Part shown: in pieces, positions 1 through 64,000 of the stretch
Layout of the letters: every line of letters begins with the position of its first letter
How positions within the stretch are numbered: position 1 is the stretch's first letter
Assembly: GCA_031288475.1 (NCBI GenBank)
Contig: JAITRJ010000045.1
Location: 8,743-72,742, forward strand
Length of the DNA stretch: 64,000 nucleotides
Direction: 5' to 3'
Source of the DNA: Helicobacteraceae bacterium
Lineage (GTDB): Bacteria; Campylobacterota; Campylobacteria; Campylobacterales; SZUA-545
The notes under the pieces: generated by a model
Database searches by the model: none
What the model was told of the DNA's origin: nothing
Seen by the model: only the letters and a program-made list of their open reading frames with translations
Translations under genes and position numbers: made by a program

Positions 1-187
1 TCGACGTTTTGCGAAGGGTGCGCAACGTGGATGCCGCGACGCGTATTCTGCGTGTCGAGCCGTCCTCCAGCGAAACGCGCGCCGTCCGGAGATTGACGCC
101 GAAAACGCGTTTTTTCTTGTTGTTCGCGTGGCTGACTTTGTTGCCGATTAGACGGCTTTTACCAGTGATAGAACATTTTTTAGACAT
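1..187 (-). CDS. rpmB: 50S ribosomal protein L28 (3' end runs off window)
   Basis: Not in ORF track. Manual translation from ATG at 187 gives MSKKCSITGKSRLIGNKVSHANNKKKRVFGVNLRTARVSLEDGSTRRIRVAASTLRTLRK, with the L28 signature GNxVSHANN and an AAGGA RBS. Confidence 0.95.
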   Translation of the reverse strand, partial: MSKKCSITGKSRLIGNKVSHANNKKKRVFGVNLRTARVSLEDGSTRRIRVAASTLRTLRKTS

Positions 188-210
188 ACGTTATCCTTCT
201 GAAAAAATTG

Positions 211-221
211 CGCGGATTATA
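211..221 (-). promoter_or_regulatory. sigma70 -10 box with GC-rich discriminator for rpmB
   Basis: Minus strand reads TATAATCCGCG about 25 nt upstream of the rpmB ATG. Confidence 0.6.
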
Positions 222-241
222 CCCGCCTTCACTTTAGCCGA

Positions 242-979
242 TCAGGGGGTGATCTTTTTTTTGATCAGCTTGCCCCTGACATCGCCAAAGAGAAATGTGT
301 CCTTCAAAACGGCGTATTTTACGATGTTGTCTTCGTCAAGATTGACGTAGAGTTCGCCTACGTCGCTGGTAAATATCTCCTGATTGAGCAGCGCCAGAAG
401 ATACGTTCCCTTCTCTTTTTTGAGCAGTTCGTTCGCGGTTTTGAGCTTTTTACCCTCCGGAATTTCAATGACAACGGGTTTTTTGGAGCCGACCGCCCTT
501 GTCTCAATCCGCTTCTCGCCGGAGGCAACAAACATCGCCGTCAGATTGTGATAAAGCGTAAGAATATCCTGCGTCGTGTAGTTCTCATCGGAAAGGACAA
601 ACGATTCGTACGTACACCGCTCTTCATGGCAATTCTCTTTGAAAGCCGTCGCGTTGTCATTTTCAAGATCAAAGAAAACGCCGAAGTATCGACTCTTTTT
701 GTCACTCTTTGTCCGGCTTTCAAATTGTTCGGGTACCAGCATACCCTTGACGACTCTTCCGGCGCTTTTGTAACGCTCCTCCCTATGTCCGGACATAACG
801 CCCGCAAAACCGGTCGCTTTAGCGTAGATGGAACTTTCGTATGTGCCGTTCTCATCTTTTTTCAGATATGCTTCCGCTTCGCCAAGCGTAAAAAAGCTGT
901 AGCTTACCTCGTACGAAGCGTATGACTCATATGCGGACGCCCAGCAGAAAGCGAAGGTAAAGATAAACAAAATACGCAT
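242..979 (-). CDS. DUF3108-like exported protein
   Basis: Signal peptide, YEVSYSFFTLGEA beta-rich N-terminus and FGDVRGKL C-terminus typical of DUF3108. Confidence 0.6.
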   Translation of the reverse strand: MRILFIFTFAFCWASAYESYASYEVSYSFFTLGEAEAYLKKDENGTYESSIYAKATGFAGVMSGHREERYKSAGRVVKGMLVPEQFESRTKSDKKSRYFGVFFDLENDNATAFKENCHEERCTYESFVLSDENYTTQDILTLYHNLTAMFVASGEKRIETRAVGSKKPVVIEIPEGKKLKTANELLKKEKGTYLLALLNQEIFTSDVGELYVNLDEDNIVKYAVLKDTFLFGDVRGKLIKKKITP

Positions 980-1008
980 AAATGATCCATTTACGATTTA
1001 AGGTTTAA

Positions 1009-1018
1009 TATAATTATA
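1009..1018. promoter_or_regulatory. Overlapping divergent -10 boxes (lpxB / DUF3108 gene)
   Basis: TATAAT at 1009-1014 on + and ATTATA at 1013-1018 (TATAAT on -) in an AT-rich spacer between divergent genes. Confidence 0.5.
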
Positions 1019-1040
1019 CATCAATGAAGGCGGCGGTTAT

Positions 1041-2081
1041 ATGAAACTTCTGATCAGCGCGTTGGAACCATCGGCGAATCTGCACCTCAAGCCGCTTTTT
1101 GATCGGCTTGGAGAAGTGGAGATCGAGGGAATTTTCAGTCGATCGTTCGGTTCGCCGCTCTTTGACAGCGCGGAATTCGGCGCTATGGGTTTTATTGAAG
1201 TGATCGGCAAAGTGCCGCTGGCGAAAAAAGCGCTTACGGCGCTTACGAAAAAAGCGGCGGAGTGCGATCTTGCGCTGCTTATTGATTCTCCCGCATTTAA
1301 CATTCCGCTCGCCAGGGCGATCAAAAGAGAGTATCCGCGCAAAAGGATCGTCTATTACGTGCTGCCGCAGGTGTGGGCGTGGAAGGCAAAGCGCGTTCCA
1401 GTGGTCGAGGCGGCAACCGATATTCAGGCGGCTATCCTGCCTTTTGAGAAGGAGTGGTGGAAAAACGGCGTTTATGTGGGGCATCCGCTTATGGAGGAGA
1501 TCGCGCGGTTTAAGGAGAGCGTAACGACGGAGGAGATTTACGCATTTCTGCCCGGAAGCCGCGCCGGTGAGATTGAGCGGCTCTTTCCGGTGCTGCGCGA
1601 GACGGCAGAAAGGCTAAACGGCAGAAAGCTGCTGGTCGTGCCGAAGCATTTTGACGCGCGGACGACAGCGAAACTATACGGCGACACAGGCAGCTTTGAA
1701 ATAACGCATAACGCGCACGACGCCATTTTGCAGGCGAAATTTGCCTTTGTGTGTTCCGGCACGGCGACGCTGGAGACCGCGCTTATCGGTACGCCGTTCG
1801 TGCTCTGCTACAAGGCAAAAGCGATTGACTTTGCCATCGCCAGGCGTTTTGTAAAACTTCCGTTTGTGGGGCTTTCCAATCTGATATTTCACTACGAAGG
1901 CAGACCGCGCCTTCATCCGGAGCTGCTGCAAGACAAGTGCGAAACGGACACGCTGATCGGGTGCGCGAAAGACGCCGATCCGGACGAGTTTTTGACGCGA
2001 TCGATCGAGCTTAGACATATGCTCTCAGGCAGAGAGTACCACATAGCCGATCTGATCAGAGAACAGGCAGGCGGCAGGTGA
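1041..2081 (+). CDS. lpxB: Lipid-A-disaccharide synthase
   Basis: SALEPSANLH, IDSPAFN, PQVWAWK, YVGHPL, LPGSR and SGTATLE motifs. Confidence 0.95.
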   Translation: MKLLISALEPSANLHLKPLFDRLGEVEIEGIFSRSFGSPLFDSAEFGAMGFIEVIGKVPLAKKALTALTKKAAECDLALLIDSPAFNIPLARAIKREYPRKRIVYYVLPQVWAWKAKRVPVVEAATDIQAAILPFEKEWWKNGVYVGHPLMEEIARFKESVTTEEIYAFLPGSRAGEIERLFPVLRETAERLNGRKLLVVPKHFDARTTAKLYGDTGSFEITHNAHDAILQAKFAFVCSGTATLETALIGTPFVLCYKAKAIDFAIARRFVKLPFVGLSNLIFHYEGRPRLHPELLQDKCETDTLIGCAKDADPDEFLTRSIELRHMLSGREYHIADLIREQAGGR

Positions 2082-2136
2082 TTGCCGCGCGTATATACCG
2101 GCTGAAGGCGGACGTTAGAACGGCACGGAGGCGGCG

Positions 2137-3117
2137 ATGGCTCTAGTATCAATTATCGTTCCCGTTTACAACACTGAAAAGTACCTTAAAAAATCACTGG
2201 ACAGCTTATCCAATCAAACACTGAAGGATATAGAGATTATCTGCATAGACGACGGTTCTACGGACGGTTCGCCGGAGATCTTGCGCGAACGGGCGGAAAA
2301 AGACGGGCGCTTTATCGTTATCACTGAGCCAAACAGCGGCCAGGGAACCGCCAGAAACAGAGGGATTGATATATCGACGGGAGAATATATAGGCTTTGTC
2401 GATTCCGACGATCTGGTTTCAAACGACTATTTTGAGATTTTATACTCCAACGCCGTACGGCTCAAAGCCGATATTTCCGCCACAAACAACCCTGTACATC
2501 TCTATGAAAACGGCGGTTTGGAGAAGATGAGAATAAACTATTTCCCCGTTCCAAAAAGCGGTACAATAGAGACGATCGGCGCAAAACAAAAGTTTATCTT
2601 AAAGGGCGCTATGATATGGAATAAGATATATCGCGCAAAACTTATAAAGGAGAATAGCATAGGTTTTTCAACCGTCGCGCGAATAGGAGAGGATAGTATC
2701 TTTGATATTCTTTCCGCCATATACGCAAACCGTATGGCGCTGACCGATAAGGCGACATACTATTATAGGCAGAGGGATAACTCCGTTACACATCATAAAA
2801 ACAGAAAAAGCCTGCTGCTCATATCCGTATACGAAGAGCTGTTAGACAGGTTTTCCTCTCTGGATATAAGCTTTATATCAAAACTCAGATGGAAACGAGC
2901 GATTCGCGCCTACGCCTTCGCCGATATGGCAAACGAAATGGGGTGTTGCGAAGAACGCCCGCGAAACGAGTTTGCATCAATCGCGCGCATAAAATTTCCG
3001 GGCTTCGGCGGAAGATCGGCGTTAAAACAGATTTTTCGCCTAACCAACGAATATCAAAACGGAAAAAAAATGAGGACGCTTATATTGTTCAACCGCAAAT
3101 TTATCTTAAAAACATGA
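2137..3117 (+). CDS. Glycosyltransferase family 2
   Basis: VSIIVPVYN, DDGSTD, FVDSDD and IGED motifs. Confidence 0.9.
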   Translation: MALVSIIVPVYNTEKYLKKSLDSLSNQTLKDIEIICIDDGSTDGSPEILRERAEKDGRFIVITEPNSGQGTARNRGIDISTGEYIGFVDSDDLVSNDYFEILYSNAVRLKADISATNNPVHLYENGGLEKMRINYFPVPKSGTIETIGAKQKFILKGAMIWNKIYRAKLIKENSIGFSTVARIGEDSIFDILSAIYANRMALTDKATYYYRQRDNSVTHHKNRKSLLLISVYEELLDRFSSLDISFISKLRWKRAIRAYAFADMANEMGCCEERPRNEFASIARIKFPGFGGRSALKQIFRLTNEYQNGKKMRTLILFNRKFILKT

Positions 3118-3127
3118 CAGACGCCGT

Positions 3128-4117
3128 ATGACGTTTGAGGTACATACGGCTATGCGCGCCGATCGTCTTGTGGCGGATCTGCTCAAGATCGGACGGAACG
3201 AAGCAAACGGACTTATAAAAAGCGGCGCGGTTTTTTTTGACGGGGTGGCGGTGAGAAAGCCTTCGGTGATCGTCGAAGCGGGCGGAAGATTATCTGTCGC
3301 GCCGATACGCAAGGCAGCGGATCAGAGAAGAAAACAGGTTGATTTCAACGTCGATATATTATACGAAGACGACGATCTGCTGGTGATCAACAAACCGCGC
3401 GGCATCGTTGTGCATGGAGCGCTCAGCGTGAAAAGCGCCACGCTTGTCGATTGGCTAAAGGCAAAAGGAATCGCCCTTTCAAACATATCGGGAGAGGATC
3501 GGATGGGTATCGTTCACCGAATAGATAAAGAAACTACCGGCGCGCTGCTTATAGCCAAGAGCAACGACGCGCATAGAGCGTTAAGCCGGCAGTTGGAAAA
3601 GCGCGAGATGGGGCGCTACTACATAGCGGCGATTGATCGGCGGCTTAAAAACGACGTTATCGTGGATAAACCGATAGCGCGCCACCGTACAATCCGCGTT
3701 AAGATGACAACCGCGAAGATTGGCAGAGAGGCAAAGAGCGCGTTTATCCGCCTCGCCGATTTAAGCGGCGGAAGATCGCTGATCGCCTGCAAGCTCTTCA
3801 GCGGCAGGACGCATCAGATACGAACGCATCTGCAATCGATCGGAGCGCATATTATCGGCGATAGTTTATATGGTTATAATTCCTCATCGGCGGGCGGCGT
3901 TTTGCCGATATTTCTGCATGCCTACCTGCTGTATTTCAGACATCCTAAAAGCGGAGAGGCTACGCGCGTGAAAGCGCCGCTGACCGCGCATTTTGAGGAG
4001 CTTTTAAACGAACTTGGAGAAAAGAAAGATGAAATTTTGGAAGTTGAGCGCATTGAGCGTGGTTTTAACGTTCTTTGCGGGCTGCATAATGCAGCCGAAG
4101 GCGCCGGCGGAACGTAA
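3128..4117 (+). CDS. rluD: RluA/RluD-family 23S rRNA pseudouridine synthase
   Basis: S4-like N-terminus, INKPRG, HRIDKETTG catalytic motif, GRTHQIR and GDSLYG. Confidence 0.85.
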   Translation: MTFEVHTAMRADRLVADLLKIGRNEANGLIKSGAVFFDGVAVRKPSVIVEAGGRLSVAPIRKAADQRRKQVDFNVDILYEDDDLLVINKPRGIVVHGALSVKSATLVDWLKAKGIALSNISGEDRMGIVHRIDKETTGALLIAKSNDAHRALSRQLEKREMGRYYIAAIDRRLKNDVIVDKPIARHRTIRVKMTTAKIGREAKSAFIRLADLSGGRSLIACKLFSGRTHQIRTHLQSIGAHIIGDSLYGYNSSSAGGVLPIFLHAYLLYFRHPKSGEATRVKAPLTAHFEELLNELGEKKDEILEVERIERGFNVLCGLHNAAEGAGGT

Positions 4118-4994
4118 GATTGACGCTGCCCTGGAGCGCGTCTCTGAAGTGCTGGCGATGAGCGATCGCAACGCGGTGGCGTTTGAGTGGAAGGCAATCA
4201 GCGATCCGCAAATCGCGGGCTTTATCGTCTACCGCGGCGAGCCTGGCATGATGTTGACACAGGTTGGGGTTACCGGCTCCCGTTTTAATACGCACTACGT
4301 GGATACGAAGGATCTGCTTGAGGGACATCAGTATATCTACCGCATTTCAAGCTTTACAGCCGATGGCAGAGAGTCTGATCCCAGCCCGAATGTTACGGCA
4401 AACACGATTTCTAAGCTGGAGCCGGTCGGAATCGTCGCCGGCGTTTCAAATCTGCCTAAGACTGCGAAGCTGATCTTCCGTCCGCACCCAAACGAGCGCG
4501 TAAGCGGCTACAGGATCGAACGGCGGGATAAAAGGAATTCCGGGTGGAAGGCGATTGAAACGCTGAAAGGCAGGCTTAACGCCGAGTTTATTGATACGCC
4601 GCTTGAGGACGGAACGGAATACGAGTATCGCGTAATTGTCGTTTCGCACGATAATCTGGTGTCGCTTCCAAGCGAAACGGTGCGGGTTACAACCAAGCAG
4701 CGCCCGCCAACGGTCGGCGGTTTAACGGCGACAACGGATAGAAACGGCGCAATCGAAATCTCGTGGAAGCGTCTTCCAAACGACGGGGAGGGGGCGTACA
4801 GACTCTACGCAAGCAGCCGCGAATCGGGCGGCTACGGCGTGATCGACGAGGTAAGAGCGGTGAGCGGCGCTGTGGAGAAATTTGAAAAGGGGGCGATTGA
4901 ACGCTTCTACAAGGTTACTTTTATCGATCATGACGGGCTGGAATCGGCGCTGCAGGATCGAGGGGCGCGCGGAGCGACGCTTTCCGAGAAGTAG
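4029..4994 (+). CDS. Fibronectin type III domain lipoprotein (FlpA-like)
   Basis: Lipobox FAGC after MKFWK (ATG 4029), FN3 repeats (Y-x-Y-R-I/V), and Campylobacter-like rluD-flpA-trmB-ftsEX order. Confidence 0.8.
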   Translation: MKFWKLSALSVVLTFFAGCIMQPKAPAERKIDAALERVSEVLAMSDRNAVAFEWKAISDPQIAGFIVYRGEPGMMLTQVGVTGSRFNTHYVDTKDLLEGHQYIYRISSFTADGRESDPSPNVTANTISKLEPVGIVAGVSNLPKTAKLIFRPHPNERVSGYRIERRDKRNSGWKAIETLKGRLNAEFIDTPLEDGTEYEYRVIVVSHDNLVSLPSETVRVTTKQRPPTVGGLTATTDRNGAIEISWKRLPNDGEGAYRLYASSRESGGYGVIDEVRAVSGAVEKFEKGAIERFYKVTFIDHDGLESALQDRGARGATLSEK

Positions 4995-4996
4995 AT

Positions 4997-6148
4997 ATGC
5001 CGCATCTGATCGTCCAGCGCTTCACTCCGTTTAATACGCCACTTGGCGAAAACGGAGCGGTGTTTACGTTCTGTTCGGGCGGAGACGAAGGGATCTGCGG
5101 CGTGGAAATGGCAGACAGAAAGTTTCTGCTTCGCTGGTTTCGCCACGAAAAGGGAACGATTCTCAAAGCGGATAAAACGACAAGACCGCCGCTTCTGAAC
5201 GTTGTAAAACACGCGCTCTCCCTTCTTGCTGCGGCGGGGCGATCAACGGTTGTCTCACGCGGGCTGGAGGATGCGGGAATGGATATGTATCAGGCGCTTT
5301 TTGAGCCGAACATCTTTCTTGGGAATCTGTCCCCCGATCAGAGGCTTTGGATCGAGGCTGGTTTCGGCAGCGGCAGAAATATGCTGCACAACGCGAAAAC
5401 TCATCCGGATATGCTTCATCTTGGTATTGAACTGCATCGTCCCAGTGCGGAACAGCTTCTAAACCGCGCCAAACGGGAAAAGTTAAACAATGTCGCAGTG
5501 ATTATCAGCGACGCGAGAGCGTTTATATCCGCGCTGGGGAGCGGTTCTGCAGAAAAGATTATCGTTCACTTTCCTATCCCGTGGGACGAATCGCCAAAAC
5601 GCAGAGTCTTTACCGATTCGTTTGTCGCTCAATCGCTGAGAGTATTAAAAAAAGACGGTGTTCTGGAATTGCGTACAGACAATGAATTTTATCTGCAATA
5701 TGCTCAGGATTTATTAAAAGATATTAAAGAGATCAAAATAGAAAGCCGTAAAAACGCCGAAGCGGCGGTCTCCAGTAAATACGAGGATCGCTGGAAGAGA
5801 GAAAGCAGGGACATTTATGATCTTGTCGTTACAAATCTGAGCGAATCTGAAGCCGCCGGTGTACGCTGTGATTTTTCCTTTAAAAAAACGGTCTCTGACG
5901 AGACAGCGATAGAACGATTATCAAACGTTTCTATCATAAACGAGAGGTTTATCGTAAAAACGCGCCATCTGTGGCGGCTGTTGGGCGGCGGCGTGTTCTT
6001 TCAGCTTGTTTTCGGCGCGATCGAATCGCCTTCCGCCATATTTTTGCTGATCAGAAAAAAGCGAGCGGAGTACTATCCGCACAATCCGCTTCAAACGGAG
6101 CAGAATTCATTATCTCACGAGGCGCTGCTGGAGGTTTTGTATGCGTAG
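4997..6148 (+). CDS. trmB: tRNA (guanine-N7)-methyltransferase
   Basis: EAGFGSG, HFPIPW, ELRTD and SKYE motifs, with N- and C-terminal extensions typical of Campylobacterota. Confidence 0.9.
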   Translation: MPHLIVQRFTPFNTPLGENGAVFTFCSGGDEGICGVEMADRKFLLRWFRHEKGTILKADKTTRPPLLNVVKHALSLLAAAGRSTVVSRGLEDAGMDMYQALFEPNIFLGNLSPDQRLWIEAGFGSGRNMLHNAKTHPDMLHLGIELHRPSAEQLLNRAKREKLNNVAVIISDARAFISALGSGSAEKIIVHFPIPWDESPKRRVFTDSFVAQSLRVLKKDGVLELRTDNEFYLQYAQDLLKDIKEIKIESRKNAEAAVSSKYEDRWKRESRDIYDLVVTNLSESEAAGVRCDFSFKKTVSDETAIERLSNVSIINERFIVKTRHLWRLLGGGVFFQLVFGAIESPSAIFLLIRKKRAEYYPHNPLQTEQNSLSHEALLEVLYA

Positions 6149-6812
6149 CGCACATGTCCGCGCCAGCGGCGTTTCGCTCTTTTATAAGGAGAACGAGGTA
6201 ATCTTAAGCGAAATGAACTTCGTAATCTGCGAGGGGGATCTCATTTTCGTAACCGGTAAGAGCGGAAGCGGGAAGTCCACGCTCTTAAAGGCGCTTTACG
6301 GCGCAATAGCGCCCGCGGAAGGGACGCTTGAGGTATGCGGCACGAAACTTCCGGCAAGCAGAGAAGCCGTAATCAGCAGGCTTCGGCGCAAGTTAGGGAT
6401 CGTCTTTCAGGACTACCGTTTGATCGAGGAGTGGACGATCGAGCGCAATATCGCCCTGCCGCTGATCATCGCGGGATACGATCAAAAGCGGATCAACGAT
6501 CAGGTTGAGCGTCTGTTAAATCACGTTCGTCTCACCCATTGCAGAAACCGCTTTCCGCAGGAGCTGAGCGGCGGCGAACAGCAGCGCGCGGCGGTGGCGA
6601 GAGCGCTTTCGCACAACCCAATGCTCCTGCTTGCAGACGAACCGACCGGTAATCTTGACGACTATTCCACATCGCTGGTTCTGGAGCTTTTTTTGGCGAT
6701 AAATCAGCTTGGCAAAACGGTTGTGATCGTTACGCATAGAATGCCGCTGGATCTGCGCGTTAAATACCGTCATTTTCACATAGAAAAAGGCAGGGTTTGT
6801 GAGATCGCTTAA
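6141..6812 (+). CDS. ftsE: Cell division ABC ATPase FtsE
   Basis: [24 protein letters not shown] and DEPTGNLD; lies upstream of ftsX. Confidence 0.9.
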
Positions 6813-7614
6813 AAACCACCTTTCACTTGTAATCGCGCTTGTTACAATCCTGATGGGCTTTCAAACGCTTGTAGCGATCACGCAGATGATCGATTACTAT
6901 GAAGAGTCTTTGAGAAACGACTACGCCATAGTGATTCTTTCCAAATCAAAACTTGAGCTGGAGACCATAAAAAAGATCATTCCATATTCAGAGCGGCTAG
7001 AAGCTGTGGATGTCGCTGATTTTTTAAGCGAGATAAAAGAGACCGTAGGAGACAGCAACTACGCGTTTATAAAGGGGGCGATGCCGTTTTTTTACCGTTT
7101 GAAATTAAATCGCTATCCTTCGATTGGGGAGCGCAATTCTATCGAAAGGGAAATATCCGCCATAAAGTCTGTTACACGCGTAGAAACCTTTGCCAAAAGC
7201 GAAAATAAAACTTATAAAATGCTGCTTCTGAGCAAACGGATACTTCTGATTTTCGCGTCGTTGATCGCCGCTGTCGCTATTCTACTGATCGTGAGGCAGA
7301 TGGAAGTTTGGCGTTATGAACACTCCAAGCGCATCGCTATAATGGCGATTTTCGGCGCTCCTTTGTGGCTTAGAAGCGCGGTTCTTTTAAAACTGGTTTT
7401 CGTAGACTCTCTCATTTCAAGCGCGGCTGTGGGCGGTTTATTTTATTATCTTTCTGCCGATTCTAGCATTAGCGTAATGATGACGGAGATGGGGCTGGCG
7501 GGTATTCGATATAACCCTCTGCTTTCAAGCCTGACGCTACTCGGATTGTCGGTGTCTGTCTCGCTGTTTTGCGCGGTTTACGTAATTTATAGCGTGAAAG
7601 AAAAAAATGAATAA
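6799..7614 (+). CDS. ftsX: Cell division permease FtsX
   Basis: Four-TM FtsX topology with IMAIFGA motif; lies between ftsE and envC. Confidence 0.85.
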   Translation: MRSLKNHLSLVIALVTILMGFQTLVAITQMIDYYEESLRNDYAIVILSKSKLELETIKKIIPYSERLEAVDVADFLSEIKETVGDSNYAFIKGAMPFFYRLKLNRYPSIGERNSIEREISAIKSVTRVETFAKSENKTYKMLLLSKRILLIFASLIAAVAILLIVRQMEVWRYEHSKRIAIMAIFGAPLWLRSAVLLKLVFVDSLISSAAVGGLFYYLSADSSISVMMTEMGLAGIRYNPLLSSLTLLGLSVSVSLFCAVYVIYSVKEKNE

Positions 7615-8836
7615 AACGATTCGTTGTCTGATCTTCTTTCTCATCAGCTTCGGCGTGGTTTCGTCCAAGACGCTCTCGGAGATAGAAGGCGAGATCGCGT
7701 CCGCTCAGCAAAATATCACAAAAAAACAAAACGATCAGGGAGCTCTGCAGAGTAAGATCGATAAGCTGTCAAAAGAGATAGTCGGCATAACGGCGGAGCT
7801 AAAACAGCTTGATAAGCAGATAGAAGCGAACAAAAAAGAGATTGACGGACTGCTTAAAATCGTAAGCGCCCAGCGTGGCGAAAGGGAACGGCTTACCAAC
7901 GAGCGCGGCAAACTGCTTGCGGAGAAAGAGCGTATTGATGGGCAGCTTGCGAATCTTCTGATGAAGCATACGGCGCAAAGCATTGTTTTAGACGGCTCCG
8001 ATACTTCAAACGAGGAGGATATTGTTAAAGAGACAATGTTTTATATAATGAAAGAGCGCGTAAAAAATGAGAGTGTTATATTAAAAACGGCGTACAATTC
8101 GGTTTCAAAGGATATTGAAGCGGTAGAATCAAAGATAGCGGCCATGCTTAAAAATCTTGACGATCTGACCGCAAGTCAGGAAGTACAGAAGGAACTTTAC
8201 AAAAAACAGACGCAACTGTTAGCGAATCTGGATAAACAAAAAAGCAGCTATCTATCACAACTGGAGACGCTGATCGATCATCAAAACCGCGAGCGTCAGC
8301 TTCTTGCCGATCTTAATATCGTTCGTCAGAAAACTGTCGATCAGATGAGGCAGGCGCAGCTTGACAACCGTGTTTGGGAGGGCGCGGACGCTCTTTCCGT
8401 CAAGCATTACGGATCATCGTTCCAAAACGCTGGCAACAGCCGCTACGACGGAAAAAAGGTTAAAGCGCCGCTGGATTCTATCCCGATCTCGATCGTTAAG
8501 GAATTCGGACCATATACCGATCCAATTTACAATATAAAAATCCACAATGATTCGGTAACGTTAAGACCAAACGACCGCGACGCTCTGGTGCGCAGCGTAT
8601 TGCCGGGCAAGGTTGTATTTGCCGACAACCTGAAACTTCTTGGGAAAGTAGTGATTATTGAGCACCGCGACAACATTCATACGATATACCGCAATCTTGA
8701 AAGCATCTCGCCGAACATAAGAATCGATCGAAGCCTTAAAGAGCGCGAATCAGTAGGCAGGGTAAACACCGAACTGGTATTTGAGGTAACAAAGGACGGA
8801 CTGCCCATCAACCCGTTGCAATTAATACTTTTATAA
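7607..8836 (+). CDS. envC: Murein hydrolase activator EnvC-like (coiled coil + degenerate M23)
   Basis: Signal peptide, long coiled coil, and C-terminal M23 fold ending INP that lacks the HxxxD/HxH zinc ligands. Confidence 0.8.
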   Translation: MNKTIRCLIFFLISFGVVSSKTLSEIEGEIASAQQNITKKQNDQGALQSKIDKLSKEIVGITAELKQLDKQIEANKKEIDGLLKIVSAQRGERERLTNERGKLLAEKERIDGQLANLLMKHTAQSIVLDGSDTSNEEDIVKETMFYIMKERVKNESVILKTAYNSVSKDIEAVESKIAAMLKNLDDLTASQEVQKELYKKQTQLLANLDKQKSSYLSQLETLIDHQNRERQLLADLNIVRQKTVDQMRQAQLDNRVWEGADALSVKHYGSSFQNAGNSRYDGKKVKAPLDSIPISIVKEFGPYTDPIYNIKIHNDSVTLRPNDRDALVRSVLPGKVVFADNLKLLGKVVIIEHRDNIHTIYRNLESISPNIRIDRSLKERESVGRVNTELVFEVTKDGLPINPLQLILL

Positions 8837-9209
8837 CGCTGTTTAACGCACGGCTTCACCTCGTGTCAGATATGGTGACGGGATCGCAAAACATAAGGCG
8901 GCGCGTCCACCCGCGCGGCGTTGTTTATCATCATTTCGTGCCACGCCGTACAGGCGGTTCTTAATAATAACGTCATAACTTGGCGAAAGCGGCGGCGATT
9001 TTTATATCGAAGCGCTCGGACGTTTACGGAAAACAACGAATTACGCCCTGTAACGACTCGCGCAAAAACTTGTACATTATTTTTGAATAGCAAAGAGTTA
9101 TAAGGCGCTATTTAGACCGCCCGCTGAAATTGAAATGCCGCTTATTCACCGCGTCCAGCCGGCGTGAGCGCGGAAAAAAACGGCGGCGGTTTGTTTGGCG
9201 ATTAAACCC

Positions 9210-9755
9210 CTACCCTCTTTTTTTGTAAAACTTAACGATTTCGCCTATATAGAAGCGATGATAGTCATTTTGCGGATACAGCTTCTCTATCGCGGGATCG
9301 AGAAAGTTGGCGGAGTTAAAATCGTCAAAGTAGATTTTCCTGCATACGATCGTCTCGATTGCCTCTTCAAAACCGATTGCGCCTTCCTCAAAAACAATCG
9401 GCGTAATCCCGGCTTTTTGGGCTTTGTCCGTATCTCGACCAGACTCGCCGCCAAAAACTTTATGCGTCTTCGCCCTCAAGTCCCTGCCAAAAAAGGTAAG
9501 CGAAAAGAGAGCGTTCGTATCAGTAAAGCTTCGCGTAAATCTTTGCGGACGAACAAAGCAGATCGCTATGGGTTTTTCCCACAGATACCCCAAAGCCCCC
9601 CACGAAGCGGTCATCGCGTTGTAATCGCCGCCGTTTCCGGCCGCGATCAGCGCCCAGTCTTTTGAAATACGACTGATAATCCCGCCTTCAAAATCCATCT
9701 CGATCCTCGCCTCTCTCCAACGAGGGGAAGCGCTGACAGTCAATTTCTGCTTCAT
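9210..9755 (-). CDS. Flavin reductase-like (flavoredoxin) protein
   Basis: NAMTASWG, VRPQRFT, SGRDTDK and DYHRFYIGEI. Start set at ATG 9755 by a GGAGG RBS and upstream TGCTATGAT extended -10 (9780-9788). Confidence 0.85.
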   Translation of the reverse strand: MKQKLTVSASPRWREARIEMDFEGGIISRISKDWALIAAGNGGDYNAMTASWGALGYLWEKPIAICFVRPQRFTRSFTDTNALFSLTFFGRDLRAKTHKVFGGESGRDTDKAQKAGITPIVFEEGAIGFEEAIETIVCRKIYFDDFNSANFLDPAIEKLYPQNDYHRFYIGEIVKFYKKRG

Positions 9756-9868
9756 CGCATCGAACCTCCACAAACGCCGATCATAGCAAAAAGAGACGGT
9801 CTGACGGTTAAACGCGGCATAGCGGCAACGCCTTTTTTGAGAGGGGCGACTCTTTTTTCCGCCAATGG

Positions 9869-11086
9869 CTATCTGTACATCTCGATCAGCATCGGTTTTG
9901 CCGCCTCGAACGCTTTTGCCTGCTTCTCAAAGTACTCATGGGCGCTTACCCGTTCGTCGCTCAGCGCGTCGATAATGGACGCGACTCTGGCGTTGTAGAT
10001 CGGTATCAGAGTGCTAAGCAGCTTGCCGCGCTGCCTCTCCAGACGGCGGTATGCGCCCGCGTATATATAGACGATCTTCACCCACGTTTCGATCGGCAGA
10101 TAGAAGTTCTCTCCCGTTACGTTGGCGTAAAGAGTCTCTAAAGCGCCGAATATTTCGTCGCCCAGAAGCTCGCGCCAGATGGCGCTGAAGTTGGCGAATC
10201 CGCTTTTGTAGTATTCAAGAAGCGCCAGTTTATCCACCAGAAAACTCTGCGGCTCCACGCCGACGTAATCTCCAAAAACCGGTATCTCTCTAACCTCTTT
10301 TATATTCGACCATACGGGGAAATCGGTCTCCGTCATTTTAAATATCGTGCCTACGACCTGATAAAACATTGCTGAGAGATCGTTTGGATCTTTATCTCTG
10401 TGTACTTTAACTCCCAGTTTTGCCTGCGCGACATTGAAGTTGTATACAAGCGCTCTTGTCGTCATCCATATATCGACTCCATATTTCGCTATGTCATCGC
10501 TCCATATCTCCTGCGTTAGCAAAAAACGAGCAAAGGTTATAGAGAGCGCCCAATCGCCGCCGATAGGCTGCCATATATCCGCGCCATATATCGCTCTCGT
10601 TAAATTGTACGCAATCGTGCTGGTGATGGTGGCATCAAACTTAAAGCGTTTATACGCGGGCGCTACAAAGTCGTAGCCGCGCTCCAGCACAGGATCGAGT
10701 ATGTTCTTCACCCACTCCGGCGAGATCGATTTAAGATCACTCTCAAAGATCGCTATCGCTTTAGCGTTTAACAACGAGGCGGCTTCAAAAATCTGCAAAA
10801 AAGCTGAACCTTTGCCGGAAACGCCTCGATAGATCGCTACCAGCTTTGTTAAATCGCCGATCTTTGTACTCTGCGCGATTTCTCGCGTATCGTCAGTGCT
10901 TCCGCCGTCGCTTACAAAGATGATCGCTCTTTTATCGGGGTAGAACTGCTCACGCCCAATAGCAACCGCCGATAGGACAAACTCAATTGTTTTTTCGCAA
11001 TTATAACTTGGAATGCCGATAAATATGTCGACGCTTCCAACCTCTTTTAACGCAGCGGCTGTTTCCGATCTGATCGAGCTGTTCAT
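9869..11086 (-). CDS. Glucosylglycerate/mannosylglycerate synthase-like glycosyltransferase
   Basis: DIFIGIPSYN, SDGGSTD, QPIGGD, YGVDIWMT, LGVKVH and MFYQVVGT motifs resemble the Ggs/MgS family. Confidence 0.7.
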   Translation of the reverse strand: MNSSIRSETAAALKEVGSVDIFIGIPSYNCEKTIEFVLSAVAIGREQFYPDKRAIIFVSDGGSTDDTREIAQSTKIGDLTKLVAIYRGVSGKGSAFLQIFEAASLLNAKAIAIFESDLKSISPEWVKNILDPVLERGYDFVAPAYKRFKFDATITSTIAYNLTRAIYGADIWQPIGGDWALSITFARFLLTQEIWSDDIAKYGVDIWMTTRALVYNFNVAQAKLGVKVHRDKDPNDLSAMFYQVVGTIFKMTETDFPVWSNIKEVREIPVFGDYVGVEPQSFLVDKLALLEYYKSGFANFSAIWRELLGDEIFGALETLYANVTGENFYLPIETWVKIVYIYAGAYRRLERQRGKLLSTLIPIYNARVASIIDALSDERVSAHEYFEKQAKAFEAAKPMLIEMYR

Positions 11087-12045
11087 TTAACTCTGATTGC
11101 CTTTATATGATTTACGATCCGGTAGGCATGATTAAGCGACGCGGCTATGGAGCCGCCCACTTTCGCGGCGATATCGCCCGCTACGTATAGACCGGGCACG
11201 CTCGTCTGATAATTCTCGTCAAAAGCGGCTCTGCCCGCGCTGTCCAATTCAACTTTGCACCGCTTCAGAAAATCCAGCGGAGAAGAGCCTCCAAGCGCAT
11301 AGAGCACGCGATCAAATGTCTTCGTCTCGCCATCGGCGAAATAAATGACCGGTAGACCGTTCAGATCGCACAGCCTCTTAATGTCTACACCGAGCTTTAA
11401 ATGCAGCCGACGCGTCTGCTCCAATTGCTTTATAATGTCTTCATTCACCGGATTCAAGCGGCTGAAACGATCTTTCCTGTAACTGAGCGTTACGCCGTTC
11501 CTGTCGCTCAGGTAATAGGCATACTCTGCCGCGCTGTTTCCACCGCCGACTACCAGCACATTTTCACCGCTTGAAAACGAATCTAGATTAAAGTGAATGC
11601 GATGCTGTAATGACGTTGGCAGTTCGTAATCGGGTTTATTCGGCTTGCTCATATAGCCGATCGCTATAATAACGTTTCTAGCGGTAAACTCCTCGCCCGC
11701 ACTGGTTTTGATATAAAACCGATCTTCCGGTATTATTTCGACGATCTCCGTTTTAAAGCGGGTTTCGATTTTCGCGTTCTTTATAAGGGCATCAAACAGT
11801 TCGATCGTACTCTCCTTTGTCCCCTCCATAAAGTGAACGGTGCCCTCAAGCACAATCTTCTGTCCGCGCCAGTCTTTATCAACTCTCTTGTTGTCCTTAT
11901 AAAAGGTTCTAATCGTTGTGGAGTGGTTTGCTCCCTTTTCAAACAGCGCTACGTCCAACCCTAAAACGCTTGCCTCCACGGCGCTGGCTATGCCCGCCGG
12001 GCCTCCGCCGATGACCGCGAGATCGTATATATCTTTCACAACCAC
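11083..12045 (-). CDS. fqrB: NAD(P)H/FAD oxidoreductase, thioredoxin-reductase-like (FqrB-like)
   Basis: GGGPAG, HSTTIRTFYKDNKRVDKDW, VGGGNSAAEYA and AGD motifs; no CxxC; resembles H. pylori FqrB. Confidence 0.75.
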   Translation of the reverse strand: MVVKDIYDLAVIGGGPAGIASAVEASVLGLDVALFEKGANHSTTIRTFYKDNKRVDKDWRGQKIVLEGTVHFMEGTKESTIELFDALIKNAKIETRFKTEIVEIIPEDRFYIKTSAGEEFTARNVIIAIGYMSKPNKPDYELPTSLQHRIHFNLDSFSSGENVLVVGGGNSAAEYAYYLSDRNGVTLSYRKDRFSRLNPVNEDIIKQLEQTRRLHLKLGVDIKRLCDLNGLPVIYFADGETKTFDRVLYALGGSSPLDFLKRCKVELDSAGRAAFDENYQTSVPGLYVAGDIAAKVGGSIAASLNHAYRIVNHIKAIRVK

Positions 12046-12091
12046 TCCTTTAATTCGACATTAACATACTTAAAGGTATAAATTTCCTTCA

Positions 12092-13195
12092 TCAGTTTCT
12101 TCCTCCCAGCACTTCGTGCATAAGATAGTTTTCCACGCCGAGTACGATTCCGTCCGCAAGAGCTTGCTGATATTTTTCGCTCACCAGCCGCTTAATATCC
12201 TCCTTGTGCGTTACGTATCCTATCTCCACGAGCACGGCTGGCATCTGCGCGCCCACAAGTACCCAGAATGGACCCTCTCTCACACCGCTGTCGCGCACCT
12301 TGGCAAAGTGCTTGCGAGCTTCAAAAAGCATTCCGCGCTGCAGATCGATCGCAAGCTTATTGGAGCTTACCACCATTTCACGGTTTAAGAAATTCAGAAA
12401 TGTTTCCTTCGAGTAGTGTTCCATATTGTCCACTACAACGCCGTTTTCAAGCGCCGCAACCTCTTTGGCGCGATCGCTTCTCGCCGGAGAAAGAAAATAG
12501 GTTTCGACCCCTTCAAGCTTATCGCCTCCTTTTGATTTTGGACCCGCGTTCGCGTGAATCGATATAAAAAGATCCGCCTCGACCTTGTTCGCCAATCCAG
12601 TGCGATCGTGCAGCGAAAGGTACTTATCCTCCTCTCTTGTCAGAAACACCTTAAAGCCGCGCTCTTTAAGTTTTTTTCCTGTCAGGAGCGCCACCTTCAG
12701 CACTAGTTCCTTTTCGCTCACTTTTCCGATTCCAATTGCACCCGTGTCTTTTCCGCCATGCCCCGCGTCTACCGCTACAATAAAAGAACCGAAGGGGTTT
12801 TCGGAGGCTTTTTCATCTTTGCCGCGCTCTTTTGATTTAATATCGATCATCATCGTTTTATTTTCGGTTCGCACATCGATCTCAAACGCGTCCGGCCGCG
12901 ATAAAACCACCCGTGTCGTAGTCGCGTTGAACTGCGCGATCTTTACGGCTACGCTTGCGGTTTTGGTGTCGACAAAAGTCTTGAGCAGATACGCCGCTTT
13001 AATATCAATAACGTTTCTGTACGGTTCGCCGCCGGAAGCCTTGATGATGAAGCGCGAATAATCGCTCCGCATGATCGGCTGTGAAAACTCCAGCGTCAGC
13101 CGTTCCTTCGCGGGCGTGTAGCTCTCCAGCGTCTGCGCCGCCGCAACCGGCAAGCAGATCAAAAAAAGGCAGAAAAGCTTAAACCTCTTCCCCAT
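12092..13195 (-). CDS. amiA: N-acetylmuramoyl-L-alanine amidase
   Basis: AMIN-like N-terminus, DAGHGGKD, SIHAN and LVEIGY; conserved position after fabX. Confidence 0.92.
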   Translation of the reverse strand: MGKRFKLFCLFLICLPVAAAQTLESYTPAKERLTLEFSQPIMRSDYSRFIIKASGGEPYRNVIDIKAAYLLKTFVDTKTASVAVKIAQFNATTTRVVLSRPDAFEIDVRTENKTMMIDIKSKERGKDEKASENPFGSFIVAVDAGHGGKDTGAIGIGKVSEKELVLKVALLTGKKLKERGFKVFLTREEDKYLSLHDRTGLANKVEADLFISIHANAGPKSKGGDKLEGVETYFLSPARSDRAKEVAALENGVVVDNMEHYSKETFLNFLNREMVVSSNKLAIDLQRGMLFEARKHFAKVRDSGVREGPFWVLVGAQMPAVLVEIGYVTHKEDIKRLVSEKYQQALADGIVLGVENYLMHEVLGGRN

Positions 13196-14279
13196 TCACC
13201 AGCTTTTGCATCAGCTTAGGAACGCTGATAATCTCATCGATTCTGTGCCCGTTCGATCCTGAAAAAAAGAGTCCCGTCTCCAAGACGCCTGCCGCCGCGT
13301 CGGAAAGCCTGTCGGCTATGCAGTAGCCCACCTTTTTTGCCTCCTCTCCCCGCTTACATGGCACAACGCAGTTGCTCACGCACCGGATCGAGGGACCCAC
13401 GCGCTTATCGATCTGATCGATAAGCGCCGTGCGGATTGCGCGCGCTGGGTAACCTACGGGCGAATGGATCAGCTTGATCTGATCCGCCGTGCAGTCGAGC
13501 AGCAGTTTCTTGTAAACTTCCGGCGCATCGCATTCAAAAGTACCGATAAAACGCGTACCCATCTGCACGCCGGACGCGCCAAGCTCCATCGCCCGCAGAA
13601 TGTCATTGTGATCCCATATTCCGCCCGCCGCAAAGACAGGAATGGAAGCGTCTATACTCTGCGCCTCGGCGACTACCGGAGCGATCAGCTTTTCAAGCTG
13701 ATACTCCGGATCGATACACTGTTCGTAGGTAAAACCCTGGTGCCCGCCGCTTAGCGGACCTTCCAGCACCACCGCGTCCGGTACGCGCTTAAAACGCTGC
13801 TCCCACCGCTTGGCAATCAGCCTTAAAGCCTTTGGGGAACTGACGATCGGAACAAGCGCCACTTCCGGAAAGTCGGCGGCGTACTCCGGCATATTCATAG
13901 GCAATCCGGCGCCCGTGATGATTACGTTTGCTCCCGCTTCGCACGCGTCGACCAATACCCTTTCGTAATCGTTGATCGCTTGCAGTATGTTTGCCCCCAG
14001 CGGCGCGTCGCCGCATATCTCCCGCGCTTTTCTGAAAATTTCAAACGTCGCGGCGCGGTTGTAAAATTCGGCTGTACCAAACGGGCGATCAAACGAAAAA
14101 TTCCTGACAAACCGCCGGTTTTGGTAGTTGCCCGTGCCTATTGAGCTGATCACGCCGAGCGCTCCCTCTTTACTCACGCTGCCCGCTAAATTCGACCAGC
14201 TAATCCCAACACCCATTCCGCCCTGAATAATCGGGTAGCGCAACGTATACTTGCCAATTTTGACGGGTTTTAATTCCAT
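13179..14279 (-). CDS. fabX: Nitronate monooxygenase-family FMN/Fe-S dehydrogenase-isomerase (FabX-like)
   Basis: PIIQGGMG, EGPLSGGH and CVSNCVVPC...YCI cysteine cluster; sits between tyrS and amiA as in H. pylori. Confidence 0.75.
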   Translation of the reverse strand: MELKPVKIGKYTLRYPIIQGGMGVGISWSNLAGSVSKEGALGVISSIGTGNYQNRRFVRNFSFDRPFGTAEFYNRAATFEIFRKAREICGDAPLGANILQAINDYERVLVDACEAGANVIITGAGLPMNMPEYAADFPEVALVPIVSSPKALRLIAKRWEQRFKRVPDAVVLEGPLSGGHQGFTYEQCIDPEYQLEKLIAPVVAEAQSIDASIPVFAAGGIWDHNDILRAMELGASGVQMGTRFIGTFECDAPEVYKKLLLDCTADQIKLIHSPVGYPARAIRTALIDQIDKRVGPSIRCVSNCVVPCKRGEEAKKVGYCIADRLSDAAAGVLETGLFFSGSNGHRIDEIISVPKLMQKLVNGEEV

Positions 14280-14281
14280 CG

Positions 14282-15490
14282 CTACACTACCTTTACGCGA
14301 ACAAATTTGCGTTTGCCTATCTGCGCCACAAACTCGCCGGTTTGAAGCTCAAGCCTAAAATCTTCAAGTGTTTCACCGTTTAGCTTCATTGATCGGGATT
14401 GTAACACACGCTTCAACTCGCTCGTGGAGGCGACAAGTCCTGCTTCGACAAATGCCTTGCCGATCCAGATCGGCGCGGCAAAAAGAAACTCCTCCATCTC
14501 TTCCGGAAGCGCGTTTTGACTATGAACGCGATCGAACTCCAGCTCTGCCTTTTGAGCAGCACTGGCGCCGTGATAACGCGACACCAGCTCGACCGCCAGA
14601 TCCCCCTTCGCCTTCTTCGGATGCGCCCCGCCAACCTTTACGCTATCTCTCAGTGCCGCGATCTCCTCTAAGCTTTTAGCGCTGAGCAGTTCGTACCAAC
14701 GCCACATCTGATCGTCGCTGATGCTCAGAATTTTCGCAAACATCGTTTCCGGCGATTCCGTTAAGCTCACGTAATTGCCCAGCGATTTGCTCATCTTCTT
14801 GACGCCGTCAAGCCCCTCCAGCAGCGGCATTATCATTACTGTCTGCTGTGGTACATTAAAGCTCTTCTGAAGCTGTCTGCCCATCAGCAAATTGAACTTC
14901 TGATCGTTGCCCCCCAGCTCTACGTCGCTTTTAAGGTGAACGCTGTCGTAACCCTGCAGCAGCGGGTAGATAAACTCGCTAATGGCGATGGGAGTCTGCG
15001 AGCGGTAGCGCTTCTCAAAGTCGTCGCGCTCAAGCATTCGCGCCACGCTCTGCTCGCGCGTGAGCGCAATCAGCCCGCCCGCGCCCAGCGCGTTCAGCCA
15101 CTCGGAATTAAACACGATTCTGGTTTCATCCCGATCCAGCACCTTAAACACCTGTTCCTCGTAGGTCTTGGCGTTTTGCGCCACCTCCTCGGCGCTTAGC
15201 GTTTTGCGCGTCTGGCTTTTGCCGGTAGGATCGCCAATCGTCGCGGTAAAGTCGCCGATGAGAAACTGCACAACCGCGCCGTATTTCTGCATCGCGGCAA
15301 GTTTTGAAAGCAGAACCGTATGCCCCAGATGCAAATCGGGCGCGGTTGGATCAAAGCCAGCCTTTACGCGCCATTTCAAGCCGTCCTTGCGATAGCGATT
15401 GAGAGACTCAATCAGCCGCTCCTCGCCGATCACCTCCACGCAGCCGCGTTTAATCTCGCGCAGCGCCGTATCCTCTGTTTTGTTGTTCAT
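14282..15490 (-). CDS. tyrS: Tyrosine--tRNA ligase
   Basis: [18 protein letters not shown] and C-terminal S4 domain. Confidence 0.97.
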
Positions 15491-15492
15491 AT

Positions 15493-17643
15493 TTATTGAC
15501 CCGTGCTTTTATAAATATCGTCCGTTATTGAAAGAGAAACAAGGCTGAATCTCTTTGCGATTGCAAGTTTTATTTTACTTAAAGTCGCCAGAGGAAACTC
15601 GGCGGTAATCTCACACCAGCTTGGAAGCTTCTCCGTGCCCTGCCCCAGCGATATCGTCGCTATATTTACGTCCCGCTTTGAAAGATAGGTTAACAGCGCC
15701 AGAAGAGCGCCCTTTTTATTTTCTAGATTTACAATCAGGCGGTACAATCCGACCGTCCCGCCGACCCAGCCCGCCTTGAGCGCGTTCTCACCCGCCTTCA
15801 AAAGCGCGTATGCGTTTTCGCACAGCTTGTGGTGGATAGTCGCCCGCCCGCGCCTGTGGTAAAACATCAGAATTTGATCGCCGAATTTTGGATGACAGCA
15901 GTGGTCAAAGTCCACCGCGCTGATCGCTTTGGGCGAGACGATCTCTATGTTTTCGATCAAATACCTTTTCGGTCTTGAAGTGTTTATCCCGAAGATGCCG
16001 GTTTTGTGCTTCTCCTTGAAATAGCAGGTCAAGATCTCCTCCAGCAACGCGTTCTCTTTGGGGAGTTTTACGACCGACTCTTCATAGCCGTACCTCTCGA
16101 GCCAGTTTTCCAGATTCTCCTCGTAGTCACCGATGCAAAAACGCAGAATGGAGAGGGCGTTGAGGCGGTCAAGCTCGCGCAGACGCTGGTTGCAGGTGTG
16201 GCGCAGAATGTTTCTTGCTCTTGACGTCTTCAGTGCCTCGATCCAGCTGCATCGAGGCAGCGCCATACTGTCTGTTATGATCTGTACCATGTCGCCGGTC
16301 CGCAGTTCGGTCAGCAACGGCTGTTTTACTCGGTTAATATAGGCGTCTTTCGCCTTCAGCCCCACTTCGCTATGCACCATAAAGGCGAAATCAAGCGCCG
16401 TCGCCCCGCGCGGGAGCGAAAAAGTCTGCCCGTGAGGAGAGTAAACCACTACCTCCTCGCTGTACAGATCGTTTTTCGCCAGCTCATAGAAATCAAGCGG
16501 ATTTTCGCCGCTGTACTGCATACCCTCCAGCCAGTTGAGCTTGGGTGAAAGCGCTCCCGCCTTGTACTTCCAGTGGGCGGCTATGCCGTACTCCGCAGTC
16601 TTGTGCATATCAAACGTACGGATTTGTACCTCGTATATGCCGCTGTCGTGAAACAGCGTGGTGTGAAGCGTCTGGTATCCATTCTCCTTCGGAAGAGAGA
16701 TGTATTCCTTGAAACGGGCGATCAGCGGACGGTAGCGGGTGTGCAAAAGCCCAAGCACCTTGTAACAGTCCATAGGAGTTTTCACAAGAATCCGCACCGC
16801 CATCAGATCGAGTATCTCGTCGATCTTGACGCCTTTGCGCTGCATTTTGGTGTAGATCGAATAATGGTGCTTCAGCCGCGCTCCAATCTCAAAATCCCCT
16901 TCGGGAAAGCCGTTGTTTAACATCATTTTCTTAATCTCCGCAATCAGACCGTTCAGCCCAAGCCTGAGAGCCTGCGCGTGCGCCGCAATAAAACTGTCTA
17001 TCTGCACGTACTCGTCAGGAAAGATGTAGTAAAAGCTCCTGTCTTCCAGCAGTGTCTTGATCAGCCCGATTCCCAGCCTATGCGCAATCGGGGCGTAGAC
17101 CACAAGCGTCTCTTCGGCGATTCTCTTCCGCTTGTCCGCCTCCAGAGCGTCCAGAGTAAGCATATTGTGAAGGCGATCGCACAGCTTGATCACCAGTATG
17201 CGTATGTCGCTTATGGAGACCAGCAGCATTTTGCGGAACGTCAGAGCGGATTCGATGAGCTTCTCGTCTTTGCGATCGCTTGGAATCAGATTCTCTTCGC
17301 GTATCTTGTCGATCTTGGTCAGCCCGTCCACCAGCTTCGCCGGCTCGTCGCCGAACTCCTCACGCACCTCCTCAAGCGTACATGGGGTATCCTCAACGGC
17401 ATCGTGCAGCACAGCCGCTATTGCCATTGATTCGTCGCCGCCGAAATAGGCGACTGCCGCCGCGACCAGAAGTGGATGAACAATGTACGGCTCACCGCTT
17501 TTACGCATCTGATCGCTGTGAACCTCTTCCGCTTTCCGGCACGCTCTTTCCAGCTTCGCGGTTCTGATCAGCGAAAAAAGCATCTCTTTCGCCTCTTCCA
17601 CACCGCGGACCGGGGCAAACTTTGAAGCGATATCTCCCAGCAA
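15493..17643 (-). CDS. spoT: Bifunctional (p)ppGpp synthetase/hydrolase
   Basis: HD domain (LHDAVED), NGYQTLH, EVQIRT, TGS domain and ACT-like C-terminus. Confidence 0.95.
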
Positions 17644-17645
17644 TC

Positions 17646-17843
17646 CTACGCCTTGATTTCGATCAGCCCCGCAGCAATCTCTTTTAAAGCGACGTCGACC
17701 GGTTTTTCCATCTTCTCCGTCGGCACAAGCGGTTTCGCGCCGCTCTGCAACTGCGCGACGCGTTTTGCGACTCCCGCCGAAAGCAGGTAGCGATCGCCGT
17801 TTGTGTATTTCAGCGCCTCCGCCGTAATCTGTTCTGGTCTCAT
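17646..17843 (-). CDS. rpoZ: RNA polymerase omega subunit
   Basis: DRYLL..VAKR and KPVDVALKEI; lies between pyrH and spoT. Confidence 0.93.
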   Translation of the reverse strand: MRPEQITAEALKYTNGDRYLLSAGVAKRVAQLQSGAKPLVPTEKMEKPVDVALKEIAAGLIEIKA

Positions 17844-17877
17844 AACAATATCTCCTTTTTGTGTATCCGTCTCTTTT

Positions 17878-18603
<726 letters not shown>

Positions 18604-18610
18604 TTAAAGA

Positions 18611-18621
18611 CGCGGATTATA
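18611..18621 (-). promoter_or_regulatory. -10 box with GC-rich discriminator for the pyrH-rpoZ-spoT-tyrS operon
   Basis: Minus strand TATAATCCGCG, identical to the element upstream of rpmB. Confidence 0.55.
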
Positions 18622-18702
18622 TCCAAAGGGCGCTTGAGACTTCCGCGCGCGGCAAGCGCCGTCGTGATAAACTTCATTTCACGATTAGCGAAAGGCGGGT
18701 GA

Positions 18703-19101
18703 ATGCACGAAACCCTGAAGAGAACAAGCAAACCCAAGATCGGCAGCGAATAGGGATTTGGCATAACTTTCTTCGTTTTTTTTGCCGTTTTAGCGGCGTT
18801 TAATCCGCTAGAACTCCGTATCGCGTGGCTTACGGCGGCAATCTGTTTCGCAGCTTCGGCGCTTTTCCTTCCTGCCGCGCTGAAGCCGTTAAATTTTCTG
18901 TGGTTTTATTTCGGTCAGGCGTTGCATAAAGTGACTAATCCTGTTATTTTAGGCGTTCTGTTCTTTCTCGTAATTACTCCAATCGCTTTTTTGACGCGGC
19001 TTCTTGGCAAAAATATTCTTTCGCTTTCGTTTGATAAAAAACACGATAGCTACTGGATCAGGCGCGAAACCGGCGAAACGTCGATGAAACATCAATTCTA
19101 A
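18703..19101 (+). pseudogene. SxtJ-family membrane protein interrupted by in-frame TAG at codon 17
   Basis: Manual translation MHETLKRTSKPKIGSE*GFGITFF...LKPLNFLWFYFGQALHKVTNPVILGVLFFLVITPIAFLTRLLGKNIL...SYWIRR...SMKHQF. The frame is otherwise open for 132 codons; TAG at 18751-18753. Confidence 0.85.
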
Positions 19102-19110
19102 GGAGTAAAA

Positions 19111-19263
19111 GTGTCCTTTCTGTCAGAACTTTGGCTGTTTATGAAAACCAGAAAAAAATATTGGCTGGCGCCGATTATCATTATGATGGTTCTGCTTGGA
19201 GGGCTGATTGTTCTGTCATCAAGCGGTTCCGCGGCGGCGCCGTTTATATATACGCTGTTTTAA
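19111..19263 (+). CDS. Small membrane protein, SxtK/DUF5989 family (50 aa)
   Basis: AGGAG RBS and GTG start. Translation MSFLSELWLFMKTRKKYWLAPIIIMMVLLGGLIVLSSSGSAAAPFIYTLF. Confidence 0.9.
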   Translation: MSFLSELWLFMKTRKKYWLAPIIIMMVLLGGLIVLSSSGSAAAPFIYTLF

Positions 19264-19275
19264 GATACGGGTTTA

Positions 19276-20389
19276 ATGAAGAGAAAATTTATTTTCCCAG
19301 TTATATCCGTGTGTTTAGGCGCGCTGATCGCGCTGGTTATGCTAGAAATTTTCCTGCGGTTTTTCCCCGTCGGCGAATCGCTGTTTTTTCAAAGCGTGAA
19401 CGAAGAGAATCCCGTTTTCCGCGCCGAACCGGACAGAAGCGGCTGGTATTCCAAAAATTGGAATTTTAAACACGCGGCAAGATGGCGCAGCAATAACGAC
19501 GGGTTTATAAACGATCGGGATTATAAGACACCAATTGAGAGAGAAACGGAATCGACCGGGTTGATCGCGGTGATCGGGGATTCCTATGTAGAAGCGCTTA
19601 TTGTCCCTCCGCGGGAGAGTTTTTTTGAGCGTTTGGAGAAAGAAATGGAAGGGCGTCAGCTTGTTTACTCCTTCGGATTTAGCGGCGCGCCCCTCAGCCA
19701 GTATCTTATTTGGGCGCGATACGCGCAAGAAACCTATAAAAACGACTATCTGATCGTTCTTGTGATCGGCAACGATTTTGATGAAAGCCTGTTGGAGTAT
19801 AAAAGCGCCGAAGGAGGTCATTATTACGAAAAATCCGAAGGCGGCTTAAAGCTTAAACGCGTTGATTTTACTCCCTCGATAATGGGACGTGTCGCGCGTC
19901 GTTTTTTTATTTTTCAATATACAGCGCACAATATACAGCTTCTATTACCCCCCCCCCCCCCCCCCATCTTCCCCCGAAAGACAATACGCGGGTAACGCCG
20001 CATACGACGCTGACGAAAAGCGGATTAACGATTCAAAGGAAGCGGTCGATCAATTTCTGAAAGATATTCCGGTCTATTCTGGTCTGCCAAAGGATCGAAT
20101 TTTATTTATAGTAGATTGCGTCAGAGACGATAATTTTTACAGCGGTAATCCAGACCCGAACAGTTACGCGGCGCAGATGTTCGCGTATTTTTTGGAGAAT
20201 GCTGAATTAAACGGCTTTAACGCGATTGATATGCAAAAGTATTTTACAAACGACTACGCGATCAATAAACAGCGTTTTGAGTTTCCGGATGACGGACACT
20301 GGAATAGCGCAGGACACCGGGTTGCATATGAAGCTATTATGAATGAGAAAAACTTCGCAAACTACCTGAATAGCGTGGATCGCGAATGA
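19276..20389 (+). CDS. Membrane-anchored SGNH/GDSL acyltransferase-like protein, frameshifted at poly-C tract (phase-variable, OFF in this sequence)
   Basis: N-terminal TM helix, IGDSY (block I) and IGNDF (block III) in ORF 19276-19995; DGHWN (DxH) in ORF 19889-20389. Removing one C joins them into 370 aa. Confidence 0.85.
19948..19965 (+). repeat. Homopolymeric C18 tract (simple sequence repeat)
   Basis: 18 consecutive C at the frame junction of the SGNH gene. Confidence 0.95.
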
Positions 20390-22218
20390 AGATTCTGGGA
20401 ATATCAGCATTTTATCACGACAGCGCCGCCGCGCTGATTATCGACGGAGAGATCGCCGCTGCCGCTCAGGAGGAAAGATTTACAAGAATTAAACACGATC
20501 CCAGCTTCCCGAACAACGCTATTGAATGGATACTTTCCTCGCGGAAAATATCGTTAAGCGAGATCGATTTCGCGGTATTTTACGATAAGCCTTTTTTGAA
20601 ATTTGAACGTTTGCTGGAAACATACGTCGCTTTTGCGCCCAAAGGTTTCGTCTCTTTTCAAAAAGCGATGCCAATCTGGCTTGCGGAAAAACTATTTCAA
20701 AAAGACCTGCTTCGCAGACAGCTAGCTCGATTCGCGCCGGATTTCGATTGGCGGAATAAGCTGCTTTTCTGCGAGCATCATCTAAGCCATGCCGCCAGCG
20801 CTTTCTTTCCTTCCCCGTTTGAAAAAGCGGTTGCTTTGACGATGGACGGCGTAGGCGAATGGGCGACGACATCAATTGCGTTTGGAGATAAAAATACGCT
20901 GAGGATCGATCGGGAACTGCATTTTCCGCACTCTCTTGGTCTGCTATATTCCGCGCTGACATATTACGCGGGGTTCAAGGTCAATTCGGGCGAATATAAG
21001 ATCATGGGGCTTGCACCCTATGGAGAACCCAAATACGCGCAAGTAATTTTCGACAATCTGATCGATCTTAAAGACGACGGATCGTTCAGGCTGAATCAGT
21101 CATATTTCGACTATTGCACAGGGTTGAAAATGACAAATAAAAAGTTTGATGTCCTTTTTGGCGGCGCGGCGCGAAAGGCGGACGATCCGCTTACGCAGCG
21201 GGAAATGGATCTTGCCGCCTCGATTCAGGCGGTAACGGAAGAGATTATTTTACGCATAGTACGCTCCATAGCGAAAGAAACGGGGGAAGAAAACCTCTGC
21301 TTAGCCGGCGGCGTAGCGCTTAACTGCGTGGCAAACGGCAAACTCCTAAAGAAGGGATATTTCAAGCGGATGTGGATTCAGCCTGCGGCGGGGGATGCCG
21401 GCGGCGCGATCGGCGCAGCTTTAACGGCATATTACGTTCATCTGGGAAATCCCCGCGTCATCAACGACGGAGATTCGATGAAAGGCTCTTATCTCGGGCC
21501 ATCGTTCTCAGCCGACGAAGCGGCAAAACGGCTTACGAAGGTCGGAGCCGCATTTGAAACGCTTGACGAGGAGACTCTGTTAGACAGAGTGGTCTCCGCT
21601 CTGTGCGAAGGCAAGGCGATTGGTTGGTTTCAAGGCAGAATGGAGTTTGGACCGCGAGCTTTGGGCGCAAGGTCGATTATCGCCGATCCTCGTTCGATCA
21701 CAATGCAGAAAACCCTTAATCTAAAGATCAAATTCCGTGAAAGTTTCCGCCCGTTCGCTCCTTCGGTTTTAAGCGAAAAGGCAGGCGATTATTTCGAACT
21801 GGATGAAAAAAGTCCATATATGCTCCTGACAGCAGACGTACGTGAAAATTTGCGGCGCGCAATGAGCGAAGAAGAGCAGGCGCTGTTTGGAATTGATAAG
21901 CTGAACAGACCGCGATCCTCTATCTCCGCCGTTACGCACGTCGACTATTCGGCGCGCGTGCAAACCGTTCATAAAATGACAAACCCGCGCTATCACGCGC
22001 TTATAAGCCGCTTCGAGGCAAAAACCGGATGCGCAGTTTTGGTAAACACCTCGTTTAACGTGCGCGGAGAACCGATCGTATGTTCGCCCGAAGATGCGTT
22101 TAGATGTTTTATGGGAACCGGACTGGACGTTCTTGTCGTGGAAAACTGTTATATGGAAAAACCGTTTCAAAATCCTGCATTGAAACTTGATTATAAAAGC
22201 GCATTTGAACCGGATTAG
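20386..22218 (+). CDS. O-carbamoyltransferase, CmcH/NodU/TobZ (SxtI-like) family
   Basis: HDSAAAL, EERFTRIKH, EHHLSHA, DGVGE, GEYKIMGLAPYG, GGVALNC, EFGPRALG, RESFRPFAP and NTSFN. Confidence 0.95.
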   Translation: MKILGISAFYHDSAAALIIDGEIAAAAQEERFTRIKHDPSFPNNAIEWILSSRKISLSEIDFAVFYDKPFLKFERLLETYVAFAPKGFVSFQKAMPIWLAEKLFQKDLLRRQLARFAPDFDWRNKLLFCEHHLSHAASAFFPSPFEKAVALTMDGVGEWATTSIAFGDKNTLRIDRELHFPHSLGLLYSALTYYAGFKVNSGEYKIMGLAPYGEPKYAQVIFDNLIDLKDDGSFRLNQSYFDYCTGLKMTNKKFDVLFGGAARKADDPLTQREMDLAASIQAVTEEIILRIVRSIAKETGEENLCLAGGVALNCVANGKLLKKGYFKRMWIQPAAGDAGGAIGAALTAYYVHLGNPRVINDGDSMKGSYLGPSFSADEAAKRLTKVGAAFETLDEETLLDRVVSALCEGKAIGWFQGRMEFGPRALGARSIIADPRSITMQKTLNLKIKFRESFRPFAPSVLSEKAGDYFELDEKSPYMLLTADVRENLRRAMSEEEQALFGIDKLNRPRSSISAVTHVDYSARVQTVHKMTNPRYHALISRFEAKTGCAVLVNTSFNVRGEPIVCSPEDAFRCFMGTGLDVLVVENCYMEKPFQNPALKLDYKSAFEPD

Positions 22219-22279
22219 GATTGCAGACGGGGCAGCAATTAACGTAAAACCAATAAATCAGCGGCGTAATTTATAAAAA

Positions 22280-23434
22280 CTATTCGATGTGGAGGTGGTT
22301 GCCTTTCTGTATTTTGCAGATCTTCTTTATCCGCGCTGCGTCTAACGAAAAATCATCAAGATTTTTATACTCTTTGCGTCTGTTTATTGCCTCTGCTGCA
22401 GATAAACTTGCGATTGGAAAATTTTCGGTTACCCCATGCCTGTTTTTTGATACAATAAATCCATTTTTTACGTCTTCCTCATTATAGAGCGAAAGGATTC
22501 TCTGGCTGAAGGTTCCGATCACGCTCCTGCAATACTCCTCTCCGTCGTGATAATCGGTTATTACGACAAAATCGTCGCCTCCGATATGACCTATGAACTC
22601 ATTTTTCAGGGAGTTGGTTTTCAGAATATCTGAGAGTAACTTCAGCATCAGATCGCCGTTGACAAAGCCGTAAGCATCGTTATACGCCTTGAAATTATTT
22701 ATGTCGTAGTATGTTATACAGTACGGCTTTGTGTCGAATATCCATCGGAAAATTTCGCCTTCTATTAACAAGTTTCCTGATAGTCCGGTAAGTGGGTTTG
22801 AGTGTTTGGCGATCTCTATTTGAATTCTTGTTCTAGCATCCAGCAGATCTTTGACTGTTACCACGCCGAAATACTTGTTGTCTTTCTCAAGCACAATAGG
22901 ATTGCAGAGTCTCTTGTAAGGTCTCTGCATGGCGATTCGAGAAACGTCGTCGACATTTATGCTTTGATCCACCTTCAGAAAATCGGTTCGCATTAGTTCG
23001 CTTATGTACTTCCGTCGGCTTATAAAATGACCGTATATTTCGTCGAACGCCGCAAACAAATCTGTTTTTGTTAAATCATATTGGCTTATTTTCATCCACT
23101 ATATATATCTCTGTTACCGCCGGATTTGCTTTAGTCATCTCAAAAAGTGTCAATGCTTTTTCGTCTGGCGTGCATGTATAACCATTTTTGCTCAAAACCC
23201 CAATTCTTGGCTGAACGTAGTTTGTGATATTTTCAATGTAATATTTTGATTGAGTGGCGGCAATTATCTTTGTTTTTTTCAGGATCAATCTCGTCAAAGG
23301 ATTTCTTAGGGATCCCAATGAAAAAACCCTGCCCGAAATTAACGCCCAGTTTTATAAACGTGCGAAGTTCCTTTTCGATTCCAATTCCTTTCGCAATTAA
23401 ATTTATTTTCGTATTTCTGCAGAAAAAGAATTAG
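22280..23434 (-). pseudogene. Truncated, frameshifted EAL-CBS-GGDEF c-di-GMP protein (3' CBS-GGDEF portion 22280-23095 still open)
   Basis: EAL C-terminal remnant IAKGIGIEKELRTFIKLGVNFGQGFFIG near 23300-23400, then two frame changes, then CBS and NPLTGL...DINNFKAYNDAYG...HIGGDDF; AT-rich. Confidence 0.8.
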
Positions 23435-23473
23435 ATCGCGCTGGCGGCGCCAGTTGGAGAAATGGCGGTTATT

Positions 23474-24814
23474 TTACTTAATCCTCGCATTGATCGTTCC
23501 ACAGAAACTCTCGTCTCTGTAAAACTCAACACGGTATGCTTTCCCGCCCACATCTTCTGAAAAACGGGGTTCCAAATCTTTTTTAGCAATCTCTGTGCCG
23601 CTCTCATTTTTTATGCCCTCGGCTGAAAAGCCGATTACATTGATCCTTAAATCCTCTCTCGGCACGACACTAAAATAGTCCGCGAAGGCGAATGTCATAC
23701 CCATATTAAGCCGTCTTATCCTGCCGTCCACGTCAATCTGTACCAGACTGATGGAACAGTTTTGATCAAAGTACTGCGGATAGAGCGAGCTTATCCTTTT
23801 ATTGCCTATGTATATATCGATTCGATCCCCGCGGCGCTTCACCGCTCCCAGCGGATGATTAAAAACAAAACGATCCTCCTTATTTTTATCCAGCGGTACA
23901 AATCGCAATATGTTTCTTAAATCAATCAAATTAAACGCCATCTTATCGTTGATCCATATTTTTCCGTAGCTGTTAAGAGCTTTTTGAATTCCATTGAAAT
24001 TAAGTTTGAAATCCCGTTCGTACTCAATATTCATCAGCTTCATCATCTCTTCGATCGATCTCAGATGATACTCAACCTTCACCGCCAACGCGTCGATATT
24101 TTTGCTTGTCTCCTGCCCAAATGCCGGCTTCAGATGCGTGATTGCGTAGTAGGTGAGAGACAGCCGCATCGCTTCGTCTTTGTTTTTTGTTTCGGTATTT
24201 CTAACGCTGAAGTAGTGCAGATCGTCCTTCAGCCTTTTGTTAAGATTCTCCGTAATCTTTGTCGCGAGCTCGTCCATATTGCCGAAGGGCGCATCGTTTA
24301 GTTCAAGCGTTTTCTGATCGATCACGAGCGTCTGCCCCCACGCCTTAGGATTAAATATAGTATTCTCCCACCGCTCCCGATAAAAACCGTGCCCGTCGTG
24401 CAGATTCATTACCATATTTACCTGAGGATCGGCTATGATCTCCTTAATCTTCTGCACTATTTCATAGTCTGTGTCGTCGGTTTTTATGGTGGAAAATTTA
24501 CGATTCATATCGCCGTACACCCCGCGCCTATTGCGGATTATACTTTCAAAATTTAAATTCGGCGCGATCCAGAGCGAACCTTTTTTTATCCGGTAATGGG
24601 TGGCAAGCAGGGCAGAAGCGAAATACCCCCCAGGCTCGTCGCCGTGAACGCCGCCTACTACTAAAAGAGTGTTGCCTTTGACAGCGCCATCAAGCTTATA
24701 AAACCTAAAACGCAAAAACTCGCCGCTTTGGTGCGCTTTTGTCTGATTTTCGTCCCACACTTCAACCGCGAAAGCGGCGGCGCAAACAACAAAAAGCGTC
24801 CATACAAGGCGCAT
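23474..24814 (-). CDS. csd4: Peptidoglycan DL-carboxypeptidase Csd4/Pgp1 (M99 family)
   Basis: GVHGDEPGG, DMNRKF, LHDGHG, WGQ and ETSK motifs; three-domain length. Confidence 0.85.
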   Translation of the reverse strand: MRLVWTLFVVCAAAFAVEVWDENQTKAHQSGEFLRFRFYKLDGAVKGNTLLVVGGVHGDEPGGYFASALLATHYRIKKGSLWIAPNLNFESIIRNRRGVYGDMNRKFSTIKTDDTDYEIVQKIKEIIADPQVNMVMNLHDGHGFYRERWENTIFNPKAWGQTLVIDQKTLELNDAPFGNMDELATKITENLNKRLKDDLHYFSVRNTETKNKDEAMRLSLTYYAITHLKPAFGQETSKNIDALAVKVEYHLRSIEEMMKLMNIEYERDFKLNFNGIQKALNSYGKIWINDKMAFNLIDLRNILRFVPLDKNKEDRFVFNHPLGAVKRRGDRIDIYIGNKRISSLYPQYFDQNCSISLVQIDVDGRIRRLNMGMTFAFADYFSVVPREDLRINVIGFSAEGIKNESGTEIAKKDLEPRFSEDVGGKAYRVEFYRDESFCGTINARIK

Positions 24815-24816
24815 CC

Positions 24817-25224
24817 TTATTCTTCTTCCAAGGTTTTTAAAATCGCTCCTACAATATCGTCCATCGTAATCAGCCCTTCCAGCTTGTTGTTCTGCGTAAC
24901 CACAATACGCCTCACTCCCTGATTTACCATCAGCTTAGCCACGTACTTTATCTCCAGTTCACGGCTCACCGTCAGCACCGGTTTCGCAGCGGCGTCGATC
25001 ACGCTGATAAGATCGATATCGCCCTCGTCCGCCACGATATATCGCAGAAGCGTTGTGTATGTGAGGATTCCAAAGGCGTCGTGCTCGTGCCGCTTATCCA
25101 TCACCAGAGCTTTGACTTTGCTCCTGTTCATCAGCAGCATTGCTTCGCGTAACGTGGCAAAAGGCGAAACTGTTACGACTTCACGCATCATTATATCTTT
25201 TACCAGCAAACTTGTACCTTTCAT
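24817..25224 (-). CDS. Stand-alone CBS-pair protein
   Basis: VKDIM, FGILT and GLITMDDI tandem CBS motifs. Confidence 0.85.
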   Translation of the reverse strand: MKGTSLLVKDIMMREVVTVSPFATLREAMLLMNRSKVKALVMDKRHEHDAFGILTYTTLLRYIVADEGDIDLISVIDAAAKPVLTVSRELEIKYVAKLMVNQGVRRIVVTQNNKLEGLITMDDIVGAILKTLEEE

Positions 25225-25568
25225 AACTCATCCTTTATGCGTTGTTCAAACCGCTGAATCTGTACCGGATCAATCCCCGATATGTGTTCGAGCGGCAGCG
25301 TAAAAACCACCCCTTTTGAGTGTTTCACCAGCTCAAGTTCCTTCGTTAAACTCTTTAGTACGGCAACGGATAATTTTCGCTCCAACACAAAAATCAGAAC
25401 AAGCTGCGCGCCCTCAAGGGTTAAGCCGAAAAAAATCTTCTTTTCAACCGCCCCAATACCGCGCGCCGAAAGAATCGTAACTCCTTCCGCCCCCGCCTCT
25501 TTGGCGACTTTGATTGCCTTTTCTTCCAAATCGTCGGCAAGAATTGCCACCAACACGGAAAATTTCAT
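25221..25568 (-). CDS. PII-like signal transduction protein
   Basis: AGAEGVTILSARGIG and KGVVFTLPLEHISGI motifs of the PII fold. Confidence 0.8.
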   Translation of the reverse strand: MKFSVLVAILADDLEEKAIKVAKEAGAEGVTILSARGIGAVEKKIFFGLTLEGAQLVLIFVLERKLSVAVLKSLTKELELVKHSKGVVFTLPLEHISGIDPVQIQRFEQRIKDEL

Positions 25569-27043
25569 TTACCCTCCTTTATAGTAGGTTGTTTAGCGCT
25601 CCGTTCCGCGATAGCCGCATAGATCATAACTGTAATCGCGGGGGAAAACGAAGAGAAAATCAGCAGCCCGAAACCATCAAGCAGTATACTGCGCCCATCA
25701 ATATTGGACGCAAGCCCGATTCCAAGCGCGGTAACCATAGGAACGCTGATCACCGACGACGCCACGCCTCCCAGATCGTAAGCGAGCGCGCGGATATAGT
25801 TCGGCGCTAAAAAGGACACAAGACCAACCAGCATAAAACCGATGATCACATAGAGCGTCATCTGCCCGCCGCTGAGAATACGGTGCGCTCCCACCGTAAT
25901 GCCAATCGCCACGCCCAGCGCCACCATCAGGCGAAGCGCGCCGGCCTTGATCTTTCCGCGCGCCGCTTCCTCCGCCTGTTTACCAACCGCAATCAGCGCC
26001 GGCTCCGCCATCGTAGTGGCAAATCCGAACATAAAAGCGAACAGGTAAATGTAAAACGAGCCGCCTGCGTCGACAAGCTGCTCCGCCATTGCGGTGCCGA
26101 TAGGGAACAGTCCCATCTTCAAGCCGACCACAAAGGCGTACAAACCCAAAATCACCAATACAAAGCCAAAAGCCACATGGTGCGCTCTGGCAAGCGGGCG
26201 GCGCAGAATCGCAAACTGAAAAAACAGTACTACGAAGATGATCGGCAGCACGTCGCGGAACATTCCCAAAAGTTCAAAGAAAGCGAGTTTGACGGACATC
26301 TCTGCTTGAGCTTCCGCCGCCGCAGTTACAACCGCCTCCGCCCCGCCGCCGCTGTAGACGACAATTCCGTAAAGAAGCACGCTTATCGTCGGCGCGAGCA
26401 GTACCATCGCCACAAGACCAAAGCCGTCAGCGAACATATCGCGCCCGCGGATCGCGCCGGCAAGACCAAGCCCAAACGCCGTTATCAGCGGCACGGTAAC
26501 TACGTTTGTCGTAACGCTGCCGCTGTCGTACGCGAGTCCTAAAATCTCATCGGGGGCAAAGTAGGAGATTACCATAATAAGCAGATATCCGCACAGCATA
26601 TACCGCATAACCGAATGCCCCAGCACAATGCGAAGCACCCCAAGCGCGATGACAATGCCAGCCGACACCGCGACGACGATCCGCAGTATAAGCGCACGTA
26701 TCTGCCCGCCGCTGATTTCCTCCGCCTGCTGGGCGACGGCGATAAGCGCAGGTTCGGCAATCACCGCCGCGAAACCGAGGCAGAACCCAAAGAGCAGCAG
26801 CAGAAAGAGGCTTCCGCGTCTGGCAAGTTCGTTGGATAGGCTGTTGCCGATTGGGAAAATGCCCAGATCAAGCCCCTGCAAAAGAAGCGCGACGCCAAAG
26901 ACAACGATCAACATACCAATTAGGATTGACGAGAGATTCTCCGGCGTGCCGTCAAAGATCGCCGCCTGAAAAAAGACGACCACCGCCACGATCGGCAGCA
27001 GATTTTTGAAGGCGTTAAAAAGCGTCTCAAAAAATGCCCACAT
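25565..27043 (-). CDS. Tandem DUF1538 integral membrane protein
   Basis: Two internal repeats, each with G.FPIG, AEPAL, LAYDxG.V, V.VP and DGFG. Confidence 0.8.
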   Translation of the reverse strand: MWAFFETLFNAFKNLLPIVAVVVFFQAAIFDGTPENLSSILIGMLIVVFGVALLLQGLDLGIFPIGNSLSNELARRGSLFLLLLFGFCLGFAAVIAEPALIAVAQQAEEISGGQIRALILRIVVAVSAGIVIALGVLRIVLGHSVMRYMLCGYLLIMVISYFAPDEILGLAYDSGSVTTNVVTVPLITAFGLGLAGAIRGRDMFADGFGLVAMVLLAPTISVLLYGIVVYSGGGAEAVVTAAAEAQAEMSVKLAFFELLGMFRDVLPIIFVVLFFQFAILRRPLARAHHVAFGFVLVILGLYAFVVGLKMGLFPIGTAMAEQLVDAGGSFYIYLFAFMFGFATTMAEPALIAVGKQAEEAARGKIKAGALRLMVALGVAIGITVGAHRILSGGQMTLYVIIGFMLVGLVSFLAPNYIRALAYDLGGVASSVISVPMVTALGIGLASNIDGRSILLDGFGLLIFSSFSPAITVMIYAAIAERSAKQPTIKEGK

Positions 27044-27064
27044 ATAGAATTTTAGCCAAACGAT

Positions 27065-27970
27065 CTAAAACAGCGAAGCACTTTGGGGAATGATCCGCGC
27101 GGCGCTGGCTAAAAGATCCTCTTTGCTTACGCTGGAAACGTACGCAAAATTATAAAGAGTGCTTTTCAACCCTTCAGCCAATACAAATGCGGGAATTTTC
27201 GGCGGAATATAGAGCTTAAGCCATGCCATATTCCGCGAAAAAAAGCGGACAACTTCATTCTCTATGCCAAGCGAATCCAAGATGACATAACGATCCGAAA
27301 AAATAGGAAATATCTGGAAATTTTCGATCTCGATTCGGCGGTTTGCGCTTATAGAAAGTTTATGTTTATCAGCAAAAGCTACAACACTTTGCAGTCGATC
27401 AGCAAAGAGAGATGGAAGCTCAAAGTACTCGATCTTTGAATTCAGAAAAATTACGCTTTCAAACACGCTGTACTGGGCGCACGCTGCCTGAACCTGCTCC
27501 ATAGGAAAGCTTGCCGCGGACTCGTCTATAACGCTTCCCTTCACGCATAGCAGTACGGAATTGCTGTTAAACTCCTCGATCGCGGTTTGCAGCGAATCCG
27601 CCGCGCAAAAGCCTTTCGGCGCGATTAGTTTTTTTGCGATCATATAGGACACCGGATCGCACGAAAAAACCTTCAATCGGTTTTCCAGCGTTAAAAAGCG
27701 GAGAACACCAGCGAGAGCGCGTATAGGATCGTCGCACTGAATGTAGGCGATTTCCGTATCAAGCGCCGCTTGAATCGCACCGCAGAAAACAATGGCGAAC
27801 GCCCCGCGGACAATCGCTTGCGCCAGCGCCCCTTCGTTGCCGTCAAAGTGAAAAAAACAGTCAGCGCGCAGAATCAGATCGGCATCAAAACGAAAATTGC
27901 AGGAGATCTCCAAATCACAATCCGCAAGCAGTCTGCCGCGCACTATTTCGGCAAGCGACGCCGCTCTCAT
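27065..27970 (-). CDS. Hypothetical protein with Mur-ligase-like N-terminus
   Basis: Overlaps the metG stop. N-terminus LAEIVRGRLL...AIVRGAFAIV...DPIRAL resembles the MurF N-domain; no P-loop. Confidence 0.6.
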   Translation of the reverse strand: MRAASLAEIVRGRLLADCDLEISCNFRFDADLILRADCFFHFDGNEGALAQAIVRGAFAIVFCGAIQAALDTEIAYIQCDDPIRALAGVLRFLTLENRLKVFSCDPVSYMIAKKLIAPKGFCAADSLQTAIEEFNSNSVLLCVKGSVIDESAASFPMEQVQAACAQYSVFESVIFLNSKIEYFELPSLFADRLQSVVAFADKHKLSISANRRIEIENFQIFPIFSDRYVILDSLGIENEVVRFFSRNMAWLKLYIPPKIPAFVLAEGLKSTLYNFAYVSSVSKEDLLASAARIIPQSASLF

Positions 27971-29862
27971 CGGACCCGCGCGCCGTTTGCCATCAAGCCT
28001 TCCGTTTTGATCAGCTTTAAACCTGACTGGTCTGCCGCGGCAAGGATCATTCCGTCGCTTTTAATTCCCATTATATTCGCGCTTTTCAGGTTGCTGACAA
28101 CGCATACCTGTAAACCCATCAGCGATCCGCGATCATAAAACCGCCTGATACCGGATACGATCTGCCGCGGCTCTGTTTCGCCTAAATCGATTCGCAGAAC
28201 AAGCAACGAGTCGCTCTTTTCCACTTCTTTGACGTCCACTATGGTTCCGACTTTTATCTCTGTTTTCAAAAAGTCGTCGATCGATATCTGATCGTTGATT
28301 TCGATGGCGGAAACCGCTTCGCTTTCAACGGCGGCTGGCTTTTCTATCCGCGCAAAAAGAACAGGGGAATCGGTCAAATCGTAACTTATGTTCCACTCGC
28401 CTCTTACGATTAGTCTCTCTAGCGTTTTGACATCGATCGATATGCCGATTGCCCGCGCAATCTGCTCCGCTTTTTTAGGCATTATCGGCGCAAGAAGCAG
28501 AGCGCCTTTTGCTAAAACGTTCGCAATAAACACAAGCATTTCACTAACAGAGGCGAACTCATTTTTTTTGATCTTTTCCCATGGTTTGAAGTCGTTGATC
28601 AGTTTATTGGCAATCGAAAAAATCTTAAACAGTTCCTCCAGATAGCGGTGAAACTGCAACGTATCAAAAAGAGTGTTCAATTGCGCGATTATGCCGTCTG
28701 TCTCTTTCCGTTCGTTTTCAAAAAGTTGCAGCTGTCCGGTTTTAATGCTGTTATTAAAATATTTTTTACTCATTCCAAGAAGACGGCTTAACAAATTGCC
28801 CAGATCGTTGGCAAGGTCGCTGTTAATCCGATCAATAAACGCCTTCTGCGCGTAATCTCCATCTTGCCCAAAAGGTACATCGCGCAGCAGAAAGTAGCGG
28901 AACTGTTCGTAACCGTAGCTGTCCGCAACCTCTTTAGGGCTGATAACATTCCCCTTTGATTTGCTCATCTTCGCGCCGTCTTTTGTCCACCAGCCGTGCG
29001 CGGCGACGCATTTGGGCAGAGGTAAATTGAGACTCATCAGAAAAGCCGGCCAGTATATCGCGTGAAAACGCAGAATATCTTTCCCTATAACGTGAACGCT
29101 CGCAGGCCAGAACTCCATCAGTTTCTCGTCCGCCCCCCAACCCAGCGCGGTGGCGTAGTTCATCAGCGCGTCAAGCCAGACGTAAATCACATGCTTTGAG
29201 TCGTTTACGCTTTTTGGCAGCTTAATCCCCCACTCAAAGTTCGTTCGGGTGATCGAAAGATCGTCAAGCCCCTCGCGTACAAAACGAACGACTTCGTTCT
29301 TGCGCGATCTCGGCAGGATTACGTCGTCTCCGCTTTCATACCACTCCAGCAGCCGCTCTTGATATTTGCTGAGCCTGAAAAAGTAGTTCTCTTCCTTCAG
29401 CACGGAGGTAGGCTTGCCGCAATCCGGGCAAGCGCCGCCCTCAAGAAGCTGCGTAGACGTCCAGAAGGTTTCGCAGGAGACGCAATAGTTCCCCTCAAAC
29501 TCCCCTTTGTATATGTCGCCACTGGCAAACATCTTTTCAAACGCCTTTTGAACGCCTTGTACATGATCTGAATCGGTTGTGCGCAGAAAGCGGTCATAGC
29601 TGATTCCAAAGTAATCCCAGAGCGCCTTGAATTCCGCGCTGATTCTGTTGGCAAACGCGAGCGGCTCGTCGCCCCTGTCCTTAGCCGCCTGTTCGATCTT
29701 CTGCCCATGTTCGTCCGTGCCCGTCAGAAAATAGGTCTTAGCGCCGCGCAGTCTCGCGCCGCGCGCAAGCACATCGCATATGATCGTCGAATAGGCATGG
29801 CCAATATGCGGGACATCATTAACGTAGTAAATCGGCGATGTTACATAAAAACGTTTATCCAC
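27967..29862 (-). CDS. metG: Methionine--tRNA ligase
   Basis: HIGH, GTDEHG, Zn knuckle, YVWLDA, KMSKS and C-terminal tRNA-binding domain. Confidence 0.97.
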   Translation of the reverse strand: MDKRFYVTSPIYYVNDVPHIGHAYSTIICDVLARGARLRGAKTYFLTGTDEHGQKIEQAAKDRGDEPLAFANRISAEFKALWDYFGISYDRFLRTTDSDHVQGVQKAFEKMFASGDIYKGEFEGNYCVSCETFWTSTQLLEGGACPDCGKPTSVLKEENYFFRLSKYQERLLEWYESGDDVILPRSRKNEVVRFVREGLDDLSITRTNFEWGIKLPKSVNDSKHVIYVWLDALMNYATALGWGADEKLMEFWPASVHVIGKDILRFHAIYWPAFLMSLNLPLPKCVAAHGWWTKDGAKMSKSKGNVISPKEVADSYGYEQFRYFLLRDVPFGQDGDYAQKAFIDRINSDLANDLGNLLSRLLGMSKKYFNNSIKTGQLQLFENERKETDGIIAQLNTLFDTLQFHRYLEELFKIFSIANKLINDFKPWEKIKKNEFASVSEMLVFIANVLAKGALLLAPIMPKKAEQIARAIGISIDVKTLERLIVRGEWNISYDLTDSPVLFARIEKPAAVESEAVSAIEINDQISIDDFLKTEIKVGTIVDVKEVEKSDSLLVLRIDLGETEPRQIVSGIRRFYDRGSLMGLQVCVVSNLKSANIMGIKSDGMILAAADQSGLKLIKTEGLMANGARVR

Positions 29863-29870
29863 GCTGACTC

Positions 29871-30065
29871 CTAAAACTCAAATCCGCCGCCCGCGCCCTT
29901 GTTCATCGAAGCGTACACCGCCTCGACATAGCGCTCTCTGAGCTGACACTCAAGGAAATTTTCACAATTAAAGCAGCTCTCGCCCAAGCGATCGCGCTGG
30001 CAGCTTTTCATCTCCTCCATACGTTCAAGCATTTCCGTCTCGTATTGATCAAGCCGCGTTTCCAT
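29871..30065 (-). CDS. Small four-cysteine hypothetical protein
   Basis: CQ..SCFNC..LEC and GGGFEF terminus; lies between fbp and metG as in Campylobacter. Confidence 0.7.
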   Translation of the reverse strand: METRLDQYETEMLERMEEMKSCQRDRLGESCFNCENFLECQLRERYVEAVYASMNKGAGGGFEF

Positions 30066-30900
30066 ATGCCCGCATCGCCCTTTCTATCTCAGTTACGGAG
30101 CCGATAAAACAAGGTGAGGTCGCGTGATGCGAGCTTGGAGCGCCGTCTAAAAGCCTCTTGCCTATATCGTCAAGCGCCGCGCCACCCGCCATCTCAAACA
30201 CCTTGGCAAACGGCATCGACTCAAATACCAGCCGTATTTTGCCGCTTGGCTTGTCGGTTGTGCCGGGGTAGGAGTATATCCCGCCGCCTTTAATCAGAAT
30301 CTGATGCAGATCGGGCACCATGCCGCCTGAATAGCGCAGACGGTAGCCTTCGCTGAAGAACTGATCGACAAGCTTTTTGTGATGCGGATACCAATGCTGC
30401 TGCGTTCCGCCCGGCGCAACAAGCGTGCCGCTCTCTCTCAACCTCAGCGTCTGTACAAACCTGAACTCCCCCGAATTGTCTTGCCGCCACAACTCCACGT
30501 TGTGTTTGTATGCCGTTACCATCTCGATTCGCGGACCGTAGATCACATAAGAGGCGGCAATTAGATTCGCGCCGATAAAGCTGTTTTCATATATGCCAAA
30601 AATGGAGCCTACCGCAAGGTTGACCCCCGCCAGCGACGAGCCGTCCAACGGGTCATAGCCGATGAGATACTGCCCGCCGCTGTTTACGGTATGTATCGTC
30701 TCCTGCTCCTCGCTGGCAAGCGCCTTTATCGTCGGAATACGCGCAAGCTCCTCTTCAACGATATAGTCGCTTTTTATATCCAGCTTGAGCTGTACGTCTC
30801 CCGTGGCGTTCTTGTTATCCGAATAACCGGTATCGTCGTAAGCAAGCGCATCCGCTATACGGCTCGTCGCTTTAGCGATACCTTCAAATACCTCTTTCAT
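30049..30900 (-). CDS. fbp: Fructose-1,6-bisphosphatase class 1
   Basis: ASEE, DPLDGSS, LRYSGGMVPD and KIRLVFE. Confidence 0.95.
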   Translation of the reverse strand: MKEVFEGIAKATSRIADALAYDDTGYSDNKNATGDVQLKLDIKSDYIVEEELARIPTIKALASEEQETIHTVNSGGQYLIGYDPLDGSSLAGVNLAVGSIFGIYENSFIGANLIAASYVIYGPRIEMVTAYKHNVELWRQDNSGEFRFVQTLRLRESGTLVAPGGTQQHWYPHHKKLVDQFFSEGYRLRYSGGMVPDLHQILIKGGGIYSYPGTTDKPSGKIRLVFESMPFAKVFEMAGGAALDDIGKRLLDGAPSSHHATSPCFIGSVTEIERAMRAYGNAA

Positions 30901-30931
30901 TCAGCACCTCTTTATGTTGTCTGTCCGCTTT

Positions 30932-31061
30932 GCCGCTTATCTCGGATCGTTTCCGCCCGGAACGCAATTAAGCGGGGCGACTTGTTATTCGCTCCCACCC
31001 TCTTAAGCGGCGCTTTCCCGTCTGGATTACGCCGCACGGTAAAGCCGCCGATCCAAACAAG
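30932..31061 (-). ncRNA. Candidate structured leader RNA upstream of fbp-orf-metG
   Basis: Stems GCCGCTTA/TAAGCGGC and CTTGTTTGGAT/ATCCAGACGGG (G-U pairs on the - strand only), plus a GAAA-capped hairpin; no family identified. Confidence 0.3.
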
Positions 31062-31103
31062 CTTTCACGCTGCTTGAAGCTCCGGTATAAAGTTACGGAA
31101 ATT

Positions 31104-32954
31104 TTACCCATAAACCAATTTTATCTCATATCCGCCCTCAAGCGCCGCCGCAAGAGAAAGTTTCGTTATGCGCGCGCCGTCCGAAAGTGTCCGGCAGTAG
31201 TCCATGCCCAGCACCGGCAGCCGGAAGACGACCTCGTTGTGCCCCGCCCATACGGCGCCCTCGTTGCTCACCGTCGCCTCCAGCGTCTGCTTGTTAAACC
31301 GCTCAATCTCAGTCTGCTTGTCGGTAATCTGCGATTCCAGCGCCGCGATCGCGTTCTCCGCGTTCTCCTGTTTCTTTTGCACAAGCATAAACTCCCGCGC
31401 CATCTTGATATACACCTCCGACGAAGCAATGTTGTTCTTCTTGTCTTCCGCCAGTATCTCTTGTATCTGCCTGAAGCTGGAACCGTTTTTGGCGATATAG
31501 GCGGTATAGTCGCTAAGAACGCGCTTGAGTTCTTCGATCTCCTTTTTAAGCTCTTTAATCGTCTCCATTACCGACGCGATCAGCGCGTGATCCTCTTCTT
31601 TTGATCCCGGATCGATCGTAAGTTTATTTTCACCCTTGATCACGCGCTTTACGACGATCGATCTGGTGGCGGTGATTCGGGTTTTGCCGTGGAGTCCGCC
31701 CACGATCACGTTTTCGGCGCTGATCTCTCCGCCAACCGCCTGCTCCACCTCGCACACCACAGCCCGTACGCTTCCGCCCTCAAGCGATTTGACCGTAACC
31801 TTTTCTCCGCTTGCCCTGCCGCGCAGCACGTTGACCTCAATGGTTTTGGCGATCAGTTCGCTGTTCATATGAGTGGAACCGCCTATAGAGATTTTATCCC
31901 CCATTACAACAGCACCGCTGGCGACACCGCCATTTGCCGTAATGACATTCGCCTCTACAACCATATCGTTGCCAATTACCTCCTCGCCGGAGGTTTTGCC
32001 TATAATCTCAATTTCGATCCCCCTGTCCAGACCGGCTTTGATATTGCCCGTCGTTTTAAGAGAGACTTCGTTCAAAGAGATAGTTTTGCCAATTGACAGT
32101 GTGCCGCCGTCAAATTGCACAAATCCGTCCGTTTTTGCCAGATAGCGCCGATGCTGATTGCTAATTTGCGTTTCTATCGTTTTGTCGTCGGCGTTAAACT
32201 GTACAACGGAACCAATCTTAGGTTCGCCCTGCTCTATCACTCTGCCGTCAAACGATCTGCCGTTCTCGCCCTTTTTGGGAGAAATATACTCGGCAATCAG
32301 CTCACCGGCGGAAATGCCCGTTACAAACCCGCGCTCTGCGTAGTTGATCCGATCGTTTCTGCCGGCTTCGGCTTCTTTTTGGCGGTAATGCCAGATAAAC
32401 GCGTCGTTAACCGTCTCCACCGGTGCGAGCCAGCGCGCCAGAACAAGCTTAAAGTCGCTTTCCGTCGGTTTGCCGTTCGCGAACGCGCACATTTCCTTTA
32501 CGCCCGTACGCAACTCATCGTCAAAGAGATATATGATCATCGACTGCTTGAGTTTGAACTTGTTTAAAAAAGTGTAGAGTGTCTTTGGCTCCACTCCTTT
32601 TTGAATGATCGAACCTTGTTTGATAATTACCTCCGCCATTGTGCGGAACTTATCCGCGGCGGCGGAAATGTTCAATCTGAACGGCTGCGGAGCGGTCGGA
32701 CGAAAGCGCGCCTCATATTCCTGCAGAAACTGTACTTTTGGATTTTGCAGATATGCCTTGTCTTTAAGCTTCTCAAGACACGCTTTATCGATCTCTTTGT
32801 ACTCGTCGCTCTCCCTTACGTATGTACGCACCTTCACCAGATCAAAATCAATGCTGCCAACCGCAACATGCTCCCGTTCCGCCAGATCGGAGAGGCTTTT
32901 GGCGACTGAGGCGGTCTTCACCGTGAATGTTTTGTCGTATCGTTTCGCTTCCAC
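31104..32954 (-). CDS. Flagellar assembly protein A / DUF342 family
   Basis: GENGRSFDG, DGFV and VSLKTTGNIKAG followed by beta-helix repeats and a coiled coil. Confidence 0.8.
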   Translation of the reverse strand: MEAKRYDKTFTVKTASVAKSLSDLAEREHVAVGSIDFDLVKVRTYVRESDEYKEIDKACLEKLKDKAYLQNPKVQFLQEYEARFRPTAPQPFRLNISAAADKFRTMAEVIIKQGSIIQKGVEPKTLYTFLNKFKLKQSMIIYLFDDELRTGVKEMCAFANGKPTESDFKLVLARWLAPVETVNDAFIWHYRQKEAEAGRNDRINYAERGFVTGISAGELIAEYISPKKGENGRSFDGRVIEQGEPKIGSVVQFNADDKTIETQISNQHRRYLAKTDGFVQFDGGTLSIGKTISLNEVSLKTTGNIKAGLDRGIEIEIIGKTSGEEVIGNDMVVEANVITANGGVASGAVVMGDKISIGGSTHMNSELIAKTIEVNVLRGRASGEKVTVKSLEGGSVRAVVCEVEQAVGGEISAENVIVGGLHGKTRITATRSIVVKRVIKGENKLTIDPGSKEEDHALIASVMETIKELKKEIEELKRVLSDYTAYIAKNGSSFRQIQEILAEDKKNNIASSEVYIKMAREFMLVQKKQENAENAIAALESQITDKQTEIERFNKQTLEATVSNEGAVWAGHNEVVFRLPVLGMDYCRTLSDGARITKLSLAAALEGGYEIKLVYG

Positions 32955-33039
32955 CCGACCTCCACTCTGACAAAGTCAGGTTATTCTACAACCAAAAGAG
33001 TTATACAATACGCCGCTTAGCTTAATTTTATTAGGGGCG

Positions 33040-33558
33040 GTGGTGTTTCGCAGTGTGCTGTTTCTTTTCGCGCTGCTCGCCGGCGGCGCGGCACAGATGG
33101 TGGAGATAGGCGGCTCTCTGAGCTATGTTCGTCTCGATCACGGCGTAGACGACTATTGGCGCGGGGCGCTGAATATAGGCTACCAATTCAACTCGCTCAG
33201 CGACGAGCTTATGCTGACGCTGATCTCTGACCGGGAAGCTGACGAAGCGCAGCTCAGCTACGCGTTTGTGATGGCATCGCTTTCGGATTACTCGCCGTTT
33301 AACTCTCTGCCGTTCGTCAGAGCCTCGATCGGACTTGGTAACACATACGCCCGCACAAACACGCTTACGCATCTCTCTTATGGCGTCGGCATCGGCGCGT
33401 ACGCTATGCTTACGGATCGTCTGCGGGCGCGCTTCGCAATGGACTACACCATCAGAGAATGGCAGATCGATCGCAGTGGCAACGAGCCGGATATAGAGGC
33501 GTGGACGCGCAAAGATAAAGAGTTGCAATTTTCTATAGGTTTTGGAGTGATGTTTTGA
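33040..33558 (+). CDS. Outer-membrane beta-barrel protein
   Basis: Signal peptide, amphipathic strands and C-terminal Phe (GFGVMF). Confidence 0.7.
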   Translation: MVFRSVLFLFALLAGGAAQMVEIGGSLSYVRLDHGVDDYWRGALNIGYQFNSLSDELMLTLISDREADEAQLSYAFVMASLSDYSPFNSLPFVRASIGLGNTYARTNTLTHLSYGVGIGAYAMLTDRLRARFAMDYTIREWQIDRSGNEPDIEAWTRKDKELQFSIGFGVMF

Positions 33559-34038
33559 ATGAATAGGATATTCTGGATCGACGTGATTTACACCGTACTG
33601 CTCGGCGCGCTTTTCGGCGCGGCTATAGCGCTTGGGGCGCTTGTAGCGCCTGTAATCTTCCGCGCCTCCGTCTATATGGAAATAGCGGTTGACGTGTACC
33701 AGTCAGGTAAGCTGATGAGTGAAATTTTCCGCCGCTTTAACTACGCGCTGATCGCCGCGCTGATCGTGATAACGGCATATGAGTGCTGGCGGTGGTACGT
33801 CAGAGAAAGCGGTGTTGGTTTCCTGCTCGCCGCGCTCTCGGCGGTGATCAGCGGTGGCGTTTTCGCCTTTTACTGTACGCCGTTTATTCTTTCCGCCGCG
33901 CGGTCGGACGACATTGAGGTTTTAAGCTCTCCGTCCTTTCATTCTGTTCACAGCCTTTCAGAGGCGCTCTTCAAAGTTTTTGTCCTCGCGCTGTTGACGC
34001 TATTTGCGTTGAACCTGCGGCGGCTTGCGAAGCGCTGA
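33559..34038 (+). CDS. DUF4149 membrane protein
   Basis: VAPVIF, SGKLMSEIF and FHSVHSLSE; four TM helices. Confidence 0.75.
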   Translation: MNRIFWIDVIYTVLLGALFGAAIALGALVAPVIFRASVYMEIAVDVYQSGKLMSEIFRRFNYALIAALIVITAYECWRWYVRESGVGFLLAALSAVISGGVFAFYCTPFILSAARSDDIEVLSSPSFHSVHSLSEALFKVFVLALLTLFALNLRRLAKR

Positions 34039-34666
34039 GAACATAGAGCGCGGCTTCAAGCGGTGTTTCAAACAGCGCAGAGGTAAACGCCGAAAGCTCC
34101 TCTCTGGACGCAAATCCGCACAGGAGACCAATCGGAGTCACGCCGGCGTTAAGCGCTGCTTGCATATCGATAGGGGTATCCCCGACCATAAACGCCGCGC
34201 CGCCGCAACCCAGTACCTCCAGCGCCCGTTCGATCGGTTCGGCGTCCGGCTTGGGACGGGTTACATCCTCGAAGCCGATCACCGTTTCAAAAGCGCCGCC
34301 GATTCCCAGATGATCAAGAATCATACGGGAGAAGCGGCTGGTTTTTGTCGTCACCACTCCAAGCCTCGCGCGGTTTTCAAGTGTTTTCACCGCTTCCGCC
34401 GCCGTGTCGATTAAAACCGTTTTTTTCAGACATATTGATTGATAGTGTTCTTTGTAGCGCCCTATAGCGCCGTCTAGAATATCCGCAGCGACGCCCAGCC
34501 TCTCAAACATCACCGCCAGCGGGTTGCCTATCATAGCGATGATCGCTTTATCATCGGGGCGGTTTATGCCAAAGCAATCCAGCGCGGTAAAAAAGCTCTC
34601 CACAATCGCTTCCGTCGAGTCGATCAGAGTGCCGTCAAGATCGAAAAGAACAATAGTTTTGGGCAT
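33971..34666 (-). CDS. HAD-family hydrolase (phosphoglycolate phosphatase-like)
   Basis: FDLDGTLIDS, VTTK, KPDAEP and VGDTPID. Confidence 0.88.
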   Translation of the reverse strand: MPKTIVLFDLDGTLIDSTEAIVESFFTALDCFGINRPDDKAIIAMIGNPLAVMFERLGVAADILDGAIGRYKEHYQSICLKKTVLIDTAAEAVKTLENRARLGVVTTKTSRFSRMILDHLGIGGAFETVIGFEDVTRPKPDAEPIERALEVLGCGGAAFMVGDTPIDMQAALNAGVTPIGLLCGFASREELSAFTSALFETPLEAALYVLSASQAAAGSTQIASTARGQKL

Positions 34667-34690
34667 AATAACCTCTCTGAAAGGAATATT

Positions 34691-35503
34691 TTGAAATCGC
34701 TGAACGAATTATTGCTTGTCGGAGCTGACGCTCTTCGCGACGTAGTCGATCGGGCGCGGTTTGAGGCGGAAATCCTGCTCTCCTTCGCCAGCGGCTTGTC
34801 AAGGACTGAGATTATAACAAAAGACAAAAAAAAGATCGATGAAAAAAAATTCTATGAGATGATCGACCGTCGCAGAAATTATGAGCCTATTGAATATATA
34901 ACGGGCAGGGCAAGTTTCTATTCAAGAGAGTTCTCCTGTTCAAAAGGAGTTTTAATACCAAGAGCGGAAACGGAATTGCTGATCGATCAGGTTCTTTCTC
35001 TTACAGAGCCAATCAAAAATCCAATAATCGTTGAGATCGGAAGCGGCAGCGGAGTGATCGCCGTTATGCTGGCAATCCTTAGACCTGACGCAAAGATCAT
35101 ATCAACCGACATAAACGAAAAAGCCATTGACCTCGCACGGCGCAACGCGGAGAGTTTTTGCGTATCAGATCAAATAGAATTTGTTCGCACATCTTTTATA
35201 AACGGTATCAATACGAAATGCAATATACTTGTTTCCAATCCGCCGTATATCGCTGCTGGTTATCCGCTCGATCGGACATTGTTATTTGAACCGCGGGACG
35301 CTCTTATAGGCGGCGAAACAGGAACGGAGATTTTAAAAGAGATTATAGCGACCGCAAAGGATCACGAAATCCCGTTCCTCACGTGCGAGTGCGGGTATGA
35401 TCAGGAAGAGAGCCTCGCGGAAGAACTGAAAGACTGGCGCCACGCGGAGTTTTACAAAGATTACGCGAATCTGACACGTGGATTTACGGCAAAAATCATA
35501 TGA
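34691..35503 (+). CDS. prmC: Release factor glutamine methyltransferase
   Basis: EPIEYITG, LIPRAETE, EIGSGSG and SNPPY. Confidence 0.93.
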   Translation: MKSLNELLLVGADALRDVVDRARFEAEILLSFASGLSRTEIITKDKKKIDEKKFYEMIDRRRNYEPIEYITGRASFYSREFSCSKGVLIPRAETELLIDQVLSLTEPIKNPIIVEIGSGSGVIAVMLAILRPDAKIISTDINEKAIDLARRNAESFCVSDQIEFVRTSFINGINTKCNILVSNPPYIAAGYPLDRTLLFEPRDALIGGETGTEILKEIIATAKDHEIPFLTCECGYDQEESLAEELKDWRHAEFYKDYANLTRGFTAKII

Positions 35504-36258
35504 TAAAAATCAGAGATCTTCATAAATCCTTTGGCGCGAAAAAGGTTCTATGCGGAGTAAATGTCAACTTTATAAGCGGTAAAACTACAACAATTTTCGG
35601 CGTAAGCGGCGGAGGCAAATCAACGATAATAAAACATATAATCGGTTTGATGACACCAGATCACGGCACAATTGAAGTCAATGGAATATCGCTCGACACC
35701 GGCAATAAAGAAAATTTATATAAGATCAGAAAAACGGTAGGATATCTGTTTCAAAGCGGGGCGCTCTTTGACAGTATGAACGTCAAGGAAAACGTTGAAT
35801 TTCCATTGATCGAACACACCAAACTCACGCCGCTTGAGCGGGATAGAAAAATTGAGCGATCGCTGGAACTCGTAGGATTAAAACCGCAAGAAGTTCTACG
35901 CCTATATCCGCACGAGCTTTCCGGTGGAATGCGAAAACGCGTGGGTTTGGCGCGAACGATCATTCTTGATCCTCAGGCGATTTTATACGACGAGCCTACC
36001 AGCGGGCTTGATCCGATTACAAGCGATCGTATAAGCCAGCTTATACTTTTATTGCAGCAAGAGCTTGGTGTAACCAGCGTTTTAATAAGCCACGACATAA
36101 AAGAGAGCTTCAAATGTTCAGATTATATCGCTATGCTCTTTGAAGGACAAATCGTAGATTACGGCGAGGCGGAAAAATTCAAAAACTCCGTCAACCCAAT
36201 CGTTCGTCAATTTGTCGAGGGTTCAGCCGACGGACCGATAAAATTCGCCAACGACTAA
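35500..36258 (+). CDS. ABC transporter ATP-binding protein, MlaF/Mkl-like
   Basis: GVSGGGKST, FQSGALFDS, LSGGMRKRVGLAR and DEPTSGLDP. Confidence 0.85.
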   Translation: MIKIRDLHKSFGAKKVLCGVNVNFISGKTTTIFGVSGGGKSTIIKHIIGLMTPDHGTIEVNGISLDTGNKENLYKIRKTVGYLFQSGALFDSMNVKENVEFPLIEHTKLTPLERDRKIERSLELVGLKPQEVLRLYPHELSGGMRKRVGLARTIILDPQAILYDEPTSGLDPITSDRISQLILLLQQELGVTSVLISHDIKESFKCSDYIAMLFEGQIVDYGEAEKFKNSVNPIVRQFVEGSADGPIKFAND

Positions 36259-36599
36259 TTGATCGGCTCTTGACGTTAGTTTTTAGCATAAATTCTCTTC
36301 GTCTAAGAATCTGCGGACTTCGGGGAAGCGCGGTGATTCGGCTTACCCGCCCGCATTTAGATATAGCGCGGATATGTTTTGGACATCTCACAGATCATCT
36401 TAGCGAAAATTCAGCCGCGAAAAAATAACGACACTTTTCGCATAATCCACCTTCTGACATGCATCTTCCACATATAAACTCTCTTCCATTTTCAACGAGA
36501 ACGCACTGATAGCACGGAACCGGAAAAGTGTTACTGATAACATAAGGAAAGGCGCTTTTCAGATTAAATATTAGGATAGCCGTCTCAGCGCAGATCGAA

Positions 36600-37110
36600 C
36601 TGCCGCCGTATCGGGAGCCAAACACCCCAGTTCTGCGAGCGTTCCGCCCTGAAATGACTGTATGCCGATACTGAGTCTTGGGGAGACTCCCGTCCGCTTC
36701 AGAAACGAGAGGATTTCAACGCCGACATCTGACGGACACAAATCCACGCCGGTTCCCTCCGTAACTTTGAAATATCTGCCTACAGCCTTGATGATCTCCC
36801 TGATATATCTGTGCAGGAGCGCGGGAGAGCCGCCTCCAAAGTATAAGCTCGCGCCTCTTTAATCCCCGCGCATTGCTCGCCAATCATTTTGATTTCGCCG
36901 ACGAGAGCCTCAGCATAGCGGTTGGCTTCCCCCGATTCATAGGGCGCTTTGCAGTACTGGCAGAATCCGCAGACGGTTTTGCAGAATGGAATATGCACGT
37001 ATAAGCCGAGTCTTTTAAGCCCATGAAAGCTCAGCCTCTCGTCAGCTTCCCCTCCCATCCACGAAACAAGAATGGTTTGAATGATCTGGTGAGCCAGGCA
37101 CGCAACGCGG
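36600..37110 (-). pseudogene. Radical SAM HemN-like pseudogene fragment
   Basis: Pieces RAWLTRSFKPF, LGLYVHIPFCKTVCGFC (CxxxCxxC), LYFGGGSP and LSIGIQSF lie in different frames; no C-terminal half. Confidence 0.75.
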
Positions 37111-37396
37111 TCGTTTTTTCACTCTCTGCCTCTTCGTGCCTCTCTCTTCCGTTTCGCGCCGTTTGAACCCTGAAAATTTCCGACGGTTGCCTTTCAATCC
37201 GTCAATTACTGCGTATCAAAAACCGTTATGTTTTTTGCTCGACACTTTATTTCACGTTCCATCGAACGCTCTCTTAAAAGCTTAATGTCTCCCGCCGGCC
37301 ATAACCAATTGTGTCAAGCCGCGTTAGCTTATAAGACATTACGAATTACACAACAACGCCGATCGTACGCGGCGCCGCCTAAATGCGCAAAAGCGC

Positions 37397-39799
37397 TTAT
37401 TCCGTTTCGTGCCCCTTTATGCGAAACGAGTTTCCAACAACTATCAGCGAGCTTAGCGACATCGACAAGGCGGCGATAAGCGGAACCACAAAGCCGCACG
37501 CAGCCAAAGGGATCGAAAGCGCGTTATAGATAAAGCTGAAAGCGATATTCTGTTTGATCGTCCGGTAGGTTTTGCGGCTGATCGCGAAAGCGCTGACCAG
37601 ATCGAAAAGCGAGCTTCTCAGCAGGATAACGTCGCTTACCGCAATTGTGGTGTCGGTACCGCTGTGCATAGCAATCGCGATATCCGACTTCGCAAGCGCG
37701 ATTGAATCGTTTAAGCCGTCCCCCACCATTACTACTGTCCCTTCGTTCCTGTAACGCTCCACCAACGCCGCCTTTTCCTGCGGCAGCAGTTCGGAGTATG
37801 CGTCGGTTATGCCAAGCTCCGCCGAAACCCTTTCCGCTTCCCGCTCTGTGTCTCCCGTCAACAGCGTTACGCTCAGCCCCATTCTCCGCAAACGCTCCAT
37901 CGCTTCCTTCGCGTTGGGTCTCAGCCGATCGGCGAGACAGAACTTCGCCCGAATCGTCCCGCCATCCGCGAAGAAGAAATGCGTAACGCCTTCCTCTTCA
38001 ACCTCAATACCGTTCTCTCTCATAAATTTCGCGTTTCCGCCAAGCAGCCCATCAGCCTCCACGCCCCGCGCCGCGATATTTTTAATCCCCCGCGCCGGCA
38101 CCGCCGTGAAGCCCCGCGAGAGAAGAAACTCTCTCACCCCGGCGGCGACGGGGTGGGTACTGGACTCGATCAGCCCCAGCAGCCTGCCGCCGTCAAAACC
38201 GTCAGGATACTGAGAGGAAACGACGGCAGGCCTGCCTTCGGTAAGCGTTCCCGTCTTATCCAGAAGCAGCCGCTTTGCCTTTGCCATCGTCTCCAGATGA
38301 CGCGCGGCGCGAAAGAGAATGTGCCGCTTGGCGCTCTCGCCCGCCCCGATCACGGAAGCTATGGGAGTCGCGAGCGCGAGCGCGCAGGGGCAGGCAATCA
38401 CAATCACGCTCACGGCGACCATCAGCGCCTGATTAAACGGCGATCCGACAAGCCACGCGAAAAAGGTCAGCACGGCGATCATCAGCACGGTGGACGAAAA
38501 GCGGCGCGAGAGCCTATTTGCCAGATTTTCGATCGATGGACGGTTCTCAAGTGACTCTTCCAGCAAAGCAACGATCGTTCTAAAGGTGGAATGCTCGTAA
38601 TCCTTTTGCGCCTCGATCAGCAAAACGCCGTTGGCGTTGATCGCCCCTCCTAGTACGGCGCTACCGGGCTTTACCGCAACAAGCTCGCTCTCTCCAGAGA
38701 GACTTGCCATGTCCAAAAGCGCCTCTCCGCTTACGACGACGCCGTCAAATACGATCCTCTCGCCCGCCGCCGCCTCTATCAAATCGCCAGCGACCACCAC
38801 TTCCGGCGCGACGCGCTCTCTTCTGCCACCTTGCAACCTCACCACTTCGGAGGGGGATTCAGCAAGCAGCAAATCCAGCGCGTCAACCGCGTTCTTTTTC
38901 GCCTTGACCTCCAAAAACTTCCCGATCAGCACAAAGGCAATGATCATCGCAACAGAATCGAAATACGGTTCGTTCCCCGCGATCAGCACGGCGTAGATTG
39001 AGTATAAATACGTAAGCGTCGCGCCTGTGGCGACCAGCAGATCCATCGTAACAAAACCGTTTTTAAGAGCGTAATAACCGCCCCTGAAAAAGATCCAGCC
39101 ACTGTAAAAAAGCGTAGGCGTCGCCAAGCAGAATTCCACAAGATAGATCACTTTGGCAAGCGCGATGTCCATTCCGCTGAAAAGCCCAAGGTAACGCGCC
39201 ACCGCAAGCCACATCACGTTCATCACGGCAAATATGGCCACCACAAGGCGGGTGTAGTAATCCCTCCGCTCTCTGTCGGCGCGCGCTTCGGCAAGCTGCG
39301 GATCGTAAGGCGCGGCGTCGTATCCGATTGATCGAATTGTATCTACAATACGACCAGGCGTGATTTTTTCGGGGTCAAAGAGTATCTTCGCCTTGTGAGT
39401 CGTAAAATTTATCTGCGTCTTCCTGATCCCATCCGTACGCTCAAGCACTTTCTCATTAAGCCAGATACATGCGGTGCAGTGTATCCCCTCAAATATCAGG
39501 CTTACCTCTTTGAAGCTATCTTTATCCTTGACGTAGCGCCTCTTAAAGGCTTCGCTGTCAAAACGCCCGCTGTCGGACGAAGGTTGTTTTGGCGCCGAAA
39601 GCGTACTGCCGCCTTTAAGCGCGTAAAATCTCTCCAGTTTCATATCGCGCAATAGGTGATAGACGCCGCGGCACCCTTCACAGCAAAAAGAGAGATCGCC
39701 TTCCGCGATTACCTCGCGGCACTCCAAGCCGCAATGGGCGCACTTCAAAGCGCCGCCTTTACCGGTTGAAACAAAGTTACCTCTCACTCCGCGCTTCAA
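37397..39799 (-). CDS. ccoI: Copper-translocating P1B-type ATPase, CcoI/FixI type
   Basis: N-terminal CAHC..CCEGC, HCTAC HMA domain, CPCALALATP, DKTGT, GDGLND, YN and MSLSS; exact start uncertain. Confidence 0.8.
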   Translation of the reverse strand: MKRGVRGNFVSTGKGGALKCAHCGLECREVIAEGDLSFCCEGCRGVYHLLRDMKLERFYALKGGSTLSAPKQPSSDSGRFDSEAFKRRYVKDKDSFKEVSLIFEGIHCTACIWLNEKVLERTDGIRKTQINFTTHKAKILFDPEKITPGRIVDTIRSIGYDAAPYDPQLAEARADRERRDYYTRLVVAIFAVMNVMWLAVARYLGLFSGMDIALAKVIYLVEFCLATPTLFYSGWIFFRGGYYALKNGFVTMDLLVATGATLTYLYSIYAVLIAGNEPYFDSVAMIIAFVLIGKFLEVKAKKNAVDALDLLLAESPSEVVRLQGGRRERVAPEVVVAGDLIEAAAGERIVFDGVVVSGEALLDMASLSGESELVAVKPGSAVLGGAINANGVLLIEAQKDYEHSTFRTIVALLEESLENRPSIENLANRLSRRFSSTVLMIAVLTFFAWLVGSPFNQALMVAVSVIVIACPCALALATPIASVIGAGESAKRHILFRAARHLETMAKAKRLLLDKTGTLTEGRPAVVSSQYPDGFDGGRLLGLIESSTHPVAAGVREFLLSRGFTAVPARGIKNIAARGVEADGLLGGNAKFMRENGIEVEEEGVTHFFFADGGTIRAKFCLADRLRPNAKEAMERLRRMGLSVTLLTGDTEREAERVSAELGITDAYSELLPQEKAALVERYRNEGTVVMVGDGLNDSIALAKSDIAIAMHSGTDTTIAVSDVILLRSSLFDLVSAFAISRKTYRTIKQNIAFSFIYNALSIPLAACGFVVPLIAALSMSLSSLIVVGNSFRIKGHETE

Positions 39800-39845
39800 C
39801 GCGGTTGTTGTCCGCGAAATTGTATCCGAAACGTTCTCTAAGGCG

Positions 39846-40496
39846 CTATCGTTTTACGATCCTGCCGTGCTCAAGCGTTACGATTCTATCCGCGCTCTTC
39901 GCGACTTCCGGATCGTGGGTAACGATGACGATCGTGCTCCCTTCGGCGTTTAAGCCATTAAAAATATCAATTACGATCCGCTCGTTCGCTTCGTCCAGAT
40001 TGCCAGTCGGTTCGTCGGCCAGGATCAGCTTGGGGTAGTTAATCAGCGCCCTTGCTATGCAAACCCTCTGCTGTTCGCCGCCTGAAAGCTCCTTCGGCAG
40101 ATGCCCGCACCGCTTCTCCAGACCCACGCGCGCAAGCGCCGAAAGCGCCTCTTTCTCGTCAACGATACTGTGGTAGTACTGAGCAAGCATCACGTTTTGC
40201 AGTGCCGTCAGGTAGGGAACAAGATGAAACTGCTGGAAAATTAAGCCTATCTTATCTTTTCGTATAGCGGTGAGTTTTTTCAGGCTTGCCTTTGATATAT
40301 TCTCCTCGTCGAAGATCAAATCGCCGCTTGTTACGCGATCCAAACAGCCGATGATATTCATCATTGTTGTCTTGCCGGATCCGGAAGGCCCCATAACCGC
40401 GAGCATTTCGCCCTCCTTGACTGTTAAACTTACGTTTTGCAGCGCCGCGATCTGATCGTATATCACGGAAACCTCTCTAAGTTCCACGATATTCAT
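39846..40496 (-). CDS. ABC ATP-binding protein of Fet iron system
   Basis: [16 protein letters not shown] and DEPTGNLD; last gene of the FTR1-P19 operon. Confidence 0.88.
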   Translation of the reverse strand: MNIVELREVSVIYDQIAALQNVSLTVKEGEMLAVMGPSGSGKTTMMNIIGCLDRVTSGDLIFDEENISKASLKKLTAIRKDKIGLIFQQFHLVPYLTALQNVMLAQYYHSIVDEKEALSALARVGLEKRCGHLPKELSGGEQQRVCIARALINYPKLILADEPTGNLDEANERIVIDIFNGLNAEGSTIVIVTHDPEVAKSADRIVTLEHGRIVKR

Positions 40497-40502
40497 AATA
40501 TA

Positions 40503-41606
40503 TTACTCTCCTCTCAAAGCGATAATCGGATTTATATTCGCCGCGGAATATACGGGGAAAATCGCTGCGAACGCTGTAAAAATGATCGATATAAGCGTTG
40601 AGATAACCGCCAGGGTAAAGCTGAAACTGACCGATACGTTAAATACGGAATTGCTTGCATAATTGGCAAAGGCAAACCCCAGCGCACAGCCGAACGCGCC
40701 GCCCAGAAGACCCAAAACTAACGCCTCCGACAGAAATTCCGTTATGATCGCCCCGCTTCCCGCGCCGATTGCCTTTTTTAAGCCGATCTCTTTAAGCCGC
40801 TCTAAAACAACCGCGGTCATAGTTGTGGAAACGCAGATCAGCGTCAGAGTCAAAACCACGATCGTCGCCAGCGCGACCAGCGCCTCTATTTTTTTAAGTG
40901 TTGACGCTTCCGAATTCGCCACTCTCTTAATCGGCTTGGGCGTTATATGAGGAAAACGATCCCGCAGCGAACTTTGAAGCGTTTCAAGCCCGTTTCCAGA
41001 GAGACCTACGCTGACCTCCGCAAGATCGGCGGCGTAATTTTCCCCCAGCGCTTCGATCTCAAGAAATAAAAATAAATCGCCGCTGCCGCCCGTTTTAACC
41101 ACGCCAGTTATGAAGATATCTTCATTGATATCTTTCAGCTTCGCCGCCGAACCTATCTTCAAATTCAACGTATCGGCGAGATCGAAACCGATAAGCGCCT
41201 CCTTTGTGCTCTCCGGCAGCCTGCCTTCGATCTGCCAATACGGACTGATCTCAAACGCTTCGCTCAAATCGGTATACGCCACTGTGGCTAATCTTGAGTT
41301 CAGCATCAAGCTTCGGTATGTATAGGGAGCGACGCCGATCAGAGAATCCTGCGGCAGAAACTCCCTGACGTTTTCTATATCCTCTTTCGTAAGCGCTCTT
41401 TCACCGACCAAAACCATATTCGCGCCGTAAGCGCGGAAAACTTTAGCGAGACGATCGGGCAAATCGTAATAGATTGTCAGCATACCAAACAGCGCTGTCG
41501 CGCCGATTGCGATTGCCAGAAACGCTGTCGCGGCGCGGGATCGTCTCCGCAGAAAAAAGGCAAAAAGCATCATAATGAAGAGTTTGATATTGGCGCTCTT
41601 ACCCAT
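40503..41606 (-). CDS. MacB/FtsX-type ABC permease (Fet system)
   Basis: RAYGAN, ERLKEIGLKKAIGA and LRGE terminus. Confidence 0.85.
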   Translation of the reverse strand: MGKSANIKLFIMMLFAFFLRRRSRAATAFLAIAIGATALFGMLTIYYDLPDRLAKVFRAYGANMVLVGERALTKEDIENVREFLPQDSLIGVAPYTYRSLMLNSRLATVAYTDLSEAFEISPYWQIEGRLPESTKEALIGFDLADTLNLKIGSAAKLKDINEDIFITGVVKTGGSGDLFLFLEIEALGENYAADLAEVSVGLSGNGLETLQSSLRDRFPHITPKPIKRVANSEASTLKKIEALVALATIVVLTLTLICVSTTMTAVVLERLKEIGLKKAIGAGSGAIITEFLSEALVLGLLGGAFGCALGFAFANYASNSVFNVSVSFSFTLAVISTLISIIFTAFAAIFPVYSAANINPIIALRGE

Positions 41607-42861
41607 GGAGCGTTACCGCCGGACGGGTGGACAACAGAATCTTCACGGATGGCATACTGCCAAGGATGGTGGTAATAACCACGAGAAAGATCAGGATCGG
41701 GATGGCTAATATGTTTGGTTCTATATTCGCCCCAAAAACGATATGTCCTATCAGCGAGGCAAGCTGCAACCCGACAAAATAACCTAACACAGAACCGAAC
41801 GCGGCGGCGATCATAACTTGCGTAAGCACCATAACAACAATATCCCGATCAAGAGCGCCGATCGCCTTTAATAAACCGATCTCAACGCTCTTTTCTATCA
41901 CATAGGCGGTTACGAGATTTGAGACGCCCAAAGCGGAGCAAGCGAGAGCCAGCGCGGTCAAAAGAAGCATAAGAAGCTGAATTTTGTTTAATATTTCGCC
42001 TTCCGATTCGGATATTTGCAAAACGGCTTTCGCCCTTATGTTGGGAATCGCCTCCTCCAGCTGATATACGATCGAGCTGATATAAGCAGTGCAATACCAC
42101 ACCTCGTGTTCGTCAAGCGAAAGAGAACGCGGATCGTCAGCCGCTTTCCGCGCCAAATCGTTCGCGGGCGTCGTCAGGGCGCTGAGATCGATATAGGAAA
42201 CTTTATCGAAATTTCCTGAGATGCGCTGGGCGGTTTTCAACGGCATATATATGTCTCCGTCTTCCTCCCCTCCGGCCGAAAAAACCGCCTTAACGATATA
42301 TTCGCCGCCCTCTATTGCCAAAGTGCCGCCGCTTTTAAGCCGCAGCTTTTCAGCCGCCCCGCTTCCCAGCATAACCTCGTTTTCGGCGTCGTCGCTTACC
42401 CATTCGCCCTCTTCAATATGCCACCACGACTTAAGGTTGATAATTCCCGTTGTTACGTCTTCGCCGGTCGGCAGGCGCGCGGTTTTATTAAACCACGTTC
42501 CCATAAGACGAAACTTTTCGCCATTAATATTCGCCTCAACAGGCAGAAAGGGCGCAAAATCAACGATATTGTTCCCCCAGAAGATCGTCTTTATCTTCAA
42601 AACGTCGCTTTCGGATATAAAGCTGGCAATATTGCCGCTCTCCCCATCGTCATACAGATCCGAGAGGATAAAGGCGGATTTCGGACGTATAACGATATTC
42701 GCCCCGTATGCCCGCAGTTCCTGATTGACTTTCTCTCCCACGTCAAACATCGCGTTCAGCATGGCCGTGGCCACGGAGATACCCAGTCCGATCGTCAGAG
42801 CGATCATAATAAATTTACCTCTCTGGCGCGAAAACGCTCCCCTGATCATCTGATAAAACAT
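41599..42861 (-). CDS. MacB/FtsX-type ABC permease (Fet system)
   Basis: Start MFYQMIRG at 42861; ELRAYGANI, IKTIFW, WYCTAYISSI and EIGLLKAIGA. Confidence 0.85.
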   Translation of the reverse strand: MFYQMIRGAFSRQRGKFIMIALTIGLGISVATAMLNAMFDVGEKVNQELRAYGANIVIRPKSAFILSDLYDDGESGNIASFISESDVLKIKTIFWGNNIVDFAPFLPVEANINGEKFRLMGTWFNKTARLPTGEDVTTGIINLKSWWHIEEGEWVSDDAENEVMLGSGAAEKLRLKSGGTLAIEGGEYIVKAVFSAGGEEDGDIYMPLKTAQRISGNFDKVSYIDLSALTTPANDLARKAADDPRSLSLDEHEVWYCTAYISSIVYQLEEAIPNIRAKAVLQISESEGEILNKIQLLMLLLTALALACSALGVSNLVTAYVIEKSVEIGLLKAIGALDRDIVVMVLTQVMIAAAFGSVLGYFVGLQLASLIGHIVFGANIEPNILAIPILIFLVVITTILGSMPSVKILLSTRPAVTLHG

Positions 42862-44096
42862 TATCTGAATCTGTCCTCCTCTTTCTCTAACGCCGAAACA
42901 TATATGTGAAGCATTGAGTTTGTAATCTCGTACGGAAATGGGATCGGATTGCAACCGCCGTAGAAACCGATAGTGGCGGTGTTGATCGCCACGCTGCAAC
43001 GCGAGCAGATAACCTTGCCGTCCTTTTCGTAATATCCGCTTACTCCGCATATTTCGCAGGCATCCAGCCCTACGCCGTATCCGCCGCGTTTTTTCTTGAT
43101 GATGAGGAATTTAATATCGGTTCCGTTTTCTGTTTTATACACGTATCTTTTCAAGCGCCCGTCGTCAAATTCGTCTAACGAAAAAGAGATAACGCCGTCT
43201 CTGTCCTCAACGCCGATCAACGGCGAAAGCTCTATATCCCGCTCGTTCAGCCACGCGCCTCCGTTTAAAGAAAGCGCCGCCAAAAACAGGGAAAAGACGC
43301 TTATAAAAGAGAGCCGTTTTCTTCTTCTTGAATCGGCGATCAGTTTTCGCGTAATCGCTGGGTTCGCTCCATTTTGCGCCTGCATCCGATCCCACAGATA
43401 CAAAGAAAGAGCAATCAGTGCCGTTAAACCGCAGACAAGATAAAAGATGATGCTTTCACTATCCGATATAAAAAAAATTGTGCTTTTGAGCCAGTCATGG
43501 TTCGGAAGCATATTACGACCATAGAGAATAAACAAAATTGATAAAAGTTTAACGACTATAATCAGAAATATGATCGATACGGCGGAAAAGGTAAGAATAT
43601 CCTTTGGGGCACTAAGCGACACGCTATAAACGGCACCGCAAAGAGCGATCAGTACTAAAAGCGCCAAGACGTATCCAAACGTCCTGAACGCAAGCTCCTT
43701 ATCGTAAAAACTGTCCAGCCCGTTCAAAAACTCAAACGGGTAGATAAAAATATCTGGCAGCGAATACGCAAGCGTCAGAAGCAAAACCGTAAAAACGACG
43801 ACATTGCTTACGACGCTTAATTTTCCTATGCGCGATCTTAACGCTGTAACGATCGCAAGCGCCATTAAAAAAATCACCGTAGGAATTAAAACGGCCAGAT
43901 TATAATACTCGCGCGTCAGCGCCTTTGGCTCAAAATGTTTTATAAAAGCGACGGCAAGGGCAATTGCGGCGCCAAGCGCGGCGCCAATCAGTATGGTTTT
44001 ACCGTTCGCCGACCCCGCGTAAATTCCAAGAACAACCCCTATCAGTACGGCAGGGAAAAACAGCGTATCCGTTACGTTTACCAGATAATGAAGCAA
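42861..44096 (-). CDS. DUF2318 Fe-S/membrane protein (Fet system)
   Basis: Multiple TM helices plus DACEICG..VICSRC..GGCNPIP. Confidence 0.85.
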   Translation of the reverse strand: MLHYLVNVTDTLFFPAVLIGVVLGIYAGSANGKTILIGAALGAAIALAVAFIKHFEPKALTREYYNLAVLIPTVIFLMALAIVTALRSRIGKLSVVSNVVVFTVLLLTLAYSLPDIFIYPFEFLNGLDSFYDKELAFRTFGYVLALLVLIALCGAVYSVSLSAPKDILTFSAVSIIFLIIVVKLLSILFILYGRNMLPNHDWLKSTIFFISDSESIIFYLVCGLTALIALSLYLWDRMQAQNGANPAITRKLIADSRRRKRLSFISVFSLFLAALSLNGGAWLNERDIELSPLIGVEDRDGVISFSLDEFDDGRLKRYVYKTENGTDIKFLIIKKKRGGYGVGLDACEICGVSGYYEKDGKVICSRCSVAINTATIGFYGGCNPIPFPYEITNSMLHIYVSALEKEEDRFR

Positions 44097-44122
44097 CTTT
44101 TACCTTTTACCAGATCGCCCTT

Positions 44123-44166
44123 AAAAAAACAAAACGCTCCGATCGGCGCGCAGCCTGATCGGAGCG
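44123..44166 (-). terminator. Intrinsic terminator downstream of p19
   Basis: Perfect 10-bp stem CGCTCCGATC/GATCGGAGCG followed on the - strand by TTTTGTTTTTTT. Confidence 0.75.
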
Positions 44167-44197
44167 GCTATTGTACTAAAATACGATCAAAGCCCTC

Positions 44198-44764
44198 TCA
44201 CCACTTGCGCGGAACCCAGTCAAAATCCCAACTGACCTCGATCGGCTTCGTCCAGAATTTGCCTTCTACGCCCGTTTCCTTATCCACGTGAAGCAGATAA
44301 CCCGCCCTTTCGGGATTTTCAATAATGAAGGTAATTTTATACTTGCCCGCGCCATCAAGTTTGATATTGTTGCCATAGTGAGGACCGTCACTTGCGTTCA
44401 TAGGCATAAACGTCCCCTCCTGTACTTTGGTGCTTCCCTGCTTTTGAATCTTGTACTTTACGGTAAGGTTTGGTACAAAATCGCCCTCGCCGTAGCCAAG
44501 CTTCGTTCCCTCCTTGTTGGCAGAAATATCCGCTTCCATATGCATATCGGCTTTGTTCCGCGCAAGGTTGCCAGCCAGAGCTTTAGGCTCCATATCAACG
44601 GGCTGGAAATAGACTCCTGCGATATGCAAAGGCCCAACGTCATACTCATCACCAAGCGGAAATTCCTCAAAACCGGGCGCATCGCCAGGAGCGTCAGCCG
44701 CGAGAACCGCGACGGGCAGCGCCGCCAAAGCGGCAGCCAACAGAACTTTTGAAACCAGATTCAT
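44198..44764 (-). CDS. Periplasmic Cu-dependent iron-binding protein P19/FetP
   Basis: Signal peptide; VYFQPVDMEP, HMEADI, MPMNASDGPHYG and HVDKETGV. Confidence 0.92.
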   Translation of the reverse strand: MNLVSKVLLAAALAALPVAVLAADAPGDAPGFEEFPLGDEYDVGPLHIAGVYFQPVDMEPKALAGNLARNKADMHMEADISANKEGTKLGYGEGDFVPNLTVKYKIQKQGSTKVQEGTFMPMNASDGPHYGNNIKLDGAGKYKITFIIENPERAGYLLHVDKETGVEGKFWTKPIEVSWDFDWVPRKW

Positions 44765-44899
44765 TTTGATCCTCCAAAAAAAATAATGCGATCTCTTAAC
44801 AAAGAGACGTTGATTACAGCTTAAAATTAAGCCGAAGCCTAATGTACAAACCGAACGAAGCCCACTACGGCGGATGGGCTTGCATAAAAGAGGGAGAGT

Positions 44900-46360
44900 T
44901 CATGCCCTGCGTGCCTTTCTTGAGTAGTATAAAAACGAGAAAACCGCCAGCGCCAGAAGAGAAATCTGCGGAACGAGTGTCTCCAGCGTCGGATAGATTC
45001 CCAGAATGTCGATCGTGGGCACGAAGGGAAGGCTGGTAACGCCAACCACGTCAGCCTCCTGCAGCTCTTTAACGCCGCCGCCCGCGAAGGCTACGCATAT
45101 CAGATACATAAATACGCTGGTGCCGATAAAAAACGGCTTTAAAGGCAGGCGAAGAGATCCAAAACGGATCAGCGCGAAAACAAACACCAAAATCGCGCAC
45201 CCAGCGCCAAAACCGGACCAGACCATCTCAACATACCCTTGACTCTCGGCAAGGAGCGCCTGAAAAAACAGTATCACCTCCGCGCCCTCTCTGAATACCG
45301 CCAGAAAAGCCGCAAAAGCAAGAGCGAAAACGCTTCCGTTGGTAATGGCGCTTTTTACTTTGCCCTCTATGTAGCCCTTCCATGCCTCCTCGCTGGCTTT
45401 TGAGATCATCCAGTTGCTGACAAAGAACAGCACAACGACAGCGGTGAGCATAGCCGCCCCTTCGACGATCTCCTGAGCCGCGCCGCTGATCGTTATGATC
45501 TTGGCGATCAGATATGCCATTGCCACGCTCGCCAAAATCGCCGCGACGCTGCTCGCGTAAACCGGTTTTGTATACCGCCCGTTGCCGGATCGGACAAGAT
45601 AGGCGATAATCGCTGCTATCACCAGAATAGCCTCCACCCCCTCACGCAGCATAATTAAAAGCGCCGCAATAAAGACACCGAACGCGCTTATCGTTCTTGC
45701 GTCCAGCCTAGCGGCGTCCTCGTGCAGCCAGCCGATCAGCAGATCGATTTCCTTTTTGATCTCGGCGTCGCTTCCGCCTCTGCTTATGGCCGTTTTTACT
45801 GTGGCGAACTGATATTCCACAACACTCGCGCGCTTGCCTGATATGTTTGAGAGCGTCGCGCGCTCAACGCCATATTTTTCGTAATATCCGAAATATGCAT
45901 CATTAACCAGCTCTTTTGCCCGCGCTGCGTCTTTTTTTGCGTAAGCGTCGTACGCGGAGATCAAAACCGATTCCATCTCGGAAGTGATCGCTTTCCAATT
46001 GACGAAATTTTTACGCTCTTCCCTGACTCCCTCTCCGCTGACGGCACTCACTATTGACACGATCGCGCCGATCTGCGTTCTCGCGTTATCAGGGCTTTCG
46101 CCCTGATCGATAATGTAACGAAGATCGTCAAAGTGCATCTCCATTTCGTCGCGGTATTTGCCGGGCAGCAGCGCGAAAGCGCCGTCAATTTTCTCCGCGG
46201 CGGCTTGCGGATCGTTCGCGGCGTAAGCGTCTCCCGCCGCGTTAAGCGCGCTCAAAACCCCTTCTTTAGCCGCGATCCACTCCGGATCTGCTTCCGAAAA
46301 GACAAGCGACACAAACGAAACAAGCAGAAGGAGACACCTCTTCATCACAATTCCTTGCAT
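44900..46360 (-). CDS. FTR1-family iron permease (FetM-like)
   Basis: Two RExxE motifs (REGVE, REGAE) and an N-terminal periplasmic domain (AYFGYYE). Confidence 0.9.
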   Translation of the reverse strand: MQGIVMKRCLLLLVSFVSLVFSEADPEWIAAKEGVLSALNAAGDAYAANDPQAAAEKIDGAFALLPGKYRDEMEMHFDDLRYIIDQGESPDNARTQIGAIVSIVSAVSGEGVREERKNFVNWKAITSEMESVLISAYDAYAKKDAARAKELVNDAYFGYYEKYGVERATLSNISGKRASVVEYQFATVKTAISRGGSDAEIKKEIDLLIGWLHEDAARLDARTISAFGVFIAALLIMLREGVEAILVIAAIIAYLVRSGNGRYTKPVYASSVAAILASVAMAYLIAKIITISGAAQEIVEGAAMLTAVVVLFFVSNWMISKASEEAWKGYIEGKVKSAITNGSVFALAFAAFLAVFREGAEVILFFQALLAESQGYVEMVWSGFGAGCAILVFVFALIRFGSLRLPLKPFFIGTSVFMYLICVAFAGGGVKELQEADVVGVTSLPFVPTIDILGIYPTLETLVPQISLLALAVFSFLYYSRKARRA

Positions 46361-46373
46361 ATGGTATTTCTGT

Positions 46374-46392
46374 GATATTGATTACTAATATC
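46374..46392. promoter_or_regulatory. Putative Fur box
   Basis: GATATTGATTACTAATATC matches GATAATGATAATCATTATC at 14/19 positions and lies just upstream of the iron permease start. Confidence 0.7.
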
Positions 46393-46455
46393 AGTAGTGA
46401 TATTGTATAAAATATTTGCTTAAAGCTACGCGGAGCGTCTCTTTGCCGCCGGAGA

Positions 46456-49134
46456 CTAACCAGCCGCTTTTACCAGCGCTGCCTCATCGCCAACGTACAT
46501 AATGTATCCGACGGTTTTCTTCTTTGCAATCGTCTCCACAGCCGCACAGTATTGCGCTACTTGCTGGATATGCGAGCTGTGCCTGCCGCCAGTTTTGTAA
46601 TCGATCACGATATACCCCTCGTTGGTTTCCAGCAGCAGATCGAGCCGTCTGATCTCGCCTTTATATACGACGATTATCTCTTTGCTGGCGCGCGCGTTTG
46701 AAAGAAGGGATATAAACTCGCCGCAGCGCAGCAGCCTTTCTATCCGCGCCTTTACCTCCTCAATCGGCGCCTGCAACCCGAAGTGGTTGCGCGCGCCGGC
46801 AATCGCGAGAGCTAGACTATCCTCGTCAAACGTTCCCATCGTCTCCAATGTGAAGTGAAATGCCAGACCAAAGCTCACCGCCGCGCTGTCCAGCGTCTTG
46901 ACGACGGGCGGCTTCTCCTGCACGCCAATCTCGCGCGGGCGCATTCTGATCGGCGGCAGCGGCGCGGCGGCGCGTTTTGCAGCGCCGGTTGGGAACTCGC
47001 CCCGCTCGCCGATCTCCAGCGCAAGCGGCTCAAAGAACGAACCTTTGCTCTTTTGCGCGATAAAGAGCGAATCCTTCGCGCGCGTAAAAGCGACATAGAG
47101 AGCGTTGAGATCATCAAGCGACTGCTCTCTCCTCTGCCGCCTCAGCGCCTCGCCGTACTCCTGATCGACAAACTCGCGGCGGAATTCGCGCCAGTAGATT
47201 TTTTTCAGCGCCACACCATCGTAATCCAGCATCAGATTGTCGCTGCTGCTTCCCGCACGGCTGAGCCTGTCGCACACGATCGTATGCGCGAACTCCAGCC
47301 CTTTGGATTTATGCACCGTCATCACGCGTATCCCCTCCTGCGCGCCCTTGACGGCACGGTCTTCCGTTTCGGCGTAGATCAGCTCCTCGATCGCGCAGAT
47401 TCCGGATGTCCATTCCAGAAATTTCAGAAGATCGCTGGCGCCGCTCTCAAAGAGATGGAGCCGATCGGCGATCTCATAGCAAAGATCAAGCGGCGTGAGC
47501 GTAACGGGCAAATCGCTTAAAACAGACGGATCAACCGAAGTCAGAGCAAGCAAGTTCGCGGCGCAGAGTGATTTTTCTTCAAAATATAGATATTTTGCCG
47601 CCTCAATTACCGCTTTGACAGAAGGAGTCGATACGATCAGACGCGTTGTTTCGGTCTCCACCCCAACGCCATCGATCTCCTCCCTGATCGCGTTGGCAAC
47701 CGTTTCAACGTCGCTGTTTCTCCAGACAAGTGCGGCGATATCGTTGGGCGCGATGCCTTTGTAAAGCATCTGCTTTACAAAAAAAACCACATCTTCGACT
47801 GGATTGTCGGCGCTTGACACACGCACATAACCTCTCCCTTCCCTGTGCGGTTTCTGCGCCGTAAAGCCCTCAAACCTGCTCTCAAAAACGCGGTTGACAA
47901 AATCGACGGGTTCGGCGAGTGATCGGTAGTTGGTTTCAAGCGTCTGAAGCTTTATGTTGGAGTAGCGGCTCCGCACAAACTCAAACAAGTGCGGGTTACC
48001 GCCGCGAAAACGGTAGATCGACTGCTTCCGGTCGCCGACATAAAAAAAGGATTTCAGCCGCGCCACCCCTTCGCCTGCCGTGAATTCCTCCACGATCGGA
48101 CGCAGAATGTTAAACTGCGTCAACGACGTATCCTGAAACTCGTCAATCAGCAGATGCTCTATTCTTCCATCAAGACGGAAGTAGAAAAAGTCGCCGTCTA
48201 TCGCGCTATTTAAGAGCTTATGAACGAAATGCGTCACCTGCGCGAAACTAAGCGTCCCGCTTCTTTTCACCAACGCCGTTAATTCCGCCTCAAACTGCCC
48301 GTACGCCCGCGCAAATGAGTTAAGGGCGTTGTTCTCGTGCATAATAAAGTACTCCCTCAAAGCCTCTTTCAGACGCAAAAAGAGCGCGTCCATTTCTGGA
48401 ATGCGGATCTTGGCGAAGTACCGGTATTCACCTAAGCTTTCCTTTTCGATCCATGAGGCTTTAAGCGCGTCCTCCAGCGTTTTGCCGCCGACCGCGTTCA
48501 GCGCGGATTGATTTGCGAGAGGGGAGTTTTTAACTATGTCCGCCAGCTCAAAAAAGATCGCCTCCGCCTCCTTTCTCGTCCTCATAACCTCATAAAAACC
48601 GATGTTTTTGGGTGGAGCAAGGTCGAACTCCAGTTCAAAAAGCAGGGTGAGAATTGAAAAAATCTGCTCGGCGCTCTTGCCGCACTCAAAAGCGAGGCGC
48701 GCCAGATTGCCGATATCCATACCCTTTAGTATTTTTTCAGCAAGGTCTCTTTCGCCTCTCACCTCAAACTTCGGCGAAAGACCGCAGTACAGCGCGAACT
48801 GGCGAAGCACACGGTTTAAAAAGGCGTCGATCGTCATTATCTGCGTATGAGAACGCAGAAACCGTCTGTATACGCCGTTTGCCTCTTTACGCAGATCGTC
48901 CGCGCTCACGCCCAGCCACAGCGCGATTGTTTCCACCTCGCCGCCGGGATTTTTCAGTAGTTTCCGAATGCGCTGATCCATCTCGTTGGCGCTTTTCCTG
49001 GTAAAGGTCAGGCATAAAATTTTTTCCGGTCGCGCGCCCATAAAAAGCAGCGCGGCATAACGCAGGCTGAGCTGATAGGTCTTTCCGCTTCCTGCGCTCG
49101 CCTCGCACGCCAGGTACGGCTCAAACCCGTCCAT
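46456..49134 (-). CDS. addA: AddA (RecB-like) helicase-nuclease
   Basis: Start MDGFEPY at 49134; ASAGSGKT, IDEFQDTS, VGDRKQSIYRFRG, TVHKSKGLEF and IDYKTG. Confidence 0.92.
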   Translation of the reverse strand: MDGFEPYLACEASAGSGKTYQLSLRYAALLFMGARPEKILCLTFTRKSANEMDQRIRKLLKNPGGEVETIALWLGVSADDLRKEANGVYRRFLRSHTQIMTIDAFLNRVLRQFALYCGLSPKFEVRGERDLAEKILKGMDIGNLARLAFECGKSAEQIFSILTLLFELEFDLAPPKNIGFYEVMRTRKEAEAIFFELADIVKNSPLANQSALNAVGGKTLEDALKASWIEKESLGEYRYFAKIRIPEMDALFLRLKEALREYFIMHENNALNSFARAYGQFEAELTALVKRSGTLSFAQVTHFVHKLLNSAIDGDFFYFRLDGRIEHLLIDEFQDTSLTQFNILRPIVEEFTAGEGVARLKSFFYVGDRKQSIYRFRGGNPHLFEFVRSRYSNIKLQTLETNYRSLAEPVDFVNRVFESRFEGFTAQKPHREGRGYVRVSSADNPVEDVVFFVKQMLYKGIAPNDIAALVWRNSDVETVANAIREEIDGVGVETETTRLIVSTPSVKAVIEAAKYLYFEEKSLCAANLLALTSVDPSVLSDLPVTLTPLDLCYEIADRLHLFESGASDLLKFLEWTSGICAIEELIYAETEDRAVKGAQEGIRVMTVHKSKGLEFAHTIVCDRLSRAGSSSDNLMLDYDGVALKKIYWREFRREFVDQEYGEALRRQRREQSLDDLNALYVAFTRAKDSLFIAQKSKGSFFEPLALEIGERGEFPTGAAKRAAAPLPPIRMRPREIGVQEKPPVVKTLDSAAVSFGLAFHFTLETMGTFDEDSLALAIAGARNHFGLQAPIEEVKARIERLLRCGEFISLLSNARASKEIIVVYKGEIRRLDLLLETNEGYIVIDYKTGGRHSSHIQQVAQYCAAVETIAKKKTVGYIMYVGDEAALVKAAG

Positions 49135-51404
49135 CACTTCCGTCCGCACAGAATTTGAAATTCGCACCCGCCGCACGGTGTCAGCCTTTCGCATTGGGCA
49201 AATTCGTGGCGGGGCGCTTTGTATCTTTCTATATACCCGCAAAGCTCCTTGTAGCGATCGCCCTCGATCGGCTCAAGCCTGCCGTTGCGCAGATAGTAAT
49301 AGGCGGCGGAGACGTTTTCGTATTCAAAGAGCAGCGCGCGGTATATCTCAAGCTGTAATTCATTCCAGCTCGGTTTTTGGCTGCCGCTTTTGTAGTCCAG
49401 CACAATCGTCTCCTCGCCCCGCCGATCAACGCGATCGATCCGTCCGGTAAGCTCTACGCCGTTTACCGCCTTTGTCCGCCTCTCCTCAATTACCGTTATC
49501 CTCCACCCCTCGTTAAAGCGTCTCTCCTCATTTGCGCAAAATTCCTCCAACCGCCTCTCCCACAGCCGAATTTCAAACGCCTCCCGCGCGCTTGCCGTAT
49601 ACTGCGAAATATGGGCGATAATCCGATTTTTCAGCACCGTCCCGCTGCCAAAAATACGCGGCTCCTCCGTAGCGACGGCGGCGAGCGCGAGGTGAAGTTT
49701 CGTACCGATCTCTGCAGCAACCGTCTTCGGCAGAAAGCGATCGTCCTCTTTCAGACGCGCTACATAGCGGTAATAAAACTGCCTTTCGCACAAGAGGAAA
49801 CTGGCAAGCCCGCGCGCGCTCAGCGGAATCTTTGTCAGATCGGCGGAGCTGTCGATCGGCGGCTGCGGGAACGTCCGCTTTGGGGGCGTGAAAAACGGCG
49901 TCGCATCGATCTCCATTGCAATCGGCTCGTTTTCTATGCCGAGTTCCGCGATAAAACTGCTGGGACGCGAATCGTCATTAACAACGCATATGATCGTCCT
50001 GTACTCGGAGCGGGCGAAGAGCCGCCATAAAAACGACCGCTGCAGATCGGCGCGATCAAAGCGGGTGGGAAGCGAAACCTTTTCGCGCACCGCAGTGTCC
50101 AGGAATAGGTCTTTGCTGCTCTTTTTGGGTAGAAATTCCTCGTTAAAATCCGGCACGATCACCGCTTCAAAACTGACAGCGCGTGTTTCCAGCACTCCCA
50201 GAACGGTAACTTTGCCGCCGCCGACGTCGTCAAAACTTTTCTCCCTGAGTACGCTCAGATAAAGCCTAAGCGCCTCTTTCGCGCTTACGCCTTCGTCTAT
50301 GATTGGCTTCAGTTCCGCGAGCGCCTCCGCCGCCAATGGCTTTTCGTTCTCGTCCGCCAACTGCAGGAGCGTCTCAAGAATCCCGCCGCCCGATTCTTCA
50401 AGACGCTCCGCTACCGCGGCAAGCAGTCCCTTTTGGGCGCACTCCCGCTTAAAAGCAAGAGCAAGAGCCGGAGACTCTTCCCTGCGGCTTAAAACAAGCA
50501 GGCTTCTGTAGAAGGCGCTCGTCTCAAAACTAAACCCAAAGGCGTAATTGAAGGCTCTCCAGCGATCAAAGCGGCGCAAATACGCAGCAAAACTCTCATC
50601 CGGCAGCACGACGGCTATTTCGCTTGGATCAACGCCGCGATCAATAAGCGCGAAAACTTCGGAGATGACGATCAGCGCCTGTTTCGCCCGCGTGTCAGCG
50701 CTCAGCAGGCGGAATTCGGGAGTAAACGCTATCGTCTTCCGCGCGGTGATCGCACGGCGCGTGAGATCGTAATCCACCTCGCTGGCAAGGGGCAGATCGC
50801 CAAACGCGGCGCTCAATTTGTGATCAAAAGGACTTAGCGCGATCTTCAGCGTTGTCGGCACAGTCTGACTCACGCTCTCCAACAGCTTTCGCTCAAAGCT
50901 CGAAAGCGCCCCTTCGATCACAATCTCAACCCGATCAAACTCGCCAAGCCAGCCGAGATTCAACGCGTAATCCCTTGCCAGCATAGAACGATCGGCGAGA
51001 TTTCTTTCGGTCAGCAACGCGTAGTAGCGATCCCTAAGCTCTTTTAAGATGGCGATATGATCGTCGTATTCCGCATACGTATCACCTCTTAAAAGCTCTT
51101 CCGGTTCCACCCCTTCAAGGCTCAGTTCGTCAAAAAAGTCAAGAAAGAAATCGGCGTGATCCAAAAAGGCGAGAAAATCCCCGCTTATGCCAAGCCACAC
51201 GCTTTGTTTTATGTCGGCGCACGCCCTTTTTAACATAACAATCCGCGTTATCCGATCGCACAGCGCGCGCTCCGGCATAACCGCCACTCTGGATTCCAAT
51301 TCGCCGATTGTGAGAATTTTGACAATGGTGTTATTAAGTTTGTCGAGAGATTCCCGTCGGGCGCGGGAAGTGGGCGCTACAACAAGAGCGCGCCTATTTC
51401 GCAT
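49134..51404 (-). CDS. addB: AddB PD-(D/E)XK nuclease subunit
   Basis: Start MRNRRAL; GVLETR, GRIDRVD..LDYKSG and Fe-S cysteines (C..CGGCEFQILC); lies upstream of addA. Confidence 0.88.
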   Translation of the reverse strand: MRNRRALVVAPTSRARRESLDKLNNTIVKILTIGELESRVAVMPERALCDRITRIVMLKRACADIKQSVWLGISGDFLAFLDHADFFLDFFDELSLEGVEPEELLRGDTYAEYDDHIAILKELRDRYYALLTERNLADRSMLARDYALNLGWLGEFDRVEIVIEGALSSFERKLLESVSQTVPTTLKIALSPFDHKLSAAFGDLPLASEVDYDLTRRAITARKTIAFTPEFRLLSADTRAKQALIVISEVFALIDRGVDPSEIAVVLPDESFAAYLRRFDRWRAFNYAFGFSFETSAFYRSLLVLSRREESPALALAFKRECAQKGLLAAVAERLEESGGGILETLLQLADENEKPLAAEALAELKPIIDEGVSAKEALRLYLSVLREKSFDDVGGGKVTVLGVLETRAVSFEAVIVPDFNEEFLPKKSSKDLFLDTAVREKVSLPTRFDRADLQRSFLWRLFARSEYRTIICVVNDDSRPSSFIAELGIENEPIAMEIDATPFFTPPKRTFPQPPIDSSADLTKIPLSARGLASFLLCERQFYYRYVARLKEDDRFLPKTVAAEIGTKLHLALAAVATEEPRIFGSGTVLKNRIIAHISQYTASAREAFEIRLWERRLEEFCANEERRFNEGWRITVIEERRTKAVNGVELTGRIDRVDRRGEETIVLDYKSGSQKPSWNELQLEIYRALLFEYENVSAAYYYLRNGRLEPIEGDRYKELCGYIERYKAPRHEFAQCERLTPCGGCEFQILCGRK

Positions 51405-51945
51405 AAACGATTTTTTCCAGATACGCGCTTTTGCCGCTCGTCGTGTTGATAGCTGCGGTGATTTTATATCGGCTTTCGTTCTCAATCACAAATATCGGAG
51501 TCTCGTAGCGCCTCTCCGGCTTGTTGTAGACAAGCGCGAGCGTTACTTCAAAATCGCTTGCTCCCATTCTGCTCACCTGCGCCGTAATGTTGGCGTCCTC
51601 AACCGTTAGTCCGCTTTGATCGCTTAACGTAACCGCGAAGCGGTTGTTGCCAAGCGTAAAGGCGTGATCTAAACGCTGAATACCGCCTCTGATATGCGAA
51701 ATTTCGATCTGTTCCGGCGAGTGGTGGTTCGTAATGATTTCCGCCGCGTAGCTGGCAAAAAAAAGTTCCTGATTTTTCACAATCGAATCGTAATTTTTGT
51801 CCACTTTCTGATAGGTCTGCATAAACTGCGTCTCTACATTGACGGGAAAAACATAGCGGGAAAGCAGCCACAGCGCCATAAGGGAGACGAACATAAAAAA
51901 CAGTGCGGCGACAATAATGTACGGGGCTTTTGATTTGCCGCTCAT
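51394..51945 (-). CDS. FixH/CcoH-like membrane-anchored protein
   Basis: N-terminal TM helix and PV...FMQTYQKVDKNYDSI; lies downstream of the cco operon. Confidence 0.65.
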   Translation of the reverse strand: MSGKSKAPYIIVAALFFMFVSLMALWLLSRYVFPVNVETQFMQTYQKVDKNYDSIVKNQELFFASYAAEIITNHHSPEQIEISHIRGGIQRLDHAFTLGNNRFAVTLSDQSGLTVEDANITAQVSRMGASDFEVTLALVYNKPERRYETPIFVIENESRYKITAAINTTSGKSAYLEKIVYAK

Positions 51946-52583
51946 CTTCCGCCTTTTCTGTTTCTGTACCATATAAGCGCGAAGCCGCTTAAAGTTAAAG
52001 CCAGCATAATCCTGATAACCCACATAAGACCATCGTAAAAGTTTTTGCTTCCGCTTCCAATTGAACTTTTCAGCGCGACGCCCTCCTGTTCGGCAAGAGT
52101 ATCGACGATAAACGCGATGCCGTTAAGCAATCCGGCGCTGAGCTGCTGCTGAAGGGTAATGTCCTTTCTGATTTCGACAAAGAGTGGAATGGTGTAGTCG
52201 TCCAGCACCTCGTCCTTATCGATCCGTTTGGAGAGATCGTCGGACGCAACAAGCTCGATCTGCCTGTCGATTCTGCTGATGGTGATTAGTACGAACGGCG
52301 GCGCAAGATCACCAGCGATCCGTTTGGAGTAAACTGCGATCGTTTCGTTGTTCTCCAGCTTATCGATCGCCGAAAGATAGACCCCTATGCCCGTTTCTTT
52401 CCTGAGATCGCGGCACATCTCTTCTATTTTAACAATCGCCTTGTTCAGAACTACATTGTCGTTGTGCAACACGAATTCTCCTGTTAGTCTGCTTGTGGTC
52501 TCGTCTGTTTTGGCTGCATTGTCGTCCGGATTTTCGGCAAAAAGGGAGATTGCCAGTAAAAATGGCAAAAAAAATATCTTCAT
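51942..52583 (-). CDS. TPM-domain-like membrane protein
   Basis: Signal peptide, ETGIGVYL, SAGLLNG and C-terminal TM helix; in the cco cluster. Confidence 0.6.
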   Translation of the reverse strand: MKIFFLPFLLAISLFAENPDDNAAKTDETTSRLTGEFVLHNDNVVLNKAIVKIEEMCRDLRKETGIGVYLSAIDKLENNETIAVYSKRIAGDLAPPFVLITISRIDRQIELVASDDLSKRIDKDEVLDDYTIPLFVEIRKDITLQQQLSAGLLNGIAFIVDTLAEQEGVALKSSIGSGSKNFYDGLMWVIRIMLALTLSGFALIWYRNRKGGR

Positions 52584-52639
52584 TACTCTTCTTTACGTGT
52601 GAGGGTATAATCGCGGAGGGAAGACCCCTCCGCGCATGT

Positions 52640-52729
52640 TCAGCCGATAAAAACGGCGCCGCCGACAGTTACGGACCAAACAGAGATGACCGCAAGCGCG
52701 ACCATCAGCAAAACAAGTATTTTTTCCAT
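52640..52729 (-). CDS. 29-aa single-TM small protein in cco cluster
   Basis: GGAGGGG RBS then MEKILVLLMVALAVISVWSVTVGGAVFIG*; not in ORF track. Confidence 0.7.
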   Translation of the reverse strand: MEKILVLLMVALAVISVWSVTVGGAVFIG

Positions 52730-52741
52730 ATCTGTCCCCTC

Positions 52742-53002
52742 CTACTTAACTTTTACGGCTGGAGGAGCTTCGTTGAAACCCAGCCCCTGAAGATTTTTGT
52801 AACTATCCCCCACGCTTTCGGGATTAGCCACCGTAGTGCCGACAACGACATACGGATTGTTCGCGGTACTTTGTTGCGTCAGCAGTCCAAGCGTAGTCAG
52901 CACGCCGACGATGCTAAGAAGCAGAACGACCGCGATAAGCATTCCTGTAATGCCGTTGAGTGCAAAGTAACCGCCGCCGCTGTAAGCATTGTCCCTGCTC
53001 AT
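52742..53002 (-). CDS. DUF4006 family cbb3-associated small protein
   Basis: FALNGITGMLIAVVLLLSI; overlaps the ccoP stop. Confidence 0.8.
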   Translation of the reverse strand: MSRDNAYSGGGYFALNGITGMLIAVVLLLSIVGVLTTLGLLTQQSTANNPYVVVGTTVANPESVGDSYKNLQGLGFNEAPPAVKVK

Positions 53003-53631
53003 TGTGCGCCTCCTTGAGTCAGATATGCCGCAACCGCCTTGTAGTGCAGATCGGTAAACGTACCCACCTGCTCAAACGATGGCATCGTGCCTATATCACC
53101 TTTAACCCCAGCCTGAGCAAACCCGGTAATAGTTATTTCGCCTACGCCGTCTGCCCATTCAGGACCACTGTATTTCCGCAGATCCGCCGCCCTACCATTC
53201 AAACCGTCTTTGGTCAGTCCGTGACATTGAGAGCAGTTGGCGATATACACCGATTTTCCCATCGCTATCAGTTTAGCGCCGCTGATGTCGCTCCATGTCT
53301 TTTCGTATTGAGCGTTGTACTCTTTTATTTCGGTGTTGAGTTCGCCGATCTGCGTATATGCGTTTAACGGATAGCCCGCCAGCCAATACCATATCGCCCA
53401 TATCAGCATAAGGGCAAAGCTGAGCGTCCAGCCTACCGGTACCGGGGAGTCATATTCTTTGATACCGTCCCATTCACCTTCGCTAAATCGGGCGCCTCCG
53501 CCTTTATGTTCCTTGATCTGCTTGAAGTAGAGCGCAACGATCGCCACTGTGATGATCACCACAGCAAAGAAACCGATTCCTCCCAACAAGTTGATCGTGT
53601 TATTTGAACCTAAGAGCGATTCAATTTGCAT
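52999..53631 (-). CDS. ccoP: cbb3 cytochrome c oxidase subunit III (short, single CxxCH)
   Basis: WDGIKEYDSPVP.GW, CSQCH and GDIGTMP. Confidence 0.88.
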   Translation of the reverse strand: MQIESLLGSNNTINLLGGIGFFAVVIITVAIVALYFKQIKEHKGGGARFSEGEWDGIKEYDSPVPVGWTLSFALMLIWAIWYWLAGYPLNAYTQIGELNTEIKEYNAQYEKTWSDISGAKLIAMGKSVYIANCSQCHGLTKDGLNGRAADLRKYSGPEWADGVGEITITGFAQAGVKGDIGTMPSFEQVGTFTDLHYKAVAAYLTQGGAQ

Positions 53632-53828
53632 CTCTCATCCTTTTTACTGTTATTTGCCTCAAAAGGTGTATCGTCCAACGCATCATTTAAAACAAGGTTG
53701 GAATAATCTTCGTAATGCTTGCTGCGTTCCCTGCTGCCGTACATATGCACAATGTACCATACGAGCAAAACCGTGCCAATCGCCATAACGAAGAAGTAGA
53801 TATAGCCTTTGATGACCAGATAGTCCAT
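53610..53828 (-). CDS. ccoQ: cbb3 oxidase subunit CcoQ
   Basis: TM helix plus YEDYSNLVLND; lies between ccoO and ccoP. Confidence 0.85.
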   Translation of the reverse strand: MDYLVIKGYIYFFVMAIGTVLLVWYIVHMYGSRERSKHYEDYSNLVLNDALDDTPFEANNSKKDERCKLNRS

Positions 53829-53835
53829 TGTCCGC

Positions 53836-54498
53836 CTACTTCCTGCTGTTCAGGTATGCTATGAGCGCGACGACTTCTGGAATGTTGCCATTCTTCACCG
53901 CGTCTTTTAGCTTCTGATCTTTCAGATCGACAGCAATCGCTTCCGCTTCCGCCAGAGCAATCGCCTTCGCGCGGTTCAGATCGTTCGGCGGTACCTGCTC
54001 GTCTGTATACGGCGTCTTGAATATGCTCTTAACCGTCAAAGCTTCCGCGTAAGCGGTCGCGATATCGGCGGTTTTGTTGTATAGCCATGGATACGGAGGC
54101 ATTATGGAACCACTGACCAGCGCCGCTGGATCTTTGAAGTGATCTTCATGCCATTCGGTCGTGCGATAGTTGCCTATGCGCATCAGATCGGGACCAGTGC
54201 GTTTTGAACCCCAAAGGAACGGACGATCGTAAGCGTATTCCCCGCTGAGCGAATATGGACCGTATCGGTCAACCTCGCTTTTGAACGGGCGGATAAGCTG
54301 CGAATGGCAGGCGTTGCAGTTCTCTTTCATGTAGATGTTCTTGCCCGCCAGCTGTAAAATGGAGTACGGTTGCTTGCCTACAACGGGACGAGACGCTTGA
54401 GCAAATCCCGGAAGGATTTCCACCAGACCCGCGAACGCGATAGTAACAAATACGAACACCGCAAAAAAGAACGGATTTTTTTCTAACCAGTGAAACAT
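53836..54498 (-). CDS. ccoO: cbb3 oxidase subunit II
   Basis: CNACHSQLIRP, WGSKRTGPDL and SIMP. Confidence 0.95.
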   Translation of the reverse strand: MFHWLEKNPFFFAVFVFVTIAFAGLVEILPGFAQASRPVVGKQPYSILQLAGKNIYMKENCNACHSQLIRPFKSEVDRYGPYSLSGEYAYDRPFLWGSKRTGPDLMRIGNYRTTEWHEDHFKDPAALVSGSIMPPYPWLYNKTADIATAYAEALTVKSIFKTPYTDEQVPPNDLNRAKAIALAEAEAIAVDLKDQKLKDAVKNGNIPEVVALIAYLNSRK

Positions 54499-54508
54499 CT
54501 ATCCCTCC

Positions 54509-55996
54509 TTAATTTGCCGAGATCGGCGTAGCCGAAACCGGTTCTTTTTCTAGTTTCTCGCCGCTGGTCATAGATTTGATCAGGTTCCATGTGAAGATGA
54601 GGAAACCAAGCAGGTACAAAAGCCCGCCAACGCTGCGAATGGCGTAATACAAATGCAGCTCGTTAACGGTACTGATGAAGCTGTACGCCAGACTGCCGTA
54701 TTCGTCAACCGCACGCCACATTAAGCCTTGCGTGATACCCGCGATCCACATACTAGAGAAGTAGAGCACAATGCCCGTCGTCTGAATCCAGAATTGAATG
54801 TCGAGCAGCTTTGCGCTGTAAAGCTTGCGCCCGTACATACGGGGAACCATATGGTAAGCCGCGGCCATAATGCTGAACGCAACCCAGCCAAGCGCGCCAT
54901 CATGAACGTGCCCCACGATCCAGTCGGTGAAGTGCGCCAGAGCATTGACCGATTTGATCGACTGAATAGGACCTTCAAGCGTCGAGAACATATAAAATAC
55001 CGACGCGAGGATCAGCATCTTGATGATCGGATTGGACGTTACCTGCTGCCACTGCCCACGCAATGTCAGAAGGAAGTTAATCGCAGTACCCCAAGAGGGC
55101 AGGATCAGAACCACTGAAAAAACAGAACCCATCGTTTGCATCCAGTCCGGAACGGTGGAATAGATCACATGGTGACCGCCCGCCCAGAGATAAACAAACA
55201 GCAATGACCAGAAAGAATAGAGGGACAGTTTGTATGAAAACACGGGCTGTCCCGACTCCTTCGGCATAAAGTAATACATAACCGCGATCACAGCGGACGT
55301 AAAGACGAACGCGACAGCGTTATGCCCCCACCACCACTGAACCAGCGCGTCATTAGAGCCTGAATACATAGAGACCGAATGCCACAGCGATCCAAAACCA
55401 CTGGCCAGCGCGGTAGGAACTTGCAGGTTATTGAAGATGTAGAGCATAGCGATCGCGAGGAATGTCGCGATGAAGTACCACATTGAAATGTAGAGACCCT
55501 TTTCGCGGCGAACTCCGATCGTCCCCCACATATGAAGACCCCAGATAACCCAAAGAACAACGATCAGTAGGTCAATAGGCCATGCCAGCTCGACATATTC
55601 CTTGTTCTGCGTAATACCAGCGAACAATGTAACGACCGCAAGCGCCAAGATCACCACGTATAGCCAGAAGTGAATCAGCGACAACGCTTTAAGAAACGGA
55701 AACTCGTTGAACGATACCTTCAGGACGCGCTGTGATATGTAATACCAGGCAGCCCAGATACCGCTTAACGTAAAGCCGTAGATAATGCCGTTCGTGTGAA
55801 GCGGACGCAAGCGCCCAAAAGCGGTAAATTCGCCTAAGTCGCCGAGAACTCCGCTAAGGTTGAACGCGGGCCAGGCAAGCTGGAACGCAAGCAACACACC
55901 GACCAACATACCGATAATGCCGAAGATCACCATCGTATAGGTGAAGAGCTTGGCGGCTGTGTAGTCGTAACTAAGCGATGCACTTGAAGATTGCAT
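54509..55996 (-). CDS. ccoN: cbb3 oxidase subunit I
   Basis: GRLRPLHT, QWWWGHNAV, GGHH and GHVHDGALGW. Confidence 0.97.
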   Translation of the reverse strand: MQSSSASLSYDYTAAKLFTYTMVIFGIIGMLVGVLLAFQLAWPAFNLSGVLGDLGEFTAFGRLRPLHTNGIIYGFTLSGIWAAWYYISQRVLKVSFNEFPFLKALSLIHFWLYVVILALAVVTLFAGITQNKEYVELAWPIDLLIVVLWVIWGLHMWGTIGVRREKGLYISMWYFIATFLAIAMLYIFNNLQVPTALASGFGSLWHSVSMYSGSNDALVQWWWGHNAVAFVFTSAVIAVMYYFMPKESGQPVFSYKLSLYSFWSLLFVYLWAGGHHVIYSTVPDWMQTMGSVFSVVLILPSWGTAINFLLTLRGQWQQVTSNPIIKMLILASVFYMFSTLEGPIQSIKSVNALAHFTDWIVGHVHDGALGWVAFSIMAAAYHMVPRMYGRKLYSAKLLDIQFWIQTTGIVLYFSSMWIAGITQGLMWRAVDEYGSLAYSFISTVNELHLYYAIRSVGGLLYLLGFLIFTWNLIKSMTSGEKLEKEPVSATPISAN

Positions 55997-56125
55997 GCTA
56001 CCTCCTTATGGGTTTAGACACAAAATTGCAATTTGAATAATAACTAAATTTTTATTTAAATGATCGCTAATGAACCCGCAACAGCAGAGGATTGAATAAG
56101 ATAAAAATAGTGTGATTTGTTCGGT

Positions 56126-57124
56126 TCAGTAGAGTTTTAACCGCGTTTTATACAGCCAGAATGTGAACAAAAACCATACCAACGGAACAAGCAGCGTCCA
56201 GAAACCGCCGTTTTTACCCACCAGAAGCGCGGGTATGAAAAACAGCACGCTAAGCGCCAGAGCGGTCGGTCCCGTATAGTTTTTGACGACGCGTGGATGG
56301 TGAATGCCCAGCATAGCGGCGGGCATTGATAGAGGCAGAAACAGAACGCTCAAAATCGTCCAGACGAGTTTTCGCTTATAATCCGGATTCTGCCAGTGCG
56401 CCGCTACCCCGTTGTACTGAAGTTCTCTGATCCTGCTGTTTTCGTTGAAACGCATCCGTTCAAAATCTATCTGCCTGATCGCGTCTTCGCCTATGTCGTA
56501 GCTTCTGCCGTTAAGGAGATTGAGAGTAAGCAGCCCACCCTCGTTCCGCATCTGCGCTCTGTCCGAAATGATAAACCGCTCGCCGCCGCTGCCGCGCGAA
56601 TAAAGCGCTATTCCTTTGTAATCCTCCCTGTCCTCCTCGCCCACAAACAGCAGCCAGTCGCCGAAACGCTGCCCAAACTCGCCGGCGCGTATATTAATCT
56701 GCGCGTCGTCGCGTTTGGCGTATATGATCTCTTTTCTGAGGTAGTCGGATTTCGCGCTGACCACAAAGCCAAGCAGGGCGAGGATCAGGGCGAGAACAAC
56801 GGCGACAAACATAAAAGGGCGCATAATACGCGAAACCCCCACCTTAAAGCCAAATATCACCACCATCTCCAGATCGCTTGAAAGTCTGGAAAGGCTCAGC
56901 ATAACGGCGACAAAAAACGACACGGGCAGCGTGTACAGCACAATCTCCGGCAGTTGAAAAACGTACAGCAGCGCCATCTCCGAAAGAGTGGTCTTGATCA
57001 TTGAGGAGTACGAGGCGATCTGCACGAACGACACAACCGAAGCGATCATGACCAGCGAACCAAAAAGCGGGAAAAAACTTCCCCACAGGCTTACAAGCAG
57101 GTAGCGATCAAGAAGGCTTCTCAC
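56126..57124 (-). CDS. LptF/LptG family LPS export permease
   Basis: LDRYL, LPVSFF..RLSSDLEM, GEFGQRFGDW and TM pattern. Confidence 0.8.
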   Translation of the reverse strand: MRSLLDRYLLVSLWGSFFPLFGSLVMIASVVSFVQIASYSSMIKTTLSEMALLYVFQLPEIVLYTLPVSFFVAVMLSLSRLSSDLEMVVIFGFKVGVSRIMRPFMFVAVVLALILALLGFVVSAKSDYLRKEIIYAKRDDAQINIRAGEFGQRFGDWLLFVGEEDREDYKGIALYSRGSGGERFIISDRAQMRNEGGLLTLNLLNGRSYDIGEDAIRQIDFERMRFNENSRIRELQYNGVAAHWQNPDYKRKLVWTILSVLFLPLSMPAAMLGIHHPRVVKNYTGPTALALSVLFFIPALLVGKNGGFWTLLVPLVWFLFTFWLYKTRLKLY

Positions 57125-57126
57125 CC

Positions 57127-57750
57127 TCAGTCATCACACCAATGCGTATGGCCAGATTCGTTGTCTATGGCGATACAATGCGATTCGTTGTCCGCGCCTA
57201 ACGTTATGGTACATACGTCTTCCAGTCGACTGAAATTGACACCATTCCATACGTATGGTCTGCCCATCTCGTCAAACCCGATCATTCCAGCGCCTCCCGG
57301 TGGCGCGCCGCAGCTTCCGCCGAAAGTTAGGCTGCCGACATCCTGAGAAGAGAGTGCCATTTCATCCGTTATCTGATCGCCGCTTAAACCGGCGATACCC
57401 GCGAAACCGCCGCTTAACCGCCCGCTTGTCAGCGGATTTAAGGCGATATTGTCAATTGTGCCCGGCGTGTTAAAAGCGGCGGCAGAAGAATCGACTTTAA
57501 AAATCGTATAGCTTCTGTCGCCCGCGCTGTTGATATATATCCGCCAGCGTCTCCTCTGCCAATTTGCGTCGCCCGATCTGTATTGATCCTCCATCACCGC
57601 CAGATGCTGCGTGTATTTGATGTCTGTTATCAACCTGGTCGCCGCCGCCGCCAGCTTGTTATCAGAAAACATAGTCGTCGCGATCGCCGTCAGAATAGCG
57701 ACGATCACTATAACGGAGATCAGCTCTATAAATGTCATGGCTTTTCTCAT
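57127..57750 (-). CDS. Type IV minor pilin (FimT/MshC-like)
   Basis: MRKA|MTFIEL prepilin site; DIKYTQHLA and FDEMGRP. Confidence 0.75.
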   Translation of the reverse strand: MRKAMTFIELISVIVIVAILTAIATTMFSDNKLAAAATRLITDIKYTQHLAVMEDQYRSGDANWQRRRWRIYINSAGDRSYTIFKVDSSAAAFNTPGTIDNIALNPLTSGRLSGGFAGIAGLSGDQITDEMALSSQDVGSLTFGGSCGAPPGGAGMIGFDEMGRPYVWNGVNFSRLEDVCTITLGADNESHCIAIDNESGHTHWCDD

Positions 57751-58139
57751 GGGACTTGCACCGTCCTTCTGTTGTACCTAATCGGCATGTCTAGATTTGG
57801 CGCCTCGACAACGACGTCAACGATAGCCGTCCCGTTTATGTCGTCGCTGATGCCCGCTTCTGCGATAAAGCGTACCGTTATGTTTATAGCGAACGGATCA
57901 GCCTGAATTTCTGCGTTATGCGTGGACAAGCCTGCCCCTGTAGGCAAAATACTCCCCTCTGAAATTTTCAGTACCGTATATTCGGTTGCGCTGCGCGCCA
58001 GCAACTCCGCCTGCGTCCGTAGGAAAGCCTGACTCTTCTGCACCGATGTCGTGGCAGCTAGGGAAAGTATCGCTATCGCCAGCGCGGCTATGGCGACCAT
58101 CAGAAAAATCCCCGTTACAAGTGAAAATCCCCTTCTCAT
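57747..58139 (-). CDS. Type IV minor pilin, PilX/MshP-like (no Glu5)
   Basis: MRRG|FSLVTGIF hydrophobic helix and QAELLARSATE; start at 58139. Confidence 0.65.
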   Translation of the reverse strand: MRRGFSLVTGIFLMVAIAALAIAILSLAATTSVQKSQAFLRTQAELLARSATEYTVLKISEGSILPTGAGLSTHNAEIQADPFAINITVRFIAEAGISDDINGTAIVDVVVEAPNLDMPIRYNRRTVQVP

Positions 58140-59170
58140 AGCACAACCTTTTCGCGGCAGAACTGCATTTCGCGCCTTACGGCGGGGTCTTCGGCGCCGG
58201 CGATTATCTCGCTTGGAAGAACGCACAGCACCAGCCGCACAACGCTGCCCTGCTCCTTAAACAAAAAATTCGTAACGTCTCTGAGCATAACGGTTCTTTT
58301 GCCATCGGCATATCCTTCTCCAAGCCACGGGCGATAATCGTAATATAAAACCAGATCCCCGCTTTCGTCCGCCGGATCCGCTTTTTCAACTGTCAGAGCG
58401 TAGGCGCTCCGGACGATATAATAGTTTATCAAGCGTGCGGTGCCAGTCGCGGAAGAAGGCACCCTATCCCAAGTTCCCGAATAACCATATGACTCAAGCG
58501 TTATATTCCGATCGGTAGCAACCGGCTTGATACGAAAGTAGCTGTAGGTATCGCCGCTTTGCGACCAGCCCCAGCTGTTGTTCTGATCGCTGTAATAGTC
58601 GCCGCGCAGATCGTCGCCCGCAAAGACAAAAACTGAACAATCTCTGTCAGCAAGGCTGCTGTTGCTCCAGTCTGTGCATTGATCGATTCCGGCGCCGATC
58701 ATACTCGCGCCGATCATCTCGGATTCTGTAGTCCATGCCGTCGTCAGGTTGCTGCGCGGAAGATAAAATCCCTGATCGGAGATTTTGTACGCCGCGCCGC
58801 TCCAGCCCACGTTTCCGCCTGCATCGTTGGCGCGCTGCGATTCGTAGGATATGCCCACCCACTCAAGCATAGGGTAGGTGGTATCAATATTTTCGTGATT
58901 AAGCGGCAGTATGCTCGGCGGCGGCGCGCCTGCGCCCCCCGGCAGCCTGCGTCCGATCACGCTGTTTTTGATCCTGTACTGAAGCCGCGCCGCTATAATG
59001 TCCAGCGTCCGCCGCGTATCGTTCTGCCCCCGTTCAAAATCGCGGGAGAAGATGTACTGCTCGTAGACCCGCATAATCACATCCGCGCTCACCGTCCCCA
59101 CAATGGCGATAATCACCAGCGCGAATACAAGTTCAATCAGGGTGAAACCGCCTCTTTTTAATCTTCTCAT
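58136..59170 (-). CDS. Type IV minor pilin (PilW/MshO-like)
   Basis: MRRLKRGG|FTLIEL prepilin site. Confidence 0.75.
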   Translation of the reverse strand: MRRLKRGGFTLIELVFALVIIAIVGTVSADVIMRVYEQYIFSRDFERGQNDTRRTLDIIAARLQYRIKNSVIGRRLPGGAGAPPPSILPLNHENIDTTYPMLEWVGISYESQRANDAGGNVGWSGAAYKISDQGFYLPRSNLTTAWTTESEMIGASMIGAGIDQCTDWSNSSLADRDCSVFVFAGDDLRGDYYSDQNNSWGWSQSGDTYSYFRIKPVATDRNITLESYGYSGTWDRVPSSATGTARLINYYIVRSAYALTVEKADPADESGDLVLYYDYRPWLGEGYADGKRTVMLRDVTNFLFKEQGSVVRLVLCVLPSEIIAGAEDPAVRREMQFCREKVVL

Positions 59171-59784
59171 AGCGAGGCTCCTATATTAGACGCCACATAG
59201 TGCAGAACGCCAATTTCGTTTCCCGTCTGTCTATTTCTCGCGGTAATGGTAACAAGTATAAAGTTTGACCCGGTAACGCCGGCGGTCGCGCTCTGATCAA
59301 GCGTCCATACGGTCGTGATGACGCCGACGGGTGGTAGGAGTGTGTTGTCTGCAAGATAACCCACCTGAACATCCAGACGGAAACCTCTTTCCTCCATATC
59401 AAACCGAGCGCCGTTAAACTGATTTATCCCCGTCTGACTTTCCTCCCACGACAAACCATCCGGTGTAGTTGTTATATCGCATCGCCTGAATCTTTCCGGT
59501 CTAAGCAGGGCTGTGCCTTCGCGGACATTAGCGCTGTCCAACAAATAGGTGCAGTTTGCATTGATGGTAGAATGACCAACAATGCTGTCCTTGACCTTAT
59601 TGTTATACTGGAGAGACACGATGCGGTTCATAAGCGCCGAGGCGTGATAGAGAGCCTCCCCCTCCAGCGCGTCTTCCTCCACCTCTACTACTGTGCTCAT
59701 TAAAATCGGAAGAGTCCCGAAGATCAGCCCCAGCAGAACTACCGTCACGATCGTCTCGATCATGCTGAAAGCGTTTTTTCTCAT
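59167..59784 (-). CDS. Type IV minor pilin (PilV/MshD-like)
   Basis: MRKNA|FSMIET prepilin site; C-terminal ASNIG. Confidence 0.72.
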   Translation of the reverse strand: MRKNAFSMIETIVTVVLLGLIFGTLPILMSTVVEVEEDALEGEALYHASALMNRIVSLQYNNKVKDSIVGHSTINANCTYLLDSANVREGTALLRPERFRRCDITTTPDGLSWEESQTGINQFNGARFDMEERGFRLDVQVGYLADNTLLPPVGVITTVWTLDQSATAGVTGSNFILVTITARNRQTGNEIGVLHYVASNIGASL

Positions 59785-59811
59785 CGTAAAGTCCTTTGTT
59801 GACCTAAGCTA

Positions 59812-59844
59812 ATAATACCATAATTTAATATCGGGTGCTACAAT
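59812..59844. promoter_or_regulatory. Divergent extended -10 promoters (pilin cluster and bamD-lon)
   Basis: TGGTATTAT on - (59812-59820) and TGCTACAAT on + (59836-59844). Confidence 0.5.
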
Positions 59845-59852
59845 TACAGCAA

Positions 59853-60485
59853 ATGATCAGAATAATTTTTACCGCGCTCTCTGGTTTTCTGCTGTTTTCA
59901 GGGTGCGCCAAACCGGACATCTCCGGTCAGACAGCGGAATACTCCTACCGCCAGATGGCGTGGGAGATCGGCAGAAATAACATAGACAGAGCCGGCGATT
60001 ACTATTCCAGCCTCGCGAGCGAACATATCGGATCGACGCTCTTAAAAGAGGCTTCGCTTATGATGGCAATGGCGCATATCAAGAGGGAGGAATATCTGCT
60101 GGCAAACTTTTATCTGGACGAATACGCCAAGCGGTTTGGCAGCTCCGCCGAAAACGATCGCGCAGCCTTTTTGAAGCTGCTCGCGGAGTATGGAGGGATA
60201 AAACTTCCCATGCGCGATCAGAAGCTCCTGAACGATGGCATATCAAAAAGCTCGCTCTTTATTGAGCGCTTCGCGGACTCTCAACTAGCGATATACGCCG
60301 AAACCATCAAAACCAAAACGATCCTTGCCTTAAGTGAGCTGGACGAGAACATAGCCGATCTGTACAGCAGGCTCGGCAAAGAGGAAGCGGCGGCGTACCA
60401 CAGAAAAAAAGGCGAGTTTAAGCCAAAGAGCGAAGGCGCATACGCAAGATCTAAAACGATGTGGCTCCGCTGGATCTTTGAGTAG
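59853..60485 (+). CDS. bamD: Outer-membrane assembly lipoprotein BamD/ComL
   Basis: Lipobox FSGC, TPR-like helices and EEYLLANFYLDEY; lies upstream of lon as in Campylobacterota. Confidence 0.8.
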   Translation: MIRIIFTALSGFLLFSGCAKPDISGQTAEYSYRQMAWEIGRNNIDRAGDYYSSLASEHIGSTLLKEASLMMAMAHIKREEYLLANFYLDEYAKRFGSSAENDRAAFLKLLAEYGGIKLPMRDQKLLNDGISKSSLFIERFADSQLAIYAETIKTKTILALSELDENIADLYSRLGKEEAAAYHRKKGEFKPKSEGAYARSKTMWLRWIFE

Positions 60486-60493
60486 GCGGAAAT

Positions 60494-62905
60494 ATGGAGT
60501 TAGCCAAATTCGGTCCCTTTCCCGCCATAATTCCCGTCGTTGTGGAATCCGACATCTTTTTGTATCCATTTATGATCTCGCCGCTCTTTCTAGCCGATCC
60601 GAAAAATATCGCCTCCGTCAACGAAGCGGTGGAAAACAACACGCCAATACTTGTCGTAACCACTAAAGAAGGGGGTAAAGGCGAGTTTTATGACGCGGGC
60701 ACGATCGGCGTGATAATGCGCAAAGTCTCTCTGCCTGATAAACGGATCAAGGCACTTTTTCAGGGCTTCGCCAGAGGAATTATTCAGGAGACGATCGCCG
60801 ACGAAAACAACAAGGCGCTTATGGCGCGGGTCGAAGAGATTGAGACAAAACCATATCACAAGCAGAATATCGACGCTATGCTGGAAAGCCTGCGCGGCGC
60901 CCTGCACGATCTTATCAACGTGAGTTCGCACATACCGCCGGATATTCTGCAGGCAATCACCGATAATCAGGATCCTTCCAGAATCGTGGATCTGGTGGCA
61001 AGCGCAGTGAGACTCAAAAACAGCGAAGCGTACTCTTTATTTATTGAAACCGATCTGGAAGCGCGGATTATGCGGCTTCTGGAGATGATCGCCGTGCAGA
61101 CGGAAAACGCCAAGCTTCAGCGGGAGATACGCGGCAAAGTACATTCAAAGATCGATCAGAACAACCGCGAATACTTTCTCAAGGAACAGTTAAAACAGAT
61201 CCGAAAGGAACTTGGCGAGGACAGCCAGCGCGACGAGGAAATTGAGGAATATCAGAAAAAGCTGGACGCGAAGAAGCCGTTTATGCCCGAAGAGGGGTAC
61301 AAAGAAGCAAAAAAACAGCTCGATCGGCTGGGTAGAATGCACCCCGACAGCGCCGATTCCAATCTGCTGCAAACCTATATAGAGTGGGTGCTGGAAATGC
61401 CCTTTGGAGAGATCAGGAAGGCAAAACTCAGCGTTCAGGCGGTCGCAAAGCGGCTGGAGAGTGATCACTTCAGCCTCAAAAAACCCAAAGAGCGGATTGT
61501 GGAGTATTTCGCTGTCAAAGAGCTACTGGAACAGCGCGGCGTGGATGACAGAGACTCCAGAGGGACAATTCTGTGTTTTGTTGGACCTCCAGGCGTGGGC
61601 AAGACAAGCCTCGCGAATTCGATCGCCAAAGCGCTGAAGCGGGAGCTGGTACGTATCGCGCTCGGCGGCATGGAGGACGTTAATGAGTTGCGCGGGCACC
61701 GCCGAACCTATATCGGCGCGATGCCGGGCAGGATAGTACAAGGACTGATCAATGCCAAGTCTATGCACCCCGTGATGGTTCTGGACGAAATCGACAAGGT
61801 AGGGCGCAGTATGCGCGGCGATCCTATGGCGGCTCTGCTGGAGATACTCGATCCGGAGCAAAACGATCACTTTCGGGATTATTATCTGAACTTTTCAATC
61901 GATCTGAGCCATGTGATCTTTATAGCGACAGCGAACGATCTTGGCACCGTTCCAGCGCCGCTACGTGATCGTATGGAGGTGATCGCAATTAGCAGCTACA
62001 CGCCGCAGGAAAAGATCGAAATCGCCAAACGCTATCTGATTCCGCAGGAGCTGAAAAAGCACGGACTGAAAAAAGATGAGATACGCATAGCGCCTTCGGC
62101 GATCCGCGAAATGGCGGAAAAGTACACAAAAGAGGCAGGCGTGCGCAACCTGCGCCGCGCAATCGCAAAGGTGATGCGCAAGTCGGCGAAGGTGCTCCTT
62201 GAGCGCAAAATGGAATCAGTTTCGATCACAATTGATAATCTTGAGGAGTTTCTGGAAAAGAAAATTTACGAGATTGAGCCGGCGGAAAAGAAAAACCTTG
62301 TCGGCGTGGTAAACGGTCTGGCGTGGACGAGCATCGGCGGCGACGTACTCAAGATTGAAGCTGTCAAGATACAGGCAAAAGGCGCCTTGGCGCTTACGGG
62401 CAGTCTTGGCGATGTGATGAAGGAGTCGGCGCAAATCGCCTACAGCGTCGTAAAGACGCTGATCGACAGCGGCAAGATCAGGATCAGAAAGGACGATATT
62501 CCGCTTTTAAACGAGGAGACGGAAAAAAATACGAAACCAAAGGCAAGCGAGATATACAACCGCTACTCGGTACATGTTCACGTTCCCGAAGGGGGGATTC
62601 CAAAAGATGGACCGAGTGCGGGTGTGGCGATGGCGGTGGCGATCGCCTCGATCTTAAGCGGCTCTCCCGTGCGGCGCGATCTGGCGATGACCGGCGAACT
62701 GACGCTGACGGGGCGGGTTTTGCCTATAGGAGGGCTTAAAGAAAAGCTGATAGCAGCCTACCGCGCCAAAATGAAAACGGTGCTGATACCGGAAAAGAAC
62801 TTTGAAAACGATATGGACGAAATACCCGACGAGGTAAAAGACAGCCTGAAAACCGTTCCGATCAACAGGATCGAAGAGGCGATCAGGGCGGCGTTTGAAA
62901 AATAG
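60494..62905 (+). CDS. lon: ATP-dependent protease La
   Basis: [27 protein letters not shown] and PIGGLKEK. Confidence 0.97.
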
Positions 62906-62981
62906 CGGCTCAGATCTCCTGCGTTCCGCGCCGTTGTCGTTCCTGAATGTAATCCGCGAAAGTGAGAGCCGGGTGCGTTCT

Positions 62982-63563
62982 GGACTGCTTCGTCGCGTTG
63001 CGCGCTACTCGCGATAACAGAGAGGGCAACGCCGTTGCAAGCCGTCTCTCTCTATCACTGCGAGCGAGCGGCCTTGCAAAAGCGGCAAGATTATGAAGAA
63101 GCGGCCGCACTTCTCCGTTATTGTGAACCGTTGGAAACGGCGCGGTAGTTTGATTTCCTTGTTATTCGAGCTGTTGGCAGACAGCGAAGTGGAGCGGCAG
63201 ACACGCGCGCGCCGTCCGCATTGCGGAGCATTCAACAAAACTACGCGTAATTACTTAGCGTTTCGCTCTTTCCTCGTGAGCGGCGAAACAATCCGGCGGT
63301 GCAAAGCTTTAGAGAATGACGATCGCAAACATTCAGAAATCTCAATGGCTTCGAATGATAAAGCCGCGTCTTTTCAAATTGCTTCATTCCTCGCGATGCC
63401 CCCGCGGGCTAGACCTGCTTCCTTCGCGACAACTAAGCGGATACCGCCGCAGTTACGCTTGCGGTTACAAGCTATTGCTTTGCACAGCGACTCTTCGCAA
63501 CGGACGGGCGGATACGCGTTGTTGCTCCGCACCGCCTATCGCTTCGCCGCCACTCGTAATGAC
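62982..63563. repeat. Cluster of degenerate REP/RPE-like palindromic elements
   Basis: Several variants of ATTGCTTCG...CTCGCAATGAC and its complement GTCATTGCGAG, at 62982, 63053, 63116, 63377, 63473 and 63537. Confidence 0.55.
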
Positions 63564-63805
63564 AAAACCAGCGCGCGGGCTTTGCAGATACACCCTGCTG
63601 GGTTGTAACGCTGATTTTGGCAGCCCGCCATAACGGGAAAGACGCTTTTATCCGCGATCTCCCTTGCTATTCTGCGCGGGGAAGCGCTTTCCCCGCGGTT
63701 TTTGCAGGGGAGAATATTAAAAAACCCGCCGCCCGTAACCGCACGGGCAAACTCAGCCGCGTTATAGCCTAAAATCTGTAAAATTACCACTTTTAAGGAC
63801 TTTTC

Positions 63806-64000
63806 TTGCCATTTTTCTGTAAAGAGCGGTTTATCCGCGTGATCGCCCTTGCGCTTCCTGCCGCGCTTGGCGCGTTGATCGATATGACGCAGGTACTTAT
63901 CGACTTTTATCTGGTTGGCTATCTAGGCGTCTCCGAAACGGCAGCAATTGGAATCGCCCTGCAATTTACGGGGCTTTTTTACACCGTAATGAGCATATTC
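63806..64000 (+). CDS. MATE-family efflux transporter (5' part, runs off window)
   Basis: AAGGA RBS and TTG start; VIALALPAALG..IDFYLVGYLG..AAIGIA is the MATE N-terminal pattern. Confidence 0.8.
   Translation, partial: MPFFCKERFIRVIALALPAALGALIDMTQVLIDFYLVGYLGVSETAAIGIALQFTGLFYTVMSIF

Follow-up and report, generated by a model that had tools for sequence, protein, structure and literature searches.

The window analysed here, a stretch of 64,000 nucleotides from a Helicobacteraceae bacterium, contains a cassette of four genes, J, K, S and CT, which lie on the same (+) strand at 18703..22218. The original prediction described four packed co-directional genes divergent from pyrH, and this arrangement was confirmed: the genes are spaced by 9 nt and 12 nt, followed by a 4-nt overlap, and pyrH (TIGR02075) is divergent from them. 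The features of the cassette are as follows.

18703..19101, + strand: J, sxtJ-like membrane protein gene (PF19588), 132 codons with an in-frame TAG at codon 17
18751..18753, + strand: premature stop (TAG) in J, where an S-x-R-x-F-G motif has its conserved Arg
19111..19263, + strand: K, DUF5989 / SxtK-like 50-aa peptide (PF19451), intact
19276..19947, + strand: 5' half of the SGNH gene S, with signal anchor and blocks I-III; the reading frame ends at 19995
19948..19965, + strand: C18 homopolymer within a variable loop of S; shifts the frame, likely phase-variation switch
19966..20389, + strand: 3' half of S, read in the +1 frame and containing block V DDGH; the stop overlaps the CT start by 4 nt
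20386..22218, + strand: CT, CmcH/NodU/TobZ-type O-carbamoyltransferase, 610 aa, intact

J matches the Pfam family SxtJ (PF19588) with an E-value of 1e-6 (29.8 bits vs. a cut-off of 24.4). The 50-aa peptide ending in FIYTLF that had been predicted is present as K and belongs to DUF5989 (PF19451, E 2e-24). The CmcH/NodU assignment of CT likewise holds, since both Carbam_trans domains, N and C, are found with E of 2e-107 and 2e-73 (PF02543 and PF16861, far above the cut-off). The halves of S give weak Pfam matches, to AlgX (E 8e-5) and GDSL_2 (E 0.05). Two of the predicted genes turned out to be only partly as described: the SxtJ membrane gene is of that family but is not open, owing to the TAG at codon 17, and the SGNH protein has the expected Ser and DxH residues but not in a single open gene, as the C18 frameshift lies between them. 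No MBOAT and no PKS/NRPS family was found in 38 further window ORFs (E ≤ 1e-14), as had been claimed; the remaining window ORFs were covered by other Pfam scans or by reading alone. No PKS-like sxtA or other gene of the saxitoxin core is found among the window ORFs, and no MBOAT appeared in the locus or in the source genome, the assembly of which is 71% complete. A promoter and terminator scan at the cassette remained at chance level.

CT possesses His11, His131, His135, Asp154 and Asp337 as well as a GPRALG motif. The five residues are invariant in 67/67 CT sequences and align to H27, H133, H137, D156 and D333 of GdmN; matches of CT to PDB sequences have E-values from 1e-95 to 1e-76. With the class III enzymes TobZ, GdmN, NovN and VtdB it shares both domains (Kae1-like and YrdC-like), the catalytic His and the four metal ligands. 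Enzymes of the TobZ/GdmN class form carbamoyl-AMP from carbamoyl phosphate and ATP, and those of the TobZ class normally carbamoylate the final acceptor directly (PMC9633730). CT differs from them in its obligate-looking linkage to J and K and in a subfamily-specific patch, residues 64-103, which aligns to the acceptor-pocket helix of GdmN, is conserved at 0.82 vs. 0.73 for the whole protein, and is absent from the four stand-alone CTs checked.

K, a member of DUF5989, which we take to be SxtK, consists of an amphipathic start, an RKK segment, about 18 hydrophobic residues and the tail FIYTLF, in which Tyr47 is encoded at 19249-19251. The original prediction made its relay depend on conservation of this Tyr, and among 77 listed K-like ORFs of CT-seeded loci, 76 have a Tyr fourth from the end (FxYxxF-type tail). 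Its invariance in alignment A2 and in K-seeded loci is circular, because those rows were picked by the motif, and is left out of the evidence. Mean column identity across phyla is 68% for CT, 66% for K, 38% for J and 20% for one SGNH subset. The K profile yields 5931 matches in 1.84 billion representatives, which is no family count because many of the best 150 seem to be extensions created by miscalling or frameshifts; among mobile elements, K was found in one plasmid record and no phage records. Positive-inside topology, judged from hydropathy and charge, places the K tail on the side opposite CT, and no channel for its crossing is evident.

The 5' half of S encodes a signal anchor at the N-terminus and blocks I (GDS with Ser103, 19582-19584), II (Gly) and III (GND), and the 3' half encodes block V DDGH, with the His codon at 20297-20299. 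In an alignment of 134 SGNH sequences S96 and H343 are invariant, and G130, N159 and D341 are conserved to at least 90%; the N-terminal anchor is found in 119 of 120 close homologues. Structure comparison assigns an SGNH fold to the cassette protein, the closest solved fold being that of crocagin CgnD (Z 18.7, rmsd 3.5, 238 aligned; next 14.7). CgnD is also the best match of the cassette-SGNH profile against PDB sequences (E 1e-18). DltD, AlgJ and AlgX are absent from the best 50 fold matches listed, which excludes nothing. Among 106 neighbouring SGNH ORFs, 47 failed a strict GDS + DxxH parse or were incomplete; 50 of the 59 parsed have an odd number of hydrophobic segments at the N-terminus, which suggests that the SGNH domain is periplasmic. 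Genome-wide SGNH presence is weak evidence, since the profile A6 also matches short generic SGNH proteins in 10/61 relatives and misses G000 at 1e-8.

The linkage of these genes was assessed in GTDB loci seeded with CT, 56/80 of which have flanks of at least 3 kb and were used for neighbour counts. J is present in 55 of the 56, K in 52, an SGNH gene within 3.5 kb in 40 and an MBOAT gene in 2; thus the neighbourhood survey proposed by the original prediction finds SGNH beside the trio in 40/56 loci vs. 2/56 for MBOAT. K-seeded loci with flanks contain J and CT in 18/18 cases each and SGNH in 8/18. Trios with no adjacent SGNH gene therefore account for 16/56 CT-seeded loci (about 30%) and 10/18 K-seeded ones, and 2 of 8 genomes of such trios that were searched yielded just weak or short generic SGNH matches. 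MBOAT genes occur in 2/80 and 1/79 related loci, all three with a FIYFxF tail of their own, and those of the same-genus genome G001 lie on contigs other than that of the cassette.

An SGNH domain is found in 117 of the 120 best long CT homologues. With no motif filter applied, the C-terminal Tyr is invariant in 116/116 such fusions, and 0/116 have an N-terminal hydrophobic segment. In the protein P0009, CT and SGNH share one chain with half of J and a terminus like that of K (SPLIYALF), and the SGNH domain lies on the same side as CT. The C-terminal domain of the fusions shows weak homology to J (P 0.008-0.012) and K (P 0.11). Stand-alone soluble J/K-like proteins gave 7 matches that look like fusion fragments, and an Atlas search for J/K-like proteins returned just DUF1800 clusters at 0.89-0.90, the chance level. 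Since 116 fusions have no transmembrane helix, the relay is not intrinsically trans-membrane, and the earlier view of it as such was not borne out.

The cassette has the same four gene types as sxtI/J/K/L of the saxitoxin clusters of cyanobacteria, in similar sizes, as matched by family and size. In the accessible portions of the cluster descriptions, the carbamoyltransferase gene is 1839 bp, sxtJ 405 bp, sxtK 165 bp and the GDSL gene sxtL about 1280 bp (PMC2679770, PMC2684587), and the same portions give no mechanism for SxtJ or SxtK (PMC2679770, PMC2684587). SxtL is proposed to remove the carbamoyl group as a decarbamoylase and not to transfer it (PMC2679770). Reviews state that SxtI works with SxtJ and SxtK, and that SxtL is a decarbamoylase. 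The cassette differs from these clusters in its order, J-K-S-CT, in standing alone among housekeeping genes, in being broken and in having no saxitoxin core. Since sxtL adjoins sxtI/J/K, an SGNH partner is not a new addition to the trio, a counterpart that the original prediction had missed.

Transfer from Tyr to the Ser of an SGNH protein is the known chemistry of DltX/DltD and PatA/PatB, and known tyrosine shuttles rely on a multi-pass membrane acyltransferase. Those systems, like the cassette, pair an SGNH protein carrying a Ser-His-Asp triad with a membrane microprotein that is basic on its N-side, has a single hydrophobic helix and ends in FXYXXF, and other pathways are stated to have no DltX-like microprotein (PMC12148441). 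The cassette differs in having no MBOAT and in the existence of soluble single-chain versions; its donor would be carbamoyl-AMP made by a soluble enzyme. The crocagin genes CgnI/CgnK/CgnD also pair a carbamoyltransferase with an SGNH protein, CgnD, the nearest solved relative of the cassette family; no hydrolase sharing the closest homologue of CgnD is entered for four related clusters that do not have the carbamoyltransferase (supplementary table 5). In contrast to the cassette, the crocagin system is soluble and its acceptor is a small peptide. CgnD shows slow protease activity in vitro (PMC10070186). No carbamoyl-tyrosine relay mechanism was found in a partial literature search.

Tracts that shift the reading frame are, in host-associated lineages, characteristic of surface traits. 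In 9/9 Campylobacterota loci of family f26 in which the CT start is present, CT is frameshifted by a poly-G run of 9-14, as opposed to 1/80 loci outside the family, and the source genome has 12 G/C runs of at least 12 nt in 1.25 Mb (about 0.1 expected from base-frequency arithmetic). Judging by such tracts, the Campylobacterota module is likely phase-variable, and the poly-G runs in nine related Campylobacterota suggest a phase-variable surface trait, pointing to a surface modification of gut Campylobacterota that can be switched and has not been reported. A polymer acceptor would follow from these tracts and the predicted topology, not from gene neighbours: glycan-biosynthesis genes occur in 16/56 loci vs. 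10/51 own-genome windows, no clear enrichment given that the queries were drawn from the loci themselves, and lie near 6/13 Campylobacterota loci.

The best explanation as a whole, to which we assign a probability of about 55%, is that a carbamoyl group passes from CT to the Tyr of K, then to the Ser of the SGNH protein and finally to an envelope molecule. CT likely loads the group onto the C-terminal Tyr of K, which likely hands it to the SGNH Ser; the SGNH protein, for which a periplasmic orientation is predicted, then likely transfers it to a molecule of the envelope, a surface glycan being the probable candidate. K would be the one acceptor that CT serves in every case, and the choice of final substrate would lie with the variable SGNH protein, with J as a putative scaffold holding K against CT. 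The weakest step is loading, for which the 14-residue hydrophobic K tail may reach back via a J-lined groove. Such a route would dispense with a membrane acyltransferase, and in gut bacteria it is predicted to be switchable. Of the Tyr-shuttle relay originally proposed, what stood is the conserved Tyr, the co-occurrence with SGNH over MBOAT and the natural fusions; its intrinsically trans-membrane character and the novelty of the SGNH partner did not.

CT could instead carbamoylate a lipid-linked glycan or small molecule directly at the cytoplasmic face, with J and K anchoring or activating it, a structural Tyr and the SGNH protein as an optional editing hydrolase. This is the literature view of SxtI/J/K and SxtL and agrees with the direct transfer by every solved CT homologue, the reviews of the saxitoxin enzymes and the frequency of trios with no adjacent SGNH gene. 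However, it leaves unexplained an invariant terminal Tyr in 116/116 soluble fusions that need no anchor, the fusion of a hydrolase to a transferase, and the conservation of the CT pocket next to SGNH partners that vary so widely; moreover, L. wollei makes decarbamoyl toxins without sxtL, though its sxtI is dead too. We regard it as unlikely. A decidedly unlikely variant keeps the Tyr relay and has it serve a small exported metabolite, or run on one side with a re-entrant K, so that there is no passage through the membrane and envelope polymers stay unmodified. The helix-free fusions, the SGNH position in P0009 and the lack of glycan-gene enrichment fit it, as does the fact that the two characterised clusters with CT and an SGNH gene make small molecules, saxitoxin and crocagin. 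The window, however, has no biosynthetic cluster, and the odd segment counts, the surface-trait character of frameshifting tracts and the glycan genes near Campylobacterota loci speak against it.

In the genome studied, the cassette might also be a decaying remnant whose C run is no working switch, which is compatible with any mechanism and has about an even chance of being correct. There are two independent breaks. Relatives have Arg at the TAG of J; the contig of run X1, a possible source and not independent, shows only the same letters at 18751-18753. Recoding was rejected because TAG ends 176/730 long ORFs of the genome as an ordinary stop. The C18 run separates the Ser103 frame from that of the DDGH His (+1), and the X1 contigs end at it, none spanning it. 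Runs X2 and X3 contain almost nothing of the stretch, and no RNA run was listed as containing it. With the C run in the OFF state and J interrupted by a stop, the copy as assembled is probably inactive. The assembly has no second J copy, and a remnant with only J and K is known in locus L239. All four genes are intact in G001, the 373-aa SGNH gene of which has no long homopolymer run and is 51% and 46% identical to the halves of S; its J is 50% identical. Against decay, dN is far below dS vs. G001 in all four genes, so any loss is recent, and long G/C runs are abundant in the genome. Short natural J proteins consisting of the C-terminal half also exist (L011, L089), and the TTG at 18922 is a potential start for one, albeit with a poor-looking ribosome site.

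More tentatively, and with somewhat less than even odds, a general carbamoyl-Tyr relay can be envisaged that exists in a soluble single-chain form and an MBOAT-free membrane-spanning four-gene form, in which the group crosses the membrane on a 50-residue peptide. If so, SxtL and CgnD would be terminal carbamoyl transferases and not hydrolases, which calls their assigned roles into question, and gut Campylobacterota would have a phase-variable carbamoylated surface. A shuttle charged by a soluble adenylating enzyme would add to the routes for an activated group over the inner membrane, in many phyla, and would provide a testable role for SxtJ, SxtK and DUF5989, which have lacked an explanation ever since the first account of the saxitoxin cluster. 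With the soluble fusions, a single purified protein is enough to test the chemistry; one such fusion is modelled as a compact unit with a pTM of 0.91 and a low-confidence tail.

The most probable reading of the cassette, at roughly 0.55, is a relay in which the CmcH/NodU/TobZ-type O-carbamoyltransferase (CT) would load carbamoyl on the C-terminal Tyr of the 50-aa DUF5989/SxtK-like peptide (K), the group then passing to the SGNH Ser and on to an extracytoplasmic acceptor. The FXYXXF acyl shuttle is known from DltX and PatA (available text of PMC12148441). The cassette would work like Dlt and Pat but lacks an MBOAT, and is therefore not a member of these systems.

In the window, the cassette is flanked by pyrH on one side and a GGDEF gene on the other. 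The genes, spacings and families of the original prediction, namely a sxtJ-like gene (J), K, an SGNH gene (S) and CT, were borne out; however, two of the four genes turned out to be broken. J has an in-frame TAG at codon 17, and S is frameshifted at a C18 run, which parts Ser103 from the catalytic His. Recoding of TAG in the host genome was rejected, as 176 of 730 long ORFs end with it as an ordinary stop. Since the same-genus genome G001 has an intact J-K-S-CT and dN is far below dS in all four genes, the damage is recent. Features of the window that bear on the cassette or were noted in passing are:

19948-19965, the C18 run in S
22280-23318 (-), CBS-GGDEF gene downstream of the cassette, two ORFs of 271 and 80 aa, low GC (0.41), possibly split or truncated
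57130-59784 (-), three ORFs with type IV pilin-like N-terminal motifs by eye and zero Pfam matches at the strict cut-off

Linkage was surveyed around the best 80 of 598 GTDB matches to CT, from many phyla, with separate profiles for J, K and S and a distance cut-off of 3.5 kb. J lies within this distance of CT in 74 of the 80, K in 72 and S in 52; among the 56 of these loci with flanks of at least 3 kb the counts are 55, 52 and 40, vs. 2 with an MBOAT, so the predicted association of SGNH with J, K and CT without MBOAT held up. The K-seeded set comprised 79 metagenome loci, mostly short, with J in 76, CT in 73 and S in 24; all 18 with flanks have J and CT, and 8 have S. Neighbours in 25 S-less loci are mainly housekeeping genes, judged by reading rather than by Pfam. 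In a search that had an imperfect control, longer family-like SGNH genes were matched elsewhere in 6 of 8 S-less genomes (1 of the 6 weakly), and weak or short matches only in the other 2. Additional K copies directly adjoin SGNH genes in loci L043, L047, L102 and L161, and three MBOATs near cassettes each terminate in their own FIYFxF. MBOAT-SGNH acetylation modules adjoin the carbamoyl cassette in L043, L085 and L152; in L043 a divergent second K (ending FLYALF) is followed by three SGNH genes and an MBOAT.

The CT-seeded loci gave 80 K-profile matches, of which 3 long overlapping-frame ORFs were left out. Tyr is fourth from the end in 76 of the 77 listed, in agreement with its predicted conservation, and the sole exception is an overlapping-frame ORF too. 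The layout of K (RKK followed by ~18 hydrophobic residues and a tail of 14) predicts an outward C-terminus. For the crossing step, this tail could reach back through a J-lined groove, being long and hydrophobic enough. CT keeps the catalytic His and metal ligands of GdmN (available text of PMC9633730). Its residues 64-103, which align with the GdmN acceptor-pocket helix, show a conservation of 0.82 vs. 0.73 on average; this patch is partly common to SGNH-CT fusions and differs from four stand-alone CTs. Because conservation is high in CT (68%) and K (66%) and low among SGNH proteins (mean 20% in a subset of 20 neighbours), CT may well have one fixed acceptor, with S selecting variable final ones.

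The fusions come from CT homologues of more than 1068 aa, of which the best 120 of 494 were examined. An SGNH domain is present in 117, and 116 have the order SGNH-CT-helical domain-tail. None of these 116 has an N-terminal hydrophobic segment, which is present in 119 of 120 proteins closely homologous to the SGNH protein of G001, and Tyr fourth from the end is invariant in them (tail mostly S(V/I)YVMF). The AlphaFold2 model of fusion P0004 has a pTM of 0.91, with a tail pLDDT of 62-66. The helical domain shows weak similarity to the C-terminal half of J (score 19.7, with 30 shuffles reaching 14.6 at most) and no significant similarity to K. P0009 combines CT and SGNH in one chain with the second half of J and a K-like end. 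P0001 and P0003 are carbamoyltransferase-methyltransferase-SxtJ fusions, in which the N-terminus of J lies on the same side as the carbamoyltransferase. The fusions unite the three functions and show that the chemistry can do without a membrane. A relay confined to one membrane side, or a small-molecule acceptor, for which there is precedent elsewhere, is in line with these chains and is improbable for the cassette. One or three N-terminal hydrophobic segments occur in 50 of 59 parsed SGNH neighbours, 47 others having been skipped by the parse. The best guess for the acceptor in this lineage is a surface glycan. In 6 of 13 Campylobacterota loci, genes for glycosyltransferases or for sugars lie nearby, and some of these carry G runs themselves. 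Across the flanked loci, glycan genes lie near 16 of 56 vs. 10 of 51 own-genome windows, no clear enrichment.

Direct transfer by CT, with SGNH as an editing enzyme, is unlikely, if slightly less so than the one-sided relay. It accords with the proposal that SxtL is a decarbamoylase (available text of PMC2684587, PMC2679770 and the 2025 review PMC12300590). Saxitoxin clusters hold sxtI, sxtJ, sxtK and the GDSL gene sxtL under consecutive accessions (available text of PMC2684587, PMC2679770); sizes match the window cassette, SxtK and SxtL being likened by family type and size, not sequence. The available text of all three sources says that SxtI acts together with SxtJ and SxtK and gives no mechanism, as the original prediction had supposed. 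L. wollei has a truncated sxtI, lacks sxtL and makes no carbamoylated products (PMC3037375, whose available text never names sxtJ or sxtK); these losses fit either SxtL role. The available text of a 2026 preprint (10.64898/2026.06.11.731795) makes no mechanistic addition.

The relay finds a further parallel in crocagin CgnD, the closest fold to the G001 SGNH model (pTM 0.92) with Z 18.7 and rmsd 3.5 over 238 residues, ahead of the next at Z 14.7 and PatB at 13.6. Foldseek agrees, and the cassette-SGNH profile A6 ranks CgnD first of 69 matches; profile A5 matches AlgJ, AlgX and PatB1 over ~100 residues, amid many plain esterases. According to the available text of PMC10070186, the crocagin cluster has a carbamoyltransferase, CgnI, and CgnK of no known role, four sister clusters without a carbamoyltransferase likewise list no CgnD-type hydrolase, and CgnD showed slow proteolysis and no detectable substrate binding. 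The proteolysis counts against re-reading CgnD as a carbamoyl transferase, though no substrate binding was detected. A non-exhaustive literature search found no publication linking a carbamoyltransferase with a Tyr shuttle or describing SGNH-CT fusions or the G/C tracts.

Among 400 sampled Campylobacterota genomes, 13 had a K above the Pfam cut-off: 12 belong to family f26, labelled Helicobacter-like in this analysis from its gene content, and 1 to f10. CT is present in 10 of the 12 f26 loci, accompanied in every case by one or two SGNH genes; of the others, one contig stops ahead of CT and one locus retains J and K only. A G9-G14 run lies ~55-60 codons into CT, out of frame, in 9 of 9 f26 loci with a CT start, which are kin and hence not independent; the tenth has a long run right at the contig end. 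The f10 locus has no run and lacks an SGNH gene. Outside this set, 1 of 80 loci has a comparable run in the cassette, a G9 run splitting the carbamoyltransferase of an alphaproteobacterial MAG (L049:1570). Since the run sits in S in the window and in CT in f26, a switch has probably arisen on two occasions; the trait would require S, provided that selection acts on the switch. Whether the window copy is instead a dead remnant, a matter separate from the mechanism, stands at about even odds: the stop in J speaks for a remnant, and the 12 G/C runs of at least 12 nt in the host genome speak against one. Assembled contigs break at the C18 run, so length variants are invisible in them. The host assembly amounts to 1.25 Mb (71% complete) and resembles a Campylobacterota genome, judging from its genes and from the phylum given for a protein of the same genus. 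The one sequencing run containing the window, which may be where it comes from, carries the label termite gut metagenome.

The f26 carbamoyltransferases of L234, L236, L238, L241, L242 and L244 are enlarged by insertions, with frames up to ~900 codons. Directly upstream of J, G001 has a second SGNH gene (L008:9621-10046) that is truncated, carries internal deletions and contains a G8 run. Elsewhere in the host genome (L170, G000:C3:1105-3016), an acyltransferase-3 ORF and an SGNH ORF are split at a G8 run (2209-2216); together they are probably another phase-variable system, an O-acetyltransferase of the OatA-like type. Further long G/C runs (G000:C15:10468, C37:3650, C37:15308-15325, C45:24810 and C56:29962) lie in or before genes resembling, by eye, lipoproteins, pilin, sugar-synthesis genes and an outer-membrane protein.

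What the first reader, a model, noticed from the sequence alone, without database searches (positions are those of the whole stretch)
19111..19263. Unannotated 50-aa membrane peptide with a DltX-like FIYxxF C-terminus
Seen: strong AGGAG RBS, a basic KTRKK patch before one hydrophobic helix, a Ser/Gly/Ala linker and terminal PFIYTLF. The positive-inside rule places the tail in the periplasm. Known: DltX has the same layout, and the Tyr in its terminal six-residue motif is the covalent acyl carrier. Inference: the SxtK/DUF5989 family is an acyl (carbamoyl) shuttle, which would assign a function to a DUF.
Basis: partly seen in the sequence, partly recalled or inferred. Interest (0 to 1): 0.8.

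Follow-up and report, generated by a model that had tools for sequence, protein, structure and literature searches.

The report
Tyrosine-tailed peptide for envelope carbamoylation
This 50-residue membrane peptide ends in an almost invariant tyrosine tail, travels with a carbamoyl-adding enzyme and is sometimes fused to an esterase-like enzyme, so it likely carries carbamoyl groups across the membrane onto cell-surface molecules by a route not yet tested.

Summary
Observation confirmed: 19111-19263 encodes a DUF5989 (SxtK) peptide ending PFIYTLF, in an sxtJ-sxtK-SGNH-carbamoyltransferase operon. The Tyr is kept in 172 of 174 homologues scored without the tail. In 251 genomes of one class, peptide-positive genomes carry SxtJ (42/45 vs 2/206) and the partner SGNH family (37/45 vs 9/206); 15/45 show no MBOAT. 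Natural fusions link the parts: SGNH-peptide (5 genomes), SxtJ-peptide and transferase-SxtJ (1 each). The peptide resembles MBOAT C-terminal shuttle helices, not DltX itself. In Campylobacterota relatives the transferase gene has a poly-G tract, out of frame in 7 of 8, typical of phase-variable surface genes. Best reading (0.55): an MBOAT-free tyrosine carbamoyl shuttle. No transfer is shown, no complex could be modelled, and how a cytoplasmic enzyme reaches the tail is unexplained. This copy looks switched off or decaying (stop in sxtJ, frameshift at C18 in the SGNH gene). The scan noted the same idea on two other genomes; I found it in no paper searched.

The parts
19101..19105 (+). AGGAG ribosome-binding site, overlapping the last base of the sxtJ stop codon
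   Evidence: sequence
19111..19263 (+). DUF5989/SxtK membrane peptide, 50 aa, GTG start
   Evidence: PF19451, 85.9 bits
19243..19260 (+). C-terminal FIYTLF hexapeptide; Tyr47 at 19249-19251 is the proposed carbamoyl carrier
   Evidence: motif defined in PMC12148441
18703..19101 (+). sxtJ-like membrane protein gene, interrupted by an in-frame TAG at codon 17 (18751-18753)
   Evidence: 3' part hits PF19588 weakly, intact orthologue in G304 hits at 39.6 bits; TAG is an ordinary stop in this genome
19276..19995 (+). 5' part of the SGNH gene: N-terminal membrane anchor (5-23) and GDS motif (codon 101, nt 19576)
19948..19965 (+). C18 tract at which the SGNH reading frame shifts; candidate phase-variation tract, true length unresolved
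   Evidence: contigs of run X1 break at the tract
19889..20389 (+). 3' frame of the SGNH gene with the DGHWN motif (nt 20291)
   Evidence: (ALGX E 8.7e-05)
20386..22218 (+). intact CmcH/NodU-family O-carbamoyltransferase, 610 aa, no membrane segment; His11, His131, His135, Asp154, Asp337 present

Best explanation
The peptide is the DUF5989/SxtK member of a conserved carbamoyltransferase-SxtJ-SxtK-SGNH module and likely works as a tyrosine shuttle that would take a carbamoyl group from the cytoplasmic transferase and hand it to the membrane-anchored SGNH enzyme, which would place it on a cell-envelope acceptor, likely a surface glycan. Step 1 (family knowledge of TobZ/NodU/NovN, recalled; family membership shown): the transferase makes carbamoyl-AMP from carbamoyl phosphate and ATP. 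Step 2 (inferred): SxtJ holds the transferase at the inner face of the membrane next to the peptide, and the subfamily-specific amphipathic segment 65-103 forms the docking or acceptor site. Step 3 (inferred, weakest): the uncharged, hydrophobic tail dips through the membrane or flips, and Tyr47 becomes an aryl carbamate; SxtJ plus the peptide stand in for the MBOAT funnel. Step 4 (inferred from DltD/PatB): the SGNH serine takes the group and passes it to a hydroxyl outside the cytoplasm; the very diverse SGNH partners set the acceptor. In this genome the module is probably inactive, since sxtJ has a stop and the SGNH gene is out of frame.
For: Tyr at -4 in 120/120 listed hits, 45/45 from a search on residues 1-40 only, and 172/174 with a tail-blind profile, against 157/174 for the last Phe. 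Motif equals FXYXXF, whose Tyr is acylated in DltX and PatA (PMC12148441). Profile match to five MBOAT tails: probability 63.9, E 6.6e-5; 0/60 column shuffles and 0/60 motif-kept shuffles reach the score. Of 80 genome loci, SxtJ lies within 10 kb in 75, the transferase in 74, an SGNH in 53, an MBOAT in 4. Genome level: SxtJ 42/45 vs 2/206, SGNH profile 37/45 vs 9/206 at E<=1e-20; transferase subfamily 41/45 vs 1/35. SGNH-peptide fusions in five genomes, 33-52% identical, next to transferase and short SxtJ genes; single SxtJ-peptide and transferase-SxtJ fusions. The loop before the peptide helix has 3-5 K/R and the tail none in all ten fusion proteins examined. SGNH partners keep Ser (52/54), His (53/54) and an N-terminal hydrophobic segment (50/54). 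Transferase-linked tails are far more hydrophobic (mean 1.71, 161/164 without D/E/K/R/N/Q) than MBOAT (-0.8 to 0.47) or DltX tails (-0.42, -1.04). Poly-G tract in the transferase gene in 8 Campylobacterota loci, out of frame in 7; no tract of 9+ near the peptide in 80 loci of other phyla.
Against: Characterised family members (NodU, NovN, TobZ, GdmN; recalled) carbamoylate their acceptor directly. The transferase has no membrane segment while the tail is predicted outside, and nothing here resolves that. The whole peptide is conserved (13 further positions at 90% or more), so an invariant Tyr could be structural. 27 of 80 loci have no SGNH hit within the DNA held, 11 of 40 with full flanks. 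In three of five SGNH fusions the hydropathy scan called two, not three, helices before the peptide helix, which would flip the parity. The best structural match of the SGNH partner is CgnD (Z 19.4, rmsd 3.2, 238 aligned), reported as a slow hydrolase (PMC10070186); SxtL was proposed to remove carbamoyl groups (PMC2679770). Divergent peptides also sit in SGNH-MBOAT operons whose MBOAT has its own tail. Genomes are related and the SGNH profile was built from peptide neighbours, so the counts overstate independence.
Confidence: 0.55

Rival explanations
1. Scaffold only: SxtJ and the peptide anchor the transferase at the inner membrane face, where it carbamoylates a lipid-linked or exported substrate directly; the tail is a docking site for the SGNH protein, which acts as a decarbamoylase, editor or other hydrolase.
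For: Direct transfer is the family norm (recalled; solved relatives). It needs no crossing of the membrane. [quoted passage not shown] CgnD, the top fold match, hydrolyses slowly. SxtJ and the transferase co-occur with the peptide more tightly than the SGNH does.
Against: It does not explain a Tyr fixed four residues from the end even where the flanking Phe residues are lost, the likeness to MBOAT shuttle helices beyond the motif, or keeping a remover fused to the anchor.
Confidence: 0.27
2. The tail is an acyl shuttle but is loaded by a membrane acyltransferase encoded elsewhere (MBOAT or AT3), with acetyl or another acyl group, and the carbamoyltransferase acts in parallel on the same polymer.
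For: MBOAT genes exist in 5/5 Campylobacterota relatives tested and 30/45 peptide-positive genomes of one class; divergent peptides lie in SGNH-MBOAT operons.
Against: 15/45 peptide-positive genomes show no MBOAT, several with the peptide on a contig over 1 Mb (completeness not given); none in this genome, which is 71% complete. The seven complete non-DltB MBOAT C-termini seen carry their own Tyr tail. The transferase subfamily tracks the peptide almost one to one. AT3 was not searched.
Confidence: 0.08
3. The peptide itself is the final substrate or a regulator: its Tyr is carbamoylated as a stable mark, or the peptide is a structural subunit whose tail never changes, and the SGNH genes are only frequent neighbours.
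For: Extreme conservation of peptide and transferase segment 65-103 fits a fixed substrate; SGNH partners are only about 15% identical.
Against: SGNH fusions, genome-level co-occurrence and poly-G tracts that point to a selected surface product.
Confidence: 0.1

Closest known systems
DltX with DltB (MBOAT) and DltD (SGNH-like), teichoic-acid D-alanylation
   Same: About 50 residues, basic N-side, one helix, C-terminal FxYxxF, SGNH-type partner.
   Different: No PF12459 hit, hhalign probability 1.65; no MBOAT, carrier protein or ligase in the operon; tail hydrophobic instead of polar; donor would be carbamoyl-AMP.
MBOAT-SGNH pairs (PatA/PatB, AlgI/AlgJ/AlgX) with the shuttle fused to the MBOAT C-terminus
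   Same: Similar Pro-containing helix, Gly turn and FIY..F end; partners hit ALGX and GDSL models and fold like PatB (Z 15.9, rmsd 3.2, 189 aligned).
   Different: The shuttle is free-standing or fused to the SGNH or SxtJ, and a soluble carbamoyltransferase stands where the MBOAT would be.
sxtI-sxtJ-sxtK-sxtL block of cyanobacterial saxitoxin clusters
   Same: Same four Pfam-level gene types; SxtJ and SxtK are listed as unknown (PMC2679770, PMC2684587).
   Different: Here the block lies between pyrH and a CBS-GGDEF gene, and it occurs in many phyla, so it is a general module. It is not evidence of toxin production.
CmcH/NodU O-carbamoyltransferases (TobZ, GdmN, novobiocin transferase) and crocagin CgnI/CgnD
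   Same: Full-length match (E 1e-76 to 1e-95); CgnD is the top fold match of the SGNH partner and lies in a cluster with a carbamoyltransferase.
   Different: The peptide-linked subfamily has a longer, near-invariant amphipathic segment 65-103; no SxtJ- or SxtK-like gene appears in the supplement rows I saw for the crocagin cluster, which I could not check on DNA.

Membership tests
DUF5989 / SxtK (PF19451) | Score above the Pfam cut-off over the whole model | tested here: met
   85.9 bits vs 27, positions 1-49 of 49
DltX (PF12459) | Sequence match to the DltX model | tested here: not met
   No hit at E<=0.1; hhalign probability 1.65 to Listeria DltX; real DltX proteins score 57-58 bits
DltX (PF12459) | Encoded in a dltXABCD operon with an MBOAT | tested here: not met
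   Neighbours are SxtJ, SGNH and carbamoyltransferase; no MBOAT or DltX found in this 71%-complete genome
Tyr acyl-shuttle systems (works like) | C-terminal FXYXXF with invariant Tyr after a membrane helix | tested here: met
Tyr acyl-shuttle systems (works like) | Linked membrane-anchored SGNH protein with catalytic Ser and His | tested here: met
   the gene is frameshifted in this genome and intact in G304
Tyr acyl-shuttle systems (works like) | Tail on the outer side of the membrane | tested here: inconclusive
   Charge bias says outside; helix parity in fusions supports it in 2 of 5 by scan and in the rest only by eye
Tyr acyl-shuttle systems (works like) | MBOAT with catalytic His that loads the Tyr | tested here: not met
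   MBOAT within 10 kb in 4 of 80 loci; none found in 15 of 45 peptide-positive genomes
Tyr acyl-shuttle systems (works like) | Covalent acyl-Tyr intermediate | not testable with these tools
   needs biochemistry
CmcH/NodU carbamoyltransferase (neighbour gene) | PF02543 plus PF16861 domains with conserved His/Asp residues | tested here: met
   below the NodU equivalog cut-off (143 vs 1000 bits)
Saxitoxin gene cluster | Core sxt genes beside sxtI-L | tested here: inconclusive
   Flanking genes are pyrH and a CBS-GGDEF gene; no genome-wide search for core sxt genes was run

The most novel reading that the evidence does not exclude
DUF5989 defines a third class of trans-membrane acylation, beside MBOAT-SGNH and AT3-SGNH: a soluble ATP-dependent carbamoyltransferase loads a tyrosine shuttle through a SxtJ/SxtK membrane module, and diverse SGNH enzymes carbamoylate envelope molecules in a large share of Alphaproteobacteria and Planctomycetota, under phase variation in gut Campylobacterota.
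Probability: 0.45. Interest if true: 0.85.

Novelty: new variant of a known kind. Interest (0 to 1): 0.68.

Why it matters
It would give functions to two orphan families (DUF5989, SxtJ) and show that the tyrosine shuttle can be loaded without a membrane acyltransferase and can carry a non-thioester group. The peptide is common: 45 of 251 and 76 of 151 sampled genomes in two groups and 5177 cluster representatives. That points to a widespread, undescribed carbamoylation of bacterial surfaces. It would also turn SGNH proteins now labelled hydrolases in such clusters into candidate transferases. The key test is one point change and one mass shift.

Tried and rejected
SxtJ model (pLDDT 91.9; helices 14-31, 37-53, 55-98) gave no clear fold (best Z 5.8). 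PDB sequence search with the peptide profile gave only chance hits. The ESM Atlas gave no usable hit outside PF19451 and did not hold the fusion. No RNA holder was listed, which says nothing on expression. TAG recoding rejected: TAG ends 176 of 730 long frames and only 23 of these continue 100+ codons. Most 'longer' homologues are N-terminal overcalls or frameshifts in short contigs and were not counted as fusions; several long open frames in Planctomycetota (L166, L172, L175-L177) were likewise spurious. Promoter and terminator scans were at chance level (7 vs 4.4, 9 vs 6.4). Neighbour scan: 19 of 86 hand-picked flanking proteins hit glycan or envelope families, 30 hit nothing; no control, so weak. 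Schultz et al. 2023 was not held; its supplements could mention this family and were not seen.

Full report
Observation. The ORF 19111-19263 (+) gives MSFLSELWLFMKTRKKYWLAPIIIMMVLLGGLIVLSSSGSAAAPFIYTLF, with AGGAG five bases upstream of a GTG start. It is DUF5989/PF19451 at 85.9 bits. One hydrophobic segment (19-37) follows the basic patch. Relatives point to a Campylobacterota genome, and the one run that holds the stretch is a termite gut metagenome that may be its source.

Locus. The peptide is the second gene of a four-gene run. Upstream is an sxtJ-like gene (18703-19101) with a TAG at codon 17, also read in the contig of run X1, which is not independent; TAG is a normal stop here. Downstream is an SGNH gene split by a frameshift at a C18 tract (19948-19965), with GDS before and DGHWN after it; the X1 contigs break at the tract, so its length is unresolved. 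Last is an intact 610-aa CmcH/NodU carbamoyltransferase. Of 17 other genomes of the family, one (G304, same genus) has the transferase, with all four genes intact in the same order. This copy is therefore probably off or decaying, and the functional argument rests on the family.

Is the Tyr fixed? The 120 listed of 974 hits all have Tyr at -4, 112 with PFIYTLF, but these were chosen by overall similarity. A search on residues 1-40 alone gave 45 proteins, all ending PF[IV]Y[TA][LI]F. A profile of residues 1-36 on all loci then held gave 200 hits, 175 distinct; I dropped one long unrelated ORF; of 174, 172 have Tyr at -4 and 157 end in Phe, the exceptions being a sub-threshold hit and a Tyr at -3. 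The loci had been found with tail-containing queries, which biases this; but of seven loci fetched because their Pfam match missed the tail, six still have Tyr at -4 and one is not a peptide.

Relation to known shuttles. PMC12148441 (passages and the Discussion read) defines FXYXXF, reports acylation of its Tyr in DltX and PatA, and names two systems, MBOAT-SGNH and AT3-SGNH; 'carbamoyl' does not occur in its text. The peptide is not a DltX by sequence. It does align with the last helix and tail of five MBOATs (probability 63.9). Locally the score was 23.7; no column shuffle (0/60) and no shuffle that kept the motif (0/60, maximum 20.3) reached it, and with the motif removed the probability was still 37. 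The set is small and four of the five MBOATs came from peptide loci. Transferase-linked tails lack the acidic or amide residues of MBOAT and DltX tails.

Partners. Among 80 genome loci (the best of 566), SxtJ, transferase, SGNH and MBOAT lie within 10 kb in 75, 74, 53 and 4; with full flanks 38, 38, 29 and 4 of 40. In 251 genomes of the class of G315 (its locus is titled Thalassospiraceae, so Alphaproteobacteria), 45 pass the peptide cut-off: SxtJ is in 42 of these and 2 of 206 others; the SGNH profile in 37 and 9 at E<=1e-20, or 41 and 25 at 1e-15; the close transferase subfamily in 41 of 45 and 1 of the 35 negatives that I submitted out of 206; an MBOAT in 30 of 45. Kinship, unknown completeness and a profile built from peptide neighbours all weaken these counts. 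The peptide passes the cut-off in 11 of 301 genomes of the own phylum and 76 of 151 of the phylum of G316. The transferases are 62% identical by column, with a near-invariant amphipathic segment 65-103 that is shorter and unlike in GdmN and the novobiocin enzyme. The SGNH partners are 15% identical but keep Ser, His and a membrane anchor. A fixed input with variable outputs is what a shuttle predicts.

Fusions. Among 40 stretches fetched around weak or long-frame matches, five encode an SGNH domain followed by membrane helices and DUF5989 at the C-terminus, confirmed by Pfam; four more have the helices and peptide without the SGNH. L199 joins SxtJ to the peptide and L224 joins the transferase to SxtJ, by my own profiles and as single cases. 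Charge bias puts the tail outside. With three helices between the SGNH domain and the peptide helix the tail shares a side with the SGNH domain; the scan called three in two fusions and two in three, where a less hydrophobic first helix is visible by eye.

Phase variation. In ten peptide-positive relatives of the same order, eight loci show a 9-11 base poly-G tract near codon 50 of the transferase, out of frame in seven; one ends at a contig edge and one showed no transferase in the stretch fetched. None of 80 loci from other phyla has a C/G tract of 9 or more within 3 kb of the peptide. Such tracts mark surface-structure genes in Campylobacter and Helicobacter (established knowledge, recalled). 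This supports a surface product and suggests that the window's C18 is a similar switch; tract switching itself was not observed.

Structures. The G304 SGNH model (pLDDT 81) is a clear SGNH fold; the best match is CgnD (Z 19.4), with PatB at Z 15.9 among many hydrolases, so the fold does not tell transferase from hydrolase. PMC10070186 (passages and supplement look-ups) reports CgnD as a slow leader-peptide hydrolase, assayed for up to 96 h and not labelled by PMSF, in a cluster with carbamoyltransferase CgnI. This cuts both ways. SxtJ has three helices and a conserved extended tail with no known fold. No complex model was available.

Mechanism. Shown: family identity, invariance of the Tyr, co-occurrence, fusions, intact catalytic residues, tracts. 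Inferred: loading of the Tyr by the transferase, passage across the membrane, transfer by the SGNH, a glycan acceptor. The chemistry is reasonable, since aryl carbamates are carbamoyl donors and react with serine hydrolases (recalled), but the geometry is the open problem. I give the shuttle 0.55, a scaffold role with direct transfer 0.27, the peptide as end substrate or subunit 0.10 and loading by a distant acyltransferase 0.08.

Novelty. Searches of the held library found no paper with 'DUF5989', none with 'acyl shuttle' and 'carbamoyl', and 'FXYXXF' in three records, the two listed being versions of the PatA paper. The seven papers with 'SxtK' and 'carbamoyltransferase' concern saxitoxin producers; the two I opened (PMC2679770, PMC2684587; passages) list SxtJ and SxtK as unknown or hypothetical. 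Searches were seen as listings. Schultz et al. 2023 was not held, and subscription papers are mostly missing. Two earlier notes of this scan reach the same idea on other genomes; they are not independent evidence and I saw them after forming my reading. I rate it a new variant of a known kind, interest 0.68.

Noticed in passing
L232, L233, L235, L237-L240, L229 (G001, G266, G226, G203, G088, G286, G044, G150): Poly-G tract of 9-11 bases near codon 50 of the carbamoyltransferase gene; out of frame in 7 of 8. L234 ends at a contig edge with a G76 run; L236 shows no transferase in the stretch fetched.
   Followed up: yes
G000 genome-wide: 30 poly-C/G tracts of 9 or more bases, up to 36; a possible set of contingency genes or assembly breaks.
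   Followed up: no
L098:7621-8046 (-): G304 has a second, truncated SGNH gene just upstream of its intact sxtJ-sxtK-SGNH-transferase operon, with a C8 tract at 7940; the operon sits at another chromosomal site than in the window.
   Followed up: partly
L168-L171, L173, L179, L181, L182, L187: Planctomycetota variants: the peptide is fused behind extra membrane helices with or without an SGNH domain, and SxtJ is cut to about 70 residues (the long helix and tail only).
   Followed up: partly
L026:9115-9246, L103:2634-2786, L183, L186, L203, L219: Divergent DUF5989 peptides lie in SGNH-MBOAT operons; where the MBOAT end is held it has its own Tyr tail, so these systems would have two shuttles.
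   Followed up: partly
L180, L210-L213, L215-L217: Orphan-type peptides with polar tails (for example FEYDQY, FIYDNF, FFYGDQ) without a transferase hit in the DNA held, several beside SGNH genes; their loader is unknown.
   Followed up: partly
L103:2127-2977 and 6826-6969: In Tistrella mobilis pTM1, four short ORFs sharing a W-S/G-R-P core and ending in a Ser flank the DUF5989-SGNH-MBOAT operon; they look like repeated peptide precursors (resemblance is my inference).
   Followed up: no
PDB 8a2n vs model m048d31f36547: Crocagin CgnD is the best fold match of the partner SGNH and covers its N-terminal beta region; the crocagin cluster alone among its kin has a carbamoyltransferase. CgnD may have a role in carbamoyl transfer.
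   Followed up: partly
window 22280-23095 (-): CBS plus partial GGDEF protein converging on the transferase; the GGDEF match covers only model positions 31-93.
   Followed up: no
L218 (G550), L081, L079: G550 has a frameshifted peptide, a stop in sxtJ and no transferase match, another decaying copy; L081 has two peptides and many SGNH genes; Trichodesmium L079 has six SGNH hits downstream.
   Followed up: no
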